A stretch of DNA of 64,000 nt, from contig JAXLTY010000001.1 in assembly GCA_046329815.1 (NCBI GenBank), forward strand, positions 869,471 to 933,470, in the 5' to 3' direction. Source of the DNA: Chitinophagales bacterium. GTDB taxonomy: Bacteria > Bacteroidota > Bacteroidia > Chitinophagales > JADIYW01. The position numbers and the translations under genes were made by a program. Below, one piece after another: positions 1 through 64,000 of the stretch. How positions within the stretch are numbered: position 1 is the first letter of the stretch; each line of letters begins with the position of its first letter. Under the pieces are notes generated by a model. The model saw nothing but the letters and a program-made list of their open reading frames with translations. It did not search any database and had not been told where the DNA came from.

Positions 1-135
1 GATTTCTTCGTCAGTTAAAGCAAATGGCTGGTTAGTTTTAATTTTCGACAGCAAAGAATGCACGGCTTGTACCACTTTCCCATCTGCTTCTTCAATTAAC
101 GCATGTATTTCCTGTTTTTGCATCGCGATATTCAT
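1..135 (-). CDS. Hypothetical protein; N-terminal 45 codons only, continues past the window edge
   Basis: ATG at 135-133 on the minus strand; frame open to position 1 (MNIAMQKQEIHALIEEADGKVVQAVHSLLSKIKTNQPFALTDEEI). Missing from the ORF track because it is under 60 aa and has no stop. Confidence 0.3.
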   Translation of the reverse strand, partial: MNIAMQKQEIHALIEEADGKVVQAVHSLLSKIKTNQPFALTDEEI

Positions 136-280
136 AATATGCTATTATTCTAGTAAAATTGATAATTATTTTTGACTTTCCGAAATAGTTTTTTTGTTAA
201 AAACACTATTATAATCTATACAAAATTAGCACTAATAGCTCAGAATTGAAACAGAAAACCAATAGATAATATTGATAAGC

Positions 281-320
281 CGATAAATAAAAATCCGGCA
301 AACTGATACACTTGCCGGAT
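281..320 (-). terminator. Intrinsic terminator downstream of ftsZ
   Basis: Perfect 9-bp stem atccggcaa/ttgccggat (293-301 / 312-320) followed on the minus strand by a T-rich tract (plus 281-292 ataaataaaaat), 30 nt after the ftsZ stop. Confidence 0.55.
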
Positions 321-349
321 TACTTATTGAGAAGTCCACAAATTTTTGA

Positions 350-1960
350 TTAATCCAACGTGATGTCTTTCATTGGATTTTGACGAATTTCGATTTTGCC
401 CGGATTTTCGTTGTTGGTAAAAATCATGTAGTTTGAAAAACTTGACTCATCAGAACTTACAGAATTATCCAACTCCAAGCCATAACGTTTGTATGCCGGT
501 TCTTTTTCCAGTTCATACAAACTGATGTTGTGTTTTTCCATATCCAGCGTAATGCGTTTTTTGATCATGTCACGCTCTAATGGCTGATCGTCAATGGCAT
601 CAGTTTTACTGTCAGTATGCGTTTCAAACAACGTGAATTGTGCTTCCACTACGGTCTGCTGTTTTTTTTTCTCGTCATCCAATTCCGAAATTAATGTTCT
701 TGGCTTGTCCACTATTTTAATATCTGAATCAAAATTCTTGTTTAAGTTCACTTCAAACTCAATTTCATTTTCTTTTGTCGTTTCTTCTTTCAAATTTGGA
801 ATAAATAAATGGTGCTCGTCAACTATTTCTTCTGTTTGTTTCGTCTGAATTACATCAATGATCTCTTTTTTTTCAGGAACAACAGTTTCTGCTACTTTAT
901 TTTCTACGATTGGTTCTGTTTTATTTACAACAGGTTTTTCATCTAACGTATGAACGATCTTTTCCTGTTGCGCGCGCTGTGTTTGCTTGCGTTCACGGCT
1001 GACATCACCACTCTGAAAACCTGTTGCAATCAACGTAATCGCTACATCTGATTCCAAGTTTTCATCTTTACAAACGCCCCAAATTATTTCACAGTCTGTT
1101 TGTGTTTGATTTTGCACTGCATCCGTAATTAGATCTAATTCGCGCATTTTGATACCATCTTTATAAGTGATATATAATACAACACCTTTCGCGCCATAAA
1201 TATCTGCGTCTTCCAGCAATGGTGAGTTCATTGCGCTATTGATCGCATCCATCGCGCGATTGTCGCCGCTGCCTTTTCCAATACCGATAATTGCAACGCC
1301 GCTGTTCTGCATCATACGTTTTACATCGTTGAAGTCCACGTTGATTTGTCCTGGTTTAGTGATGATTTCTGTCACACCTTTTGCGGCTGTTGTTAAAATA
1401 TCATCTGCTTTACTAAAAGCTTCTGCAATATCTAAATCCGGAAAAATTTCATACAATTTATTATTCGATACCACGATCAAAGCATCTACATTTTCTTTCA
1501 TGTTATGAATTCCACGATCTGCTTTTTCGCGTTTCGGTTTGCCTTCGTTAGAAAAAGGAATTGTAACAATACCAACCGTAAGAATGCCTAATTCTTTTGC
1601 AATTTTAGAAACGATCGGAGCCGCGCCTGTACCAGTGCCGCCGCCCATTCCTGCCGTAACGAATACCATTTTTGTATTGTTCGATAAATACATTCTGATC
1701 TCTTCTTCTGCTTCTAATGCCGCACGACGACCATCTTCAGGATCTGCGCCTGCACCTAAACCTTCTAACAAGTTAATACCTAATTGTATTTTTGTCGGAA
1801 CCGGGCTTTTCATTAAATCCTGTTTGTCTGTATTGCACACAGAAAAGTTTACACCAGGAATGCCTTGCTCATACATATAGTTTACAGCATTGCAACCGCC
1901 ACCGCCAACGCCTAATACTTTGATGATAGAGTTATTTTCGCTAAACATTTCAAATTCCAT
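350..1960 (-). CDS. ftsZ: Cell division GTPase FtsZ with a long low-complexity C-terminal linker
   Basis: GVGGGGCNAV tubulin signature and GGGTGTGAAP loop; last gene of the dcw cluster; 536 aa because of a K/E/T-rich linker. Confidence 0.95.
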   Translation of the reverse strand: MEFEMFSENNSIIKVLGVGGGGCNAVNYMYEQGIPGVNFSVCNTDKQDLMKSPVPTKIQLGINLLEGLGAGADPEDGRRAALEAEEEIRMYLSNNTKMVFVTAGMGGGTGTGAAPIVSKIAKELGILTVGIVTIPFSNEGKPKREKADRGIHNMKENVDALIVVSNNKLYEIFPDLDIAEAFSKADDILTTAAKGVTEIITKPGQINVDFNDVKRMMQNSGVAIIGIGKGSGDNRAMDAINSAMNSPLLEDADIYGAKGVVLYITYKDGIKMRELDLITDAVQNQTQTDCEIIWGVCKDENLESDVAITLIATGFQSGDVSRERKQTQRAQQEKIVHTLDEKPVVNKTEPIVENKVAETVVPEKKEIIDVIQTKQTEEIVDEHHLFIPNLKEETTKENEIEFEVNLNKNFDSDIKIVDKPRTLISELDDEKKKQQTVVEAQFTLFETHTDSKTDAIDDQPLERDMIKKRITLDMEKHNISLYELEKEPAYKRYGLELDNSVSSDESSFSNYMIFTNNENPGKIEIRQNPMKDITLD

Positions 1961-2039
1961 CTTTTTATTTTTTATGGTTAAAATTTAAAGTTATATCACG
2001 GAGAACACTGAGCTTTTCACTGAGTAATTCTGATAGTTA

Positions 2040-3455
2040 TTATTTTATGTCATTAAAATCATCCACATCTGATTTTATCCAGTTGCCGAATCTTTCTGTT
2101 AAAGAAGAGATCAATCCGCGTTTGTTTATTTTTTTGAATGCTTCAGATTCTTCTTCCAATTGGAATACTTCCTGTTCTACCTTTGGTTCATCAATATTTA
2201 CTACAACATCTTCTACCATTGGTGTAGAGATTACTTCTGGTTCCAATTGAACTTCTACTACTTTTGGTACTTCTGCAACTTTTGGCGGCGCCATCATTGC
2301 CTGTTCATCCAGTTGTTTAAATGCACGAATCAATAAACCAATACCTGTTGCGTAAATTGGACTGTCCACGTTTGCAATTTTCGTAGAGGCCAGATGTTCC
2401 TTCGGTAAACCGATGCGCGCTGTTTGTCCGGTTTCCAATTCTGTTAATTGTGTTAAGTGTTTTAATTGTGAGCCACCGCCTGTTAAGATGATTCCGCCAA
2501 TTAATTTTTTTCCGAAACCTGATAATTTTATCTGAAAATCTACATGCGCTAAAATTTCTTTCACGCGTGCAGAAATTACTTTTGATACCGCTAACAAATT
2601 TAATTCGCGTGTTCCTGTATTATTGATACCTTGAATAGACACGTGCTGATTACGCAACTCTTCAAAAGGAATTGCAGAACCGTAACGCATTTTCAAAATT
2701 TCTGCTTGATCTTTTAAAATTCTGAAATCGCGTAAATCTTCCGAAATAATATTTCCACCGAAAGGAATTACAGCCGTATGGCGTATTACATGATTTTCAA
2801 AAATTGCTATATCTGTTGTACCACCACCAATATCTACCAAGCAAACACCAGCTTCCAATTCTTCTTTACTCAACACCGCATCAGCAGAAGCCAATGGCTC
2901 TAACTCGATGCCTGCAACTTCTAAACCAGCAATCGTAATGCAACGTTCGATATTTTGGATAGCCGTTTCAGCGCCTGTGATGATGTGAAAATTTCCTTCC
3001 AAACGAATGCCCATCATACCGATTGGCTCCTGATAAATTCCCGGTTCGTTATCAACGATGTATTCTTGCGGCAACACATGTAAAATTCTATCGCCTGGTG
3101 GCAAAGCCAATTTATACATTTCGCTTTTCAGTTTTTGAATATCTTCATAACTGATCCAGGTGTCATTATTGTTACGCGTCAAAATGCCGCGATGTTGCAA
3201 ACTTTTGATATGTTGTCCTGCGATACCAACATGCACACGTTGAATTTTTATTCCAGACTGGCGCTCAGCATCAGCCACTGCGCGCTTGATAGAGTCAACC
3301 GTACGCGCAATGTTTACTACTACACCGCGTTGCACGCCAAACGACGGACAATTGCCGATACCCAGAATTTCAATCTTTCCAAATTGATTTCTTCTACCCA
3401 CTAATGCAGCTACTTTTGATGTACCGATATCAATGGCACAAACTATATTTTCCAT
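2040..3455 (-). CDS. ftsA: Cell division protein FtsA (actin-like ATPase)
   Basis: AIDIGTSKVAALVG and DIGGGTTDIA actin-fold motifs. The ORF-track start (3533) adds about 26 residues. MENIVCAIDIGTSK at 3455 matches canonical FtsA N-termini; Met at 3479 is an alternative. Confidence 0.85.
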   Translation of the reverse strand: MENIVCAIDIGTSKVAALVGRRNQFGKIEILGIGNCPSFGVQRGVVVNIARTVDSIKRAVADAERQSGIKIQRVHVGIAGQHIKSLQHRGILTRNNNDTWISYEDIQKLKSEMYKLALPPGDRILHVLPQEYIVDNEPGIYQEPIGMMGIRLEGNFHIITGAETAIQNIERCITIAGLEVAGIELEPLASADAVLSKEELEAGVCLVDIGGGTTDIAIFENHVIRHTAVIPFGGNIISEDLRDFRILKDQAEILKMRYGSAIPFEELRNQHVSIQGINNTGTRELNLLAVSKVISARVKEILAHVDFQIKLSGFGKKLIGGIILTGGGSQLKHLTQLTELETGQTARIGLPKEHLASTKIANVDSPIYATGIGLLIRAFKQLDEQAMMAPPKVAEVPKVVEVQLEPEVISTPMVEDVVVNIDEPKVEQEVFQLEEESEAFKKINKRGLISSLTERFGNWIKSDVDDFNDIK

Positions 3456-3520
3456 ATTATTTTTTACTTCGTTTTCCATAGCAGAAATTGAGACGTTATT
3501 AACTTGCATATTTCTTAAAT

Positions 3521-4285
3521 TTATTTCAAACAAACGACCTGATCTTTATACATTATGTTGATAACCTTGTATCGATCCCAACCTACTTTTTTCAATACTT
3601 CAAAGTAAAAAACATCGAGTCGTTTTAATTTTTGTTCAATGTCATTATCATCACCAAAAATGATTGTTGCATTTGCAATTCTTGGTATCAATTCTATTTG
3701 CAATTTTTCGTTGATATTGATTTGTCCGATCAATGAATTCCACAATTCATTTTTTTTCAGTTGCTGTAATAATTTGTAAATATCTTTGAGCTGTTTGCCT
3801 TGTACTTTTTGATTCTTGTTACATCTTTCAATGATCAGACCTGTTGCAACAGGAACCTTTGCTGCATAGTTTTCTGTGACCGGAAATTTGATGCCGTTTT
3901 CATCCACATAAAATGATTCGCCAAATGTGTTATATGCACGAAACATTGGAGTTCGTTGATCTACTTTTATCGTCAAAGCGCCTTTATTATCAAGAAAAGC
4001 ATTGGCTTTCAATACTTGCGGAATAACAGATAATGACTCTTCAATTTCTTCCAAATCCTTTCCTGAAAGCGCTTTTCCTATTACATTAAATTTGCTGTTA
4101 ACAACATTTAAAACCTGTGCTTTTGTAACAAAAAAATTACCATTCCACTCATCAATATTGACTTCAATATTTTTTACAGTGTTTTGAACGCGGTTATTTT
4201 TTGCCAGTACAATCAAAACAATAAACACCGTAAGACCAAGTAACATGGAGACACGAATGATAATATTTTTTACTGTTTTGTTCAC
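3521..4285 (-). CDS. ftsQ: Cell division protein FtsQ (single N-terminal TM, POTRA-like)
   Basis: Position between murC and ftsA; N-terminal TM helix (IIIRVSMLLGLTVFIVLIVL); about 250 aa. Confidence 0.75.
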   Translation of the reverse strand: MNKTVKNIIIRVSMLLGLTVFIVLIVLAKNNRVQNTVKNIEVNIDEWNGNFFVTKAQVLNVVNSKFNVIGKALSGKDLEEIEESLSVIPQVLKANAFLDNKGALTIKVDQRTPMFRAYNTFGESFYVDENGIKFPVTENYAAKVPVATGLIIERCNKNQKVQGKQLKDIYKLLQQLKKNELWNSLIGQININEKLQIELIPRIANATIIFGDDNDIEQKLKRLDVFYFEVLKKVGWDRYKVINIMYKDQVVCLK

Positions 4286-4305
4286 GAATAGTTATAAGTT
4301 ATTTG

Positions 4306-5682
4306 TTATGCGTTATTAGGTGTTTGGTTATTTAATAGATTTTTGATTTCAGATATTTTAGTGTCAATATCGCCGGCGCCAACAGTCAGCAATACTTCAA
4401 TATCAGTTTTACTTTTTAAATAATCCATCAAATCATTTTTAGTAACTATTCGTTTGTTAGGAATAGTTACTTTATCCAAAATAATTTGACTCGTGACACC
4501 TTCGATTGGTTTTTCACGCGCCGGATAGATATCTAACAAAATCAATTCATCTACTTTTGATAAAGATGCAGCAAATTCATCGCACAAATCTTTTGTTCTT
4601 GAAAATAAATGTGGCTGAAAAATGGCTGTAATCTTTCTGTTTGGATATAATTCTTTTGCTGCTGAAAGTGTTGCATCTAATTCTCTTGGATGGTGTGCAT
4701 AATCATCAATATACACAAATTTATCATTGCGCACATGCGTTTCAAATCTGCGTTTCACACCTTTAAATGTTGCAATTGCATTTTTTATATCTTTTTCTGA
4801 AACACCAATATTTATTGCTATTGCGATAGCACCAATGGCATTTTCCACATTATGTCGTCCGCCATAATATGATTTTACATTTTGTGTTTTTCCACTTGGA
4901 TGCACCACGTCAAATGTATATTCACCATTATTTACAATCAAGTTTTCTGCATAGAAATCAGCTTTGTTATCTAACAAACTATAACGCAAGTTTTTGACGT
5001 TTTTATTCAGTATTTTTTCTTTGATAGAAATATGTGTAATCAAAATTCCATTATCGCGTACTTTATTACAAAACGCGTGAAATGAATCTTCAATCGCTTC
5101 CAGGTTTCCGTAAATATCCAAATGATCGGTGTCAACAGAAGTAATCAATGCGATGTTTGGCTCGAGTTGTAAGAATGAACGATCGAACTCATCTGCTTCA
5201 GCGATCGCGTAATCATTACCATCTATAAAGTTTGAATTGAAATTGATGCAAATTCCGCCTAAAAATGCAGCTACGCTTTTTTTTGATTCATGTAAAATAT
5301 GTGCAACGATTGATGATGTTGATGTTTTACCGTGTGAACCTGCAATTGAAATATTAAACATCGAATTCGCTGCCAAGCCCAATATTTGTGCGCGTTTCAG
5401 CACGCTGTAATTATTTATCAAGTACCAATTATATTGCAAATGGTCTTTAGGAATTGCAGGTGTGAAGATGATTAGTTCTGCATCTTTATCTAAAGTTTCC
5501 AGCGAATCTTCAAACGTAATTTTGATGCCTTCATTTATTAATTCATCAGTTAATACCGTTGGCGTTTTATCATAACCTGAAACAATTTTGCCGTGTAAAT
5601 TAAAATAACGTGCCAATGCGCTCATGCCGATACCGCCGATGCCGAGAAAATAAATGCGTTGTATGTTATTTAAGTTGATCAT
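4306..5682 (-). CDS. murC: UDP-N-acetylmuramate--L-alanine ligase
   Basis: Mur ligase fold with GIGGIGMSALA N-terminal motif and GSHGKTSTSS P-loop; sits between murG and ftsQ. Confidence 0.9.
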   Translation of the reverse strand: MINLNNIQRIYFLGIGGIGMSALARYFNLHGKIVSGYDKTPTVLTDELINEGIKITFEDSLETLDKDAELIIFTPAIPKDHLQYNWYLINNYSVLKRAQILGLAANSMFNISIAGSHGKTSTSSIVAHILHESKKSVAAFLGGICINFNSNFIDGNDYAIAEADEFDRSFLQLEPNIALITSVDTDHLDIYGNLEAIEDSFHAFCNKVRDNGILITHISIKEKILNKNVKNLRYSLLDNKADFYAENLIVNNGEYTFDVVHPSGKTQNVKSYYGGRHNVENAIGAIAIAINIGVSEKDIKNAIATFKGVKRRFETHVRNDKFVYIDDYAHHPRELDATLSAAKELYPNRKITAIFQPHLFSRTKDLCDEFAASLSKVDELILLDIYPAREKPIEGVTSQIILDKVTIPNKRIVTKNDLMDYLKSKTDIEVLLTVGAGDIDTKISEIKNLLNNQTPNNA

Positions 5683-5705
5683 TTGTCTGAATCAGGATTT
5701 GCGGA

Positions 5706-6824
5706 TTATTGGATTTGATGGATAATTTCGTTTACGATATCATTGGCAGCATTTGTTTTTGCTAATGTTTTGATGTTTGCTGATAATGCTGTTTGTTTAT
5801 TTGAATCGTTCAACAAACTCAAAACTGTTTCACCTAATTTTTCTTTTGCTTCGATATCTTTTACTAAAATCGCTGCATTTTTATTTACTAATGCCATTGC
5901 ATTTTTTGTCTGATGGTCTTCAGAAACATTTGGCGATGGGATCAGAATACACGGTTTGCCTACGATGCATAATTCTGAAATAGATAATGCGCCAGCCCTT
6001 GATATTATTATATCTGCAGCCGAATATGCTAAGTTCATTTCTTTAATAAACTGATGAATTTTGATGTTCGACAAATCTTTATTTTTTGTTCGTTCGATAA
6101 TTCCGTCATAATAAATTTTGCCGGTTTGCCAAAGCAATTGAACGCCTGAATTATTCAGCAAATCAATATTTTTTTCAATCGATTCATTTATTGTCCGAGC
6201 ACCTAAGCTTCCGCCAATTATCAAAATTGTTTTTTTGTTTTCATCTAATTTAAAGAGCTGAAGTGCTTCTGATTTTACTGGCGAAGCAGCCGTAATATCT
6301 TTTCGAACAGGATTTCCAGTTAACAGAATTTTACTCGCATTGAAAAAATTATTCAGATTATCATACGCGACAAAAATCTTTTTTGCAAACTTTGATAATA
6401 TTTTATTGGTGATTCCAGGATAAGAATTTTGTTCCTGAATAAATATCTTAATTCCTGACAAAGCAGCCAAAAACAAAACAGGTCCGCTCGCATAACCACC
6501 GACACCAATGCATGCATCCGGTTTAAAGTCTTTAATTACTTTGCGCGCCTGCATCAGACTTTTCAGTACTTTAAACGGAAATGCCAAATTCTTTAACGTC
6601 AAACTTCTTTGCAAACCAACTACATCCAAACCGACAATTTTATAACCTGCTTGTGGTACTTTTTCCATTTCCATTCTTCCCTTTGCACCAACAAATAAAA
6701 TCTCTGCATTCGTATCATTTTGTTTTAATGCATCAGCAATAGCAACAGCCGGAAAGATATGCCCGCCGGTGCCGCCACCTGCTATAATAAATTTTTTAGT
6801 CGTATGTTGTGAGTCGTGAGTCAT
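5706..6824 (-). CDS. murG: Undecaprenyl-PP-MurNAc-pentapeptide UDP-GlcNAc transferase
   Basis: GGGTGGHIFPA G-loop and GT28 architecture; dcw position. Confidence 0.9.
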   Translation of the reverse strand: MTHDSQHTTKKFIIAGGGTGGHIFPAVAIADALKQNDTNAEILFVGAKGRMEMEKVPQAGYKIVGLDVVGLQRSLTLKNLAFPFKVLKSLMQARKVIKDFKPDACIGVGGYASGPVLFLAALSGIKIFIQEQNSYPGITNKILSKFAKKIFVAYDNLNNFFNASKILLTGNPVRKDITAASPVKSEALQLFKLDENKKTILIIGGSLGARTINESIEKNIDLLNNSGVQLLWQTGKIYYDGIIERTKNKDLSNIKIHQFIKEMNLAYSAADIIISRAGALSISELCIVGKPCILIPSPNVSEDHQTKNAMALVNKNAAILVKDIEAKEKLGETVLSLLNDSNKQTALSANIKTLAKTNAANDIVNEIIHQIQ

Positions 6825-6830
6825 AAATTG

Positions 6831-8030
6831 TTATCCGTGAATTTCATCTACTACTTTTTTCTTTTCTTTCTTTACAGTTGATTTTGATGTTTCCATTTTT
6901 TCTTCCACACTTCTGCTTACACTTAAAATAATTCCAATGGCAAATGCATTGAACCAGATACTCGTGCCGCCCCAACTGATCATCGGCAAAGTGATACCTG
7001 TGTTTGGTAATAAATGCACGTTCACGCCCATGTGAATGATGGCTTGCAGTACCATGCTCGTACCTAAGCCCACCGCCATTAATGCACCGAATGCTCGTGG
7101 TGAATTCTTGACAAGTATAATTAGGCGCCACATAAAAGCAAGGTACAAGAACAATACAAATGCGCCACCTAACAAACCATATTCTTCTATTAGTGTTGAA
7201 TAAATAAAATCGGAAAATGCATCCGGCAAGAAATTGCATTGTGTACTTTTTCCAGGTGCTAAACGAAATAATCCACCTTTTGCAATAGCTATATATGCTT
7301 GCTTTTGCTGATAGAAATCATCCGAATTTATATCAGGATTTTGCCAACTTGTCACACGTCCTAACCAAACATCTGCACGTCCATGGTCTTTGATAAAGAA
7401 CCAGGAAAAGGCAATAATCATTGCCACCATGACTACACCAGAACCAATAATCGCCATAATAAATTTTGTGCTCACGCGCCCAATAAATAAAACGACAATA
7501 CAGGTCGCGAATAAAATTCCTGCACTTGAAAAATTGTCAAACATAATCAAACCACAAATCAATAAAATTGGTGCCATGATGTGAATGGTAACCTCTTTGA
7601 TGTCTTTAATTACACCTTGTTTTTTGGATAACATACGCGATGTGTACATGATGAGTGCGAGCTTTGCAAAATCGGAAGACTGAAACGTTAAGCCAACCAC
7701 CGGAATGCGAACCCAGCGGCTAGCATCATTAATTCGAACGCCAAAAAACTTGGTGTATAATAATAACGGAACCGAAATAATCAACATCATTTGTGCGATA
7801 CGTGAAAAATAACGATGATCGATTTGGTGAATAATATAGGTAATAAACAAGCCAACGCCTAACATGAACCCATGTCGTAATAAATAGTATTCTGTATTTC
7901 CGTGTGTATTTTTATACGCCAATGAGCGCGTTGAACTATAGACTAACAACAAAGAAATAGCGCTCAGTGCAGCAACGATGTACCACACATATTTATCGCC
8001 TTTGATGTTATTTATAATTCTTCCGAGCAT
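6831..8030 (-). CDS. ftsW: Lipid II flippase / peptidoglycan glycosyltransferase FtsW (SEDS family)
   Basis: Multi-TM SEDS protein between murD and murG. Confidence 0.85.
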   Translation of the reverse strand: MLGRIINNIKGDKYVWYIVAALSAISLLLVYSSTRSLAYKNTHGNTEYYLLRHGFMLGVGLFITYIIHQIDHRYFSRIAQMMLIISVPLLLYTKFFGVRINDASRWVRIPVVGLTFQSSDFAKLALIMYTSRMLSKKQGVIKDIKEVTIHIMAPILLICGLIMFDNFSSAGILFATCIVVLFIGRVSTKFIMAIIGSGVVMVAMIIAFSWFFIKDHGRADVWLGRVTSWQNPDINSDDFYQQKQAYIAIAKGGLFRLAPGKSTQCNFLPDAFSDFIYSTLIEEYGLLGGAFVLFLYLAFMWRLIILVKNSPRAFGALMAVGLGTSMVLQAIIHMGVNVHLLPNTGITLPMISWGGTSIWFNAFAIGIILSVSRSVEEKMETSKSTVKKEKKKVVDEIHG

Positions 8031-8106
8031 GGTTAGATTTAAGAGTATGAATTTTAAATTAAGATGCTTTGCAGTTCACTTATAATTTAGAATTCAAAAT
8101 TTATAA

Positions 8107-9444
8107 TTACAGATTCAACACATTACGTTTGAATTGTTTGCCTCTGTCTTCGTAATTTTCAAATAAATCGAAACTTGCGCAACATGGTGATAATAAAACG
8201 ACATCGCCTTTATCGCTTATGTTATAAGCCATTTGCACCGCTTGTTCCATTGATTGCGTATCAACTATGTAACCCACTTCTGACGCAAATGCCTCGTGCA
8301 ATTTTTCATTATCTTTTCCTAAACAGATAATTGCTTTTACTTTTTTATTTACTAAATCTTTGATCAATGTATAATCATTTCCTTTATCAACACCGCCTAA
8401 AATAAGCACTGTTGGTTTTGTCATCGACTCTAACGCATACCATGTAGAATTTACATTGGTTGCTTTGGAATCATTAATAAAATCTACATTTCTGATCGTT
8501 GCAACAAATTCTAAACGATGTTCTAAATTTTTAAAATCTTCTAATGACTCGCGAATTTTGTCGTTGCGTACACCGACTAATTTTGCAGAGATGGCTGCAG
8601 CCATTGAGTTGTAGGAATTGTGAATTCCGTGGATAGCTAAATCACTTGTTGGCATGGTAAAATTGTTTTTATTGATGTTAATTATTAATTGATCTTTGTC
8701 GATGTAAGCTCCATTTTCAATAGGTTTGAAATAAGAAAATGGAATTTTTTGTACTTCGTTATTTGCTTTAGAAAGATTATTCATTGTTACTTCATCATCG
8801 TAGCAATAGATAAAATAATCTTCTTTGGTTTGATTTTTTGTGATGGAAAATTTTGAGTTAATATAGTTTTCAAATTTATAATCATATCGGTCTAAATGAT
8901 CTTCAGTGATGTTGCATAACACACTAACCAATGGTTTGAACGTTATACAATTATCTAACTGAAAAGAAGACACTTCCAATACAAAGTATTCTTTATCGCC
9001 ATTTGCTACCTGGCGTGCATAGCTTGTTCCGATGTTACCGCCAAGACCAACATTATATGCTGCTTTTTCGAGAATATGATAGATCAAAGATGTCGTTGTC
9101 GTTTTTCCGTTAGAACCAGTAATTGCTATTACTTTGGCTGATGAATAACGAAACGCAAACTCGATTTCAGAAATAATCTCAATATTTTTTTCTTTGACTT
9201 TTTTGATGATCGGCGCTTTATCAGGAATACCAGGACTTTTGATAATTGTAGTTGCTGATAAAACAATTTCTTCGGTATGCTTTTCTTCTTCGAATGCAAT
9301 ATTCAATGCAAGCAGCTCTTGTTTGTACTTGTCTTTTATTTTACCAAAATCAGAAACAAACACATCCATACCTTGCTTTTGTGCAAGAATAGCTGCGCCA
9401 ACACCGCTTTCGCCACTACCTAATATGACTATTTTTTCGTTCAC
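8107..9444 (-). CDS. murD: UDP-N-acetylmuramoylalanine--D-glutamate ligase
   Basis: GSGESG Rossmann N-terminus and GSNGKTTTT P-loop; dcw position. Confidence 0.9.
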   Translation of the reverse strand: MNEKIVILGSGESGVGAAILAQKQGMDVFVSDFGKIKDKYKQELLALNIAFEEEKHTEEIVLSATTIIKSPGIPDKAPIIKKVKEKNIEIISEIEFAFRYSSAKVIAITGSNGKTTTTSLIYHILEKAAYNVGLGGNIGTSYARQVANGDKEYFVLEVSSFQLDNCITFKPLVSVLCNITEDHLDRYDYKFENYINSKFSITKNQTKEDYFIYCYDDEVTMNNLSKANNEVQKIPFSYFKPIENGAYIDKDQLIININKNNFTMPTSDLAIHGIHNSYNSMAAAISAKLVGVRNDKIRESLEDFKNLEHRLEFVATIRNVDFINDSKATNVNSTWYALESMTKPTVLILGGVDKGNDYTLIKDLVNKKVKAIICLGKDNEKLHEAFASEVGYIVDTQSMEQAVQMAYNISDKGDVVLLSPCCASFDLFENYEDRGKQFKRNVLNL

Positions 9445-9447
9445 TGC

Positions 9448-10752
9448 TTATCTGATTTTTAAGGTTACAAAAGTGATTACCGCTAACAACACACTTACGA
9501 TGATAAAACGTGTTACAATCTTTGATTCGTGATAACCGAGCTTTTGATAATGATGATGTAATGGTGACATTTTAAAGATTCGTCTGCCTTCACCATACAT
9601 TCTTTTGGTGTATTTAAAGTATGCAACTTGCAATGTTACAGACAATGTTTCTGCAAAGAATATTCCGCATAAAACAGGAATCAACAATTCTTTTCTAACA
9701 ATCAATGCGATAGTTGCGATAACGCCGCCAAGCATCAAACTGCCTGTGTCGCCCATAAATACAGTTGCAGGAAATGCATTGTACCACATAAAACCAATGC
9801 ATGCACCAACGATTGCGGCACACACAATCACGACTTCCGCAGAATCAGGAATATAGAGTACGTTTAAATAATCGGCTAGTTTTATATTACCACTTACATA
9901 TGCAAAAATCGCCAGCGTCATCATTACTACAATAGAAACACCGGAAGCCAAACCATCAATACCATCGGTAAGATTGGCTGCATTAGAAACTGCTGTAATA
10001 ATAAAAATCACAAATGGAATAAAGATAATCCAACCCCATTTTTGATAATCTTTTGTGAATGGTTTTAGCAAATAAGTATAGTCTAACAAATTGTCTTTTA
10101 TAAACGGCAAGTTTGTTTTTAATGCTTTGGTCTGATGCGATAAATATTCATCACCAACACGTGTGCCAATGTTTTCGTACATTACAGAAGCTGTCGGCAC
10201 TACTTCTTCCGGATTATTCCAGTCAATTTTATTCTCTTTGTCAACTTTATAAATAAATACATTATTAAAATCGCGGCATTTAACGTCAGGATGAAAATAT
10301 AAAGTACAGCCAACTATCAAACCTAAAACTACCTGTGCTAAAATTTTAAATTTACCACGCAAACCTTCTTTATCTTTTTTAAAAACCTTGATGTAATCAT
10401 CAATAAAACCAATAGCACCCATCCAAAGCGTAGAAACCAATAACAAAATTACATACACATTATTCAGACGCGCGAATAACAATGTCGGAATAACAATGGC
10501 AGCAATTATGATAACGCCACCCATTGTCGGTGTTCCTTTTTTCTGCACTTGTCCTTCCAAACCTAAATCACGCACACTTTCGCCGATCTGCATTTTTTGC
10601 AAACGCTGAATAACGCGCTTACCAATTACAACAGAAATTATTAATGACAACAAAACCGACATTGCACCACGAAATGTGATGAACTGAAACAAACCACCGC
10701 CTGGTATGTCGATGTCATGTTGTTCTAAAAATTTGAAGAAATGATATAGCAT
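9448..10752 (-). CDS. mraY: Phospho-N-acetylmuramoyl-pentapeptide transferase
   Basis: Polytopic membrane protein with [13 protein letters not shown] motif characteristic of MraY; dcw position. Confidence 0.9.
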
Positions 10753-10812
10753 GTTAATTTGAAAATTTGAAAATGAATTAATTTAAGAATGCTGTTCTTT
10801 TGAATTCTAATT

Positions 10813-12279
10813 TTATTTATTCAGATTATTAAATGTTTCTTGCAATATTGCCTTGTCATCAAATGGAAATTTCACACCATTTATTTCCTGATATTTTTCG
10901 TGTCCTTTTCCAGCTAATAAGATGATGTCTTTCGGTTGTGCAAGATTCACAGCTACTTTTATCGCTTCTCTTCTATCAGCAATCGTCATCACTTTATTAC
11001 AGTTATGCGCCGGAACGCCAGCTTGCATTTGTTTCAAAATGTCATCTGGATTTTCGTTGCGCGGATTATCAGAAGTCAGAATTACTTTAGTTGACAATTC
11101 GCTTGCGATGTGCGCCATATCAGGACGTTTGGCTGCATCACGATTGCCTCCACAACCGACAACCGTAATTACATTTTCGTTTCCTGTGCGGATTTCATTT
11201 ATAGTATCTAATACATTTTTTAATGCATCCGGTGTATGCGAATAATCAACAATTCCGATGATCTTTTGTGTTGATGAAATCTGATAATCAAATCTTCCTT
11301 CAGCACCTTTCAATACTGATATTGCAGCTAACGCTTCCTGCTTTTCCATTCCAAGTAAAACACAGATTGCATAAATCGTCAATAAATTATACGCATTGAA
11401 CCGACCAATCATTTGTGTATGTACATCGATATTGTCACATTGAATTACTAAGCCAGAAAAAGCATTTTCTAAAATTCTGAAACGAAAATCTGCTAATGTT
11501 TTGATTGCGTATGTGTATCGATTTGCGTTTGTGTTTTGCAACATCACTTCACCACGCTTATCATCAATATTCACTAATGCAAAAGCATCTTTTGGAAGAT
11601 TGTCAAAGAATTTTTTCTTTGCATAAATATATTCCTGAAATGTTTTGTGATAATCTAAATGATCGTGCGAAATGTTAGTAAATGCTGCACCTGTGAACTG
11701 TAAGCCGGCAATTCTATCCTGGTCAGCTGCGTGCGAACTTACTTCCATAAATACATAATCACAACCAGCATCAACCATTTTTTTTATCAATGCATTCAGT
11801 TCAATCGGATTCGGTGTTGTATGCGTTGATGGAATTACATCATTATTAATTTTGTTTTCAATTGTTGAAATTAATCCAACTTTCTCGCCTTTGTTTTTAT
11901 AGAGTTCGTACAACAAAGTAGCAACTGTCGTTTTTCCGTTAGTGCCAGTAACACCAACCAGTTTTAATTTTTTTGATGGATTATCATAAAAATTACAAGC
12001 CATTAAAGCGCTTGTTTTGCGCGCATCTTCTACTTGTATATACGTAATATTCTGATTTTTTTCTGATGGAATTTCTTCACACACGATAGCAGTTGCGCCT
12101 TGTTCTATTACTTTTGAAATAAAATTATGACCATCAGAGTTTACACCTTTTATAGCAAAAAATAAATCATTACTTTCTATTTTGCGTGAATCTAATTGCA
12201 AAGCATGTATCGAAATATCTATTGAACCAATGATTTGTTTTGGCTGAATGTTGTTTAATATTTCTTTTAACGTTTTCAT
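10813..12279 (-). CDS. murE: UDP-MurNAc-L-Ala-D-Glu--2,6-diaminopimelate ligase
   Basis: GVTGTNGKTT P-loop and a DNPR motif (TSDNPRNENP) indicating meso-DAP specificity. Confidence 0.9.
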   Translation of the reverse strand: MKTLKEILNNIQPKQIIGSIDISIHALQLDSRKIESNDLFFAIKGVNSDGHNFISKVIEQGATAIVCEEIPSEKNQNITYIQVEDARKTSALMACNFYDNPSKKLKLVGVTGTNGKTTVATLLYELYKNKGEKVGLISTIENKINNDVIPSTHTTPNPIELNALIKKMVDAGCDYVFMEVSSHAADQDRIAGLQFTGAAFTNISHDHLDYHKTFQEYIYAKKKFFDNLPKDAFALVNIDDKRGEVMLQNTNANRYTYAIKTLADFRFRILENAFSGLVIQCDNIDVHTQMIGRFNAYNLLTIYAICVLLGMEKQEALAAISVLKGAEGRFDYQISSTQKIIGIVDYSHTPDALKNVLDTINEIRTGNENVITVVGCGGNRDAAKRPDMAHIASELSTKVILTSDNPRNENPDDILKQMQAGVPAHNCNKVMTIADRREAIKVAVNLAQPKDIILLAGKGHEKYQEINGVKFPFDDKAILQETFNNLNK

Positions 12280-12289
12280 TTTATATTTT

Positions 12290-14389
12290 CTAATTCAAAG
12301 TCAATTGTATGTAACTTCCCTTAATTATTGATGTTCCGGCCGACAATGATTGACTCATTACTTTTCCTTTTCCGCTAAAGCCAACTTTTAAACCAGCATT
12401 TTCCAATAAATAGATTGCATCATCTAACAACAAACCTTTTACATTTGGAATTTTATTCGTATCAAAATCGACCTTTGCAATTTTCTTCTTATTGGTGCTA
12501 TCTGTCTTTAACATAGCAAAATCCCAATCTTCTTTAAAATCAAATTTGATATGTGTTCTTTTGTTGATGTTTTTCAATACATCTATTGAAGCAGTAATTA
12601 CCGGCATCGGCTGGTTATTGATTGTAGAATCTTTATTGATAGCTTTATTGGATTTGATATTTGATGTAATAATTTTATCAGCCATTATTCTAAAGATCGG
12701 TGCAGACACCGCGCCGCCTGTAGTCAACATACCTTGCGGTCCGCCAACCACTACGATACATGAATACAAAGGAGCATCAGCCGGAAAAAATCCAACAAAC
12801 GACGATAAATTTTTATCGGTGTAACCACTGCTACCTGCACTCATTTTTGCAGTACCTGTTTTTCCTGCAATACGATAATGTGAAGTAAAAATTCCACGAC
12901 CAGTTCCGTTTGGATCTTCCACTACACGCAACATAATTTCTTTTGCCCATTGCGCTGCTTGTGGTTTGCAAATCTTTACCGTGTTAGCTTGTGGCTTATA
13001 ATCACGAATGACTGTACCATTATCCAAAACCTGTTGTACTAAATATGGTTTTACGCGCGTTCCGCCGTTTGCAATTGCATTGTAAAAAGCTAAGATTTGT
13101 AATGGTGTAAATTTTACTTCATAACCATGTGCCATCCAAGCCAAAGACATGCCACTCCATTTGTCGGGTTTGTTTATGTATGGTTTCGCCTCGCCTTTTA
13201 AATCAATTTTTGTTGTATTCGTTAAACCAAACTGCTGCAGCTTATCATAGAATTTTTGCTTATCATCACCATAAAATTTATTGATCCATTTTGCAATAGC
13301 AACGTTGGAAGAAATTGCCAATGCTTTTCCAGGCGTTAAAAAGTTGTATTGCGTATTGTGTCCGTCATCCGTTAATACTTTACCGCCAAACACTGCGCTT
13401 GCATGATTTGTATTTACAGAATCCAATGGTGTAATATAACCATCATCAAACAATGCCAAATAACCGGCGGCTTTGAAGACAGAACCTGGTTCATTACTTA
13501 AACCTAGTGCATAATTATAAATTTCTGCATAGCCGTTGTCTTTAGTTTTTCCAAGATTTGCAATAGCTTTTATCGCACCTGTTTTTACTTCCATCAAAAC
13601 AGCGCAACCAAATTCTGCCTGGTATTCTGTTAATTTTTGCTGTAATGTTGTTTCTGCAATATCTTGTAATCCTAAATCAATTGTGGTGATGATATCGTAT
13701 CCGTTTTTCGGTTCGATTTGTCCTGTTGATTTTAATGGAATCCATTCGCCGCCGGCAATTTTTTGTTTTAATAATTTTCCTTCCACACCGCTTAATAAAG
13801 AATCAGCCGCTTCTTCCAGGCCAATGTCTTGCGCATTTTCACGAATCAAACCAATAGTTCGTTGTGCTAAAAATCCAAATGGATTTTTTCGTTCCTGGTG
13901 CGTTTCTACGATCAAACCGCCTTTAAATTTTCCTTCGCGAAACAGCGGCCATTCTTTTATTTCTTTCAATAAAGTATAATCTGCTTTTGCACATAATGGA
14001 TAATATCTTTTCTTTTGCTTGCGTGCTTTTATTAACTGGCGTTTGTATTCTTCGATGGAACTTTGATTAAAGTTCTTCCACATGTAGTACGCTAATGAAT
14101 CAACATTACGTTTGAAGATCTCATCTTTCATTGCCTTTGACGCGAAATCGATATGCAATTCAAAATATGGAACAGATGTTGCCAGCAATTTATCATCTGC
14201 TGAATAAATGTTGCCGCGCTCTGCCGGAATATCAAAGACGTTGGTAGTTAAAGAGTCTGCCAAAGATTTCCAATAACCATTTTTATACGTTTGTATCTGA
14301 TATACTTTACCTAACACAGCAATGCCAAAAAGACAGCAAAAGCCGCCAATCAGGTAAATGCGAAATAGTATGTTAGACTTTATATTCAT
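12290..14389 (-). CDS. ftsI: Class B penicillin-binding protein / septal transpeptidase (FtsI-like)
   Basis: SVFK, SSN and KTGT transpeptidase motifs; N-terminal TM anchor; sits between ftsL and murE. Confidence 0.9.
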   Translation of the reverse strand: MNIKSNILFRIYLIGGFCCLFGIAVLGKVYQIQTYKNGYWKSLADSLTTNVFDIPAERGNIYSADDKLLATSVPYFELHIDFASKAMKDEIFKRNVDSLAYYMWKNFNQSSIEEYKRQLIKARKQKKRYYPLCAKADYTLLKEIKEWPLFREGKFKGGLIVETHQERKNPFGFLAQRTIGLIRENAQDIGLEEAADSLLSGVEGKLLKQKIAGGEWIPLKSTGQIEPKNGYDIITTIDLGLQDIAETTLQQKLTEYQAEFGCAVLMEVKTGAIKAIANLGKTKDNGYAEIYNYALGLSNEPGSVFKAAGYLALFDDGYITPLDSVNTNHASAVFGGKVLTDDGHNTQYNFLTPGKALAISSNVAIAKWINKFYGDDKQKFYDKLQQFGLTNTTKIDLKGEAKPYINKPDKWSGMSLAWMAHGYEVKFTPLQILAFYNAIANGGTRVKPYLVQQVLDNGTVIRDYKPQANTVKICKPQAAQWAKEIMLRVVEDPNGTGRGIFTSHYRIAGKTGTAKMSAGSSGYTDKNLSSFVGFFPADAPLYSCIVVVGGPQGMLTTGGAVSAPIFRIMADKIITSNIKSNKAINKDSTINNQPMPVITASIDVLKNINKRTHIKFDFKEDWDFAMLKTDSTNKKKIAKVDFDTNKIPNVKGLLLDDAIYLLENAGLKVGFSGKGKVMSQSLSAGTSIIKGSYIQLTLN

Positions 14390-14409
14390 TCTTTATAATT
14401 ATTGAGTAG

Positions 14410-14461
14410 CGAGTATGCAGTATGCAGTGCCTGTTTACTGCATACTTTTTACTGCCTACTT
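14410..14461 (-). repeat. Heptamer-based intergenic repeat/hairpin element, copy 1, in the ftsL-ftsI spacer
   Basis: cgagtatgcagtatgcagt...tactgcatactttttactgcctact. Forms the stem agtatgcagt/actgcatact and is about 90% identical over its core to a second copy at 40789-40840. Confidence 0.5.
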
Positions 14462-14875
14462 TTATTCAAATGTTCCTTTTGGTACTTCAATTTTTTTTGG
14501 TGCTTCCTGTAATGATTTTAAACCATACGGCTCTACAATTTTTTGTAATTCTGATTGTTTACTTTTTTGATTCATGATCGTCTTTTCGGTCATGTATTCC
14601 CAACGCAATTCTTTAATGTTGTTTTCCTTTTCGGTGATGCTTCTGTTTAAACGAACCGCAAGATGTGTATTGAAAATCTCTACAATACCAATAAATACTA
14701 TGGCTACGACAAATAAGAAATTATGCATTACCTGTGCATACGAAATCCATTCATCGATGCCGAAGAAGCGCAAAACTGATTCGATCAATTTTTGGAATCG
14801 ATTTCGTGGTTTTGTTACTTTAGCATTTTCTGCTTCCGTAATTTGTGGTTCTTCTATTTCCGGTTCTTCAATCAC
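14462..14875 (-). CDS. FtsL-like small bitopic cell-division protein
   Basis: 137 aa; one TM helix (FLFVVAIVFIGIVEIF) followed by a coiled-coil-like segment; conserved position between rsmH and ftsI. Confidence 0.6.
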   Translation of the reverse strand: MIEEPEIEEPQITEAENAKVTKPRNRFQKLIESVLRFFGIDEWISYAQVMHNFLFVVAIVFIGIVEIFNTHLAVRLNRSITEKENNIKELRWEYMTEKTIMNQKSKQSELQKIVEPYGLKSLQEAPKKIEVPKGTFE

Positions 14876-14920
14876 TAATTTGTTTTTTGTACTTTGGTCT
14901 TGTTTAACTCTCTGTCTTTT

Positions 14921-15826
14921 CTATAGCTTCTCTGCAATTCTGAGCTTTGCGCTTCTTGCTCTTGAATTAATTTTCAATTCTGCTGCGCTGGCTTCGATTG
15001 GTTTTTTCGTAATTACTTTTAAATGATGTTCAAAATTTCCGTAGAGATCTTTTTCTGGCTCATTCTCAAAATTTCCATGCTTCATAAAATTTTTCGTTAA
15101 GCGATCTTCCAGAGAATGATAACTCATAATCACCAATCTGCCTTGTTTATCTAAGATTTCCATTGATTGCTGCAAAAATTCTTTGATCGCATTTAACTCA
15201 TCGTTTACTTCAATTCTAATTGCCTGAAAAACCTGTGCATAATATTTTGCATCAATTCCTTTAGCTACAGTTTTACATACATCAACTAAATCTTTCGTAG
15301 TTTCAATTGGTTTGATTTGTCGTTCTTCAACGATCTTTTGTGCTAATGTTTTTGCATTGATGACTTCGCCATAAAAACCCAAGATGTGTTGCAGTTGCTC
15401 TGCGCTATATTCATTCACTACATTCTTTGCGCTGACACCTTCTTTTCGATTCATACGCATATCGAGTTCTGCATCAAAACGTGTAGCAAAACCGCGCGAT
15501 GGTTCATCGATCTGGTAAGAAGAAATTCCAAAGTCCGCTAAAATGCCATCAATTTTAGTAATGCCATACACTTTTAAAAACTTTTTCAAGTGACGATAAT
15601 TTGCCTGAATCAACGTGAAGCGTTTATCATCGATTGCATTTCGTTTTGCATCATCATCAACATCGAATGCAAACAGTTTTCCGTTTTCATTGAGTTGTTC
15701 TAAAATTTTTTTAGAATGGCCGCCACCGCCAAAAGTCACATCGACATAAATTCCGTTTGGCTTAATGTTTAAACCATCAATACATTCGCTGAGCATTACC
15801 GGTGTGTGATATGAATTGCTCATCAT
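14921..15826 (-). CDS. rsmH: 16S rRNA (cytosine1402-N4)-methyltransferase
   Basis: YVDVTFGGGGHS SAM-binding motif; MraW family; second gene of the dcw cluster. Confidence 0.9.
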   Translation of the reverse strand: MMSNSYHTPVMLSECIDGLNIKPNGIYVDVTFGGGGHSKKILEQLNENGKLFAFDVDDDAKRNAIDDKRFTLIQANYRHLKKFLKVYGITKIDGILADFGISSYQIDEPSRGFATRFDAELDMRMNRKEGVSAKNVVNEYSAEQLQHILGFYGEVINAKTLAQKIVEERQIKPIETTKDLVDVCKTVAKGIDAKYYAQVFQAIRIEVNDELNAIKEFLQQSMEILDKQGRLVIMSYHSLEDRLTKNFMKHGNFENEPEKDLYGNFEHHLKVITKKPIEASAAELKINSRARSAKLRIAEKL

Positions 15827-15838
15827 TATTTTAAAGAA

Positions 15839-16294
15839 CTATTTATTCGCATTTATTTTTGACCAGATTTCGTCAGCCATATCTGCAAAATTTTCCGGTT
15901 CTTTAATATCTGCGTGATATGTTTTACTGTCCCAAATTTCTATGACATCGTGGAAAGCGGTGATCACCACTTCGTCTTTGATGTCAACTGCATCCATCAA
16001 TCTTTTTGAGATCAGGATTCTGTCGTTGCTGTCCAATTCCACTTGTGTTGCCATTTGGTAGAAGTAGCGCAAAAAATCTCTTTCCTTGTTTTGGAAATAA
16101 CTCAGCTTGCTCATTTCCTGCGTAATCTCTGTCCATTGTTTTTTTGGAAACAGGCGCAGGCATTTTCCCATGCCTTTGTTCAAAACGTATTGATTGTCTT
16201 CAGTTTCGCCAATTTGTTGCAAAAGATTAGTAGGCAAACGCAACCTGCCTTTGCTGTCCACCTTTACTTCATAATTGCCTGTTAAACCGATCAT
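15839..16294 (-). CDS. mraZ: Transcriptional regulator MraZ
   Basis: MIGLTGNYEVKVDSKGRLRLP, the first of the two MraZ repeats (second DxKxRL repeat not checked). The ORF-track start (16372) adds 26 non-conserved residues; the internal Met at 16294 gives the canonical 151-aa protein. Confidence 0.85.
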   Translation of the reverse strand: MIGLTGNYEVKVDSKGRLRLPTNLLQQIGETEDNQYVLNKGMGKCLRLFPKKQWTEITQEMSKLSYFQNKERDFLRYFYQMATQVELDSNDRILISKRLMDAVDIKDEVVITAFHDVIEIWDSKTYHADIKEPENFADMADEIWSKINANK

Positions 16295-16324
16295 TTTCCC
16301 AATTTGGAATTTAGTAGTACAAAA

Positions 16325-16353
16325 ATATAAGAAAATTGACACAAATTCCCACT
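16325..16353 (-). promoter_or_regulatory. Candidate MraZ operator: three GTG-type boxes at 10-bp phasing
   Basis: The minus strand reads atGGTagaaaGTGGGaatttGTGTCaat about 35-60 nt upstream of the refined mraZ start. MraZ is known to bind phased GTG[G/T]G repeats in its own promoter. Confidence 0.4.
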
Positions 16354-16504
16354 TTCTACCATATTTTACCAACTATTGAAGATTGAAACGCGTGAAAAAT
16401 GTGCATAACTCAAAAGACAATGTTCGTTAAATGTGGATATTGTGTGAAACGTTCAATAATTATTGAGGTTTTTATCGACAGCAGTTTAGTAACACTTTTG
16501 TGAA

Positions 16505-18052
16505 TTGCGGATAATTTTGGAAAACAATTTGCTGAAATGGCGCAGCTATTCTATTTTGAGCAACAATTTGCTGTTAATTGCATTTAATACTTGTATGGAA
16601 AATCATCCGATTGTTTTATTAGTTCAGAAAATTAATTTGCATTATGCAAAAGAAATCGCTGCGTTTTGGAAAGTGTCTTCAAAGAAAAGAAGTTCTAAAT
16701 TTTATCAATTAATCAGCTCGGCAAAAAACAATGAGCAATTGCAGAAAGAATTACTTTTTAAAAAATTATTTGCTAAGCCATATACAGAAAAAAACGATTA
16801 TTTGTGGCGCAATGAAATCCGCGTATTGAAAGAAGAACTTGAATATTTTTTAATACAAAAAGAACATGACTATTTTTCTAAAAACAATCAAGCATATAAT
16901 GATTGGTTATTAATACATGCTTATGATAAATTAAAATTTACAGATGGCATTGATGAAAAATATGAAACGTTATTGAAAGAAAAAGACAATTACGCTTCGT
17001 ATGCTTTTGTAATGGATGCTTGTTTATTAGAATTGCATAATCTGCATTTTAAAATTTCTGATTTGACTAAACGTTTACATGCTTATCCTGAACAAATTCA
17101 GCAAACCAAGCACGTCTTGAACGATATGATATCTGCATACTGTTCGAAACTGAATGTATATCTTACACATTACAACTGGATATGTTACAACCATCAGCTA
17201 GAACAACGAGAACCACTATTACTGAATGAACATCATTTTATTTTTGAAAATAATCCGATCAGCAATTTTCATAATAATTATGCATTGTCTTTTACAACTT
17301 CAGATGATCCGAATTACTTTGAAACACAAGTTAAACACTTAAATAATGCTATAGAAATCATTGAACCGCTTTACAAGCATAATAAATTATTATTGGAGAG
17401 CCGTTTCCTGGCATTGATAGGAAAAGGTCGTGAATTATCAGCGAATGGATATTTTTTAGAAGCGCACGAAACATTAAGTAAGATTAAAGCTGATGCTGAT
17501 AAACTGAATACACATAACAAAACAATTTTTTATGTGAACTATATTATTAATCTGGTGAAATGCCGGTTTTATAATGAAGCGCTGCATGCTTTAGATCATG
17601 AATTTTCGTCAGATAATTTATTGTATAAAAACATGCTGTTGCAAAGTCGTTTACTTTGTTATTTGTTTTTGCGCGACTCACAACAATTAGAAAAATATAT
17701 CAGCTACGATCTGGATGCAGCGCCATTTCCACAAAACTATGTTTTGAAGATTATCAAGTCGGCATACTTTTATTTAATTGGTGAATATGAAACGGCACTG
17801 TCAATAATCAACAGTTTAATGCAGGCAAAATATGCTACTGATAAGATGCACTATCATCAGCCGATTTCTGCTATTTACAAAAAACTATACACGATAAAAC
17901 AAAAGAATGCTTCGCAAAAAAAGATACCGGTAAAAGATATTAAAACATTACAAAATGCAGTAAAAGCATATGATGATATTGCACCACCTGAATTCAGGCA
18001 AGTATCCGTTTTTCTTTGGTTAAAAGAAGAAATCAATAGAAATAACGAATAA
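16505..18052 (+). CDS. Hypothetical all-helical cytoplasmic protein; paralogue of 59034-60506
   Basis: No signal peptide or TM helix. FAKPYTEKNDYLWRNEIRVL aligns with FKKKYTKNNDMQLRNEMKRL of the second copy at the same offset if translation starts at Met31 (ATG 16595), so the true start is probably 16595. Confidence 0.6.
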   Translation: MRIILENNLLKWRSYSILSNNLLLIAFNTCMENHPIVLLVQKINLHYAKEIAAFWKVSSKKRSSKFYQLISSAKNNEQLQKELLFKKLFAKPYTEKNDYLWRNEIRVLKEELEYFLIQKEHDYFSKNNQAYNDWLLIHAYDKLKFTDGIDEKYETLLKEKDNYASYAFVMDACLLELHNLHFKISDLTKRLHAYPEQIQQTKHVLNDMISAYCSKLNVYLTHYNWICYNHQLEQREPLLLNEHHFIFENNPISNFHNNYALSFTTSDDPNYFETQVKHLNNAIEIIEPLYKHNKLLLESRFLALIGKGRELSANGYFLEAHETLSKIKADADKLNTHNKTIFYVNYIINLVKCRFYNEALHALDHEFSSDNLLYKNMLLQSRLLCYLFLRDSQQLEKYISYDLDAAPFPQNYVLKIIKSAYFYLIGEYETALSIINSLMQAKYATDKMHYHQPISAIYKKLYTIKQKNASQKKIPVKDIKTLQNAVKAYDDIAPPEFRQVSVFLWLKEEINRNNE

Positions 18053-18193
18053 CGCATAGTCAAAAATTTAAATTTAATTGATTGAAAATAAATAAATTAC
18101 AAACATTAAATAAAAAAACTCACTCACAAAATCAAAATACTTCATTTGTCTTCATTTCTAGTTTGATACAACTTTGTATCAAAAAAAATAAAA

Positions 18194-18604
18194 ATGAAAA
18201 CAATACATAAAATAATACCATCGGCTATACTCTTAGTTTTTTTGTCATTACTAAATTCCTGCTCGCAAAATGTTTTAGATGTTGGTGACAGATATAAAAT
18301 AGTTTTTTGGTTTAATGAAGTAAACTCAAGATTACTATTAGATGACAACGCTGAAACCTTAACTTTTTATGTTAATGGCAATGCTGTAGCAACATCTGCT
18401 GTTGATGATGTTTACTGGGAAACAGCACCATCGTGCGATGACAGCAGTGCCATAATTACTCATGCAGACTTGCTTCCTAAAAACAGAACTATTTTTTATA
18501 AAGTAACAGACCAAACCGGTTTTGAATACTTTAACGGTACATATACACTGGTAGCAAATTCCTGTAATGTTATTGAAATCGGACCGGTTACCAAGTTCAA
18601 ATAA
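18194..18604 (+). CDS. Small lipoprotein, hypothetical
   Basis: Signal peptide plus lipobox LLNSC; 136 aa; weak similarity (FYVNGNAV vs LFNGNAL) to the next gene. Confidence 0.55.
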   Translation: MKTIHKIIPSAILLVFLSLLNSCSQNVLDVGDRYKIVFWFNEVNSRLLLDDNAETLTFYVNGNAVATSAVDDVYWETAPSCDDSSAIITHADLLPKNRTIFYKVTDQTGFEYFNGTYTLVANSCNVIEIGPVTKFK

Positions 18605-18639
18605 AATCAATTTTATTTATCACAATAAAAATTACAAAA

Positions 18640-19068
18640 ATGAAATCAATTAAAATTATGTTGCCGGTATTATTACTATTGGCTGCGACTATCAGCACAA
18701 GCTGTAAAAAAGACAAAACAAAAGTACAGACCGAATTACCTTCCAATTATTCGAATCAAGGTACAGTAATTGTAAAAAGTAAAAACATTTCTATCTGTAT
18801 TTATGATAACAGTGTGGAAGATGGCGATATCATTGATTTATTATTTAACGGAAATGCACTGATCAATGATTATGAAATATTGAATACGGAAAAATGCTTT
18901 AATGTTACACTTGAAAACGGCAACAACTGGATCGGTATTAATGTAGATAATGAAGGAACCAATCCACCGGCTTCTGTTACTGTAAAAATTGATGATGGCG
19001 TTACTGAACAAGAGTTCGACATCGATGGTGAAGTTGGTGCGCCTGGTGGCTACATCATTAAACTATAA
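18640..19068 (+). CDS. Small lipoprotein, hypothetical
   Basis: Signal peptide plus lipobox ISTSCKK; 142 aa. Confidence 0.55.
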   Translation: MKSIKIMLPVLLLLAATISTSCKKDKTKVQTELPSNYSNQGTVIVKSKNISICIYDNSVEDGDIIDLLFNGNALINDYEILNTEKCFNVTLENGNNWIGINVDNEGTNPPASVTVKIDDGVTEQEFDIDGEVGAPGGYIIKL

Positions 19069-19126
19069 AATCAAAAACCATACAAAACAAATGTCTTGTG
19101 CAATCCTGCATGCTCAAGACATTTAT

Positions 19127-19153
19127 TATAAGCGAAGCTGCAGTGCTTCGTTT
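19127..19153 (+). terminator. Intrinsic terminator after the lipoprotein pair
   Basis: Stem cgaagc/gcttcg followed by a TTTTTTT run; a second 10-bp stem (aaatgtcttg/caagacattt) lies at about 19099-19134. Confidence 0.45.
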
Positions 19154-19155
19154 TT

Positions 19156-20397
19156 TTATCGGATATTTCTATAATTGGAAATCCATTGATACGCGATAAA
19201 GCCAATAAAATAAGCCGTTCCGATAGTAATACCTAAACCTTCATTAAAGAAACAAGCAATTAAAGCCAGCAAACCAACACCAGCCAAACCGAATGTATAA
19301 TACGTCATAAAACCGACGCGCTTGCGTTCGCTCATTGAATAAAAACGACCCAATGGAATCAATACCGTTGCCGCATAAATAGCAATGTAAACCATCATGT
19401 AATTATGCAACGTAAAATACAACACCACACTTATGATAGCTGTCAGTAAACAAACTGCGACAATATTTGCAGACATCTTTTCATCATCATCTAATGCATA
19501 TTTTCCAAATGAATCGAAACGTAAGAAAATATTTGCAAATGGTTCGATGAACCAGGTTAAATAAGCAAAAAACATCAGCGCAATATATGGAAGCCAAAGA
19601 AAAGAATATTGTGTTGCCAGACCACCAATTACTTTTGTTCCGAAATAAACACCTAAAATAAAAATCCATTGCATGCTGCCTTGTTGTTTTGCAATCCAAA
19701 ACTGATAGTTTAAAAAGAAACGATAAATCGGATTTTTTGTACGAATAATTTCTTTCATACCTTCTTTTGCATGATGATTATTCGGATTTATTTTTAATGC
19801 TTCCATGAAATGCATACGCGCCTCATTTCTGTCGCCAATTTCCAGTTTCGACCAGCCAATATTTGCATGCGAAAACGCATCTTCCGGATTGTTTGCCAAT
19901 GTTTCTTCAATACTTGACAACAACTCTTCTTTGCGGTTCAATTTCGTTAAGCATATGGTTCTGTAATTCAAACAAGTGGTGTTTTCCGGGTCAGCATTCA
20001 AACCTTCATTTGCATATTCCAGTGCAATTTCCCATTTCTTTTTATCTATATACAACGCAGATAAAAACGCGAAGAAATCGGCGTCCAATGGTTCAAGCTC
20101 TATTGCTTTGCGAATCATGGTTTCCGCTTCATTCGGCTTTTCAATCATATTCAGATACACCGCACGATAATAATAGGAAACACCATCATCAGGCGCAGCA
20201 GCTAATAACTTCTGTGTGTATTCATCTTGTTTTTGCTCATCTTTCAGTTGAATATATGTACTCGTTAAAAGCACCAAAGCCACATAATTATTCGGATCAA
20301 TAATTAATGCTTTTTGCAATTCAGGAATTGCCTGATCGTATCTTTTTAAATGAATTAAATTACGTGCGCGCTCAATATGCTGATCTATGATATCCAT
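19156..20397 (-). CDS. TPR-repeat protein with C-terminal 4-5 TM helix membrane domain
   Basis: About 220 aa of TPR-like helical repeats followed by hydrophobic helices (WIFILGVYFGTKVIGGLA, LWLPYIALMFFAYLTWFI and others). Its ATG (20397-20395) abuts the stop of the upstream AAA gene. Confidence 0.65.
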   Translation of the reverse strand: MDIIDQHIERARNLIHLKRYDQAIPELQKALIIDPNNYVALVLLTSTYIQLKDEQKQDEYTQKLLAAAPDDGVSYYYRAVYLNMIEKPNEAETMIRKAIELEPLDADFFAFLSALYIDKKKWEIALEYANEGLNADPENTTCLNYRTICLTKLNRKEELLSSIEETLANNPEDAFSHANIGWSKLEIGDRNEARMHFMEALKINPNNHHAKEGMKEIIRTKNPIYRFFLNYQFWIAKQQGSMQWIFILGVYFGTKVIGGLATQYSFLWLPYIALMFFAYLTWFIEPFANIFLRFDSFGKYALDDDEKMSANIVAVCLLTAIISVVLYFTLHNYMMVYIAIYAATVLIPLGRFYSMSERKRVGFMTYYTFGLAGVGLLALIACFFNEGLGITIGTAYFIGFIAYQWISNYRNIR

Positions 20398-21738
20398 TTA
20401 TTTTTTAATTTTTAAATATTTCAGAATATCGTCATACAAGCCACTTTCATTGGAATACAATGCATAGTTGCGTGCTGTGGCAAACCATTCTTTAGTCGTT
20501 GCTTTATGTTTTGAAATCGCGTTTTTTAAATCTGCATTATTCACCGGAATAATTTTTCCTTGTTTCATCGATTCAGGTAATTTTGATTCAATCGCCACAT
20601 CGACAACCGCTTTCAAATCAGCGCCGGAATATTCTTCTGTAATTTTTGCGATGCCTGCATAATCAATATTATCAAACGGTTTTTCATGTGATAATAATTT
20701 CAGAATTTCTTCGCGTGCTTTCAAATCCGGCGGCTGTACAAATACGATTCTGTCAAATCGACCTGGTCTTCGGAAAGCTGTATCTAAATACCACGGACAA
20801 TTCGTTGCTGCTAAAATTAAAACACCTTCGTTCGAATATTTCACGCCATCTAATTCATCCAAAAACTGATTAATAATGAATCTTCCTGTTGCATTGCGCA
20901 TATCACTACGGCTTGCACCTAACGCATCTACTTCATCAAAAAACAACACACACGGCGCATTCACACGTGCTGCTTCGAAAATATTATGCAGATTTTTTTC
21001 ACTGTTTCCCATCCACATATCCAGCACTTCATTAATTCCAACAGAAATAAAATTGGCATTAATTTCGCCTGCTGTTGCGCGTGCTAACATCGTTTTACCA
21101 CAACCTGGTGGTCCATAAAACAAAATACCACCACCAATTTTTTTACCAAATGCTTTATAAATTTCAGGATTGTTTAACGGATGAATTACTTTCAACGCAA
21201 TCTCTTCTTTCATCGCTTCCATACCGCCAACATCGCTGAATTTTATTTTTGGTTTTTCAATATCGCTTTGCAGTAAAATTCCATTCACAAAATCATCATC
21301 GCCAGCAGAAACACTTGTTGCTGTTCCGGATTGTTTTATTTGTGTATTCAAATCATTTTCGTAAGCAACATCTTTCAATTGATTATTCAGAGCAATTGCT
21401 TTATCGTAATTCACTTTTGCCTGTTGAATTTCCTGTTGTGCCAAATGATTCTTTGATAAGAAAAAATATGCATCTGCATTTGTTTTATCGGTTTCAATAA
21501 TTTCTTCCAACACCACTTGTGCCGCGCTGTATTTATGCAAATAAAAAAAACATTTCGACAAACCTAATTTCAAACCCAGATCGTTTTGCGCAAACTGCAA
21601 TGCGTTTTTATATTCGGTTTCTGCTTCGATGTAATTAGCTGTATTGAATAATGCTTCGCACAATAATTTTCGTAATGAAATGTTATTCGGTGAAAATTGC
21701 AATGCGTCTTTCAGTGAGTTGATCTGTTCCTGATTCAT
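20398..21738 (-). CDS. TPR-fused single-module AAA+ ATPase (classic clade)
   Basis: N-terminal ~160 aa of TPR-like repeats. Walker A GPPGCGKT, Walker B VLFFDEVD, and second region of homology ILAATNCPWYLDTAFRRPGRFDRIVFV. Confidence 0.8.
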   Translation of the reverse strand: MNQEQINSLKDALQFSPNNISLRKLLCEALFNTANYIEAETEYKNALQFAQNDLGLKLGLSKCFFYLHKYSAAQVVLEEIIETDKTNADAYFFLSKNHLAQQEIQQAKVNYDKAIALNNQLKDVAYENDLNTQIKQSGTATSVSAGDDDFVNGILLQSDIEKPKIKFSDVGGMEAMKEEIALKVIHPLNNPEIYKAFGKKIGGGILFYGPPGCGKTMLARATAGEINANFISVGINEVLDMWMGNSEKNLHNIFEAARVNAPCVLFFDEVDALGASRSDMRNATGRFIINQFLDELDGVKYSNEGVLILAATNCPWYLDTAFRRPGRFDRIVFVQPPDLKAREEILKLLSHEKPFDNIDYAGIAKITEEYSGADLKAVVDVAIESKLPESMKQGKIIPVNNADLKNAISKHKATTKEWFATARNYALYSNESGLYDDILKYLKIKK

Positions 21739-21873
21739 TTATTTTTAATTTATTAAACACCGCTAAACTATAAAAAAGCAGGCACTTGTTTTCATAAATT
21801 TGGTTATTATTTATTGATATAAATTGGCTGATTTTCTGTTATTTTCTGCTTATTTTTGAGCAAATATTAATTT

Positions 21874-23085
21874 ATGTTTTCTACCATCAAAATAAAACGA
21901 AATATCTACGGTTCTGAAGAACATTTAATGCTGCAAAAAATGTGTCAGCAGTTTATAGAAAAAGAAATTGCACCATATCACGCAGAATGGGAAGAACAAG
22001 GACAAGTAAGCCGTGAAGTTTGGCACAAAGCAGGTGAAGCAGGGTTGTTGTGTTTAGATGTTCCGGCAGAATATGGCGGTGCAGGTTTGGATTTCTCGTT
22101 TTGTGCATTGATTACAGAAGAAATTTCAAAAGCAGGTTTTACCGGACCTGGCTTTTTCCTACATTCCGATATTGTAGCACCTTATATTATCGATTATGGA
22201 AACGAAGAACAAAAACAATATTGGCTTCCAAAGATGTGCAGTGGCGAAATCATTACAGCAATCGGTATGACAGAACCTAGTTGTGGCAGCGATTTGCAGG
22301 CATTAAAAACAACAGCCATTGACAATGGCGATCATTATGCAATCACCGGACAAAAAACATTTATCACCAATGGCTACATGAGTGATATGTGCGTGATTGC
22401 GGCACGAACTATTATTGATGGAAAAGACAATGGCATTTCGTTGTTCTTAGTAGAGGCAACGCGTACAGGTTTTTCAAAAGGAAAACCATTTAAAAAAGTA
22501 GGTATGAAAGCGCAAGATACATGCGAATTATTTTTTGATAATGTACAAATTCCGAAAGAAAATTTATTAGGTGAAGTTGGAAAAGGATTTATTTATATGA
22601 TGCAGAAATTGGGTCGTGAACGTTTATCCGTTGCATTGATGGCTGTTGGAGGTTCTGAAGGCGCTTTGGAAAATACCATAGAATATACATTATCAAGAAC
22701 TGCTTTTAAACAACCGATCGCAGGTTTCCAAAATACACAATTTAAACTTGCAGAATTAGCAACAAAACTACAAATCCACCAAACATTTGTTGACAGGTGT
22801 GTGGAGTTATATGTTGCCGGTGAATTGACTGCTGAAACGGCATCGATGGCAAAATATTCCTGCACCGATACACATCAAAATATTGTGGATGAATGTGTGC
22901 AGCTACACGGCGGTTATGGCTACATGTGGGAATATTATATCGGACGTGCGTATGCAGACAATCGTGTAGCGCGCATTTATGCAGGCACGAATGAAATCAT
23001 GAAATTATTGATTGCGCGTGGCTTATTGCGTGAATTACACGAAATGCAAAAGAAACAAAAAGCAAGCGTTGTTTCTGCGAATTAA
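21874..23085 (+). CDS. Acyl-CoA dehydrogenase
   Basis: ACAD fold: GxTEPxxGSD (TEPSCGSDL), C-terminal YxGT motif (IYAGTNEI), about 400 aa. Confidence 0.85.
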   Translation: MFSTIKIKRNIYGSEEHLMLQKMCQQFIEKEIAPYHAEWEEQGQVSREVWHKAGEAGLLCLDVPAEYGGAGLDFSFCALITEEISKAGFTGPGFFLHSDIVAPYIIDYGNEEQKQYWLPKMCSGEIITAIGMTEPSCGSDLQALKTTAIDNGDHYAITGQKTFITNGYMSDMCVIAARTIIDGKDNGISLFLVEATRTGFSKGKPFKKVGMKAQDTCELFFDNVQIPKENLLGEVGKGFIYMMQKLGRERLSVALMAVGGSEGALENTIEYTLSRTAFKQPIAGFQNTQFKLAELATKLQIHQTFVDRCVELYVAGELTAETASMAKYSCTDTHQNIVDECVQLHGGYGYMWEYYIGRAYADNRVARIYAGTNEIMKLLIARGLLRELHEMQKKQKASVVSAN

Positions 23086-23109
23086 TCATTAAAATACAAT
23101 TATTCTATA

Positions 23110-23150
23110 AAAAAAGGATGACTCAATTTTAGTCATCCTTTTTTTTATTT
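23110..23150. terminator. Bidirectional intrinsic terminator between convergent genes
   Basis: 10-bp stem aaggatgact/agtcatcctt (23114-23123 / 23131-23140) flanked by an A-run upstream and a T-run downstream. Confidence 0.6.
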
Positions 23151-23254
23151 AGCATTTTGATTTAAAATAACATAAGCATTCTATTTAAAGCGGTTCATTT
23201 TCCCAACAAGTTTACTCATGACAAGTATGTCTTATTACTATTCATCAAATCCAT

Positions 23255-24253
23255 CTATTTATTTGCTGTCATCATTTTATAATCCGTAAATCTGCCTTCA
23301 CTATTATTGACTTCTATCTGGTAAATATAATTTGCAGATGCTAAACCAAGTGTTTGCATATTTAACTGAACATTGTGCTCACCTGCATTTAAATTCTTTT
23401 GTTCAATTTCTGAAATCATTTTTCCTGACAAATCATAGATCTGAATTTTCACATCTGCTGATTTTTTTAGCATAAAAGGAATTATAGTGTTATTATTATA
23501 TGGATTCGGATAATTTTGTTGTAACACAAATTGTTTGGCTGTTTCTTTTTCTACATGGCTGATAACACCATTACCTTGAACAGTAACTTCAAGATATGCA
23601 TCATAGCCACCGGTTGTGTTGTTTGGTGTCAGAGACGCCAATTGATACGCATAGCCATCTGAGAAAATATTGTCAGCGCCATAACTTGTCGTACCATCAG
23701 CACCTTTTGTATAAAGCGAAGAGTTGGCTGCGTAAATAGCATTCTTCGTTGCGATATCAAACGTAAGCTGCGAGATTGCTGCATAAGACGAACTTACATA
23801 CACCTGAAAATGGATATGACAAATTCTGCCGGTGTACCAACCTGGAAAAATCGTAACAAAATTCACTTCGCCATTGGCATCCGTCATTTGATAACCGCGT
23901 AAATAGGTTAAACCGGCTTGTCCTGCATTGTTCGTTTGGCTATAACCTGAATACAAACCATCTTTATCGCAATGCCAAACATTTACTCTTACATTCTGCA
24001 TCGGCAAACAATTATTAAGTCCTAGAATTTTCAATTTTAGATTTAATCGCGTGCCAGTTTTGTTTTCGCGAATATCTTGCCTGAAATAATACGTGTTTGC
24101 TGTCAGGTCTAATGGAAACGGACCGGCAGTTTCTGATGGAATCAATACACACGAACCTGTTGCTTCTGTTTCGTCTGCAAATAATTTGCTGTTTGGCAAA
24201 GCGATTCCAAGACTTGCTAAACCAATACCTTTTAAAAAATCTTTTCGTTCCAT
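23255..24253 (-). CDS. Secreted intradiol ring-cleavage dioxygenase-like protein with T9SS (Por) C-terminal sorting domain
   Basis: VNVWHCDKDGLY and TDANGEVNFVTIFPGWYTGRICHIHFQVY align to the VEMWQANAGGRY / TDSDGYYSFRTIKPGPYPW...HIHF blocks of protocatechuate 3,4-dioxygenase beta. The C-terminal 85 aa show the NYPNPYNNNTIIPF...VKIQIYDLSGK T9SS CTD pattern. N-terminal MERKDFLKG is Tat-like. Confidence 0.65.
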   Translation of the reverse strand: MERKDFLKGIGLASLGIALPNSKLFADETEATGSCVLIPSETAGPFPLDLTANTYYFRQDIRENKTGTRLNLKLKILGLNNCLPMQNVRVNVWHCDKDGLYSGYSQTNNAGQAGLTYLRGYQMTDANGEVNFVTIFPGWYTGRICHIHFQVYVSSSYAAISQLTFDIATKNAIYAANSSLYTKGADGTTSYGADNIFSDGYAYQLASLTPNNTTGGYDAYLEVTVQGNGVISHVEKETAKQFVLQQNYPNPYNNNTIIPFMLKKSADVKIQIYDLSGKMISEIEQKNLNAGEHNVQLNMQTLGLASANYIYQIEVNNSEGRFTDYKMMTANK

Positions 24254-24279
24254 GTTAATGAGTTATTTTTGATTAAAAT

Positions 24280-24798
24280 TTATTCAATATTACTAAATGA
24301 GTGTATATTCAACATTGCTTGCATTGCAATCAAATTCGTTTCAATTTCTTTATTTTGCTTATAATTATCCAGTTGATTTTCATTTGCAACTAACAAATGA
24401 TTATTCATAACATTCAATAAAATAAGTGGTTCTGACACAAACAGAATTGTGAACTCATGCAACTTTTTATTGGTTGTATCAGAATTGATCAGTTGAAATT
24501 TAAAATTTGAAAATGGAATACATGCAATATTCTGTGTATTATTCAGATCAGGAATTATTTTATTGAGTTGTTTAATATTTTCTAACGCAGCTTTGCTAAC
24601 CAAATAATGTAATTTTTCCGCTTCAGGATTTTGAGCTAATAAATTTAAAAATATGGTTTCCTGATTCTGCTGATTAAAATGTGCCGACTGCATTTTATAT
24701 TCCAAATAGGTATTTTCAAAGACAATGCGATCCCATTTTTTCAATGTGTTTGAATCAATTGTTTTTAAAAAACTTAGCCGAATTATTCCTTGCTGCAT
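24280..24798 (-). CDS. Hypothetical cytoplasmic protein between the two dioxygenase-like paralogues
   Basis: 172-aa ORF in the co-directional gap; no recognisable motifs. Confidence 0.4.
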   Translation of the reverse strand: MQQGIIRLSFLKTIDSNTLKKWDRIVFENTYLEYKMQSAHFNQQNQETIFLNLLAQNPEAEKLHYLVSKAALENIKQLNKIIPDLNNTQNIACIPFSNFKFQLINSDTTNKKLHEFTILFVSEPLILLNVMNNHLLVANENQLDNYKQNKEIETNLIAMQAMLNIHSFSNIE

Positions 24799-24866
24799 AC
24801 TTAAGTTTTAAAAAGTGACTTTGATAATTACTTATCAAAGTCACACTCATTATAAAAAACAAAAAA

Positions 24867-25598
24867 TCAAAACGCTGCATAAATTGTTTTTGTCAAAACA
24901 TATCCTGCAGCTACAGAACCAGTTAACGAATCACAAATATTTTGCGACAAAGAATCCGAAAAAACACCATCTGACGAATTCGATGTTCCTTGAGTTCCTT
25001 TATTATAATAAGTAGTTGCTGTTGTATAAACTGTATTACTTACCAATTCGGTAAATGCAATTTGTGTAATCAATTTACTCACGCCGCTTGAATTGTAAAT
25101 ATGCACATGTATGTGTGGCGCGCGACCATTATACCAACCCGGATACACGGTAGTAAAAGACACTTGTCCATCAGCATCTGTTTGTTGTTTGCCGCGCAAA
25201 TAATCGTAAGCAGTAGCGTCAACAGTTTGCATGCCACCGCTGTTCGACGGACCAAATTCAGAATACAAACCATCTTTGTTACAATGCCAGATCTCAACAT
25301 AGCAACCAGGCATTACCGCACAATTATTGTTCGTATTTTTAATCACAATATTCACCGTCAATGTAGTACCTAATTCTCCGTCGCGAATATCGCTTCTAAC
25401 ATAACCAGCTGATGCGAAAAATATGGCATCGCCTCTTGTTGTCGGAAACGGACCTTCCGTTTCTGTTGGGCTTTCTGTGCAATTTCCATTCGTAGTATTA
25501 GTATCTTTTTTGCAACCAACGGCTAATGGTGCAACCGCTGCCACACCTAAAGCAGCAAAACCTTTCAATAAAAAATCTTTGCGTTCCATAAAAATCAT
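24867..25598 (-). CDS. Intradiol dioxygenase-like lipoprotein (paralogue of 23255-24253, no T9SS CTD)
   Basis: VEIWHCNKDGLY and TDADGQVSFTTVYPGWYNGRAPHIHVHIY; N-terminal MERKDFLLKG...AVGCKK (Tat-like motif plus lipobox). Confidence 0.65.
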   Translation of the reverse strand: MIFMERKDFLLKGFAALGVAAVAPLAVGCKKDTNTTNGNCTESPTETEGPFPTTRGDAIFFASAGYVRSDIRDGELGTTLTVNIVIKNTNNNCAVMPGCYVEIWHCNKDGLYSEFGPSNSGGMQTVDATAYDYLRGKQQTDADGQVSFTTVYPGWYNGRAPHIHVHIYNSSGVSKLITQIAFTELVSNTVYTTATTYYNKGTQGTSNSSDGVFSDSLSQNICDSLTGSVAAGYVLTKTIYAAF

Positions 25599-25680
25599 TT
25601 TATAAAATTAAAATTAGTATGGATTTTATAAACTCGTTGAAAAATGAGGTAAACTGCAAAAACAATGCGGTAAAGTATTT

Positions 25681-26370
25681 TTAAAAATTATTTTCTATCT
25701 GTTTCATAAAAAATTCTTCATAAGAAATTCCGATTGGAATCTCAACATTATTGATGAAGACGCTTTTATTTTTTACAATCTCTATTTTATTAATTGCAAC
25801 AATAAAAGAGCGATGAACGCGAATAAAATGCGTAGCAGGTAATTTTTCCAAGATTGCTTTTAACGTATATCGTACAACGATTGGTTTTGCATTTTTAAAG
25901 AATATCTTGATATAATCATCCAATGCTTCAATGTATAAAATTTCATCAGAAAATATTTTTTCATGACCTTTATCTGTTTTTATAAAAAAAGAATGTAAGG
26001 CATTATTGAAGATAATTTTGGATGCTTTCTGAACTGCGCGCTCAAACCTGTCAAACGGAAATGGTTTTAGTAAATAATCTACAGCATGCAAATAATAAGC
26101 AGACAATGCATAATCCGGAAATGCGGTAGTAAAGATAACCGGTATTTCTTTTTTGATCTCTAAATAAAATTCAAAGCCAGTTTTTTGCGGCATCTGAATA
26201 TCTAAAAGCAGCAACTGCACTTCATTTTCTCGAATAAAAGAAAGCGCATCGTTTGTGTTTGTAAACGTTCTTACCAGATTTATACCTGAAATTCTATTGC
26301 AATAATTTTCAATAATATCCAGTGCCAACGGCTCGTCATCTATTGCAATTGCTTGAATTATATATTCCAT
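25681..26370 (-). CDS. LytTR-family response regulator
   Basis: Receiver domain (IDDEPLALD...LLLLDIQMP) plus C-terminal LytTR DNA-binding domain (HFIRVHRSFIVAINKI). Confidence 0.85.
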   Translation of the reverse strand: MEYIIQAIAIDDEPLALDIIENYCNRISGINLVRTFTNTNDALSFIRENEVQLLLLDIQMPQKTGFEFYLEIKKEIPVIFTTAFPDYALSAYYLHAVDYLLKPFPFDRFERAVQKASKIIFNNALHSFFIKTDKGHEKIFSDEILYIEALDDYIKIFFKNAKPIVVRYTLKAILEKLPATHFIRVHRSFIVAINKIEIVKNKSVFINNVEIPIGISYEEFFMKQIENNF

Positions 26371-27383
26371 ATTTTCAGATTGACTGTATAAAAATCATTT
26401 TCTTCGTTTATTTCAAGTTCATAACTTTTTGGATACAACATGTCTAATCGCTTCCTGGTGTTGATGATTCCAAGGTTTGTTGTAGAAATTGTAACGTCTT
26501 TTGTTTCGTGTTTTTTATTTTGAATAAATAAATGAACCGCGTTTTCTTCGATGTCTATTTTAATAATAATTTCAGTTTCATATTCCGTGCTGACACCGTA
26601 TTTTATAGCATTTTCAATGAATGGTATAAAAATCAACGGTGTGATTCTTTGTTGATTTGCTGTTCCATGTATCGAAAAATTCAGTTTCGTTAATTTATTC
26701 AAACGCAATTCCTGTAAGCTAATATAATTTTGAACATACTCCAATTCATCTTTTAAAGGAATGACATTATTTTCTGTATTGATAAATGTATAACGCAACA
26801 TATTCGACAACTGCAGGATTGCATTTGCCGTATTATCGGATCTGTTCAATGCCAAACTGTAAATTCCGTTTAGCGTATTAAACAAAAAATGAGGTTGAAT
26901 TTGTCCTTTCAGCAAAGCGAGTTCAGAATTATTTTTTGCATTTTCAATTTCTTTTATACGCATATTGTTTCTTATAACAAATGACATAAAGTACGCCATT
27001 ACTGCTTTCAGAATGCTATTTTCTATGTGGATGGCAAATGGATTTTTATTTTGAAATTCAGGCGGCGCCGGGAATCTTGATGGCATTTGCATGTGTTGAT
27101 GAATCAATAAATTTGGCATAAACACAACCACGCAAATTGCAAGTGCGACTAAAAAAGCATAATGCAAATACTTTTTTTGAAAATAGAATTTTGGCAACAA
27201 ATACAAATAATGAAAATAAAAAAATAAGATGGCCAACACAGAAGTAAGCACATCTTTTCCGAATGCAGGATTTCTAAAAACACGCATAGAAAAAAAACCT
27301 TCCGGTGCTGTAATAAACGGAATTGCCAAAAACAACGATATGCAAACCACCTGCATGCCGATATTTTTGCGTTCCATATTCAT
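26358..27383 (-). CDS. LytS-type sensor histidine kinase (membrane, His_kinase/PF06580-like)
   Basis: 3-4 N-terminal TM helices; QIQPHFLFNTLNGIYSL H-box; overlaps the regulator gene by 13 nt. Confidence 0.8.
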   Translation of the reverse strand: MNMERKNIGMQVVCISLFLAIPFITAPEGFFSMRVFRNPAFGKDVLTSVLAILFFYFHYLYLLPKFYFQKKYLHYAFLVALAICVVVFMPNLLIHQHMQMPSRFPAPPEFQNKNPFAIHIENSILKAVMAYFMSFVIRNNMRIKEIENAKNNSELALLKGQIQPHFLFNTLNGIYSLALNRSDNTANAILQLSNMLRYTFINTENNVIPLKDELEYVQNYISLQELRLNKLTKLNFSIHGTANQQRITPLIFIPFIENAIKYGVSTEYETEIIIKIDIEENAVHLFIQNKKHETKDVTISTTNLGIINTRKRLDMLYPKSYELEINEENDFYTVNLKIWNI

Positions 27384-27566
27384 GTATTGAAATTACAATT
27401 CTCTCTAAACAATAACACTATTCATGCGGTAAGAATTCGGTTTTTTGCGGTGAATAATTTTTTTGTGTGTTATGATCATGATATTATTTTGATGGCATGA
27501 AACCAATATGCTACTTTTTTATACATTTTTTTGTTAAACAATGAAAATAAGTTTATATTTATACGA

Positions 27567-30500
27567 ATGAAATACTGTATATTAAAATATGGCATCCTAA
27601 AATCATTATTGGTAATAATGATACTATGTTGTGGCTTCAATATGTTCGCAACCATTGCTATCGACTCAACAAAAACTACCATTAGTCGGTGTCCTAATAA
27701 TGGCACGATTACGGTATTCGCAACCAGTAACCAGCCAACTGTTTTATATTCTATTTTGTCCGGTCCGGAAATCAGACCTTATCAAAGCGGTAATTTATTT
27801 ACCGGTTTATTTCCTGGAACGTATGTAGTTGCGGCATCTAATATTATTGGCGAAAAAGATTCGCAAACGGTTATTGTTAAAGGTTCAAATTATGTTGAAC
27901 CAGATTTTGCACCAACTTCTAAAGAACCCACTTGCTTTGGCGGCAGCGATGGACAAATTATTGGTCATCCTGTTTTAACGAACAGCAGACCTCCATTTAC
28001 CTGGGTTTTAACGAATACGCAAACCAATGTGGTTACTACACAAAGCAACGATACTTTCAATAATTTAAAAGCTGCTGAATATACTTTGCGCATGTATGAT
28101 TCTTGCCAGAATTTTGTAACACGAACCGTTTACATTATTAAAGAAAAAGATGTTTTTGTATTTTCAGCTTCTCTTACTGCTTCGAAAATTGGTTGTGACT
28201 CAATGATAATTGGTTTTGCATTTTATAGCAATAATGACTACTCTACAAAAAAACTTAAGTTTACATTATACACACTAACTGACACCATAGTAAAATACAG
28301 CAAACCACGAATAGGATTCTATAATACTCCAGCTCCAGGATTATATCTATATGGTATTTCTGATACCTTTCCAAATATCGATTATAATATGGATATTCAT
28401 TTTACATTAGAAGATACTTGTGGAAATATTATTACTTCTGGTGCGACTAAAATTCCTGCTTTTATTTTTGATGTCAAAAATTGGTATGTTGACAACACAA
28501 ACTGTGATGGTAATTTAGGTGCTATTCTAGACATCTATCGAAATATATATTACACACAAGATTATTATTATTTAACTCCGAAATATCCACTTTCTTTGAC
28601 AGTTACAGATGTTAGCACAAATACCATTGTGCAGACATCCATTATAAGTTCTGGCTTGTTAAATATAACTCCAAAAATTGCTGGTAAGACTTATTCCATT
28701 TCAATTACAGATGGTTGTAAAAAAAATTACACCTTTAATAAAATTTGGCCAACTCCTTCATCAGATCCTTCAACAGAAGTATTAGTTATTTCCGGATGTA
28801 TTGATAGCACATCTACCGCAGAAATAAGGCTTAAAGGTTTTGGTATTGGTGTAAAATTAGAAATACTTTACGGACCAAAATTTTTACATAGTACTAAACC
28901 AAAATATAGTTATACAGATTCTATTCTCTATCCAAAAATTTATACAAATTTTCTTAATAATGGTTATTTGTCTGGCGGTGTGCTTATTGTCAATTATGTA
29001 TATATTTTATTAAAAAATCTTCCTGAAGGAATATATGCCTACAGAGTAACAGATTCTTGTGGCAATATATATAATTCAACATTTACAGTTAAATTCTCTG
29101 ACTTAACAAAATTAAATCACACAACATCATTTACTAGAAGATGCTTAGGACAAAATATATTACATTATGCAGTAAATTGCTATAACACTTATTCATACAC
29201 CGTTACAGTAAAAAATATTAACACTGGAATTGTATTAAGGAGCAAAAGCTATCTATATGTATCTTCGATTGATTCTTTAACATCAATTCCATCTGGCAAA
29301 TATGAAATATCTTATACATACTCAGTAGACAATAGAGGTGCTACAGCTATTAACGAAAACATTAAAGATTGTTGGACTGTAAAAGATACGGTAGAAATTC
29401 CACCTTATGAACGACCGCAAACTGCAAGTGTTTCTATCATATATTGCAACGGCAACCGCTATGCAGAGTTGCGTCCGGACAGCACCAAAGGAATTGCACC
29501 ATATCAATATGAAGTAATTTCTGGCCCGCGATTGTATCCGTTGCAAGCATCCAATATTTTTACGTTTATTCCTGTTGGCAATTATGTTTCGCGTATTGTA
29601 GATGCATGCGGTAATTCCAATATTTTAGATTTTGGTGTCGATACGCTTATCTTTCCGCCTATTCATAAGATCGGTTCTTCGTGTTTAGACGGCACTGTAA
29701 CTTTATATTATCAGCCATCGCCATTTTATACCTATCAATGGACAAAACCCAATGGTACTATTTATATTGGTGATTCTTTAACTATTAATAGCGTTGTATA
29801 TGCTGATACTGGTTTGTATTTGATAAAACGATTTGTAAATATTAATGGTTGCAAAGATACTGCTGAAACTATTTACCGACTCACCAGCACCACTGAATAT
29901 ACTCGTAGTGAAACCATTTGCGAAGGCGAAAGCATTACTGTTGGAACACATAATTACACGCAAACCGGAACATATAATGATACGATTACTTCTGTTTTTT
30001 GTGATACGATCTATACATTAAATTTAACCGTACTACCTATTCTCAGAAGAGAAATTGACACGACTATTTGTTTTGGCAAAGGAATACAAATTGGAAATCA
30101 TTTTTATAATCAAACAGGAACGCACATTGATACACTGTCATCTATTAATGGTTGTGACAGTATTATTACATTAAAACTTACCATTACTCAAAGCATTTCC
30201 TTACAAATTACTGCATCTAAAACCTTAGTAATTGCCGGTGATACAGTTCAATTGCAAGCAACTTCCAGCCAGCCGGTTGGAAATTACGTTTGGACAAGTA
30301 TTGCGACGCTGAATAGTAATTCAATAAAAAATCCTATTGCTACAATTACACAACCAAGTTGGGTTTATTTGAATATTACAGCCGATAGTTTGTATCGTGG
30401 TTGCAAAAACAACGATTCCATTTTTATTGATTTGATTACAGATTGCAAAGCAGAAAATGTATTTATACCAAATGCATTTTCACCAAATAATGACGGCTAT

Positions 30501-30725
30501 AATGATGAGTTTAAAGTGAGAAGTTCTGCTTTATTAAGTGGCACACTTTTAATTTACGATCGTTGGGGCAATAAGGTGTTTGAGTCGAATGATTTAACTA
30601 AAGGCTGGGACGGCATTTACAAAGGACAACCTGCACAGGTAGAAGTATATGGTTATTATTTTGAAGGCAAATGTATTAATGAAGAACCTATTGTAATAAA
30701 GGGAAATATTACTTTATTACGGTAA
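27567..30725 (+). CDS. Large cell-surface protein with SprB-like Cys-containing repeats and a T9SS type-B (gliding-motility-associated) C-terminal domain
   Basis: Signal peptide from Met13 (MKYCILKYGILKSLLVIMILCCGF). Recurrent C.G..DG.I-type repeats (CFGGSDGQIIG and others). C-terminus FIPNAFSPNNDGYNDEF...YDRWGNKVFES...GWDG...YGYYF matches the type-B CTD consensus. Confidence 0.7.
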   Translation: MKYCILKYGILKSLLVIMILCCGFNMFATIAIDSTKTTISRCPNNGTITVFATSNQPTVLYSILSGPEIRPYQSGNLFTGLFPGTYVVAASNIIGEKDSQTVIVKGSNYVEPDFAPTSKEPTCFGGSDGQIIGHPVLTNSRPPFTWVLTNTQTNVVTTQSNDTFNNLKAAEYTLRMYDSCQNFVTRTVYIIKEKDVFVFSASLTASKIGCDSMIIGFAFYSNNDYSTKKLKFTLYTLTDTIVKYSKPRIGFYNTPAPGLYLYGISDTFPNIDYNMDIHFTLEDTCGNIITSGATKIPAFIFDVKNWYVDNTNCDGNLGAILDIYRNIYYTQDYYYLTPKYPLSLTVTDVSTNTIVQTSIISSGLLNITPKIAGKTYSISITDGCKKNYTFNKIWPTPSSDPSTEVLVISGCIDSTSTAEIRLKGFGIGVKLEILYGPKFLHSTKPKYSYTDSILYPKIYTNFLNNGYLSGGVLIVNYVYILLKNLPEGIYAYRVTDSCGNIYNSTFTVKFSDLTKLNHTTSFTRRCLGQNILHYAVNCYNTYSYTVTVKNINTGIVLRSKSYLYVSSIDSLTSIPSGKYEISYTYSVDNRGATAINENIKDCWTVKDTVEIPPYERPQTASVSIIYCNGNRYAELRPDSTKGIAPYQYEVISGPRLYPLQASNIFTFIPVGNYVSRIVDACGNSNILDFGVDTLIFPPIHKIGSSCLDGTVTLYYQPSPFYTYQWTKPNGTIYIGDSLTINSVVYADTGLYLIKRFVNINGCKDTAETIYRLTSTTEYTRSETICEGESITVGTHNYTQTGTYNDTITSVFCDTIYTLNLTVLPILRREIDTTICFGKGIQIGNHFYNQTGTHIDTLSSINGCDSIITLKLTITQSISLQITASKTLVIAGDTVQLQATSSQPVGNYVWTSIATLNSNSIKNPIATITQPSWVYLNITADSLYRGCKNNDSIFIDLITDCKAENVFIPNAFSPNNDGYNDEFKVRSSALLSGTLLIYDRWGNKVFESNDLTKGWDGIYKGQPAQVEVYGYYFEGKCINEEPIVIKGNITLLR

Positions 30726-30756
30726 ATTATTCTAAACCAATTTCAAAGTAAAATAA

Positions 30757-30797
30757 ATAAAATGACGCATAAAGGAATTAGTCTATGCGTCATTTCT
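30757..30797. terminator. Bidirectional intrinsic terminator between convergent genes
   Basis: 11-bp stem aatgacgcata/tatgcgtcatt (30761-30771 / 30784-30794) with T-rich tracts on both sides. Confidence 0.55.
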
Positions 30798-30829
30798 TTT
30801 AGATTAAAAATAAGTAGGTTTTATAATTA

Positions 30830-33172
30830 TTACTCTGTTTTATTTTCGTTTGCCGGTTTTATCGTTTCGATATTTGTTGATTGCTTGTTAGTAATTTCTA
30901 AGAAATCTTTACCGGTTACTTTTTCCAATAAAGCCATGCTAATCAACTGACCCATTGCACCGCCGTCGCTGCCGTTGCCGCCCATAATTAATGTTTCAGG
31001 TACTAATTTTAATTGAAGTTTGGTTAACTGATCCATTACTCGAACTCTTACAAATCCTTCCTGACCCATCGCGTTTACTTCCAGTTTATACGATTCTGCG
31101 GTTGACTTACCTTTTTCTAAGATAATTTTCGCTTCAGCCAAACCAATTTTTTCTATCTTTTCTGCATCAGCAACAGCAGTAACTTTTGTGGCTTCTGCTT
31201 GTGCGTTTGCTTCTAATTTAAGCGATTCCGCTTTACCGGTTGCTGTTAATATCATCGATTGTTTTTCACCGGTAGATTTTTCTACTTCTGATTGTGCAAT
31301 ATTTTTTGCTATTTCAACGCCACGTTCTGAAGTCACCACTTCTTTCTGCATATTCGCTTGCGCGGTTGAATTTTCCAATGCTTTACGTTCGTCTTGTGCT
31401 TCACGTTGTGTTTTATACGTTGATTTTTCCTGTTCTGCAATTTGTCGGTCTGTTACCGGTTTGATTAACTCTTTTGGCAACACGACATCAGCAATCAATG
31501 TTTCTTTAGAATCAATATGATGCACTTTTAAAACAATATCGATATGCTCTTTCGCTTTGTCTTGCAATTCTTTTCTTTTCGTATAAAGATCTAATGCTTT
31601 TATGTATTGCGCCGCGTTTCTGAAGTGCGATGAAATTGCCGGTTCTAAAACCTGTGAAATCATATTTTTTACGGAACCTAAGTTGGCTATTACTTTTGGT
31701 GCGTTTTTCATCGGAATATGTATAATCACACTCACATCCATATTCACACTAAATGCATCAGCAGTTCGCAATGTTATTGTACTTAAGTTTGAATCTAACT
31801 GATGAGAGCTTGATGTATTATCTGCCCAATTTAATAAAATCTGTGTAGTCGGAACAATATCTACTTTGCAAACCTTCGTATTTATCGGATGTTTGCCTGG
31901 TTCTAACGGATTTGCCCAAATACCTTTTTTACCATTATCCACTATTTTAGCGTTTACATCTTCTCCACTTACATCATCGCCTTCTTCACCGACGAAACTG
32001 GTAACAACACCACAATATCCGATTTCAACACGCGTCATGTCTGCTTTTTCTACATCAGCAAACCATGGATTGATGACATAGTTACCTGCACGCAACACCG
32101 GAATCTGCAAACCTTTCTGTCCATCAGCATCTAAGAATGCCGCAGGATTTTGGAAGTTGTTATGCACATCAAGTCCTAGTTCTTCTGCTGCAATTTTTGT
32201 CGGATCCAAAATCGGTTTACCTTCTTTTACTGTAACAATTCCGACTTGATCGGCTTGTATGCTTGTCCAGTTTACGATTTCTGTAATCTTAAATAGTGCT
32301 GTATTGATACGGTATTTTCCAGGCATCAACACATCTAATTGTCTTCCTCTTTCGCCGCCATTTAAAATAAATGCCTGTCCATCAAAAAAGTTATTGTGTC
32401 CTTCAATTTTTTTCGCCAGCAATCGACCTTCCGGAATACGTTCGCCATCAGCAGCTACAATTAAGCCAATCATACCACCAGGAATATCAACCATCTTTCT
32501 TTTTTCTACATTAAACATAATAGAATTAATACGGTAAAAACCAGGCATCAGGAAGTTTATTTGAGGTCCTTTTTCACCGCCATTTTTAAGAAACAATTCT
32601 GCGTTTTGGAAATTATCACATTCAACAGGAACGCCAAAGTTTCCGCCCGGACGCTGTACTTGTTTTCCTGCGATAGATTCTACGATAGCGACTTCATCAT
32701 CTTCAACAATGATTGCATCGACAATAGATACTTCAAATAAATGTGGATTGATTCGATATTCGCCATCCGGCAAGATATCGAGTTGTGGACCTTTTTGACC
32801 GCCGTTTGTAAGGAATGCTTCGCCATCCTGAAACAAATCGCAATTTGTTTTTTTAGCCATCACTTCACCTGTTGGAATTGGTGCGCCTGTAATTGCGCGC
32901 ACAACGCCAACCTGATTTTTTTCGATAAGAATAAATTTATGCTTAGTCGTTTTATAAATAAATGGAATCAGCCAGTGAAAGCCAGGTCCTAAAATCCTTG
33001 CCTGAATACCAACTTCATGCTTCAGCGCAACCGTTCTTCCGTCCGGCATCTGCGCGCCAAACCATCTTCTTTCGAGTGTAACAACTTCATCTCCTTTTGC
33101 TATGGTGAAAGAGTGATATAAAATAAATAGAATGAATAAAATGCCGATGGCAATTAAAATAGATAGTGTCAT
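30830..33172 (-). CDS. Flotillin-like SPFH/band-7 membrane protein with five internal ~75-aa repeats
   Basis: N-terminal TM helix; residues ~84-440 carry five repeats of F[LI].NGG[QE][KR]G.QLD.L.PG.YRIN; SPFH core follows (ITLRTADAFSVNMDVSVIIHIP); long A/E/K-rich coiled-coil tail typical of flotillins. Confidence 0.7.
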   Translation of the reverse strand: MTLSILIAIGILFILFILYHSFTIAKGDEVVTLERRWFGAQMPDGRTVALKHEVGIQARILGPGFHWLIPFIYKTTKHKFILIEKNQVGVVRAITGAPIPTGEVMAKKTNCDLFQDGEAFLTNGGQKGPQLDILPDGEYRINPHLFEVSIVDAIIVEDDEVAIVESIAGKQVQRPGGNFGVPVECDNFQNAELFLKNGGEKGPQINFLMPGFYRINSIMFNVEKRKMVDIPGGMIGLIVAADGERIPEGRLLAKKIEGHNNFFDGQAFILNGGERGRQLDVLMPGKYRINTALFKITEIVNWTSIQADQVGIVTVKEGKPILDPTKIAAEELGLDVHNNFQNPAAFLDADGQKGLQIPVLRAGNYVINPWFADVEKADMTRVEIGYCGVVTSFVGEEGDDVSGEDVNAKIVDNGKKGIWANPLEPGKHPINTKVCKVDIVPTTQILLNWADNTSSSHQLDSNLSTITLRTADAFSVNMDVSVIIHIPMKNAPKVIANLGSVKNMISQVLEPAISSHFRNAAQYIKALDLYTKRKELQDKAKEHIDIVLKVHHIDSKETLIADVVLPKELIKPVTDRQIAEQEKSTYKTQREAQDERKALENSTAQANMQKEVVTSERGVEIAKNIAQSEVEKSTGEKQSMILTATGKAESLKLEANAQAEATKVTAVADAEKIEKIGLAEAKIILEKGKSTAESYKLEVNAMGQEGFVRVRVMDQLTKLQLKLVPETLIMGGNGSDGGAMGQLISMALLEKVTGKDFLEITNKQSTNIETIKPANENKTE

Positions 33173-33564
33173 GTTTTAAAAATTTTTGGATGAATGATAA
33201 ATGCAAACATTTGCTTTGTTCTATATGTAAAAGATAATTTTTTTAAATTAAGTTCCAATAAAATCAGATTTTCATTATTATTTTTTTTCACACAGAAAAG
33301 AATCCATAATAGTTCTATTGTATGAAAAAGAACGTACTAAATACATGATATTTAAAGATACATTCAAATATACATAAACTATAACACGTTAATGTCTTAT
33401 TTGTATTTTTTAATTTATAGCTATAAAACTTCTCGTTTATTTTAAAAACGGATGCTGTATATTTGAATACATTTTAAATCAGTTTTCATGAAACAGTTGT
33501 GTAATAATAATCTATTTTTGAAGACTAATTATTCAGATATTCAATTACAATTAAAACCAATTCA

Positions 33565-35310
33565 ATGAAACCAATAATTTCATTTCTCATTGTATGCAGC
33601 TTTGCTTTCACTGCGTGCAACAACCATCCATCCAAAAATGGCGATGCTGAATTTCAAAAGATGGCTGATGAATACATGAAAGGTTATCTGAACTGGCGAC
33701 CGCAATTTGGTGTGCAGTTAGGTTTGCACGAATACGATGGAAAAGTTACTGATTACAGCAAAGCATCTATTGATGCCGAATTAGCGCGCATGAAAGAATT
33801 TGAAAAAAAGTTTGCTGCAATTGATTCATCGACACTAAGCACCAAAAAATATTACGACTTGAAAATGCTTTTATTAAGCATCAAAAATGATATTTATGGC
33901 ATTGAAGACCTACACAATTACACAACAAATCCGATGACTTATGCAGGTGTAATTGATGTAAATATTTATGTAAAACGAAATTTTGCGCCAATTGAACAAC
34001 AAATAAAATCTATCATCGCAATAGAAAATGAAGCGCCGAAACTTTATGAAAATGCAAAAAAGAATTTGGTTGATTCGTTATCATTACCACATACACAACT
34101 GGCCATTGATATTGCAAGAGGCACAGCTTCATTTTTAGGAAATGATTTATTAGTTGCGTTAAAAGATGTAAAAGATACCGCTTTGATGAAAACTTTTAAC
34201 GAAGCCAATGCTAAAGCGATTGCTGTAATCAATGATTATGCATCTTATTTAGAAAAAGAAAAATTGCCTAAAGCACATAACCATTATGCAATTGGTGTAG
34301 AAAATTATAAAAAGATGTTGTTGTATGGTGAAAATATCACAATGACGCCTGACGAAATTTTAGCAATTGGCATGAAAGAATTGGCAAAAGAACAAGCTGC
34401 TTTTAATGCGGCTGCTAAAATTATCAATCCGAATAAAGCGCCGATTGATGTGTATAATGATGTACAAAAAGAACATCCGACTGCCACAAGTTTAATTCCT
34501 GATTCTAAGAAAAATTTAGAAGCTATTCGCCAGTTTTTGATTGATAAGAAGATCATTACATTACCATCAGAAGTGCGTGTAAAAGTAGAAGAAACACCAC
34601 CTTATGCGCGCTCTACCAGCACAGCATCTATGGATACGCCAGGACCGTTTGAAGAAAAAGCAACAGAAGCATATTACTACATCACACCGGTAGATCCGAA
34701 ATGGACACCAAAACAACAGGAAGAATGGCTGGCGAATTTTAATTTTTATACTACAGATGTTGTATCGATTCATGAAGCATATCCAGGACATTACACGCAG
34801 TTCTTACATTTAAATGCTTCAGACGCTTCTAAAGTACAAAAGATGTTTGGCAGTTACGCATTTGTTGAAGGCTGGGCACACTACACTGAAAAGATGGTGA
34901 TTGACGAAGGTTTTTGCAATGGCGGCGATGCTATCAAAGCGGCAAAATATCGTATCGCTCAATCCGGTGATGCGTTACTGCGTTTATGTCGTTTGTGTGT
35001 TTCTATCAATACGCACTGTCATGGTATGACGGTTGATGAAGCTACTAAATTCTTTGTTGACAACTGGCATCAAGGTGAAAAACCATCGCGACAAGAAGCA
35101 TTGCGTGGAACGTTCGATCCTGGTTATTTATTTTATACGCTAGGCAAATTGCAAATTTTAAAATTACGCGAAGACTATAAAAAACAAGAAGGCGCAAATT
35201 ATTCCTTACAAAAATTCAATGATGCGATGCTAGATAACGGAATGCCGCCGATCAGTATTATGCGACAAATTTTACTGAAAGATAAAAAAAGCTGGAACGA
35301 AATCTTATAA
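33565..35310 (+). CDS. DUF885-family lipoprotein (putative metallo-hydrolase)
   Basis: Lipobox FAFTAC; 581 aa; HEAYPGHY motif that I recall as characteristic of DUF885. Confidence 0.5.
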   Translation: MKPIISFLIVCSFAFTACNNHPSKNGDAEFQKMADEYMKGYLNWRPQFGVQLGLHEYDGKVTDYSKASIDAELARMKEFEKKFAAIDSSTLSTKKYYDLKMLLLSIKNDIYGIEDLHNYTTNPMTYAGVIDVNIYVKRNFAPIEQQIKSIIAIENEAPKLYENAKKNLVDSLSLPHTQLAIDIARGTASFLGNDLLVALKDVKDTALMKTFNEANAKAIAVINDYASYLEKEKLPKAHNHYAIGVENYKKMLLYGENITMTPDEILAIGMKELAKEQAAFNAAAKIINPNKAPIDVYNDVQKEHPTATSLIPDSKKNLEAIRQFLIDKKIITLPSEVRVKVEETPPYARSTSTASMDTPGPFEEKATEAYYYITPVDPKWTPKQQEEWLANFNFYTTDVVSIHEAYPGHYTQFLHLNASDASKVQKMFGSYAFVEGWAHYTEKMVIDEGFCNGGDAIKAAKYRIAQSGDALLRLCRLCVSINTHCHGMTVDEATKFFVDNWHQGEKPSRQEALRGTFDPGYLFYTLGKLQILKLREDYKKQEGANYSLQKFNDAMLDNGMPPISIMRQILLKDKKSWNEIL

Positions 35311-35345
35311 ACTGTAATTTGATTTAATACTATAAGAAAGGTTCA

Positions 35346-35385
35346 GCGTTTGCTGAACCTTTCTTTATTTTTTTATTATTTGAAT
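35346..35385 (+). terminator. Intrinsic terminator after the DUF885 gene
   Basis: 12-bp stem gaaaggttcagc/gctgaacctttc followed by tttatttttttatt. Confidence 0.6.
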
Positions 35386-36030
35386 TTATCTTTCAATGTC
35401 ATCAATCACAAATTGTTCGTCTAAATTACTCATAGATTCGACACTTTCTTTCAAGTCTTTTTTATAATAATAAACTACTTCGTCAGACCATTTTTCACTT
35501 TCAGGTTTGCTTTTGATCTCACTGCGCTTGCCTGATGTTGCTTCGTATAAGCATAACTTAAAACCAATTCTGTCGCCATTGACAGACACTACTTTCATGT
35601 AAGAATAATAATTTGTTTTGCTGAACGTACCTCTTTTTTCTGTTTTAGTTTCATACACATCACCAATTTTCGGATCATCGATATATGCTTTGAATTTACC
35701 ATTGTTTACTGTGGTGTTAATCGCCACCCAAATCATCATAACTACAATAAAATAAGAAAATGTGTACAGCCAGATTGATGGTTTCTTTGTATGAATCATC
35801 AGATCATATTTATCAATAGCATAGTTTGGTGCGTCTTTGAAAGGAACTACATTTTTGCAACTCTCACAAATAATTTCGCTTTTCTTCGTAGTTGGAAACA
35901 ATGGAAATCCAACGACAAAAACACCTTGATAAAGTGTGATGTTCATTTCGCTCATCTTATTGCAAACCGGGCATTTATCGGCAACGGTTGCGTTTCCGTA
36001 ATTAGCGTATATAATTCCTATTCTTGCCAT
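35386..36030 (-). CDS. Zinc-ribbon (CxxC...CxxC) membrane protein, hypothetical
   Basis: CPVCNKM...CESCKN zinc ribbon, one TM helix (IWLYTFSYFIVVMMIWVAI), then ~100-aa soluble domain; 4 nt downstream of the next gene. Confidence 0.5.
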   Translation of the reverse strand: MARIGIIYANYGNATVADKCPVCNKMSEMNITLYQGVFVVGFPLFPTTKKSEIICESCKNVVPFKDAPNYAIDKYDLMIHTKKPSIWLYTFSYFIVVMMIWVAINTTVNNGKFKAYIDDPKIGDVYETKTEKRGTFSKTNYYSYMKVVSVNGDRIGFKLCLYEATSGKRSEIKSKPESEKWSDEVVYYYKKDLKESVESMSNLDEQFVIDDIER

Positions 36031-36034
36031 TTAG

Positions 36035-36736
36035 TTATTTATAATTTGATTCGTTTGGTTTTGCTCCGTTCACATAATCTTGTTTGTTTTGTTTTACATC
36101 TTCAATAACAACGGTCTTGCAAAGAATGTCATACAGATTTTGTCTTCTGTCATTCCACAATAACCATAACCATGGCAGCGCCAGCCAACCTAACAACAAT
36201 TTTAATGTTTCGCGCAAAAAGCCCATCGCCGGATTTTTTATATCTTCTTCCGTGTATGCATGAATGACTTTCATCTTTAATAGCTTGTGCCCAAGATTTC
36301 CGCTCCATGCAAAATAACATAAAGCATCTACAGCGAGTATAAAAATAAAATTATAGACACCGGTTATATTCTGTCCGACAATACTTAAAGCAATTAACAA
36401 AAGCGTCCAATGAATAACACACGCAGCAAATCTTTTTGTTGGTGATGCTATTTGAAATCCTGAATAGGTCACATCTTTTGCATCATTTAAAATAGCTTCC
36501 TGATTGTAGGTACGATTGCCTTTTGTATTTTGCAAACGAGTAGACAATTCAGCAAAATCTTTTTTTGCTGCATCTACTCTATTATATACATCTTCGATAC
36601 TGGAAACCGGCATCCATTCTACCATGCCATTTGTCCAAATTAAATTTCCATTCTGAAAATCCAGTTTTCTTAATTCATTAATGGAATAAGGTCCGAATTG
36701 CTGACCGCTTTGTACAACGTAATATCTGTTTGCCAT
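36035..36736 (-). CDS. GYF/DUF4339-like N-terminal domain fused to an RDD-family membrane domain
   Basis: N-terminus YYVVQSGQQFGPYSINELRKL...WTNGMVEWMP; C-terminal TM region with RDD-like conserved R/D/D and ...NLYDILCKTVVI. Confidence 0.5.
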   Translation of the reverse strand: MANRYYVVQSGQQFGPYSINELRKLDFQNGNLIWTNGMVEWMPVSSIEDVYNRVDAAKKDFAELSTRLQNTKGNRTYNQEAILNDAKDVTYSGFQIASPTKRFAACVIHWTLLLIALSIVGQNITGVYNFIFILAVDALCYFAWSGNLGHKLLKMKVIHAYTEEDIKNPAMGFLRETLKLLLGWLALPWLWLLWNDRRQNLYDILCKTVVIEDVKQNKQDYVNGAKPNESNYK

Positions 36737-36821
36737 GATTTAAAAAGAAGCAAATATATTAATTATTCCAGCAGCTTCATAAACTCATCGAACAAATATC
36801 TTGAGTCGTGTGGCAGTGTTC

Positions 36822-38009
36822 TTATAGTTTACAAGTTTTTACTAATTCATCTGATACTACTTTTCCCCAAATCCTATAACCTATAGGTCGAAAATGATAA
36901 TCAAGTTTATAATAATATTTGTAAAAGTTTGTATCAGCGTTAATTATATTGTAGATCTTTTCTTGCGTATCTATATATTTTACATTATTTACTTTATTGT
37001 TATGTTCTAAAATGGATTTCATATTTCCATTCCAATTTATGTTTGATTGAAATTGTTGATTTAGGCTATATATTTCAGATGGACCAGGTGTCAAGATTGT
37101 AATAAAGATGATATTTTTTTTCAAACAGAAATTATTAAAGTCATTTAATGTATTTTGTATTGTATTCCAAGCAAAATTATAGTCTTCTTTATCTTTATTA
37201 TTTGGATTAATATTTTGTCCATTAGCTATATATCTAAAAATAAATGAGAATGAGTATATAAATTCCCACCAATATGCTTTTCTGATAACATTTTTGAATC
37301 GTTCTTGTCCACCTCTGAAAATAATATCGTCTATGTCAGAATAATCTAGGTTATACATAATAATTTTAGGTTTTAAAATTACATTTAATGTATCAAGCAA
37401 TTTATATGCATAGATTAAATCGCTTCCTGAAACTCCACAGTTAATAACATTGTAATTAAATCCACTATTTTTTAAATATTCTTGAATACTTTTTATTCCA
37501 GTTGAATCAAATGGTGCGCCTACACCTTCTGTATATGAATCACCAAGAACAACGATATTATTTGATTTACCACTATAATTTGTAAACGACAACTCTCTAA
37601 AGCCAAATTCATTATATATATGTTCATAATTAAATTCTATTTTTTCAGAGAAACTATATGTATTGGGTTCATTTATTCTAAACCCATTTATTAAAGCACG
37701 GTTCTGACCATATGATCTTGAAGAATATGGTGTGAGAATTGAACTGGAATTTGATTCTGAATAACTAAGATTTTTTTTTGAAATCCTTAAAAAAAGTTCC
37801 GTTATAAAAATAATAATGATTAATATGAATAAATTAATCCTTAGTGATTTTTTATTTACAAATCTAGCTGCTGTAAAAAGTAATATGTAAACAGTTAGTG
37901 TTACATAAAAACCACCTATTCCAACTTTGTAGAACAATAACGTTTCTAAAATAAATAGTAACAGTAAAATTATTAATAGAACAGTTTTGGTCTTTCTATA
38001 CTTAAACAT
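36822..38009 (-). CDS. Membrane-anchored SGNH/GDSL-type hydrolase
   Basis: Three N-terminal TM helices; GDS motif VVLGDSYTEGVG; C-terminal DYHF (DxxH) catalytic-dyad candidate. Confidence 0.55.
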   Translation of the reverse strand: MFKYRKTKTVLLIILLLLFILETLLFYKVGIGGFYVTLTVYILLFTAARFVNKKSLRINLFILIIIIFITELFLRISKKNLSYSESNSSSILTPYSSRSYGQNRALINGFRINEPNTYSFSEKIEFNYEHIYNEFGFRELSFTNYSGKSNNIVVLGDSYTEGVGAPFDSTGIKSIQEYLKNSGFNYNVINCGVSGSDLIYAYKLLDTLNVILKPKIIMYNLDYSDIDDIIFRGGQERFKNVIRKAYWWEFIYSFSFIFRYIANGQNINPNNKDKEDYNFAWNTIQNTLNDFNNFCLKKNIIFITILTPGPSEIYSLNQQFQSNINWNGNMKSILEHNNKVNNVKYIDTQEKIYNIINADTNFYKYYYKLDYHFRPIGYRIWGKVVSDELVKTCKL

Positions 38010-38100
38010 AACTATTATTTATGTCTCAAGATATTTAATTTCTCATTAGTGTGCAATTAATGTGTATTTTATTTTACATATATGAGCAGAAATTTGTTAC

Positions 38101-38445
38101 ATGCAACATAAAGGTGAAATACTCGAAAAAGCGATTAGAGAAAGTGGAATACCAATTATTAAAGTTGCAAAAATGTTAGGCAAAAGCAGAAGATGGATGT
38201 ATCATACATTTGAAAATAATAATGTTTCTATAGATGTAATTTTAGAAATAGGCAAAATCATTCACCATGATTTTTCAAAAGATATAAAAGGATTAGTAAA
38301 ATACAAACTTGCTTCTGATGAAAATACAGAAGACAAATCAGAATTTTGGAAAAATAAATATGTAGAATTATTAGAAAAATATAACGATTTGCTACTTTCT
38401 CAAAATAAGAAAACAGAACTAAAGTCAAAAGTTAATAAAATATAG
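38101..38445 (+). CDS. Small putative HTH DNA-binding protein
   Basis: IIKVAKMLGKSRRWMYH resembles an HTH; transcribed divergently from the SGNH gene. Confidence 0.4.
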   Translation: MQHKGEILEKAIRESGIPIIKVAKMLGKSRRWMYHTFENNNVSIDVILEIGKIIHHDFSKDIKGLVKYKLASDENTEDKSEFWKNKYVELLEKYNDLLLSQNKKTELKSKVNKI

Positions 38446-38451
38446 ATTTCT

Positions 38452-39537
38452 TTATTTCAGCATCTTCATAAAATCATCGAACAAATATCTTGAGTCGTGT
38501 GGACCTGGCGCGGCTTCCGGATGGTATTGAACAGAGAACGCTTTCTTACCAACGATCTCTAAACCTTCTACCGAATTATCATTTAAATTTATGTGTGTCA
38601 ACACGGCTTTATCTGAATTTTTAAGTGCTTCCATATCTACGGCAAATCCATGGTTTTGTGTCGTGATCTCGCACTTTCCGGTTTTCAGATTTTTTACCGG
38701 ATGGTTGCCGCCGCGATGTCCATGATGCAGCTTATAGGTTGGAATGCCAACCGCGCGCGCGAGCAATTGATTGCCTAAACAAATACCAAACAATGGTTTA
38801 TCTTCTTCCAGAATTTGCTTAACCGTATTCACCGCGTAATCCATCGCGCCCGGATCGCCTGGTCCGTTGGAAATAAAATAGCCATCCGGTTGAAACGCTT
38901 TCAGATCAGCAAAAGAAGTATGTGCAGGAAATACTTTTATAAAACAATCTCTGTTATCAAAATTGCGTAAGATATTTTTCTTGATACCAAAATCCAAAGC
39001 AGCAATTTTATACTTTGCATTTTCATTGCCATATGTATAAGTTTTCTTCGTTGTTACAGCAGATGACAATTCCAAACCTTCCATGTCTGGTACATTTTGC
39101 AATTCTTTTTTCAGAAAATCAATATCTGTATTTTCTGAAGAAATGATGGCATTCATCGCGCCTTTTTCGCGAACATGACGAACCACTGCACGCGTGTCGA
39201 TTCCTGTGATACCAACTAAATTATTTTGCGTAAAATAATCATCGATAGAACTATCCGCTTGCTTGCGCGAAAACTGGTTGGTGTATTCGCGGCAGATCAA
39301 ACCGGCAATTTGTATTTTATCAGATTCGGCTTCGAGTTCTTTGATGCCATAATTACCGACATGCACATTGGTTGAAATCAATAACTGACCAAAATAACTT
39401 GGATCAGTGAATAATTCCTGGTAACCGGTCATTGACGTGTTAAAGCAGATTTCGCCGGTTGCTGTTCCGATCTTTCCGCATGCTTGTCCGGTGAATGAAG
39501 TTCCGTCTTGAAGTAATAAAATTGCTGTGTTTGCCAT
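38452..39537 (-). CDS. carA: Carbamoyl-phosphate synthase small (glutaminase) subunit
   Basis: CPSase small-chain N-domain plus class-I GATase with GICLGNQLL catalytic Cys and HGHRGGNHP. Confidence 0.9.
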   Translation of the reverse strand: MANTAILLLQDGTSFTGQACGKIGTATGEICFNTSMTGYQELFTDPSYFGQLLISTNVHVGNYGIKELEAESDKIQIAGLICREYTNQFSRKQADSSIDDYFTQNNLVGITGIDTRAVVRHVREKGAMNAIISSENTDIDFLKKELQNVPDMEGLELSSAVTTKKTYTYGNENAKYKIAALDFGIKKNILRNFDNRDCFIKVFPAHTSFADLKAFQPDGYFISNGPGDPGAMDYAVNTVKQILEEDKPLFGICLGNQLLARAVGIPTYKLHHGHRGGNHPVKNLKTGKCEITTQNHGFAVDMEALKNSDKAVLTHINLNDNSVEGLEIVGKKAFSVQYHPEAAPGPHDSRYLFDDFMKMLK

Positions 39538-39554
39538 AGTTTGGTATTTATGGA

Positions 39555-39866
39555 TTAAGATTTACGATTTCTATTGTATTTTCTTTTGGGATTTCTTTTA
39601 TGATGATAAACTGAAAAAATAATTATCCGTTTATTTTTATCATCAATTGTGTAAATAATGTGAAATGAAAATTTTTTTAGTCCAAATTCGTAGTAATTCT
39701 TATATTGATTTTTCCATCTTTTTGGATGTTCACAAATGAGCAGAAGAGCTTCGTCTATAGAAGAAATAAAATCGCTAGCTGCCTGTAAACTTCTATCCAA
39801 ATACCATTCCAATGAAGTTTCATATTCTTCTTGCGCACGCAATTCAAAAACATACTGATAGATCAC
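39555..39866 (-). CDS. RelE/ParE-family type II toxin
   Basis: 103 aa; ...FGLKKFSFHIIYTIDDKNKRIIIFSVYHHKR fits the ParE/RelE fold pattern; 8 nt downstream of a small partner gene. Confidence 0.6.
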   Translation of the reverse strand: MIYQYVFELRAQEEYETSLEWYLDRSLQAASDFISSIDEALLLICEHPKRWKNQYKNYYEFGLKKFSFHIIYTIDDKNKRIIIFSVYHHKRNPKRKYNRNRKS

Positions 39867-39874
39867 CTAACTAA

Positions 39875-40120
39875 TTATTTCATTTTACTTTTTAATAATT
39901 TTTCGATTCTATTTTTACTTTCTTTTGCTGTAATCACTTTAGTTTTGCCTGTTTTGTAATCATGTTGTCTTTTATCCAATTCATTTTTTAATTCTTCTGA
40001 ATACGCTAACGATGCAGATTTTATTTCATCTTCCACAATTGTATAGATTGCTTTTAGTTTTTTTTCATCTGCAATTTCAAGATAATTATGCAAGGATTGT
40101 TTTATAACAGACAGGGTCAT
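39875..40120 (-). CDS. Putative antitoxin / addiction-module partner
   Basis: 81-aa helical, charged protein immediately upstream of the ParE-like gene. Confidence 0.5.
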   Translation of the reverse strand: MTLSVIKQSLHNYLEIADEKKLKAIYTIVEDEIKSASLAYSEELKNELDKRQHDYKTGKTKVITAKESKNRIEKLLKSKMK

Positions 40121-40162
40121 CTTTTTAATTTATTGTAAGTTAACCTAATTTTTATTAGTTAT

Positions 40163-40201
40163 CAAAAATAAAAAAAGGATAGCAAATAATGCTATCCTTT
40201 T
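40163..40201 (-). terminator. Intrinsic terminator after rplQ (end of the ribosomal super-operon)
   Basis: 11-bp stem aaaggatagca/tgctatccttt (40174-40184 / 40190-40200) followed on the minus strand by a U-tract (plus A-run 40163-40176). Confidence 0.6.
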
Positions 40202-40224
40202 GTATGTGTTGAAAAAATCATTTC

Positions 40225-40761
40225 TTATTCTTCTGTTTTTTCTTCCGTTGCGGTTGGTGTTTCTTCTGTTGTAGCTACCTCATCTTTCACTTCTTCCACT
40301 TTTTCTTCTACTACTTGCGCTGTTTCCGCTTTTTTCGAAGCACCTGAACGACGTGTTTTCTTTTTTGGTTCTGCCACTGCTGTTGCTTTTGGTTTATATA
40401 CTTCGTTGAAGTCAACCAATTCGATTAATGCTACTTCTGCCGCATCACCTTGGCGTTGACCTAATCGAACGATACGTGTGTATCCACCAGGACGATCACC
40501 TACTTTTGGCGCTACAACATCAAACAATTCTTTCGCTGCTGATTTATCTTGTAAATAAGAAAACGCATCACGACGTGAATGTGTAGTGTTGTTTTTTGCT
40601 TTAGTAATTAATGGTTCAACATAACCACGTAATTCTTTTGCTTTTGCTAACGTAGTTTCGATACGTTTGTGTGTAAACAAAGCAACCGCTAAGTTTTTCA
40701 ATAAAGCAGCACGGTGTCCGTATGTTCTGCCTAAATGATTTATTTTATTTCCGTGTCTCAT
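40225..40761 (-). CDS. rplQ: 50S ribosomal protein L17 (with acidic/K-rich C-terminal extension)
   Basis: [26 protein letters not shown]17 N-terminus; follows rpoA. Confidence 0.9.
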
Positions 40762-40788
40762 CTCAATTTATTTAAATAGGTAGTATTT

Positions 40789-40840
40789 CGAGTATTCAGT
40801 ATGCAGTTACTGCCTACTGCCTACTGCTTACTTTTTATTA
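40789..40840 (-). repeat. Heptamer-based intergenic repeat element, copy 2, in the rpoA-rplQ spacer
   Basis: cgagtattcagtatgcagt + (tactgcc)x3 + tactttttattac; the core matches copy 1 at 14410-14461. Confidence 0.5.
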
Positions 40841-40856
40841 CTTATTACTATTTTTT

Positions 40857-41852
40857 TTAGTCTTCTAATTTGAATTTAGATAAATCCATGCCGAAGTGCA
40901 TACCTTTTTCGATGATCAGTTCTTCGATCTCTACTAAAGATTTACGGCCAAAGTTTCTGAATTTCAATAATTCGTTGGTATCGTACTGCACTAATTCAGA
41001 TAATGAATTGATTTTCGCTGCTTTTAAACAGTTGTATGCACGCACTGATAAATCTAAATCTTCCAAAGGTGTTTTTAAGATTTTACGCATGTGTAAAATA
41101 TGCTCATCAACCACTTCTTCCTGTCCTTTTTCTTCAGAGTTGAATGTGATGTTTTCATCAGACACCAACATCAAATGTTGAATCAAAATCTTAGCGGCTT
41201 CTTTCACTGCATCTTCCGGATGAATGGTACCATCTGTTTTTACATCGATGATCAATTTTTCGAAATCTGTACGTTGTTCAACACGCGTATTTTCTATTTT
41301 GTAACGAACGTTTTTGATTGGAGTGTAGATAGAATCTACTGGAATCAAACCAACGATAGAATTATCTACATAGTGTTCTTCAGCAGCTACATAACCACGA
41401 CCTTTACCGATAGAAATTTCTAACTCTAAATGAACATTTTTTTCCATGTTGCAAATCACTAAATCAGGATTTGTAACTGAGAAAACGTTAGTATGTGCTT
41501 CGATATCGCCTGCAGTAAATTGTTCTTTACCTTTTAATGAAATGTATATTTTTTCAAAACCAGCATCAACATCCTGTAATACTCTTTTTAAACGAACTTG
41601 TTTGATATTTAATACCATTTCTGTTACGTCTTCAATAACGCCTTTGATGGTAGAAAATTCGTGATTAACACCGGCAATTTTGATTGCAGTGATTGCGTAA
41701 CCTTCCAAAGAAGATAATAATACACGACGAAGTGCATTACCGATGGTGTTTCCAAAACCAGGTTCCAGCGGTGCGAATTCAAATGTACCTTCGAAGTCGG
41801 TTGCTTTTTGTAAAAGAATCTTGTCTGGTTTCTGAAATGATAAAATTGCCAT
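40857..41852 (-). CDS. rpoA: DNA-directed RNA polymerase subunit alpha
   Basis: 331 aa; N-terminal dimerisation domain and C-terminal CTD ([20 protein letters not shown]). Confidence 0.95.
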
Positions 41853-41927
41853 AATTAGTTATTTATTTTTAAAGGTTAATTCTGAATATTCCGACTTCCT
41901 GCCGAAACTTCGCTTCAAAAAAAATTA

Positions 41928-42536
41928 TTATTTAGAATATAGTTCGACAATCAACTGTTCCTTGATGTTCTCAGGAATTTGATCTCTGTTTGGAATTTCA
42001 ACGTATTTTCCTTCCAATTTTTCTGTATTCAGTTCCAACCAACCGTATTTTTTCACGCCGTTTGATTTCAATGTATCCTGAACAACATCTAAGTTTTTAG
42101 ATTTTTCACGAACACTAACGATATCACCAACTTTGATCGTGCAAGATGGAATATTTACGATTCTTCCATTTACAGTGATGTGTTTGTGACTTACCAACTG
42201 ACGAGCTGCGCTGCGTGTTGGAGCAAAACCTAAACGGAAAACAGTATTGTCTAAGCGTTGCTCTAATAAACGTAATAAGTTTTCACCTTTTACACCATGT
42301 TTACGAGAAGCTTCTTCGAATGTTTTGTAGAATTGACGCTCTAAAACACCGTAAGTATATTTCGCTTTTTGTTTTTCTTTCAATTGAACTGCATACTCCG
42401 ATTTAGTTCCTTTTTTTCTGGAATTTCCATGCTGACCCGGAGCATATTTGCGTTTTTCAAACGCTTTATCATATCCGTAGATCGCTTCTCCGAATGTTCT
42501 TGATTTTTTGGTACGAGGTCCTGTATATCTTGCCAT
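41928..42536 (-). CDS. rpsD: 30S ribosomal protein S4
   Basis: [17 protein letters not shown]... S4 N-terminus. Confidence 0.95.
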
Positions 42537-42555
42537 TGTATATTCTTCTTAAAAA

Positions 42556-42948
42556 TTAAACTCTTCTTTTCTTAGGTGGACGACAGCCATTGTGTGGTAA
42601 TGGTGTAACGTCGCGAATTACTGTTACTTCGATGCCTGCATTTCCGATAGTACGGATTGCTGATTCACGACCACCACCTGGTCCTTTCACAAATACTTCT
42701 ACTTTTCTTAAACCTGCTTCATATGCTTTAGTTCCTGCATCCTGTGCTGCCATCTGAGCTGCATACGGTGTGCTTTTTTTAGAACCTCTGAAACCACATT
42801 TACCTGCACTGCTCCAAGAAATTACCTGACCAGATTTATTGGTATAAGAAATGATTATGTTATTGAAAGATGCTTTAATGTAAGTGAAACCTTCAGCTTC
42901 TACTTTCACTACTCTTTTCTTTGCTACTTTTTTTGTTGCTTGTGCCAT
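42556..42948 (-). CDS. rpsK: 30S ribosomal protein S11
   Basis: S11 signature region ...[14 protein letters not shown]... Confidence 0.95.
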
Positions 42949-42969
42949 TTGTATTAGACTTACAATTTA

Positions 42970-43347
42970 TTATTTAGTTACTTTCTTTTTACCTGCAACC
43001 GTTTTGCGTTTACCTTTACGAGTACGCGCGTTACGTTTTGTGCTTTGACCATTAACCGGTAAACCTTTACGATGACGGATGCCTCTGTAAGAACCGATGT
43101 CCATTAAACGTTTGATGTTTAACTGAACTTCTGAACGAAGAGCGCCTTCTACTTTAAATTCAGCAGTGATAGCATTACGAATAGCAGTTGCTTCATCGTC
43201 ATTCCATTCGTGTACTTTTTTTTGTGGATCTACATTTGCAGTTGCTAAGATAGCTGCCGCAGAAGAACGACCGATTCCATAGATATACGTTAATGCTACG
43301 AAACCTTTTTTGTTTTTTGGTAGATCTATACCTGATACTCTTGCCAT
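42970..43347 (-). CDS. rpsM: 30S ribosomal protein S13
   Basis: [26 protein letters not shown]. Confidence 0.95.
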
Positions 43348-43351
43348 AGTA

Positions 43352-43468
43352 TTATCCTTGTCTTTGTTTAAATTTTGGATTCTTTTTGTTCACTACATAC
43401 ACTCTGCCCTTTCTGCGTACAATGATGCAGTCTTCGCTTCGTTTTTTTACAGATGCTTTTACCTTCAT
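43352..43468 (-). CDS. rpmJ: 50S ribosomal protein L36
   Basis: Hand-translated 38-aa [41 protein letters not shown] between infA and rpsM; below the ORF-track size cut-off. Confidence 0.85.
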
Positions 43469-43486
43469 GGTATTAATTCTTTAAAT

Positions 43487-43705
43487 TTATTTATATCTAA
43501 AAGTTATTCTTCCTCTGGAGAGATCATACGGAGAAATTTCAACCGCGACTTTGTCGCCCGGCAGGATTCGTATATAGTTCATACGCATTTTACCGGATAT
43601 TGTAGCTAAAATCTCGTGACCGTTTTCCAACTTTACTCTAAACATTGCGTTAGACAAAGCTTCTGTGATCGTACCATCCAATTTTATTAAATCTGTCTTA
43701 CCCAT
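43487..43705 (-). CDS. infA: Translation initiation factor IF-1
   Basis: 72 aa; S1-like OB fold ...[16 protein letters not shown]... Confidence 0.95.
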
Positions 43706-43733
43706 AATTTTCGGACTGCAAATATCGGTATAT

Positions 43734-44534
43734 TTATCGAAAATCCTTAATATATTCTGACTTTTTTATCGCCTCGAATATTAAATTATGGTCACTAAGT
43801 ATGTCTGCTTTTCCGCGTTTTACTGCAATTGTATGCTCAAAATGTGCGGATGGCTTTCCATCTTTAGTGATGATCGTCCATTTGTCGGCTAATGTGCGCA
43901 CTTCAAACGTGCCCATATTAATCATCGGTTCAATAGCAAGTACTAAACCTTCCTGTAACAAAGGACCTTTTCCTCTTTTGCCGTAATTCGGCACTTGCGG
44001 ATCCTCATGTAATTCTTTTCCTACACCATGTCCAACCAAATCGCGAACAACTCCGTATTTATGCGTAAACTCGCAATAATCCTGAATTGCAAACGAAATG
44101 TCACCGACACGGTTTCCAACTACTGCTTTTTCAATTCCTAAATACAAAGAATTCAACGTTACCTGAAGTAACTTCTGAACATCTGCAGGAACATCGCCGA
44201 TTGGAAATGTAAAGGCCGAATCGCCATGATAACCATCTTTATAAACGCCGCAATCAACCGATAAAATATCACCTTCTTTGATTTCTCTATCTGAAGGAAA
44301 ACCGTGCACTACCTGTTCGTTTACTGAAATACAAAGTGTAGCAGGAAATCCGCCATATCCTTTGAAAGATGGAGTTCCGCCGTTATCTCTGATAAATTGT
44401 TCTGCAATTTCATCCAGTTTCGAGGTTTTAACACCGGGTTTTATATATTCTACCAAAAGCGCGTGCGTCTGGCTTACTAACAAAGAACTTTTTCTTACAA
44501 TTTCAATTTCTTCAGGAGTTTTTAACTGTATCAT
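43734..44534 (-). CDS. map: Methionine aminopeptidase, type I
   Basis: Pita-bread fold metal-ligand blocks (VVHG, DxGxxxDG, HGVGxxLHE). Confidence 0.9.
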
Positions 44535-44548
44535 TTTCTCCTTTAGAA

Positions 44549-45889
44549 CTATTGATAATCATTATTCACTAAATTTCTTCCGCGAATTTTAGCGCCTGAT
44601 TTTGTTAAACCATCGTAGTGACGGCTCAATAAGTGTGAATTGATTTGCTGCATCGTATCTAATACTACTGATACTAAGATCAATAACGAAGTACCACCAA
44701 AGAAATATGCAAACTGGCTGTTTACACCTAATACTTTAGCAAATGCAGGCATGATAGCAATTAAACCTAAGAATACAGAACCTGGTAATGTAATTCTTGA
44801 TAAAACCGTATCAATATATTCAGCAGTGTTTGCACCAGGTTTTACACCAGGAATGAAACCGTTGCTTCTTTTCAAATCATCAGCCATTTGTACCGGATTC
44901 ATAATTAAAGCCGTGTAGAAATAAGTGAATAATACTACCATTAAGAACATAACGATATTATATGGCAATGATGTGAAATCTGTAACTGAACGCAAGAAAC
45001 CTGCTGCAGGACTATCCGGGAACAATTGTAAGATTGTTGTTGGAATAAATAAAAACGCCTGAGCAAAGATGATTGGCATTACACCAGCAATATTTACTTT
45101 TAATGGTAAGAAACCTCTGCGTTGTGCCGCTGCTGCGTTTCCGCCACCAGACATTTGTTTTGCATACGTCAAAGGAACTTTACGAATTGCCTGAATCAAC
45201 ATAATTGTTGAGATGACAACACCAGCCAATAAAGCTAATTCCAAAATCAACATTAAAATTCCGCTACCACCAGCAGTAAATCTTGCTTTTGCTTCTTCCC
45301 AAAAGGAACCTGGTAAACGCGAAATGATATTTGACATGATGATGATAGAAGTACCATTTCCTAAACCACGCTCCTGAATTTGTTCACCTAACCACATTAC
45401 AAATATGGTTCCTGCAACCAATACCAGCATTGTAGAAATAGTCAATAATACCGGAGAAATACCTGACGCAACGATACCTTGTGAATATAAGAATTTCGTA
45501 TAAGCAAAACCTTGTACAGCAGCTACTAACACAGCCAGATATCTTGTCCATTGTGTAATTTTTTTTCTGCCTGTTTCGCCTTCTTTTTGTATTTTCTGAA
45601 ATTTAGGTACAGCTAACGTTAATAGCTGAACTACGATAGATGCAGAAATATAAGGCATGATACCTAATGCAAAAATGGATGCTTTTGTGAAAGCACCACC
45701 TGCAAATAAATCGAATACCTGGAATATACCTGTTGCGGAGCCGGAAGATAATTTTCCCGGAATTACACCTGGTAATACTACAAAACAACCTAAGCGATAG
45801 ATAAATAATAAACCTAAGGTCAAGAAAATTCTTTTTCTTAAGTCTTCTATGCTGAAGATATTTTTTAATGTATCAAAAAATTGTTTCAT
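44549..45889 (-). CDS. secY: Preprotein translocase subunit SecY
   Basis: 10-TM protein in the conserved spc-operon position. Confidence 0.95.
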   Translation of the reverse strand: MKQFFDTLKNIFSIEDLRKRIFLTLGLLFIYRLGCFVVLPGVIPGKLSSGSATGIFQVFDLFAGGAFTKASIFALGIMPYISASIVVQLLTLAVPKFQKIQKEGETGRKKITQWTRYLAVLVAAVQGFAYTKFLYSQGIVASGISPVLLTISTMLVLVAGTIFVMWLGEQIQERGLGNGTSIIIMSNIISRLPGSFWEEAKARFTAGGSGILMLILELALLAGVVISTIMLIQAIRKVPLTYAKQMSGGGNAAAAQRRGFLPLKVNIAGVMPIIFAQAFLFIPTTILQLFPDSPAAGFLRSVTDFTSLPYNIVMFLMVVLFTYFYTALIMNPVQMADDLKRSNGFIPGVKPGANTAEYIDTVLSRITLPGSVFLGLIAIMPAFAKVLGVNSQFAYFFGGTSLLILVSVVLDTMQQINSHLLSRHYDGLTKSGAKIRGRNLVNNDYQ

Positions 45890-45923
45890 GTGTTGTCTTA
45901 TTCTAACAATTGATTATACAATC

Positions 45924-46379
45924 TTACGCAATAACAGTTGCTGTTCCGCTGTTTGCTTCGATTGCTTCTTTAGCTTTTGTACTGAATGCGTGTGCAGTAA
46001 CATTGAATGTACCTTTTAATTCGCCGTTTGCCAAGATTTTAATTTTATCTGACTTACGAACTAATTTCAATGATCTGTATGTTTCAAAGTTGAAATCTTT
46101 GATGTTATTTTTTGCTGCTAATTCGCTTAATTCAGCCAAGTTCAATGTTCTGAATTCAACACGGTTATTATTTTTGAAACCACGTTTTGGTAAACGACGT
46201 TGCAATGGCATTTGTCCGCCTTCAAAACCCCTTTTTGATTTATAACCTGAACGAGATTTCGCACCTTTGTGACCTTTTCCCGCTGTTCCGCCTGAACCTG
46301 AACCTTCACCACGAGCGATACGTTTGCGAGTTTTTGTGGCACCTTTAGCCGGTCTTAAATTATTTAAACTGATACTCAT
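45924..46379 (-). CDS. rplO: 50S ribosomal protein L15
   Basis: Gly-rich N-terminus RGEGSGSGGTAGKGHKG. Confidence 0.9.
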   Translation of the reverse strand: MSISLNNLRPAKGATKTRKRIARGEGSGSGGTAGKGHKGAKSRSGYKSKRGFEGGQMPLQRRLPKRGFKNNNRVEFRTLNLAELSELAAKNNIKDFNFETYRSLKLVRKSDKIKILANGELKGTFNVTAHAFSTKAKEAIEANSGTATVIA

Positions 46380-46384
46380 TATTC

Positions 46385-46564
46385 TTAGATATTTTCTACC
46401 GTTACTAAATGTTTTACTTTAGCTACCATACCTAACACTTGTGGTGTAGCTTCTTTCTCAACGCTTCTGTTTACTTTTTGGATACCTAATGCTTTGATGG
46501 TATCTTTTTGGCGTTGACTTCTGTCGATTGTACTCTTAATCTGAGTGATTTTAATTTTAGACAT
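46385..46564 (-). CDS. rpmD: 50S ribosomal protein L30
   Basis: Hand-translated 59-aa ORF MSKIKITQIKSTIDRSQRQKDTIKALGIQKVNRSV... between rpsE and rplO; missing from the ORF track. Confidence 0.85.
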   Translation of the reverse strand: MSKIKITQIKSTIDRSQRQKDTIKALGIQKVNRSVEKEATPQVLGMVAKVKHLVTVENI

Positions 46565-46568
46565 ACTA

Positions 46569-47090
46569 TTAACCGTTAAATACTTTAGTCAATTTAATTC
46601 CTCTATCTCTTGCTACGCGGAATGGATCTCTTAATAAAGTTAATGCGTGAATTGTGGCTTTAACAACGTTATGCGGATTTGCAGATCCTAATGATTTTGC
46701 CAATACGTCATGAACGCCAGCGCTTTCTAACACAGCACGCATAGAACCTCCAGCAATAACACCTGTACCTTGTGATGCCGGTTTGATCAATACTTTCGCG
46801 CCATCGAATTCTGCTAACTGATCGTGTGGAATAGTTCCTTTTAAAACCGGAACTTTTACCAAATTTTTCTTAGCATCATCGATACCTTTTTGGATAGCTT
46901 CCTGTACCTCACGCGCTTTTCCTAAGCCGTGACCTACAGTGCCTTGTCCATCGCCTACTACTACTAACGCAGAAAAGCTGAATGTACGACCACCTTTGGT
47001 AACTTTAGCAACACGTTGAATACCTACCACTTTTTCTTTCAGTTCCAGGTCGCCTGCTGTTCTTACTTTATTTTCTTTTACTTTTGACAT
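46569..47090 (-). CDS. rpsE: 30S ribosomal protein S5
   Basis: ...[24 protein letters not shown]... Confidence 0.95.
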
Positions 47091-47107
47091 ATTTTATTCC
47101 TTATGAA

Positions 47108-47449
47108 TTAGAATTGTAAACCGTTTTCTCTTGCAGCATCAGCCAATGCTTTGATTCTGCCATGATATAAAAATCCGTTTCTATCAAAAACTACTGTTGT
47201 GATATTTGCTTCTTTTGCTTTACCAGCAATTGCAGCACCTACCGCTTTAGCTTGTTCTGTTTTGTTGCCTTTTTCTTTAAGAGAAGAAACAGAAACTACT
47301 GTTTTCTTTGCAACATCGTCAATAATTTGCGCATAGATTTCGCTATTGCTTTTGAACACTGTCAATCGTGGACGATCTGCTGTGCCTGCAAATTTTTTGC
47401 GGATGCTATATTTTATTTTTTCTCTTCTTGATAATTTCACTATTGGCAT
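47108..47449 (-). CDS. rplR: 50S ribosomal protein L18
   Basis: Position and size; ...[18 protein letters not shown]... Confidence 0.9.
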
Positions 47450-47467
47450 GACAATAAATTTTAATTG

Positions 47468-48025
47468 TTATTTTTTACCTGCAGATTTTCCTGCTTTTTT
47501 ACGCAATACTTCACCTTGGTATTTGATACCTTTTCCTTTGTATGGTTCAGGTTTTCTTAAGCTTCTGATTTTCGCTGCAACCTGACCGATCAATTGTTTA
47601 TCGTTGCTTTCCAGGATAACACGTGGCGGCTGTCCTTTTTCAGTTACGGTTGACACTTTGATCTCATCCGGTAACAATACATAAATTGGATGCGAGAAAC
47701 CGATTGATAACTCTAACAACTGACCTTGGTTGCTTGCACGAAAACCTACACCGACAACTTCCAGTGTTTTAGTGTAACCTGTGCTTGCACCAATCACCAT
47801 GTTATTTACCAAAGCTCTGTATAAACCATGTAATGCTTTGTGTCTTTTTTGATCTGTTGGTCTTTCCAACGTTATTTTTCCGTCTTCTACTTTAACAGTT
47901 ATATCTCTGTCTAATTTTTCAGACAATGTTCCTTTTGGCCCTTTTACTGTGATTACGTTATTATCTGCAACGCTCACTTCAGTTTTTGCCGGTATTGATA
48001 TTGGTAATTTTCCTACGCGTGACAT
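47468..48025 (-). CDS. rplF: 50S ribosomal protein L6
   Basis: MSRVGKLPISIP... Confidence 0.95.
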   Translation of the reverse strand: MSRVGKLPISIPAKTEVSVADNNVITVKGPKGTLSEKLDRDITVKVEDGKITLERPTDQKRHKALHGLYRALVNNMVIGASTGYTKTLEVVGVGFRASNQGQLLELSIGFSHPIYVLLPDEIKVSTVTEKGQPPRVILESNDKQLIGQVAAKIRSLRKPEPYKGKGIKYQGEVLRKKAGKSAGKK

Positions 48026-48035
48026 GACTTTGTTT

Positions 48036-48434
48036 TTAAGATACTATGCAAATAATTTCACCACCTACTTTAAGGTTTTTAGCTTGTTTATCAGTCAAAA
48101 TTCCTTTTGATGTAGATAAGATCGCTAAACCTAAGCCGTTTTTTACTCTTGGAATACCAGCTACGTGCGCATAACGACGCAAACCTGGCTTTGATATTCT
48201 GATCAATTCTCTGATAGCCGGTTCTTTAGTTTCAGGATTGTATTTTAATGCAATCTTGATTGTTCCCTGTGGACCATCTTCTTCGAATTTGAATTTTAAG
48301 ATATAACCGTTCTCGTGTAAGATTTCAGTTAATTTCTTTTTCATGTTAGAAGCAGGAATGTCAACGATCATGTGACCAGCGAGTTGTGCATTTCTGATTC
48401 TTGTTAGAAAATCTGCTATTGGATCTGTAACCAT
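48036..48434 (-). CDS. rpsH: 30S ribosomal protein S8
   Basis: [16 protein letters not shown]... Confidence 0.95.
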
Positions 48435-48535
48435 TTTTATTGTTTGTTTTAGACCGCTTAGATGTGAGACTTAAGTCGTTGTCGGCTCAGTTTCCCACCT
48501 TCACTTTTTATTTTTAAAAATTATTTTTCTCTTTA

Positions 48536-48805
48536 TTACCAGCTTGCTTTAGATAATCCCGGAATCATACCGTAGCTTGCTAAGTCTCTGAACTGGATTC
48601 TTGAAATTCCGAAGAATCCGATATAACCGCGTGGACGACCTGTTAATTTACATCTGTTTCTGTAACGCACCGGTGAAGCATTTTTCGGAAGTTTATCCAA
48701 TGCTGCATAGTCGCCTGCTTTTTTTAATTCATCGCGTTTTGCTTTGTATTTTGTGATTAATTTTAATCGCTTAGCATCGCGTGCTTTCATTGATTCTTTT
48801 GCCAT
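48536..48805 (-). CDS. rpsN: 30S ribosomal protein S14
   Basis: [13 protein letters not shown]...[10 protein letters not shown]. Confidence 0.9.
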
Positions 48806-48808
48806 GTG

Positions 48809-49360
48809 TTATTTTTTTCTGAATGGTAAACCAATTTCTTTTAATAATGAATGTGCTTCGTCATCAGTGTTTGCTGTAGTCACGAACGTGATGTCCATAC
48901 CGCTGATGCGTGCTATTTTGTCGATATCGATTTCCGGAAAAATGATATGCTCTGTGATACCTAATGTATAGTTTCCTCTTCCGTCAAACGATTTCTCGTT
49001 GATACCTTTGAAGTCACGTACCTGTGGTAGTGCCACAGCCATTAATCTTTCCAAGAACTCGTACATTCTTTCGCCACGCAATGTTACACGTACACCAATC
49101 GGTAAGTCTTCTCTTAATTTGAAGTTAGAGATCGCTTTTTTAGATTTGGTAGCTACTGCTTTTTGTCCGGCAATTCTTGAAATTTCGTCGATTGAATTAT
49201 CGATCAATTTTTTGTCGCCAACTGCTGCGCCAACACCTTGATTGATTACAATCTTAGTTAATTTAGGCACTTGCATCACTGATTTATAGTTATACTGTTT
49301 TTTCAAAGCAGGTACTACTTGTTCAGTGTATTTTTTCTTTAATGTAGGAATATAACTCAT
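48809..49360 (-). CDS. rplE: 50S ribosomal protein L5
   Basis: Position and size in the spc operon. Confidence 0.9.
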
Positions 49361-49698
49361 TACTTAACTATTTCTCCTGTTTTTTTTGCAATTCTTACTG
49401 TTTTTCCATCTTCTACTTTTCTGCCGATTCTTGTCGGTTGTCCGTTCACCACTACTTTCAAGTTAGAAATATGGATAGGTGCTTCTTTTTTAATAATGCC
49501 ACCTTGTTGGTTTTGAGCGTTTGGTTTTGTGTGACGAGAAACGATATGCACGCCTTCTACCAAAGCACGGTTTTCTTTAGGATATACTTCCAATACTTTT
49601 CCTTTATCACCACGGTTATTGCCGCTGATAACGATAACGGTATCTCCTTTTTTTATTTTTAATTTAGGCGCAAAGCGCTTTTGTGTTGATGTACTCAT
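49360..49698 (-). CDS. rplX: 50S ribosomal protein L24
   Basis: ...[25 protein letters not shown]... KOW motif. Confidence 0.9.
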
Positions 49699-49702
49699 AA
49701 TA

Positions 49703-50071
49703 TTATAATACTTCAGGTGCTAATGAAATAATTTTCATAAAATCTTTATCTCTCAATTCTCTTGCAACTGGTCCGAAGATACGTGTACCGCGTGGTTCAT
49801 CATTGTTGTTCAACAATACTACTGCATTGTCATCAAAACGAATGTAAGTTCCGTCTTTGCGTTTCACTTCTTTTTTAGTTCTAACCACTACTGCTTTAGA
49901 AACTTGTTTCTTTTTTACGTTTCCGCCTGGCATCGCATCTTTTACAGATACTACGATTTTATCGCCGATGGACGCATAACGTGCTTTTGTGCCTTTCAAT
50001 ACTCTGATGCAAAGTACTTCTTTGGCGCCGCTGTTGTCAGCTACTCTTAATCTTGATTCTTGTTGTACCAT
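49703..50071 (-). CDS. rplN: 50S ribosomal protein L14
   Basis: [19 protein letters not shown]... Confidence 0.95.
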
Positions 50072-50073
50072 TG

Positions 50074-50352
50074 TTATTTAGCTTTTTCAACGATTTCTAC
50101 TAATCTCCATCTTTTTGTTGCACTTAACGGACGCGTTTCCATAATCTTTACAGTATCGCCGATGTTGCACTCATTTTTTTCATCGTGTGCATGGAATTTC
50201 TTAGTTTTCTTTAAGAATTTACCATACTTTGGATGTTTTAGTTTACGAACTACAGAAACTGTAATTGTTTTTTCCATTTTATTAGAAGAAACTACTCCAA
50301 TTCTTGTTTTTCTTAACTGTCTTTCTGTTGTTGCCTCTGTTGACATTTGCAT
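50074..50352 (-). CDS. rpsQ: 30S ribosomal protein S17
   Basis: Position and size; ...[16 protein letters not shown]... Confidence 0.9.
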
Positions 50353-50356
50353 TTAT

Positions 50357-50569
50357 TTATGCTTGTTTAGATAATTGTCTTTTTCTCAATTCTGTTTGGA
50401 TACGTGCAATATGTTTTTTTGTTTCGCCTAAAACATTTGTGTTTTCCAATGGAGTGATTGCGTGGTTGAAACGTAATTTAGTCAGTTTCATTTTTGTTGC
50501 TGCTAATTCATCGTTCAACATTTCATCGCTCCAAGATGCTATTTCGCTGTATGCTGTTTCTGTTGCCAT
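50357..50569 (-). CDS. rpmC: 50S ribosomal protein L29
   Basis: 70 aa; ...ELAATKMKLTKLRFNHA... Confidence 0.85.
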   Translation of the reverse strand: MATETAYSEIASWSDEMLNDELAATKMKLTKLRFNHAITPLENTNVLGETKKHIARIQTELRKRQLSKQA

Positions 50570-50583
50570 CTTTTTTATTTTTA

Positions 50584-51006
50584 TTAGTTACCGTCGTAAT
50601 CTCTTCTTATTACCACTTTAGTTAACACCGGTAATTTTTGTGCTGCCAATCTTAATGATTCTTCAGCGATTTGTTTAGAAACGCCTTCGATCTCGAAAAT
50701 GATTCTGCCTGGTTTTACCACAGCCACCCAATGATCTAAAGAACCTTTACCTTTACCCATACGAACTTCGGCCGGTTTTTTAGTGATTGGTTTGTCCGGA
50801 AATATGTTGATCCAAACTTTACCTTCACGTTTCATGTGTCTTGTTAGTGCGATACGCGCAGCTTCAATCTGGCGGTCGGTTACCCAACTTTCTTCTAAAG
50901 ATTTCAATCCGAATGAACCGAAAGATAATTGCGAACCTTTGTACGCAAGTCCTTTCATTTTCATTTTATGAACTCTTCTAAATTTTACTCTTTTCGGTTG
51001 TAACAT
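50584..51006 (-). CDS. rplP: 50S ribosomal protein L16
   Basis: [19 protein letters not shown]... Confidence 0.95.
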
Positions 51007-51019
51007 GATACCTTATTTT

Positions 51020-51054
51020 GATTTGAGATTTGAGATTTAAGATTTGAGATTTTG
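51020..51054. repeat. Heptanucleotide tandem repeat (gatttga x5, two degenerate) in the rpsC-rplP spacer
   Basis: Units start at 51020, 51027, 51034, 51041, 51048. On the mRNA the repeat reads AAAUCUC and ends 13 nt before the rplP AUG. Confidence 0.7.
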
Positions 51055-51093
51055 TCCATCCATCTTTTATCTTTCCTCATTTTTCTTATCTAA

Positions 51094-51894
51094 TTATTTT
51101 TTTCTTGGTCCTCTTTCTGATTTTTCACCTCTTGGTTTTCTGTCGCCGCCGCCACGTCTTTCATTTCCACCACCACGTCTGTCATCTCTTCTGTCGTTAC
51201 CACGTCTTTCGCCACTACCGCCTTTTTTGTTAGCTTCGTCCATTCCAACATTAGGTGTCAGATCGCGTTTTGTTAAGATTTCACCTTTGCATATCCAAAC
51301 TTTTACTCCGATTTTACCGTAGATTGTTTCTGCTTCTTTCCAAGCGTAATCAATATCAGCTCTGAATGTATGTAATGGTGTTCTGCCTTCTTTGTATTCT
51401 TCGCTTCTTGCCATCTCAGCACCGCCTAAACGACCTGAACATTTGATTTTGATACCTTCCACTCCTAAGCGCATTGCTGATGCGATTGCCATTTTCACTG
51501 CACGGCGGAAATTAACACGCGCTTCTAATTGTTTACAAACTGTTTCACCAACGATAGCAGCATCCACTTCTGGTCTTCTGATCTCAACGATATTGATCTG
51601 AACATCTTTTTTCGTTAATTTTTTGATTTCTTCTTTGATACGGTCAACCTCGCCACCACCTTTACCGATGATGATACCAGGACGTGCTGTATTGATAGAG
51701 ATAGTGATTCTGTTCAGCGTTCTTTCGATAATGATTTTAGAAATACCGCCTTTTTGAATACGTGCATTTAAGTATTTACGGATTTTTTGATCTTCGATCA
51801 ATTTATCGCTAAAATCTTTTCCGCCGTACCAATTAGAATCCCATCCTCTGATGATGCCTAATCTGTTTGCTATCGGGTTTGCTTTTGTGCCCAT
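51094..51894 (-). CDS. rpsC: 30S ribosomal protein S3 (with RGG/RD-rich C-terminal tail)
   Basis: KH plus S3-C domains; C-terminal ~45 aa low-complexity ...[31 protein letters not shown]... Confidence 0.95.
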
Positions 51895-51922
51895 TAATTA
51901 ATCTATTTTAATTTTCGTTTGT

Positions 51923-52345
51923 TTAATCTTCAATTGTTGTTTCTGCGTTCGCAACTGTTCTGCTTGCTAATTGCAAAGTAAGATGGTTAGAACGTTTACG
52001 GATTCTGTAAGCTCTACCTTGTGGAGCCGGTTGAAAACGTTTTAAAACTCTACCACTGTCAACTTTAATTTCTTTAATATACAATTCGCTTTCGCTTGCT
52101 TTAGCATTGAATTTTTGTTCCCAGTTTGCTATTGCAGAACGAAGTAATTTTTCTACTGTTTTAGACGCGTGTTTTGTAGAGAATGTCAAAATGTTAAGAC
52201 CTTCTAAAATGTCTTTGCCTCTTAAAACATCTGCCAGCAATCTCATTTTTCGAGGTGAAGTTGGAACCGCCACCGCTTTCGCTTCGCATGTCAACTTTTT
52301 TGCTTCTTTTCTTGCGTCTGCAACTAATTTTTTTCTTGCGCCCAT
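51923..52345 (-). CDS. rplV: 50S ribosomal protein L22
   Basis: ...[23 protein letters not shown]... Confidence 0.9.
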
Positions 52346-52353
52346 TTTACTCT

Positions 52354-52620
52354 TTATTTTCTGTTACCTGAATGTCCTTTGAATTGTCTGGTTGGAGAAA
52401 ATTCGCCTAATTTATGACCTACCATATTTTCAGTTACATAAACCGGTATAAATTTATTTCCGTTGTGTACTGCAAACGTATGTCCTACGAAATCAGGTGT
52501 AATCATTGATGCACGAGACCATGTTTTGATTACTGTTTTTTTGCTTGCAGCATTCATAGCATCTACTTTACCTTGTAAATGGTATGCTACGTAAGGACCT
52601 TTTTTTAAACTTCTTGCCAT
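52354..52620 (-). CDS. rpsS: 30S ribosomal protein S19
   Basis: [15 protein letters not shown]... Confidence 0.95.
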
Positions 52621-52632
52621 TCTCTTAATCTG

Positions 52633-53457
52633 TTATTTTGATTTTTTTGAGATAATGTATTTACTTGATGCTTTGTTTGTATCTCTTGTTTTGTAACCTT
52701 TAGAAGGAATACCTTTACGAGATCGCGGATGACCACCTGAAGCTCTACCTTCACCGCCACCCATTGGATGATCAACAGGATTCATTACTACAGGACGAGT
52801 ACGAGGTCTTCTGCCTTTCCAACGATTTGCACCAGCTTTACCTTTCACTAATAAGTTGTGATCAGAATTTGATACAGTACCAATTGTAGCTAAACATGTT
52901 CCTAATACCATTCTCGCTTCGCCTGAAGGTAATTTGATGGTAACATATTTGCCATCTTTACCCGTTAACTGAGCAAATGTTCCTGCACTTCTGCAGATAG
53001 ATGCACCTTTACCAGGTTGTAATTCGATATTGTGCACTACAGAACCTAAAGGCATTTTTGCGATTGGTAATGTATTTCCAACTTCCGGTGCAACACTTTG
53101 TCCGGAAATAATTTCCTGACCTACTTTGATGCCTTCCGGAGCGATGATATACGCCTTCTCACCATCTTTATACACCACTAATGCGATGAATGCAGAACGG
53201 TTTGGATCGTACTCGATCGATTTTACGGTTGCAGGAATATCGAATTTATTTCTTTTGAAATCAATAATACGATATTGTTTTTTGTGTCCGCCACCGATAT
53301 AACGCATAGTCATTTCACCTTTTTGGTTACGACCACCACTACGTCTGTTTGGTGCTAATAATGACTTTTCAGGTACATTAGTAGTAATTTCAGCATACGA
53401 ATTTGAAATTCTTGTTCGTAAACTCGGCGTTATCGGATTATATTTTTTAGTTGCCAT
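52633..53457 (-). CDS. rplB: 50S ribosomal protein L2
   Basis: 274 aa; ...[13 protein letters not shown]... Confidence 0.95.
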
Positions 53458-53481
53458 CTTCTTGTCTTTCGCGCTTTAAAA

Positions 53482-53772
53482 TTATATCTCGTTATAGAAA
53501 TCGATGATTTCGCCCTGAGCTATTTTCACTATTGCTTTTTTATAAATTCCTTTTCTTCCAGTAAGAATTGCTTTTTTAGTGCTTCTGTTTTTTGGTTTTG
53601 AAGCCATGATCGCTGTGTTTACATGCTCTACGTTTACACCGTACATTTTTTCCACTGCCTTTTTGATCTCAACTTTATTTGCCTTAGTGCTTACCAAGAA
53701 AGTGTATTTGCCTGCTTTTTCTGACAGTGCAGATGCTTTTTCGGTGATCAAAGGTTTTTTTAAAATATCCAT
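53482..53772 (-). CDS. rplW: 50S ribosomal protein L23
   Basis: Position and size. Confidence 0.9.
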   Translation of the reverse strand: MDILKKPLITEKASALSEKAGKYTFLVSTKANKVEIKKAVEKMYGVNVEHVNTAIMASKPKNRSTKKAILTGRKGIYKKAIVKIAQGEIIDFYNEI

Positions 53773-53783
53773 TGTATTCTATT

Positions 53784-54404
53784 TTAAGAATTTGCTATTA
53801 CTTCAATCGATTTTTCAGAAATTAAAATCGTGTTGTTGTTCATTAATTCGTATGTATTCAAGTTGTCTGCAGTTGCAACATTTGCACCTTGCACATTTCT
53901 GCTTGATAAATACACGTTATCATTCAATTCAGGTAAAATCAATAATGATTTTCTGTTTTCTAATCCAAAGTTTTTCAAGAATGTAATGTATTCTTTTGTT
54001 TTTGGTGATTCGAAATTGAAATCTTCTACAATTTTAATTGAGTTACCTTGAACTTTAGTTGAAAGCGCTGAATACTTAGCTAATGTTTTTACTTTTTTGT
54101 TTAATTTGAAATCGTAAAAACGAGGACGTGGTCCGAAAATACGCGCGCCACCTTTGAACAATGGATTTTTGATACTTCCTTTTCTAGAACCACCAGTTCC
54201 TTTTTGTTTGTGCAATTTTCTGGTAGAACCTGATAATTCAGATTTTTCCAATGTTTTGTGCGTACCGCTTCTTCTTCCTGCTAAATATTGTTTAACAGCT
54301 AAGTAGATAACATGCTCGTTTGGTTCGATACCGAAGATTGCTTCAGGCAATTCGATGCTGCGACCAGTAGCTTGTCCGTTTATATTATATACTTCTGCTT
54401 TCAT
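53784..54404 (-). CDS. rplD: 50S ribosomal protein L4
   Basis: Position and size; ...GTGGSRKGSIKNPLFKGGARIFGPRPR... Confidence 0.9.
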   Translation of the reverse strand: MKAEVYNINGQATGRSIELPEAIFGIEPNEHVIYLAVKQYLAGRRSGTHKTLEKSELSGSTRKLHKQKGTGGSRKGSIKNPLFKGGARIFGPRPRFYDFKLNKKVKTLAKYSALSTKVQGNSIKIVEDFNFESPKTKEYITFLKNFGLENRKSLLILPELNDNVYLSSRNVQGANVATADNLNTYELMNNNTILISEKSIEVIANS

Positions 54405-54411
54405 CTAATTT

Positions 54412-55032
54412 TTATTTTTTCTTTTCGATTACTACATAAGAACCGTTGTGACCAGGAATACTTCCTTTAACGATAATTAAATTTTCATCAGCGATTAATT
54501 TCACAATTTTCATGTTCAATTCTTTCACCTGATCGCCACCCATACGACCACCCATTTTCATTCCTTTGAAGACGCGTGCAGGCGTAGAGCAAGCACCTAA
54601 TGAACCTGGTGCACGTAAACGATTGTGCTGACCGTGAGTCTGTCCACCAACACCGCCGAATCCGTGACGTTTAACAACACCTTGGAAACCTTTACCTTTA
54701 GATGTTCCGATGATCGCTACTTTTTCGCCTTCTTTTAAGATATCAGACGTAACTACATCACCAACACTTAAGTTGTCCATTCCTTTGAACTCTACCAATT
54801 TCGCCTTTGGCGCACCACCTGATTTCGCAAAGTGATTTTTCATTGGTTTTGTGGTGTTTTTTTCTTTTTTATCACCATAACCTAATTGTATTGCATCGTA
54901 ACCGTCTTTATCTTTCGATTTTTTCTGAGTTACTACACATGGACCAGCCTGGATAACTGTGCAAGGAATTATTGCACCGCCTTCGCCGAAAATACTGGTC
55001 ATACCTACTTTTGTTCCTATTAATCCTGCCAT
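54412..55032 (-). CDS. rplC: 50S ribosomal protein L3
   Basis: [15 protein letters not shown]... Confidence 0.95.
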
Positions 55033-55038
55033 GACTTA

Positions 55039-55344
55039 TTATACTTTAATTTCTACATCAACACCTGATGGTAATTCTAATTTCATTAATGCATCTACCG
55101 TTTTGGGGGTTGCGCTATAGATATCCAACAATCTTTTGTACGTACACAATTTGAATTGCTCACGCGCTACTTTATTTACATGCGGCGATTTCAATACTGT
55201 AAAGATCTTTTTGTGTGTAGGCAATGGAATTGGACCAGTTACTACAGCACCAGCACTACGTACTGTTTTTACGATTTTCTCAGCAGACTTATCTACTAAG
55301 TTGTGATCGTATGATTTTAATTTTATTCTAATTTTTTGTGCCAT
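55039..55344 (-). CDS. rpsJ: 30S ribosomal protein S10
   Basis: [18 protein letters not shown]... Confidence 0.95.
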
Positions 55345-55359
55345 GATATATACTATCTA

Positions 55360-57462
55360 TTAATCAGCTTTTACTTTAGATTTTGCTTTAACTACTTGTT
55401 CAGTAATGTTGTTCGGTGCCTGTGCATAGTGAGAGAATTCCATGATAGATGTTGCTCTACCAGATGTAATTGTTCTCAAATCCGTTACATAACCAAACAT
55501 TTCAGATAATGGAACTTTCGCTTTGATAACGTTTGCGTTATTTTTCATCTCCATACCTTCCATCATACCACGACGACGATTTAAGTCACCTACCACGTCA
55601 CCTGTATTTTCTTCCGGTGTAATAACTTCCAGTTTCATGATTGGCTCCAACAAAATCGGATTTGCTTTTCTGCATGCTTCACGGAACGCGAATTTTGCTG
55701 CCTGCTCGAAAGAGAATGAATCCGAGTCAACCTGATGGAATGAACCATCAAATAAACGTACTTTCAAACTTGGAACTTCATAACCAGCTAAAACACCAGT
55801 TTTCATTGCTTCTTTGAAACCTTTTTCTACTGATGGAATGAACTCTTTCGGAATTGCACCACCAAAGATATCGTTGATAAATTGTAAACCTTCTTTGCCT
55901 TCATCACCAGGTCCGATTTCGATATGAATATCAGCAAATTTACCACGTCCACCTGATTGTTTAGCATATTTTTCTCTATGCTCAATTGTCTGAGTGATTG
56001 TTTCTTTGTAGTTAACCTGAGGCGCACCTTGATTACACTCCACTTTAAACTCGCGTAATAAACGGTCAACGATAATCTCTAAGTGTAACTCACCCATACC
56101 AGAGATAACTGTTTGAGCAGTATCTTCATCGTATCTTACTTTAAATGTTGGATCTTCTTCAGCTAATTTTGCCAAAGCCATACCTAATTTATCAGCATCT
56201 TTCTGAGTTTTTGGCTCAATCGCTAAACCGATAACCGGATCTGGGAACACCATAGATTCCAATACGATTGGGCTGCCTTCAGCGCACAATGTGTCACCGG
56301 TTCTGATATCTTTAAAACCTACCACCGCACCAATATCACCAGCACCTAATTTTTCAATTGGATTTTGTTTGTTAGCATGCATTTGGAAAATACGAGAAAT
56401 ACGCTCTTTGTTTCCGCTTCTTGTGTTGATTACATAAGAACCAGCATCTAATACACCTGAATAAGCACGCGTGAACGCTAAACGACCAACATAAGGATCT
56501 GTAGCAATTTTGAACGCTAAACCAGCAAATGGTTCATCGTAGCTTGGTTTACGAACTAATTCTTCACCAGTATCAGGGTGTGTACCTTTGATATTCGGTC
56601 TGTCTAATGGTGATGGCATCAATTCCATTACCAAGTCTAACATTGTTTGAACACCTTTGTCTTTGAAAGAAGAACCGCACAACATCGGAACGATTTTCAT
56701 ATCTAAGCAAGCTGCACGTAATGCATCTAATATTTCTCTTTCTGTGATAGATGTTGGATCTTCGAAGAATTTCTCCATCAATTTCTCATCATATTCAGAA
56801 ACTGCTTCCAATAATTTTTCTCTCCATTCAGTAGCTTCAGCTACCATATCAGCAGGAATGTCAACCACTTGGTAAGTCATACCTCTGTCATGTTCATTCC
56901 AAACGATACCGCGGAAGTTGATCAAATCAACCACGCCTTTAAAAGTATCTTCTGCACCAATCGGTAATTGTAAAGGAACTGCGTTAGAACCTAACATTTT
57001 TTTCACTTGCTCCACTACCATTAAGAAGTCAGCACCTGAACGGTCCATTTTATTTACGAAACCTAAACGAGCAACATTATAATTGTTTGCTAAACGCCAG
57101 TTCGTTTCAGATTGTGGCTCAACACCATCCACCGCAGAAAATAAGAACACTAAACCATCTAATACACGTAATGAACGGTTTACTTCAACTGTGAAGTCAA
57201 CGTGTCCCGGTGTATCAATGATGTTTACATGATAATCTTGACCTCTGTATTTCCAGCCAACAGTTGTTGCAGCTGAAGTGATTGTAATACCACGCTCTGC
57301 TTCCTGTACCATCCAGTCCATTGTAGAAGCACCATCGTGTACCTCACCAATTTTGTGGTTTACACCAGCATAGTACAAAATACGTTCAGTCGTAGTTGTT
57401 TTACCAGCGTCAATGTGAGCTGCAATGCCAATGTTTCTTGTATATTTTAAATCGCGTGCCAT
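55360..57462 (-). CDS. fusA: Elongation factor G
   Basis: [13 protein letters not shown]1 motif, [12 protein letters not shown]; 700 aa. Confidence 0.95.
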
Positions 57463-57509
57463 TTTATTTTTTCTTTGATACAGTTATTCGCTGTATTTTT
57501 TATTTTTTA

Positions 57510-57977
57510 TTATGCTTTGAAATGTGAGAATGCTTTATTCGCTTCTGCCATTTTGTGAGTATCCTCTTTTCTTTTTACTGCTGCGCCTTCACCTTTTGAT
57601 GCTGCAATTAATTCTGCTGCCAATTTGTCGCCCATTGATTTTCCGTTTCTTTTACGAGAATATTGGATCAACCAACGAATTGTCATGAATAATTTTCTGT
57701 CTTCACGGATTGGTGTTGGAATTTGGAAAGTAGCACCACCAATTCTGCGGCTTTTTACTTCTACAGACGGCATTGCGTTATCCATCGCTTTTTTCCAAAT
57801 TTCGTAACCTTCTTCTTTAGTAGAAGCTTTGATACGATCTAATGCTTCGTAAAACGCTGTGTAAGCAGTACTTTTTTTACCACCGATCATTAAGTTGTTC
57901 ACGAAACGCGTGATTAATGGATCTCCGTAAACCGGATCCGGTGCTAAATATCTTTTCTTTGCTTTTTGCTTTCTCAT
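57510..57977 (-). CDS. rpsG: 30S ribosomal protein S7
   Basis: MRKQKAKKRYLAPDPVYGD... Confidence 0.95.
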   Translation of the reverse strand: MRKQKAKKRYLAPDPVYGDPLITRFVNNLMIGGKKSTAYTAFYEALDRIKASTKEEGYEIWKKAMDNAMPSVEVKSRRIGGATFQIPTPIREDRKLFMTIRWLIQYSRKRNGKSMGDKLAAELIAASKGEGAAVKRKEDTHKMAEANKAFSHFKA

Positions 57978-58005
57978 GCTTTTATTCTATTTTCTGTATT
58001 ACAGA

Positions 58006-58416
58006 TTATTTTTTCTTGCCTTTTGCCGGTGCTGCTGCTGCGCCTGCTTTACCTTTTTTCGTTCCGTATTTAGAACGGCTTTTCTGACGGTTGTTTACAC
58101 CTGCAGTATCCAATGCACCGCGAACGATGTGATAACGCACACCAGGTAAATCCTTAACACGGCCTCCACGGATCATTACGATAGAGTGTTCCTGTAAATT
58201 GTGACCTTCACCCGGAATGTAAGCGATAACCTCGAATTTGTTGGTTAAACGCACTTTCGCTACTTTACGCAACGCAGAATTTGGTTTTTTAGGCGTAGTA
58301 GTATATACACGTGTACACACGCCTCTACGTTGTGGACAAGCATCTAATGCTCTTGATTTTGAAGCATAATGAAGCTCTTGTCTTCCTTTTCTTACTAATT
58401 GTTGAATTGTAGGCAT
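58006..58416 (-). CDS. rpsL: 30S ribosomal protein S12 (with K/A-rich C-terminal extension)
   Basis: [13 protein letters not shown]...; about 15-aa tail [17 protein letters not shown]. Confidence 0.95.
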
Positions 58417-58449
58417 TCGTTACTTTCGTTACTTTTTTAAAATTTGGGA

Positions 58450-58486
58450 CTGCAAAGGTAGAGATTAAGGGTAAGAATACCAAATG
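58450..58486 (-). promoter_or_regulatory. Candidate Bacteroidota-type promoter (TTTG -33 / TAccTTTG -7) for the rpsL operon
   Basis: Minus strand reads gtTTTGgtattcttacccttaatctcTACCTTTGcag with a 20-nt spacer, about 35 nt upstream of the rpsL AUG. Confidence 0.3.
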
Positions 58487-59033
58487 AAACTTGAATAAAG
58501 TTCATTTTTTTTGTAGTCTTACCTTCCCTGCGAAGGCAGTAACTACAAGAAGAAATTCCCTAAAAACTAGGATTTTCCTCCTGAAGTGGGCGCAAAGATA
58601 GGAATTTATTCTCAAATGTGGAAAATTATTTCATATTAATTTCGGGTTAAGATTGTGTTTGGAAAATTGGGAATAAAGAACATGAAAGCAACACAAGAAC
58701 TGGAAAATTAAATAAATAATTGATTATCAAAATATAAGAGTGATTAACTCTTCATTGCTTGGTATGCAGTACAGATACAAGAATAGCGTACAGACAACTA
58801 ACATTTCTTTGAAAATTGTATCCATACGGTAAGTGGTGTCGGAAAGTTAACGCTGGTTAGAAGTAGGTCTGCTAAAAATTGAATTGGTTATACATGAATC
58901 GAATTTACACCGAAATCCGGTCAGAGGCAGATACCATCAACAGATTTGAATGCATAGCATACGAAACACTTGCATTAGACTAAAATAATTAATAATAATT
59001 TTTTATTATAATTTGAATATCAATCTAAAATGA

Positions 59034-60506
59034 TTAAAGTTGCTTTAGATTCAGCAACTCTACAAAGATGAGATATGGAAAATACCCCTTTATTCTTTCA
59101 AACATTTGTGTTTCGATAGCAAACATTTGCATCTTTATCTCATTTTTTATTTTTTCAGGAATGAGACTTGCATGGTTGTATTTAGCATATTGTTTTAAAA
59201 CAAACTGAAAAAAATCCGTTAATGGTACAAATTCATACAGAGTTACATTTAATAATTTAGTTCGAATAATATTCGACATTTCTTTTTCTGCTTCTGAAAA
59301 ATTATTGTTCAATATATGTACGCAGCAAATGCCAAATCTATTGTATATTTTCTGAAACGGACTTTTTTCGCTGCTTTTCTTTTGCATCAATGCATATAAA
59401 CTAACAATGTCTTTTAATCCTATATAACACATCAGTATCTTGGCATCGTAAAAAGTTTGCCAAATCTGATTTTGCTGTAAAACCGTTTTGTCGATGCTAT
59501 TTAATACTTGCAATCCTTTTTCATATTGTTTTAGTTTATTAAGATTGGTTGCATAATCAAACAAAGCGTGGACATAATTTGCAAAATTATCTTTTGTTGC
59601 AACAACAAATAATTTATTGAAATAAATATCTGCTTGTTCAAATTCGCCGCCATACGATAGATTGGTTGCCACACAAAACAAAGTATTTAAATATTCTGTT
59701 GTAAACGCATTCTTATTGGCTGTACGCTGTTTTTCGAGTTCTTCTAAAAATGGCAGAACAAAGACTATATCTGCTATTTTTTTATTTTCAATAAGTTTTG
59801 CATTAATGTTCAGCACATCATAGTACTTGCTTTGTAAAGTATTATATTTAGAAGTATCTATCTTCAGTAGTTCATCTTCCTGCCAGTCTGCTTTTATAAA
59901 ATCAAACATTGCTAAACGGTTCATTTGATTTTTATATCGTTTTAGATACAATAGTTTTTTGTAGGCAATGGTAGTACTTTTATAAAACGCTGCTTCACAC
60001 TGTTCATAAATTGCAGCAACTTGTATGGCATTGTATCTTAAATTAGCATTCAGGTTTCGCAGCAAATCCACGAATGAAAAATGCGTATTAAATAGTTCAC
60101 TGTAATTTTCTGTATTCTTTAATTGAATACTTATCTGATCTAACACAGTACTGAACTCATCAGTAAGTGACAACTTTTTGTACCATTGTAATTTATAGTT
60201 TAATTGTAATACTTCATTTTGTCTAATATCATCCTGAATCATTTGCAGCACACAAATCTTTTCTATTTTATCAATTAGACGTTTCATCTCATTTCGCAAT
60301 TGCATATCATTATTCTTTGTATATTTTTTCTTAAAAACGCGATAAAAAATTTCTTCTTTAGAAATTTCTGTTTGTTTTAATTCAATAAAAATCACAAATA
60401 AACTAAATGCATATTTACCCGCTTCTTGCTTTAATTTTTTTTTAATTAATGCTATCTCTTTATCGGAAAGTTGGTAAATAATAGCAAATAATTTGGAATC
60501 ACGCAT
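59034..60506 (-). CDS. Hypothetical all-helical cytoplasmic protein; paralogue of 16505-18052
   Basis: 490 aa; shares FKKKYTKNNDMQLRNEMKRL and general helical composition with the gene upstream of mraZ; no signal peptide or TM. Confidence 0.6.
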   Translation of the reverse strand: MRDSKLFAIIYQLSDKEIALIKKKLKQEAGKYAFSLFVIFIELKQTEISKEEIFYRVFKKKYTKNNDMQLRNEMKRLIDKIEKICVLQMIQDDIRQNEVLQLNYKLQWYKKLSLTDEFSTVLDQISIQLKNTENYSELFNTHFSFVDLLRNLNANLRYNAIQVAAIYEQCEAAFYKSTTIAYKKLLYLKRYKNQMNRLAMFDFIKADWQEDELLKIDTSKYNTLQSKYYDVLNINAKLIENKKIADIVFVLPFLEELEKQRTANKNAFTTEYLNTLFCVATNLSYGGEFEQADIYFNKLFVVATKDNFANYVHALFDYATNLNKLKQYEKGLQVLNSIDKTVLQQNQIWQTFYDAKILMCYIGLKDIVSLYALMQKKSSEKSPFQKIYNRFGICCVHILNNNFSEAEKEMSNIIRTKLLNVTLYEFVPLTDFFQFVLKQYAKYNHASLIPEKIKNEIKMQMFAIETQMFERIKGYFPYLIFVELLNLKQL

Positions 60507-60860
60507 TAGAAGTATAGTTTATGTACAGCATACAAAGATAAATATTTATTGTTCATACTCTGCTACATTGACAAACCATTGTCTGTAAATATCAATTCTA
60601 TTGACACAACTCTATTAATACAAGTATATTATTATCAACATTTTACACAGAAAAATGAGAATAAACCAGCTAGTTTATTTGACACTAAAGACGATATTTT
60701 GTCTTTTATTGTGTAATAAAATTATACAAATTTGACATACAAATTATGGATTGCTGTATTAGACAAATGTCGCTTAATAATTCAAAGCTTCCGTTTAATA
60801 AATAAAACAAGAAAGTTCGTAACATATAATATAGATTGCATAAACTAAAAGAACAATACT

Positions 60861-61994
60861 ATGAAAACACTCTCAAGAATTAGCATCTTATGCTGCATTA
60901 CTATTGTCATATTCAGTTGCAATAGCTGCAAAAAAGAGGACAAGACATCAAATAACAAAACATTACTCAAGCAAATTGAGTGTGCCGGCAACCAAACTTT
61001 CTTTATTACAAATGACAACACACTTTGGGCTTGCGGACAAAACACCTATGGCGAGTTAGGCGACGGCACTACTACACAACGTGATGTTCCTGTAAAAATA
61101 ATGGACAATGTAAAAAAAGTAAGCTCCAGAAGTGGACACACGATGATTATAAAAACAGATAATACCTTATGGGCTTGTGGATATAATTACCAAGGGCAAT
61201 TAGGTGATGGTGCTAATCCAACGACTACCGATCCGAATCCAACACCTAAACAAGTTATGACGGATGTTTTAGATGTTGCTTGTGGTTATTTATTTACGTT
61301 AATACTAAAAAATGACGGAACGGTTTGGGCTTGTGGCAGTAACCTAAGCGGACAATTTGGAAAGAGTACTACTACTACCAATGTTTCTACACCGGTTTTG
61401 GTAAATACAAACACCAAAGCAATTGCTGCCGGAAATTCACATTCTTTATTTCTAAAAACATCCAACATGTTGTATGCCGTTGGTAGCAATACCGATGGTC
61501 AACTCGGCGATGGCACTACTGCTCAAAAATCTATTCCTGTATTTGTAATGTCTAATGTCAGTAAAATGACTGCAGGCAGATACCATACTATGATTCTTAA
61601 AACAGATAATACACTCTGGACAGTAGGTTACAATGGTTCAGGGCAATTGGGCGATGGAACTACTATCAGCAAAAACTCGCCAATAAAAATTTCAAATGAT
61701 GTAAAAGAAATTAGCAATAGTTTTGATAATACACTATTCTTAAAAACAGACAATACTTTATGGAATACCGGCGATAATCAATTTGGTGCATTTGGAAATG
61801 GAACGCAAACGAATACCTACAACACACCACAAAAAATAATAGATAACATACATTTATTTGGCATTGGCGATAAACACACGGTGGTGCAAAATAGCAATAA
61901 TGACATATTAAGTACAGGTTTAGATTTACAAGGGCAGTTAGGTAATGGTAATGGCAGCAGTCAAACAATATTTACTGTCATTTCTTTTCCATAA
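60861..61994 (+). CDS. RCC1-repeat (beta-propeller) lipoprotein
   Basis: Lipobox IFSCNSCKK; seven YG[EQ]LGDGTT / SGQLGDGT RCC1-type repeats. Confidence 0.75.
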   Translation: MKTLSRISILCCITIVIFSCNSCKKEDKTSNNKTLLKQIECAGNQTFFITNDNTLWACGQNTYGELGDGTTTQRDVPVKIMDNVKKVSSRSGHTMIIKTDNTLWACGYNYQGQLGDGANPTTTDPNPTPKQVMTDVLDVACGYLFTLILKNDGTVWACGSNLSGQFGKSTTTTNVSTPVLVNTNTKAIAAGNSHSLFLKTSNMLYAVGSNTDGQLGDGTTAQKSIPVFVMSNVSKMTAGRYHTMILKTDNTLWTVGYNGSGQLGDGTTISKNSPIKISNDVKEISNSFDNTLFLKTDNTLWNTGDNQFGAFGNGTQTNTYNTPQKIIDNIHLFGIGDKHTVVQNSNNDILSTGLDLQGQLGNGNGSSQTIFTVISFP

Positions 61995-62016
61995 TTATAA
62001 AATAAAATTACCTGTC

Positions 62017-62718
62017 ATGAAAACATTTAATAATCTTTTTCTTTTATGCGTCCTGTTTTCTGCTTGCAAAAAACCGACCGCAATAAAACCAGATCCATTA
62101 TACGAAACCATTTACACGTTTGATAATACTTTGGCTGATAAGAATAACTATTCTGACACCATTAGAAATTTGAGATATGCTACAGATTACAGATATGTAA
62201 GCGATGGAAAAGTGAATAGTTGCATGCAATTGTATAATGCTGACATAAATCTTACTGATTATTTTAATTTACCGGTAACAAAAACAACCAATCCTTTAAA
62301 CTATAGCATATCCTGTTGGATAAAACTGGTTGATAAAACAAATTATAATTATTTATTCGGCTGCTCTTTTTGGAGTGCAACACCAAATTTCAAAAATGTA
62401 GAAATTGGTGGCACCATATCACAACAAAGAACAGATGATTCATTATATATACTAAATGGAACCACTATAACAAATTTTGGCTTCTTGTGTAATATCCACA
62501 CATGGAATAATCTAACAATAGTGTTATCAACCGCAAATATTACTTATTACATTAATGGTATTGAAGTGTTTAAAGATTTCAGGCATCAACCTAATTCAGG
62601 ATTGTTTAGATTACTGGTTCAGTCAATTAATGCTATAACAAACGTTGACGATCTGCACCTTTGGAACTATGCCATTACAGAGCAGCAAGTAAAAGATTAT
62701 TATAACTCTACAAAATAA
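62017..62718 (+). CDS. Hypothetical lipoprotein (possible concanavalin/LamG-like beta-sandwich)
   Basis: Start taken at MKTFNNLFLLCVLFSACKK (ATG 62017) rather than the ORF-track 61945; the fold is a guess. Confidence 0.45.
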   Translation: MKTFNNLFLLCVLFSACKKPTAIKPDPLYETIYTFDNTLADKNNYSDTIRNLRYATDYRYVSDGKVNSCMQLYNADINLTDYFNLPVTKTTNPLNYSISCWIKLVDKTNYNYLFGCSFWSATPNFKNVEIGGTISQQRTDDSLYILNGTTITNFGFLCNIHTWNNLTIVLSTANITYYINGIEVFKDFRHQPNSGLFRLLVQSINAITNVDDLHLWNYAITEQQVKDYYNSTK

Positions 62719-62906
62719 AAATTAGTATGCAAAAAGTGATTTATACATTATTAATAGCTGTATTTTTTTTGGTTAGATAAACGTAAGTTCAAATGATTCT
62801 GACGATCAATTATCATACACGATGCTGCTATCAGTAAACTGTTATCTACTACACCAATAAAAGCAGGTGAAAAATAAATAATAAATTAAAAAAAAATCTT
62901 TAAACC

Positions 62907-63593
62907 ATGAAAAAAATTAAAACAATCGTAACTATAGCAATAGTAATCCTTGCTATAAGCTGCAAAAAAGCAAGCAGTAAAATAATATCAGATACGCGTC
63001 CAAGAGATATAGATGGTAATGTGTATGATACTGTAGTTATAGGCACTCAAACATGGATGGTACAAAACCTTAAAACAACTAAATATAATGATGGAACTTC
63101 TATACCAACAGATTTAGATGATGTTGCATGGGCAAATATTAATATTGGTGCATTTACAGTTTACAATGCTAACAATACTTTTAATACCACATACTATAAT
63201 GATACGTATGGTAAATTATACAATTGGTATGCGGTAAACACTGGCAAATTAGCACCTAAAGGATGGCATATACCTACTGATGCTGAGTGTACTACTTTAA
63301 CAGACTATCTAGGTGGTGAAAATACAGCTGGTGGCGCAATGAAAGCTACCACACTATGGAATAGTCCAAACACAGGAGCTAACAATAGTAGTGGTTTTAC
63401 ATGTCTTCCTGCGGGTCGCCGCGATATCACTGGATCGTTCAATGATCTTGGCAACTTCGGTAACTTTTGGTCTTCTACAGGGCTTGATAGAAACAATGCG
63501 TGGTCTCGCCGAATGTATTTCAGTTCAACAGATGTAAGCAAATACGGCACTATTAAACAAACTGGATTAAGCGTTCGCTGTGTTAGAGACTAA
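62907..63593 (+). CDS. FISUMP-domain (Fibrobacter succinogenes major paralogous domain, TIGR02145-like) lipoprotein
   Basis: Lipobox LAISCKK; motifs TQTWMVQNLKTTKYNDG, YGKLYNWYA, PKGWHIPTDAE, GGAMKATTLWNS, GFTCLPAGRRD, GNFWSST. Confidence 0.75.
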   Translation: MKKIKTIVTIAIVILAISCKKASSKIISDTRPRDIDGNVYDTVVIGTQTWMVQNLKTTKYNDGTSIPTDLDDVAWANINIGAFTVYNANNTFNTTYYNDTYGKLYNWYAVNTGKLAPKGWHIPTDAECTTLTDYLGGENTAGGAMKATTLWNSPNTGANNSSGFTCLPAGRRDITGSFNDLGNFGNFWSSTGLDRNNAWSRRMYFSSTDVSKYGTIKQTGLSVRCVRD

Positions 63594-63645
63594 TATAAAT
63601 ATTATCATTTCTAAAAAATACTGTTCAATAAAAAAACAAAAAACT

Positions 63646-64000
63646 ATGAAAACAATAAGATCAATAGCAGTTCTGGTATTAGTAATTATTGCTGTAAGCT
63701 GCAAAAAAGAAAAACAAAACGATGTAAATATCGAAGACAAAACGGTTAGCATTCTGCTGTCTAATAACAATTCATCATCAAACGATAGTGTAATCGATCT
63801 AAACAGCGATGGAACTGATGATTTCCGTATTTACAGTTCGCTGCCAGGTGGCATCAACACGAATAGTCAAATTGGAATCAATAGCATCACTAATTTTGAA
63901 TTTTCAACTGAAATTTCAGGTTTTATCAATGAAATCACCAAAACATTTTCCGAAGGTAGCACTATAAATGCATCATCAGGAACATGGAAAGCAGATGCTA
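63646..64000 (+). CDS. Hypothetical lipoprotein, N-terminal part (runs off the window)
   Basis: ATG 63646; MKTIRSIAVLVLVIIAVSCKKEKQ lipobox; open frame to the window end; missing from the ORF track because there is no stop. Confidence 0.5.
   Translation, partial: MKTIRSIAVLVLVIIAVSCKKEKQNDVNIEDKTVSILLSNNNSSSNDSVIDLNSDGTDDFRIYSSLPGGINTNSQIGINSITNFEFSTEISGFINEITKTFSEGSTINASSGTWKADA

Follow-up and report, generated by a model that had tools for sequence, protein, structure and literature searches.

A tightly coupled gene pair for a TPR-AAA+ ATPase and a TPR six-helix membrane protein in a Chitinophagales bacterium, a putative membrane-docked remodelling machine

Introduction

The general view is that Vps4-type machinery is missing from bacteria, and the membrane-associated AAA+ machine of the classical clade that is known from them is FtsH. 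In the Msp1/ATAD1 and LapB-FtsH systems, a classical-clade AAA+ motor at the cytoplasmic membrane face extracts or presents membrane-associated clients, and LapB is the membrane-anchored TPR adaptor of FtsH. The one characterised bacterial TPR-AAA+ protein is EccA of type VII secretion, which works with a membrane complex (PMC11513918).

The closest described system is a bacterial gene pair reported in mSystems in 2024 (PMC11237479), in which a gene for a "VPS4-like AAA+ ATPase" is followed by a "TPR + 6TM" gene, as exemplified by ACB74714.1 / Oter_1429 of Opitutus terrae, and which was noted in Cyanobacteria, Bacteroidetes, Verrucomicrobia, Planctomycetes and Nitrospirae. In that study the ATPase was placed as VPS4-like, its N-terminus was labelled MIT (Table S3 therein), the TPR-6TM gene was found to sit where snf7 does in archaea, and a 'membrane-proximal complex' was inferred for the two proteins. 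The pair is covered there in a single sentence and a single table row, and its motifs, structure, coupling and distribution are not analysed. Literature searches on TPR-AAA proteins returned no description of the family, and an ESCRT evolution paper was silent on it.

Here, we analysed a 64,000-nucleotide stretch (the window) of contig JAXLTY010000001.1 from a Chitinophagales bacterium (GCA_046329815.1), in which the published arrangement, an AAA+ gene followed by a same-strand TPR + 6TM gene, was found at a locus with a TAA/ATG junction. Judged by gene arrangement and phyla, the pair has been in print since 2024 and is not new to the literature; the novelty implied by its first-pass annotation is not supported.

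Results

As shown in Table 1, both genes lie on the minus strand, and the two reading frames were confirmed at exactly the coordinates previously assigned to them, with the TAA of the ATPase gene (20400-20398) directly abutting the ATG of the partner gene (20397-20395). The region upstream of the ATPase gene also precedes a divergently oriented gene for an acyl-CoA dehydrogenase (Pfam); since the single, weak sigma-70-like match within it (21795->21767) was no better than those in shuffled sequences, the promoter was not established. The hairpin behind the partner gene might act as a bidirectional terminator, which is weakly supported because the terminator scan returned 5 sites where shuffled sequences would give 2.6. 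The context is chromosomal, and the flanking genes were of housekeeping type (serA-like, NDH-2, YjeF and the dcw cluster), and the adjacency of the dcw locus was verified by Pfam matches to MraZ, RsmH, FtsL_2 and PBP. Synteny around the pair was kept across Chitinophagaceae genera. The flanks were already different in a relative of 88% identity, and in the related loci no synteny with the window's own neighbours was found.

Table 1. Features of the ATPase-partner locus (positions in the window; gene coordinates include the stop codon)
Feature	Residues	Positions	Strand	Basis or remark
Intergenic stretch 5' of the ATPase gene		21739..21873	-	Presumed promoter of a two-gene operon; ORF map
ATPase gene, TPR + single classical AAA+	446 aa	20398..21738	-	ORF, Pfam, full-length homologues
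ATPase N-terminal TPR domain	~1-125	21364..21738	-	Pfam and invariant columns
ATPase variable linker between TPR and AAA	~126-160	21259..21363	-	Poor conservation and indels, alignment A1
AAA+ module and lid	161-414	20497..21258	-	Alignments to p97 D2 and to PAN/CdvC/FtsH models; pairwise alignments to Vps4, p97, FtsH and PAN
Walker A GPPGCGKT	209-216	21091-21114	-	Alignment A1
Pore loop 1 M-W-M-G		21007-21018	-	Alignment A1
Walker B VLFFDEVD	264-271	20926-20949	-	Alignment A1
SRH (second region of homology) with arginine fingers, ATNCPWYLDTAFRRPGRFDR	311-330	20749-20808	-	Alignment A1
ATPase C-terminal extension, TKEWFATARNYALYSNESGLYDDILKYLKIKK	415-446 (32 residues)	20401..20496	-	Family-specific
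Partner gene, TPR + 6-helix membrane protein	413 aa	19156..20397	-	ORF, Pfam TPR, AlphaFold2
Partner TPR superhelix, predicted cytoplasmic	1-236 (14 helices, seven TPRs)	19690..20397	-	AlphaFold2 model
Partner six-helix membrane domain	237-413	19159..19689	-	
GC-rich hairpin directly after the partner stop, between convergent genes		19130..19153	.	Terminator-like match

The start codon of the ATPase gene was backed by the aligned N-termini of its homologues. Pfam identified the AAA domain (PF00004, 136.7 bits; cut-off 21.2), which was matched once only, together with AAA_lid_3 and TPR_19. In residues 1-160, TPR_19 scored 43.8 bits and TPR_2 30.8 bits, and MIT (PF04212) was not detected even at E<=10, in contrast to the MIT label of PMC11237479. 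The TPR-like repeats assigned to the first ~160 residues by the first-pass annotation are hence present, but they extend over only ~125 residues and are followed by the linker. An alignment of ATPase homologues (alignment A1, n=22) revealed conserved S16-P17-x-N19-x-x-L22-R23 and E78-E79 residues in the TPR domain, and the catalytic motifs previously read from this gene (Walker A, Walker B and SRH) as well as the pore loop were all present and invariant or nearly so in the 22 homologues. All features of the classical AAA clade, namely Walker A/B, the sensor-1 Asn, the SRH arginine fingers, an aromatic-hydrophobic-Gly pore loop and AAA_lid_3, were found in the ATPase and are conserved. Judged by its sequence, the protein is probably soluble and catalytically competent, an AAA+ ATPase of this clade with several Vps4-like traits. 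Besides the ATPase core, its best-conserved part was the C-terminal extension, in which 14 of the 32 positions are invariant among the 22 homologues. The alignments to the PAN, CdvC and FtsH models stop short of this extension, which terminates in ...YLKIKK and matched neither a Pfam family nor a PDB sequence at E<=10.

When compared with the curated NCBIfam families, the ATPase fell below every cut-off: 222.7 bits against 802.65 for CDC48, 211 against 600 for FtsH, 210.7 against 500 for PAN, 184.5 against 650 for CdvC, 120.1 against 510 for IteA, and 31.5 against 466.65 for EccA, the last over residues 205-297 only. Because all of these matches were far below the cut-offs, the ATPase is no routine member of a characterised family; orthologues are nevertheless named FtsH in some databases. 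The PADLOC IetA models also matched it (best E = 7e-38). The best PDB match was p97 D2 (190 bits, 42% identity). The attempt to place the protein in a clade gave HMM scores of 184-223 bits (CdvC, PAN, FtsH and Cdc48), and the AAA module aligned end to end with Vps4, p97-D2, FtsH and PAN at ~41-42% identity each, values that are approximate.

The ATPase resembles Vps4/CdvC in its one AAA module, in the W-M-G of the pore loop, in the P-W of the SRH and in a helical recognition domain at the N-terminus, and it would likewise act at the membrane; the approximate identity to Vps4 was 41% over 225 residues. The spacing between Walker B and the SRH was also shared, being gap-free against Vps4, whereas p97, FtsH and PAN need 3-4 extra residues in these approximate comparisons. 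In contrast to Vps4/CdvC, however, Pfam found no MIT and no Vps4_C or beta domain, the SRH reads RRPGRFDR instead of the RRRFE of Vps4, and neighbour clustering over 80 loci revealed no conserved ESCRT-III/Snf7 gene. With Cdc48/p97 D2, FtsH and PAN, the ATPase shares GPPGCGKT, CVLFFDE, RPGRFDR and the AAA_lid_3 lid. It differs from Cdc48/p97 in having one AAA ring rather than two modules (D1/D2) and in lacking the double-psi-barrel N-domain, from FtsH in lacking a membrane anchor and Peptidase_M41 (Pfam), and from PAN in lacking the coiled-coil/OB domain and in ending with ...YLKIKK rather than with hydrophobic-Tyr-X, the proteasome-docking motif. EccA resembles the ATPase in combining an N-terminal TPR domain with a single AAA+ module, but it belongs to the CbbX/SpoVK clade, and no T7SS genes were found near the ATPase gene in the 80 loci.

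The partner, previously described as TPR repeats followed by 4-5 transmembrane helices, indeed comprises TPRs and then membrane helices, the number of which is six according to AlphaFold2. Pfam matched several TPR families in it, and the model (pLDDT 96.8, pTM 0.91) displayed 14 TPR-type helices (residues 3-236) followed by six long helices; a signal peptide does not appear to be present in the sequence. A Foldseek search with the TPR superhelix returned generic TPR superhelices only (e.g. consensus TPR, OGT, APC, PilF and PEX5). The superhelix ends in a conserved junction, THANxGW...YRxFLxYxFW. In the membrane domain, a conserved TW..P..N..LR....G..AL motif spans the end of helix 2 and the loop behind it, and a positively charged loop, SERKR, lies between helices 4 and 5. 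The conserved residues of the partner were concentrated at the TPR/membrane junction and in the loop after helix 2. The membrane domain matched no Pfam family and no solved fold. A word-indexed search with this domain alone gave 2 matches only, and an exhaustive HMMER search was used to obtain 1138 cluster representatives, in which the domain occurred almost always in one ~415-residue TPR architecture. As it is almost confined to this architecture, the partner was regarded as a dedicated rather than a generic TPR protein. No fused (Rosetta-stone) form of ATPase and partner was seen among the 150 representatives listed.

Full-length homologues of the ATPase showed 51-93% identity, and the conservation across phyla (51-68%) is comparable to that of core machines. 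The neighbourhood check suggested by the first-pass annotation turned out in favour of the pair: the TPR-membrane gene lies directly 3' of the ATPase gene on the same strand in 73 of the 76 informative loci, which come from Bacteroidota, Planctomycetota, Verrucomicrobiota, Cyanobacteria, Chloroflexota and Gemmatimonadota, and the ATPase gene has no adjacent partner at L010, L027 and L029. One further locus carrying the pair, from Actinomycetota, extends the distribution to at least seven phyla. The first four phyla of PMC11237479 were recovered here, the match to the published pair being made by gene arrangement and phyla, and Nitrospirae were not seen among the 80 loci kept; Chloroflexota, Gemmatimonadota and Actinomycetota are added to the published distribution. 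In 38 of 64 loci the intergenic gap did not exceed 3 nt, and in 22 of those 38 the genes overlap. All-against-all clustering of the neighbours in the 80 loci yielded only two conserved families, the ATPase and the partner, with no third conserved gene, and the reported absence of an accompanying protease or nuclease gene held both here and in the 80 related loci. Two or three tandem partner paralogues were found beside a single ATPase gene at L001, L028, L038, L063, L024, L047 and L068.

The 2.9 million viral contigs and 50,697 phage genomes searched yielded no member of the pair; among the viral contigs, the ATPase alignment matched Cdc48-like genes of giant viruses only, with the AAA module alone covered. 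The single true homologue in the plasmid collection sits in a Nonomuraea record of 11.85 Mb that is classed there as a plasmid, and the tblastn searches of plasmids and phages otherwise gave generic TPR matches only. With the ATPase outside the characterised families and the TPR-membrane gene conserved next to it in related genomes, the objection raised in advance against the pair falls, and the conclusion that the two genes constitute a dedicated, co-inherited functional unit is thus supported.

Discussion

On balance, we lean towards the interpretation that the two proteins form one dedicated machine working on the cytoplasmic side of the inner membrane, namely a membrane-docked unfoldase or remodeller. 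The first-pass annotation had proposed such a module with the N-terminal TPR in the role of MIT; the anatomy fits this proposal, which coincides with the inference of PMC11237479 and still has that standing. By analogy with all studied relatives, the ATPase would form a hexameric ring and thread polypeptides through its W-M-G pore loop. The partner would be the membrane receptor that docks the ATPase by physical contact, with its seven cytoplasmic TPRs in rigid connection with a compact bundle of six membrane helices and with its termini and conserved loops all predicted to be cytoplasmic. The TPR groove may present clients to the ATPase, and these, presumably membrane or membrane-associated proteins, would be unfolded, extracted or freed from a complex. 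Because no protease is attached, the expected outcome is remodelling or extraction rather than degradation. What speaks against the membrane-docked remodeller are the three loci without an adjacent partner, the lack of a fused form among the 150 representatives listed, and a membrane domain without any fold relative that would hint at its function.

Gene adjacency alone does not distinguish an adaptor from a substrate, and the pair could instead run a Vps4/ESCRT-III- or NSF/SNAP-like cycle, in which the partner would be the main substrate, forming an oligomer in the membrane that the ATPase disassembles or recycles, and in which the N-terminal TPR of the ATPase would recognise a tail of the partner as MIT does the tails of ESCRT-III. 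The W-M-G pore loop, the P-W of the SRH and the gap-free Walker B-SRH stretch are in line with this cycle, as are the VPS4-like designation of the ATPase and the snf7-like position of the TPR-6TM gene in PMC11237479, and the 2-3 tandem partner paralogues per ATPase recall the several ESCRT-III paralogues per Vps4. We nonetheless consider it unlikely, given that the partner resembles ESCRT-III, PspA or Snf7 neither in sequence nor in fold, that a polytopic protein with a long TPR superhelix is more scaffold- or receptor-like than a polymerising substrate, that MIT was not detected in the ATPase, and that the CdvC/Vps4 HMM (184 bits) was not favoured over those of Cdc48, FtsH and PAN (211-223 bits).

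The closest characterised relatives, FtsH, PAN and Cdc48, mostly act with peptidases, and LapB shows that an AAA+ machine can have a membrane-anchored TPR adaptor; the ATPase might likewise feed an FtsH-, ClpP- or proteasome-like protease encoded elsewhere with the partner as a LapB-like adaptor. The LapB match is weak (NCBIfam, 15.9 bits against a cut-off of 363, E = 0.0056). The absence of an M41 peptidase domain from the ATPase, of a linked peptidase domain or gene from the 80 loci and of hydrophobic-Tyr-X from the terminal ...YLKIKK renders this degradative role improbable. Slightly less credence still is given to an anti-phage or abortive-infection pair, in which the ATPase would sense or process a phage component and the membrane protein would be the membrane-damaging effector. 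A two-gene cassette of an ATPase and a membrane protein with variable flanks, changed already in the relative of 88% identity, is typical of defence systems, and the IetA and IteA models did match; the IteA score of 120 against 510 bits, however, reflects generic AAA similarity, and the IetS protease gene is absent nearby, both here and in the 80 loci. The cross-phylum identity of 51-68% is unlike that of fast-evolving defence genes, the neighbours are housekeeping genes with synteny across Chitinophagaceae genera, and the searches of viral contigs and phage genomes were empty, the sole homologue in the plasmid collection being the Nonomuraea record. In addition, conservation in the partner falls on predicted docking surfaces on the cytoplasmic side rather than on a pore-like element.

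As a membrane-docked remodeller, the pair would represent a second membrane-associated classical AAA+ module in bacteria, one that is protease-free, widespread, strongly conserved and equipped with its own putative receptor. It contains three unclassified elements, namely the 6TM domain, the 32-residue C-terminal extension and the TPR/membrane junction. Identification of the clients would add a component to bacterial membrane proteostasis or remodelling, and would put to the test the published proposal of a Vps4-like ATPase that passed from archaea to bacteria and gained a new partner there. The public labels 'FtsH' and 'transitional endoplasmic reticulum ATPase' on these genes are misleading and can be corrected.

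Among the known systems, LapB-FtsH differs from the pair in its rubredoxin domain and protease, and the LapB similarity is negligible; in Msp1/ATAD1-type analogues, the anchor is an N-terminal helix of the ATPase, whereas here it would be a separate polytopic protein. We offer only tentatively, as a possibility short of an expectation, the view that the pair is a bacterial counterpart of membrane AAA+ systems such as Vps4/ESCRT and Msp1, in which an ancient or archaea-derived Vps4-like motor would have had its ESCRT-III swapped for a polytopic TPR receptor, which would give at least seven phyla, with diderm and monoderm bacteria among them, a new way of extracting membrane proteins or remodelling membrane complexes.

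Organization of the gene pair and its surroundings

Both minus-strand ORFs of the pair were located exactly where the first-pass annotation had placed them (see the table), and the junction it described was borne out: the TAA stop codon of the ATPase gene (20400-20398) immediately adjoins the ATG start codon (20397-20395) of the gene for the TPR-membrane protein, hereafter the partner. A hairpin lies 3' of the partner gene. Next to the pair lie a divergent acyl-CoA dehydrogenase gene on one side and convergent orphan genes on the other, and the previously noted dcw cluster, of Bacteroidota type (MraZ, RsmH, FtsL_2, PBP), was recovered a little beyond these flanking genes.

The 515-aa ORF between this cluster and the pair matched nothing in Pfam, NCBIfam or PADLOC and is an orphan. 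The two tandem small ORFs gave no Pfam match, and their N-termini resemble lipoprotein signal peptides (…LNSCSQ, …STSCKK). The two paralogous Dioxygenase_C-like proteins possess Tat-like N-termini, and one of them has a C-terminal sorting domain for type IX secretion.

Features of the window and of related genomic loci
Location	Coordinates	Strand	Feature	Length (aa)
Window	16505-18052	+	ORF between dcw cluster and pair; TTG start as listed, true start uncertain	515
Window	18194-18604	+	Small ORF, tandem	136
Window	18640-19068	+	Small ORF, tandem	142
Window	19156-20397	-	Partner	413
Window	20398-21738	-	ATPase	446
Window	23255-25598	-	Two Dioxygenase_C-like genes, either side of a 172-aa orphan	
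Window	25681-27383		LytTR response regulator and histidine kinase, adjoining the Dioxygenase_C-like genes	
Locus L001	3512-6939		Three partner copies	363, 359, 415
Locus L001	6961-7365		Small DUF423 membrane protein, immediately 3' of pair	
Locus L082	10621-11025		Small DUF423 membrane protein, immediately 3' of pair	
Locus L062	9345-10298		GDSL-family lipase/acylhydrolase	

Co-inheritance of the two genes

A scan in which each species was represented by one genome, with the ATPase alignment as query, confirmed at least 594 relatives, the best 80 of which were full length, 51-68% identical, and distributed over Bacteroidota, Planctomycetota, Verrucomicrobiota, Cyanobacteria, Chloroflexota and Gemmatimonadota; the pair is also carried by the actinomycete Nonomuraea. 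Among these 80 loci, tblastn with the membrane domain alone placed a same-strand homologue downstream of the ATPase gene in 71, and with inspection of the remainder a TPR-membrane gene was found to follow the ATPase gene in 73 of the 76 informative loci, four loci ending too early to judge. The three others (L010, L027 and L029) encode a full-length ATPase with no adjacent TPR-membrane gene, the next genes being on the opposite strand. Of the 64 loci in which the gap was measured, 38 had at most 3 nt between the two genes, including 22 with overlapping genes. When all ORFs of the 80 loci were clustered against one another, the ATPase and the partner emerged as the only conserved families, the other large clusters consisting of shadow ORFs of the same DNA. 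The pair is retained between different flanks in relatives at 70% and 88% identity, and in Chitinophagaceae it is accompanied by conserved housekeeping flanks (serA-like, beta-lactamase-family protein, NDH-2, YjeF, DUF2071). Tandem partner copies, two or three in number, follow a single ATPase gene in L001, L028, L038, L063, L024, L047 and L068.

The first-pass annotation would have been refuted by a routine ATPase beside a non-conserved neighbor; clearly, neither description applies, as the ATPase falls into no curated family and the pairing recurs in nearly all of the informative loci. We conclude that the observation is genuine and clearly defined and that the two genes constitute a functional unit.

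In the verrucomicrobial locus L062, a GDSL-family gene is inserted between the two genes, which may point to a function connected with lipids or be due to chance. The DUF423 gene seen in L001 and L082, which are among the closest Bacteroidota relatives (68-70% identity), is absent from the window.

Properties of the partner

Many TPR families of Pfam matched the partner across aa 1 to ~215, and nothing matched beyond. When only the C-terminal 198 residues were used as query in an exhaustive HMMER search, 1138 cluster representatives were retrieved, 437 of them at E<=1e-10; nearly all measure 400-430 aa with the match at around residues 215-410, shorter entries appearing truncated. From this shared length and match position, the membrane domain is essentially confined to the TPR plus six-helix architecture. 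In the AlphaFold2 model (109 homologues in the input; pLDDT 96.8, pTM 0.91), 14 TPR-type helices (3-236) continue directly into six long helices (240-261, 265-294, 304-330, 334-354, 363-384 and 386-412), and the loop after helix 2 bears the conserved motif TW..P..N..LR....G..AL. A cytoplasmic location is predicted for the TPRs, the loop bearing this motif and both termini, given that a signal peptide is absent, the number of helices is even, the odd-numbered loops are very short, and the loop joining helices 4 and 5 is positively charged.

Domains and family placement of the ATPase

The ATPase comprises N-terminal TPRs, one AAA domain (PF00004, 136.7 bits) and an AAA_lid_3 lid, with the expected motifs GPPGCGKT (aa 209-216), VLFFDEVD (aa 264-271) and ATNCPWYLDTAFRRPGRFDR (aa 311-330). 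Its N-terminal 160 residues scored 43.8 bits for TPR_19 and gave no MIT match in Pfam even at E<=10. Catalytic and pore residues were all invariant or nearly so among 22 aligned homologues, and this motif-level evidence points to a putatively active translocase. Every model alignment stops short of the last 32 residues (TKEWFATARNYALYSNESGLYDDILKYLKIKK), which form the best-conserved part outside the core; neither Pfam at E<=10 nor PDB sequences gave a match to them.

The ATPase remained below the cut-off of every curated NCBIfam family matched: CDC48 (222.7 bits against 802), FtsH (211 against 600), PAN (210.7 against 500), CdvC (184.5 against 650), IteA (120 against 510) and EccA (31.5 against 467). 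Of the solved structures, p97/Cdc48 was closest through its D2 ring (domain score, 190 bits), and approximate identities were 41% to yeast Vps4, 42% to p97 D2, 42% to FtsH and 41% to PAN. Given these sub-threshold scores and nearly equal identities, the ATPase is probably, as judged from its sequence, a separate lineage within the classical AAA clade. Database names of its orthologues are generic ('AAA family ATPase') or wrong ('ATP-dependent zinc metalloprotease FtsH', 'transitional endoplasmic reticulum ATPase', '26S proteasome regulatory subunit'); the misnamed proteins, including P0010 (Emticicia aquatica, WP_238804700.1) and P0106, do not have the domains that define those families.

Relation to the previously described pair

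A full-text literature search on TPR-AAA proteins returned EccA only, and found no experimental work on the pair, which has been described in one paper, as a single line (PMC11237479, 2024). Because its phyla and partner architecture match the present family exactly, and the 6TM domain is a single family with one architecture, the two are almost certainly the same; the window genes are thus a new member of a pair noticed before and never characterized. To that description, our analysis adds figures for how well the pair and its tight gene coupling are conserved, an extended range (Chloroflexota, Gemmatimonadota, Actinomycetota), the motif-level case for an active translocase with a conserved C-terminal extension, a high-confidence partner model with a predicted topology, and evidence that speaks against a defence, mobile-element or protease-linked reading. 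Specialists aware of the 2024 report will find no surprise in this large conserved family, which offers a clean experimental target.

Proposed function

Based on the anatomy, motif conservation and strict co-inheritance, the best-supported reading is that the pair forms a two-component machine acting on the cytoplasmic side of the inner membrane, in which the polytopic partner would serve as a dedicated receptor and the soluble ATPase as a ring-shaped threading motor. As no protease is attached, membrane-associated clients would be extracted, unfolded or disassembled. We infer ring formation, the ATPase-partner contact, the topology and the client alike.

A defence system appears unlikely, in view of the strong conservation of the ATPase across phyla, the housekeeping gene context, the sub-threshold IteA score with no accompanying IetS protease, and the lack of any family member in 50,697 phage genomes and 2.9 million viral contigs. 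The plasmid collection yielded a single true homologue, on a Nonomuraea record of 11.85 Mb that is classed there as a plasmid. Among viral sequences, strong matches to the ATPase alignment were limited to Cdc48-like genes of giant-virus bins (metagenome contigs L084-L088), whose 38-41% identity is restricted to the AAA module and which have no TPR part. A protease-coupled role likewise gains no support from gene linkage, as the 80-locus ORF clustering yielded no linked protease gene family.

A close rival to the two-component machine is a Vps4/ESCRT-III-like recycling loop, in which the partner itself would be the substrate of the ATPase. The tandem partner paralogues favor it, as do the Vps4-like traits of the ATPase, whereas the scaffold-like, non-ESCRT fold of the partner speaks against it. 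These traits of the ATPase are the W-M-G pore loop, a P-W within the second region of homology (SRH), and a Walker B-to-SRH segment that aligns with Vps4 free of gaps, while p97 D2, FtsH and PAN need 3-4 extra residues. In contrast, the RRPGRFDR arginine-finger segment is like that of FtsH, PAN and Cdc48.
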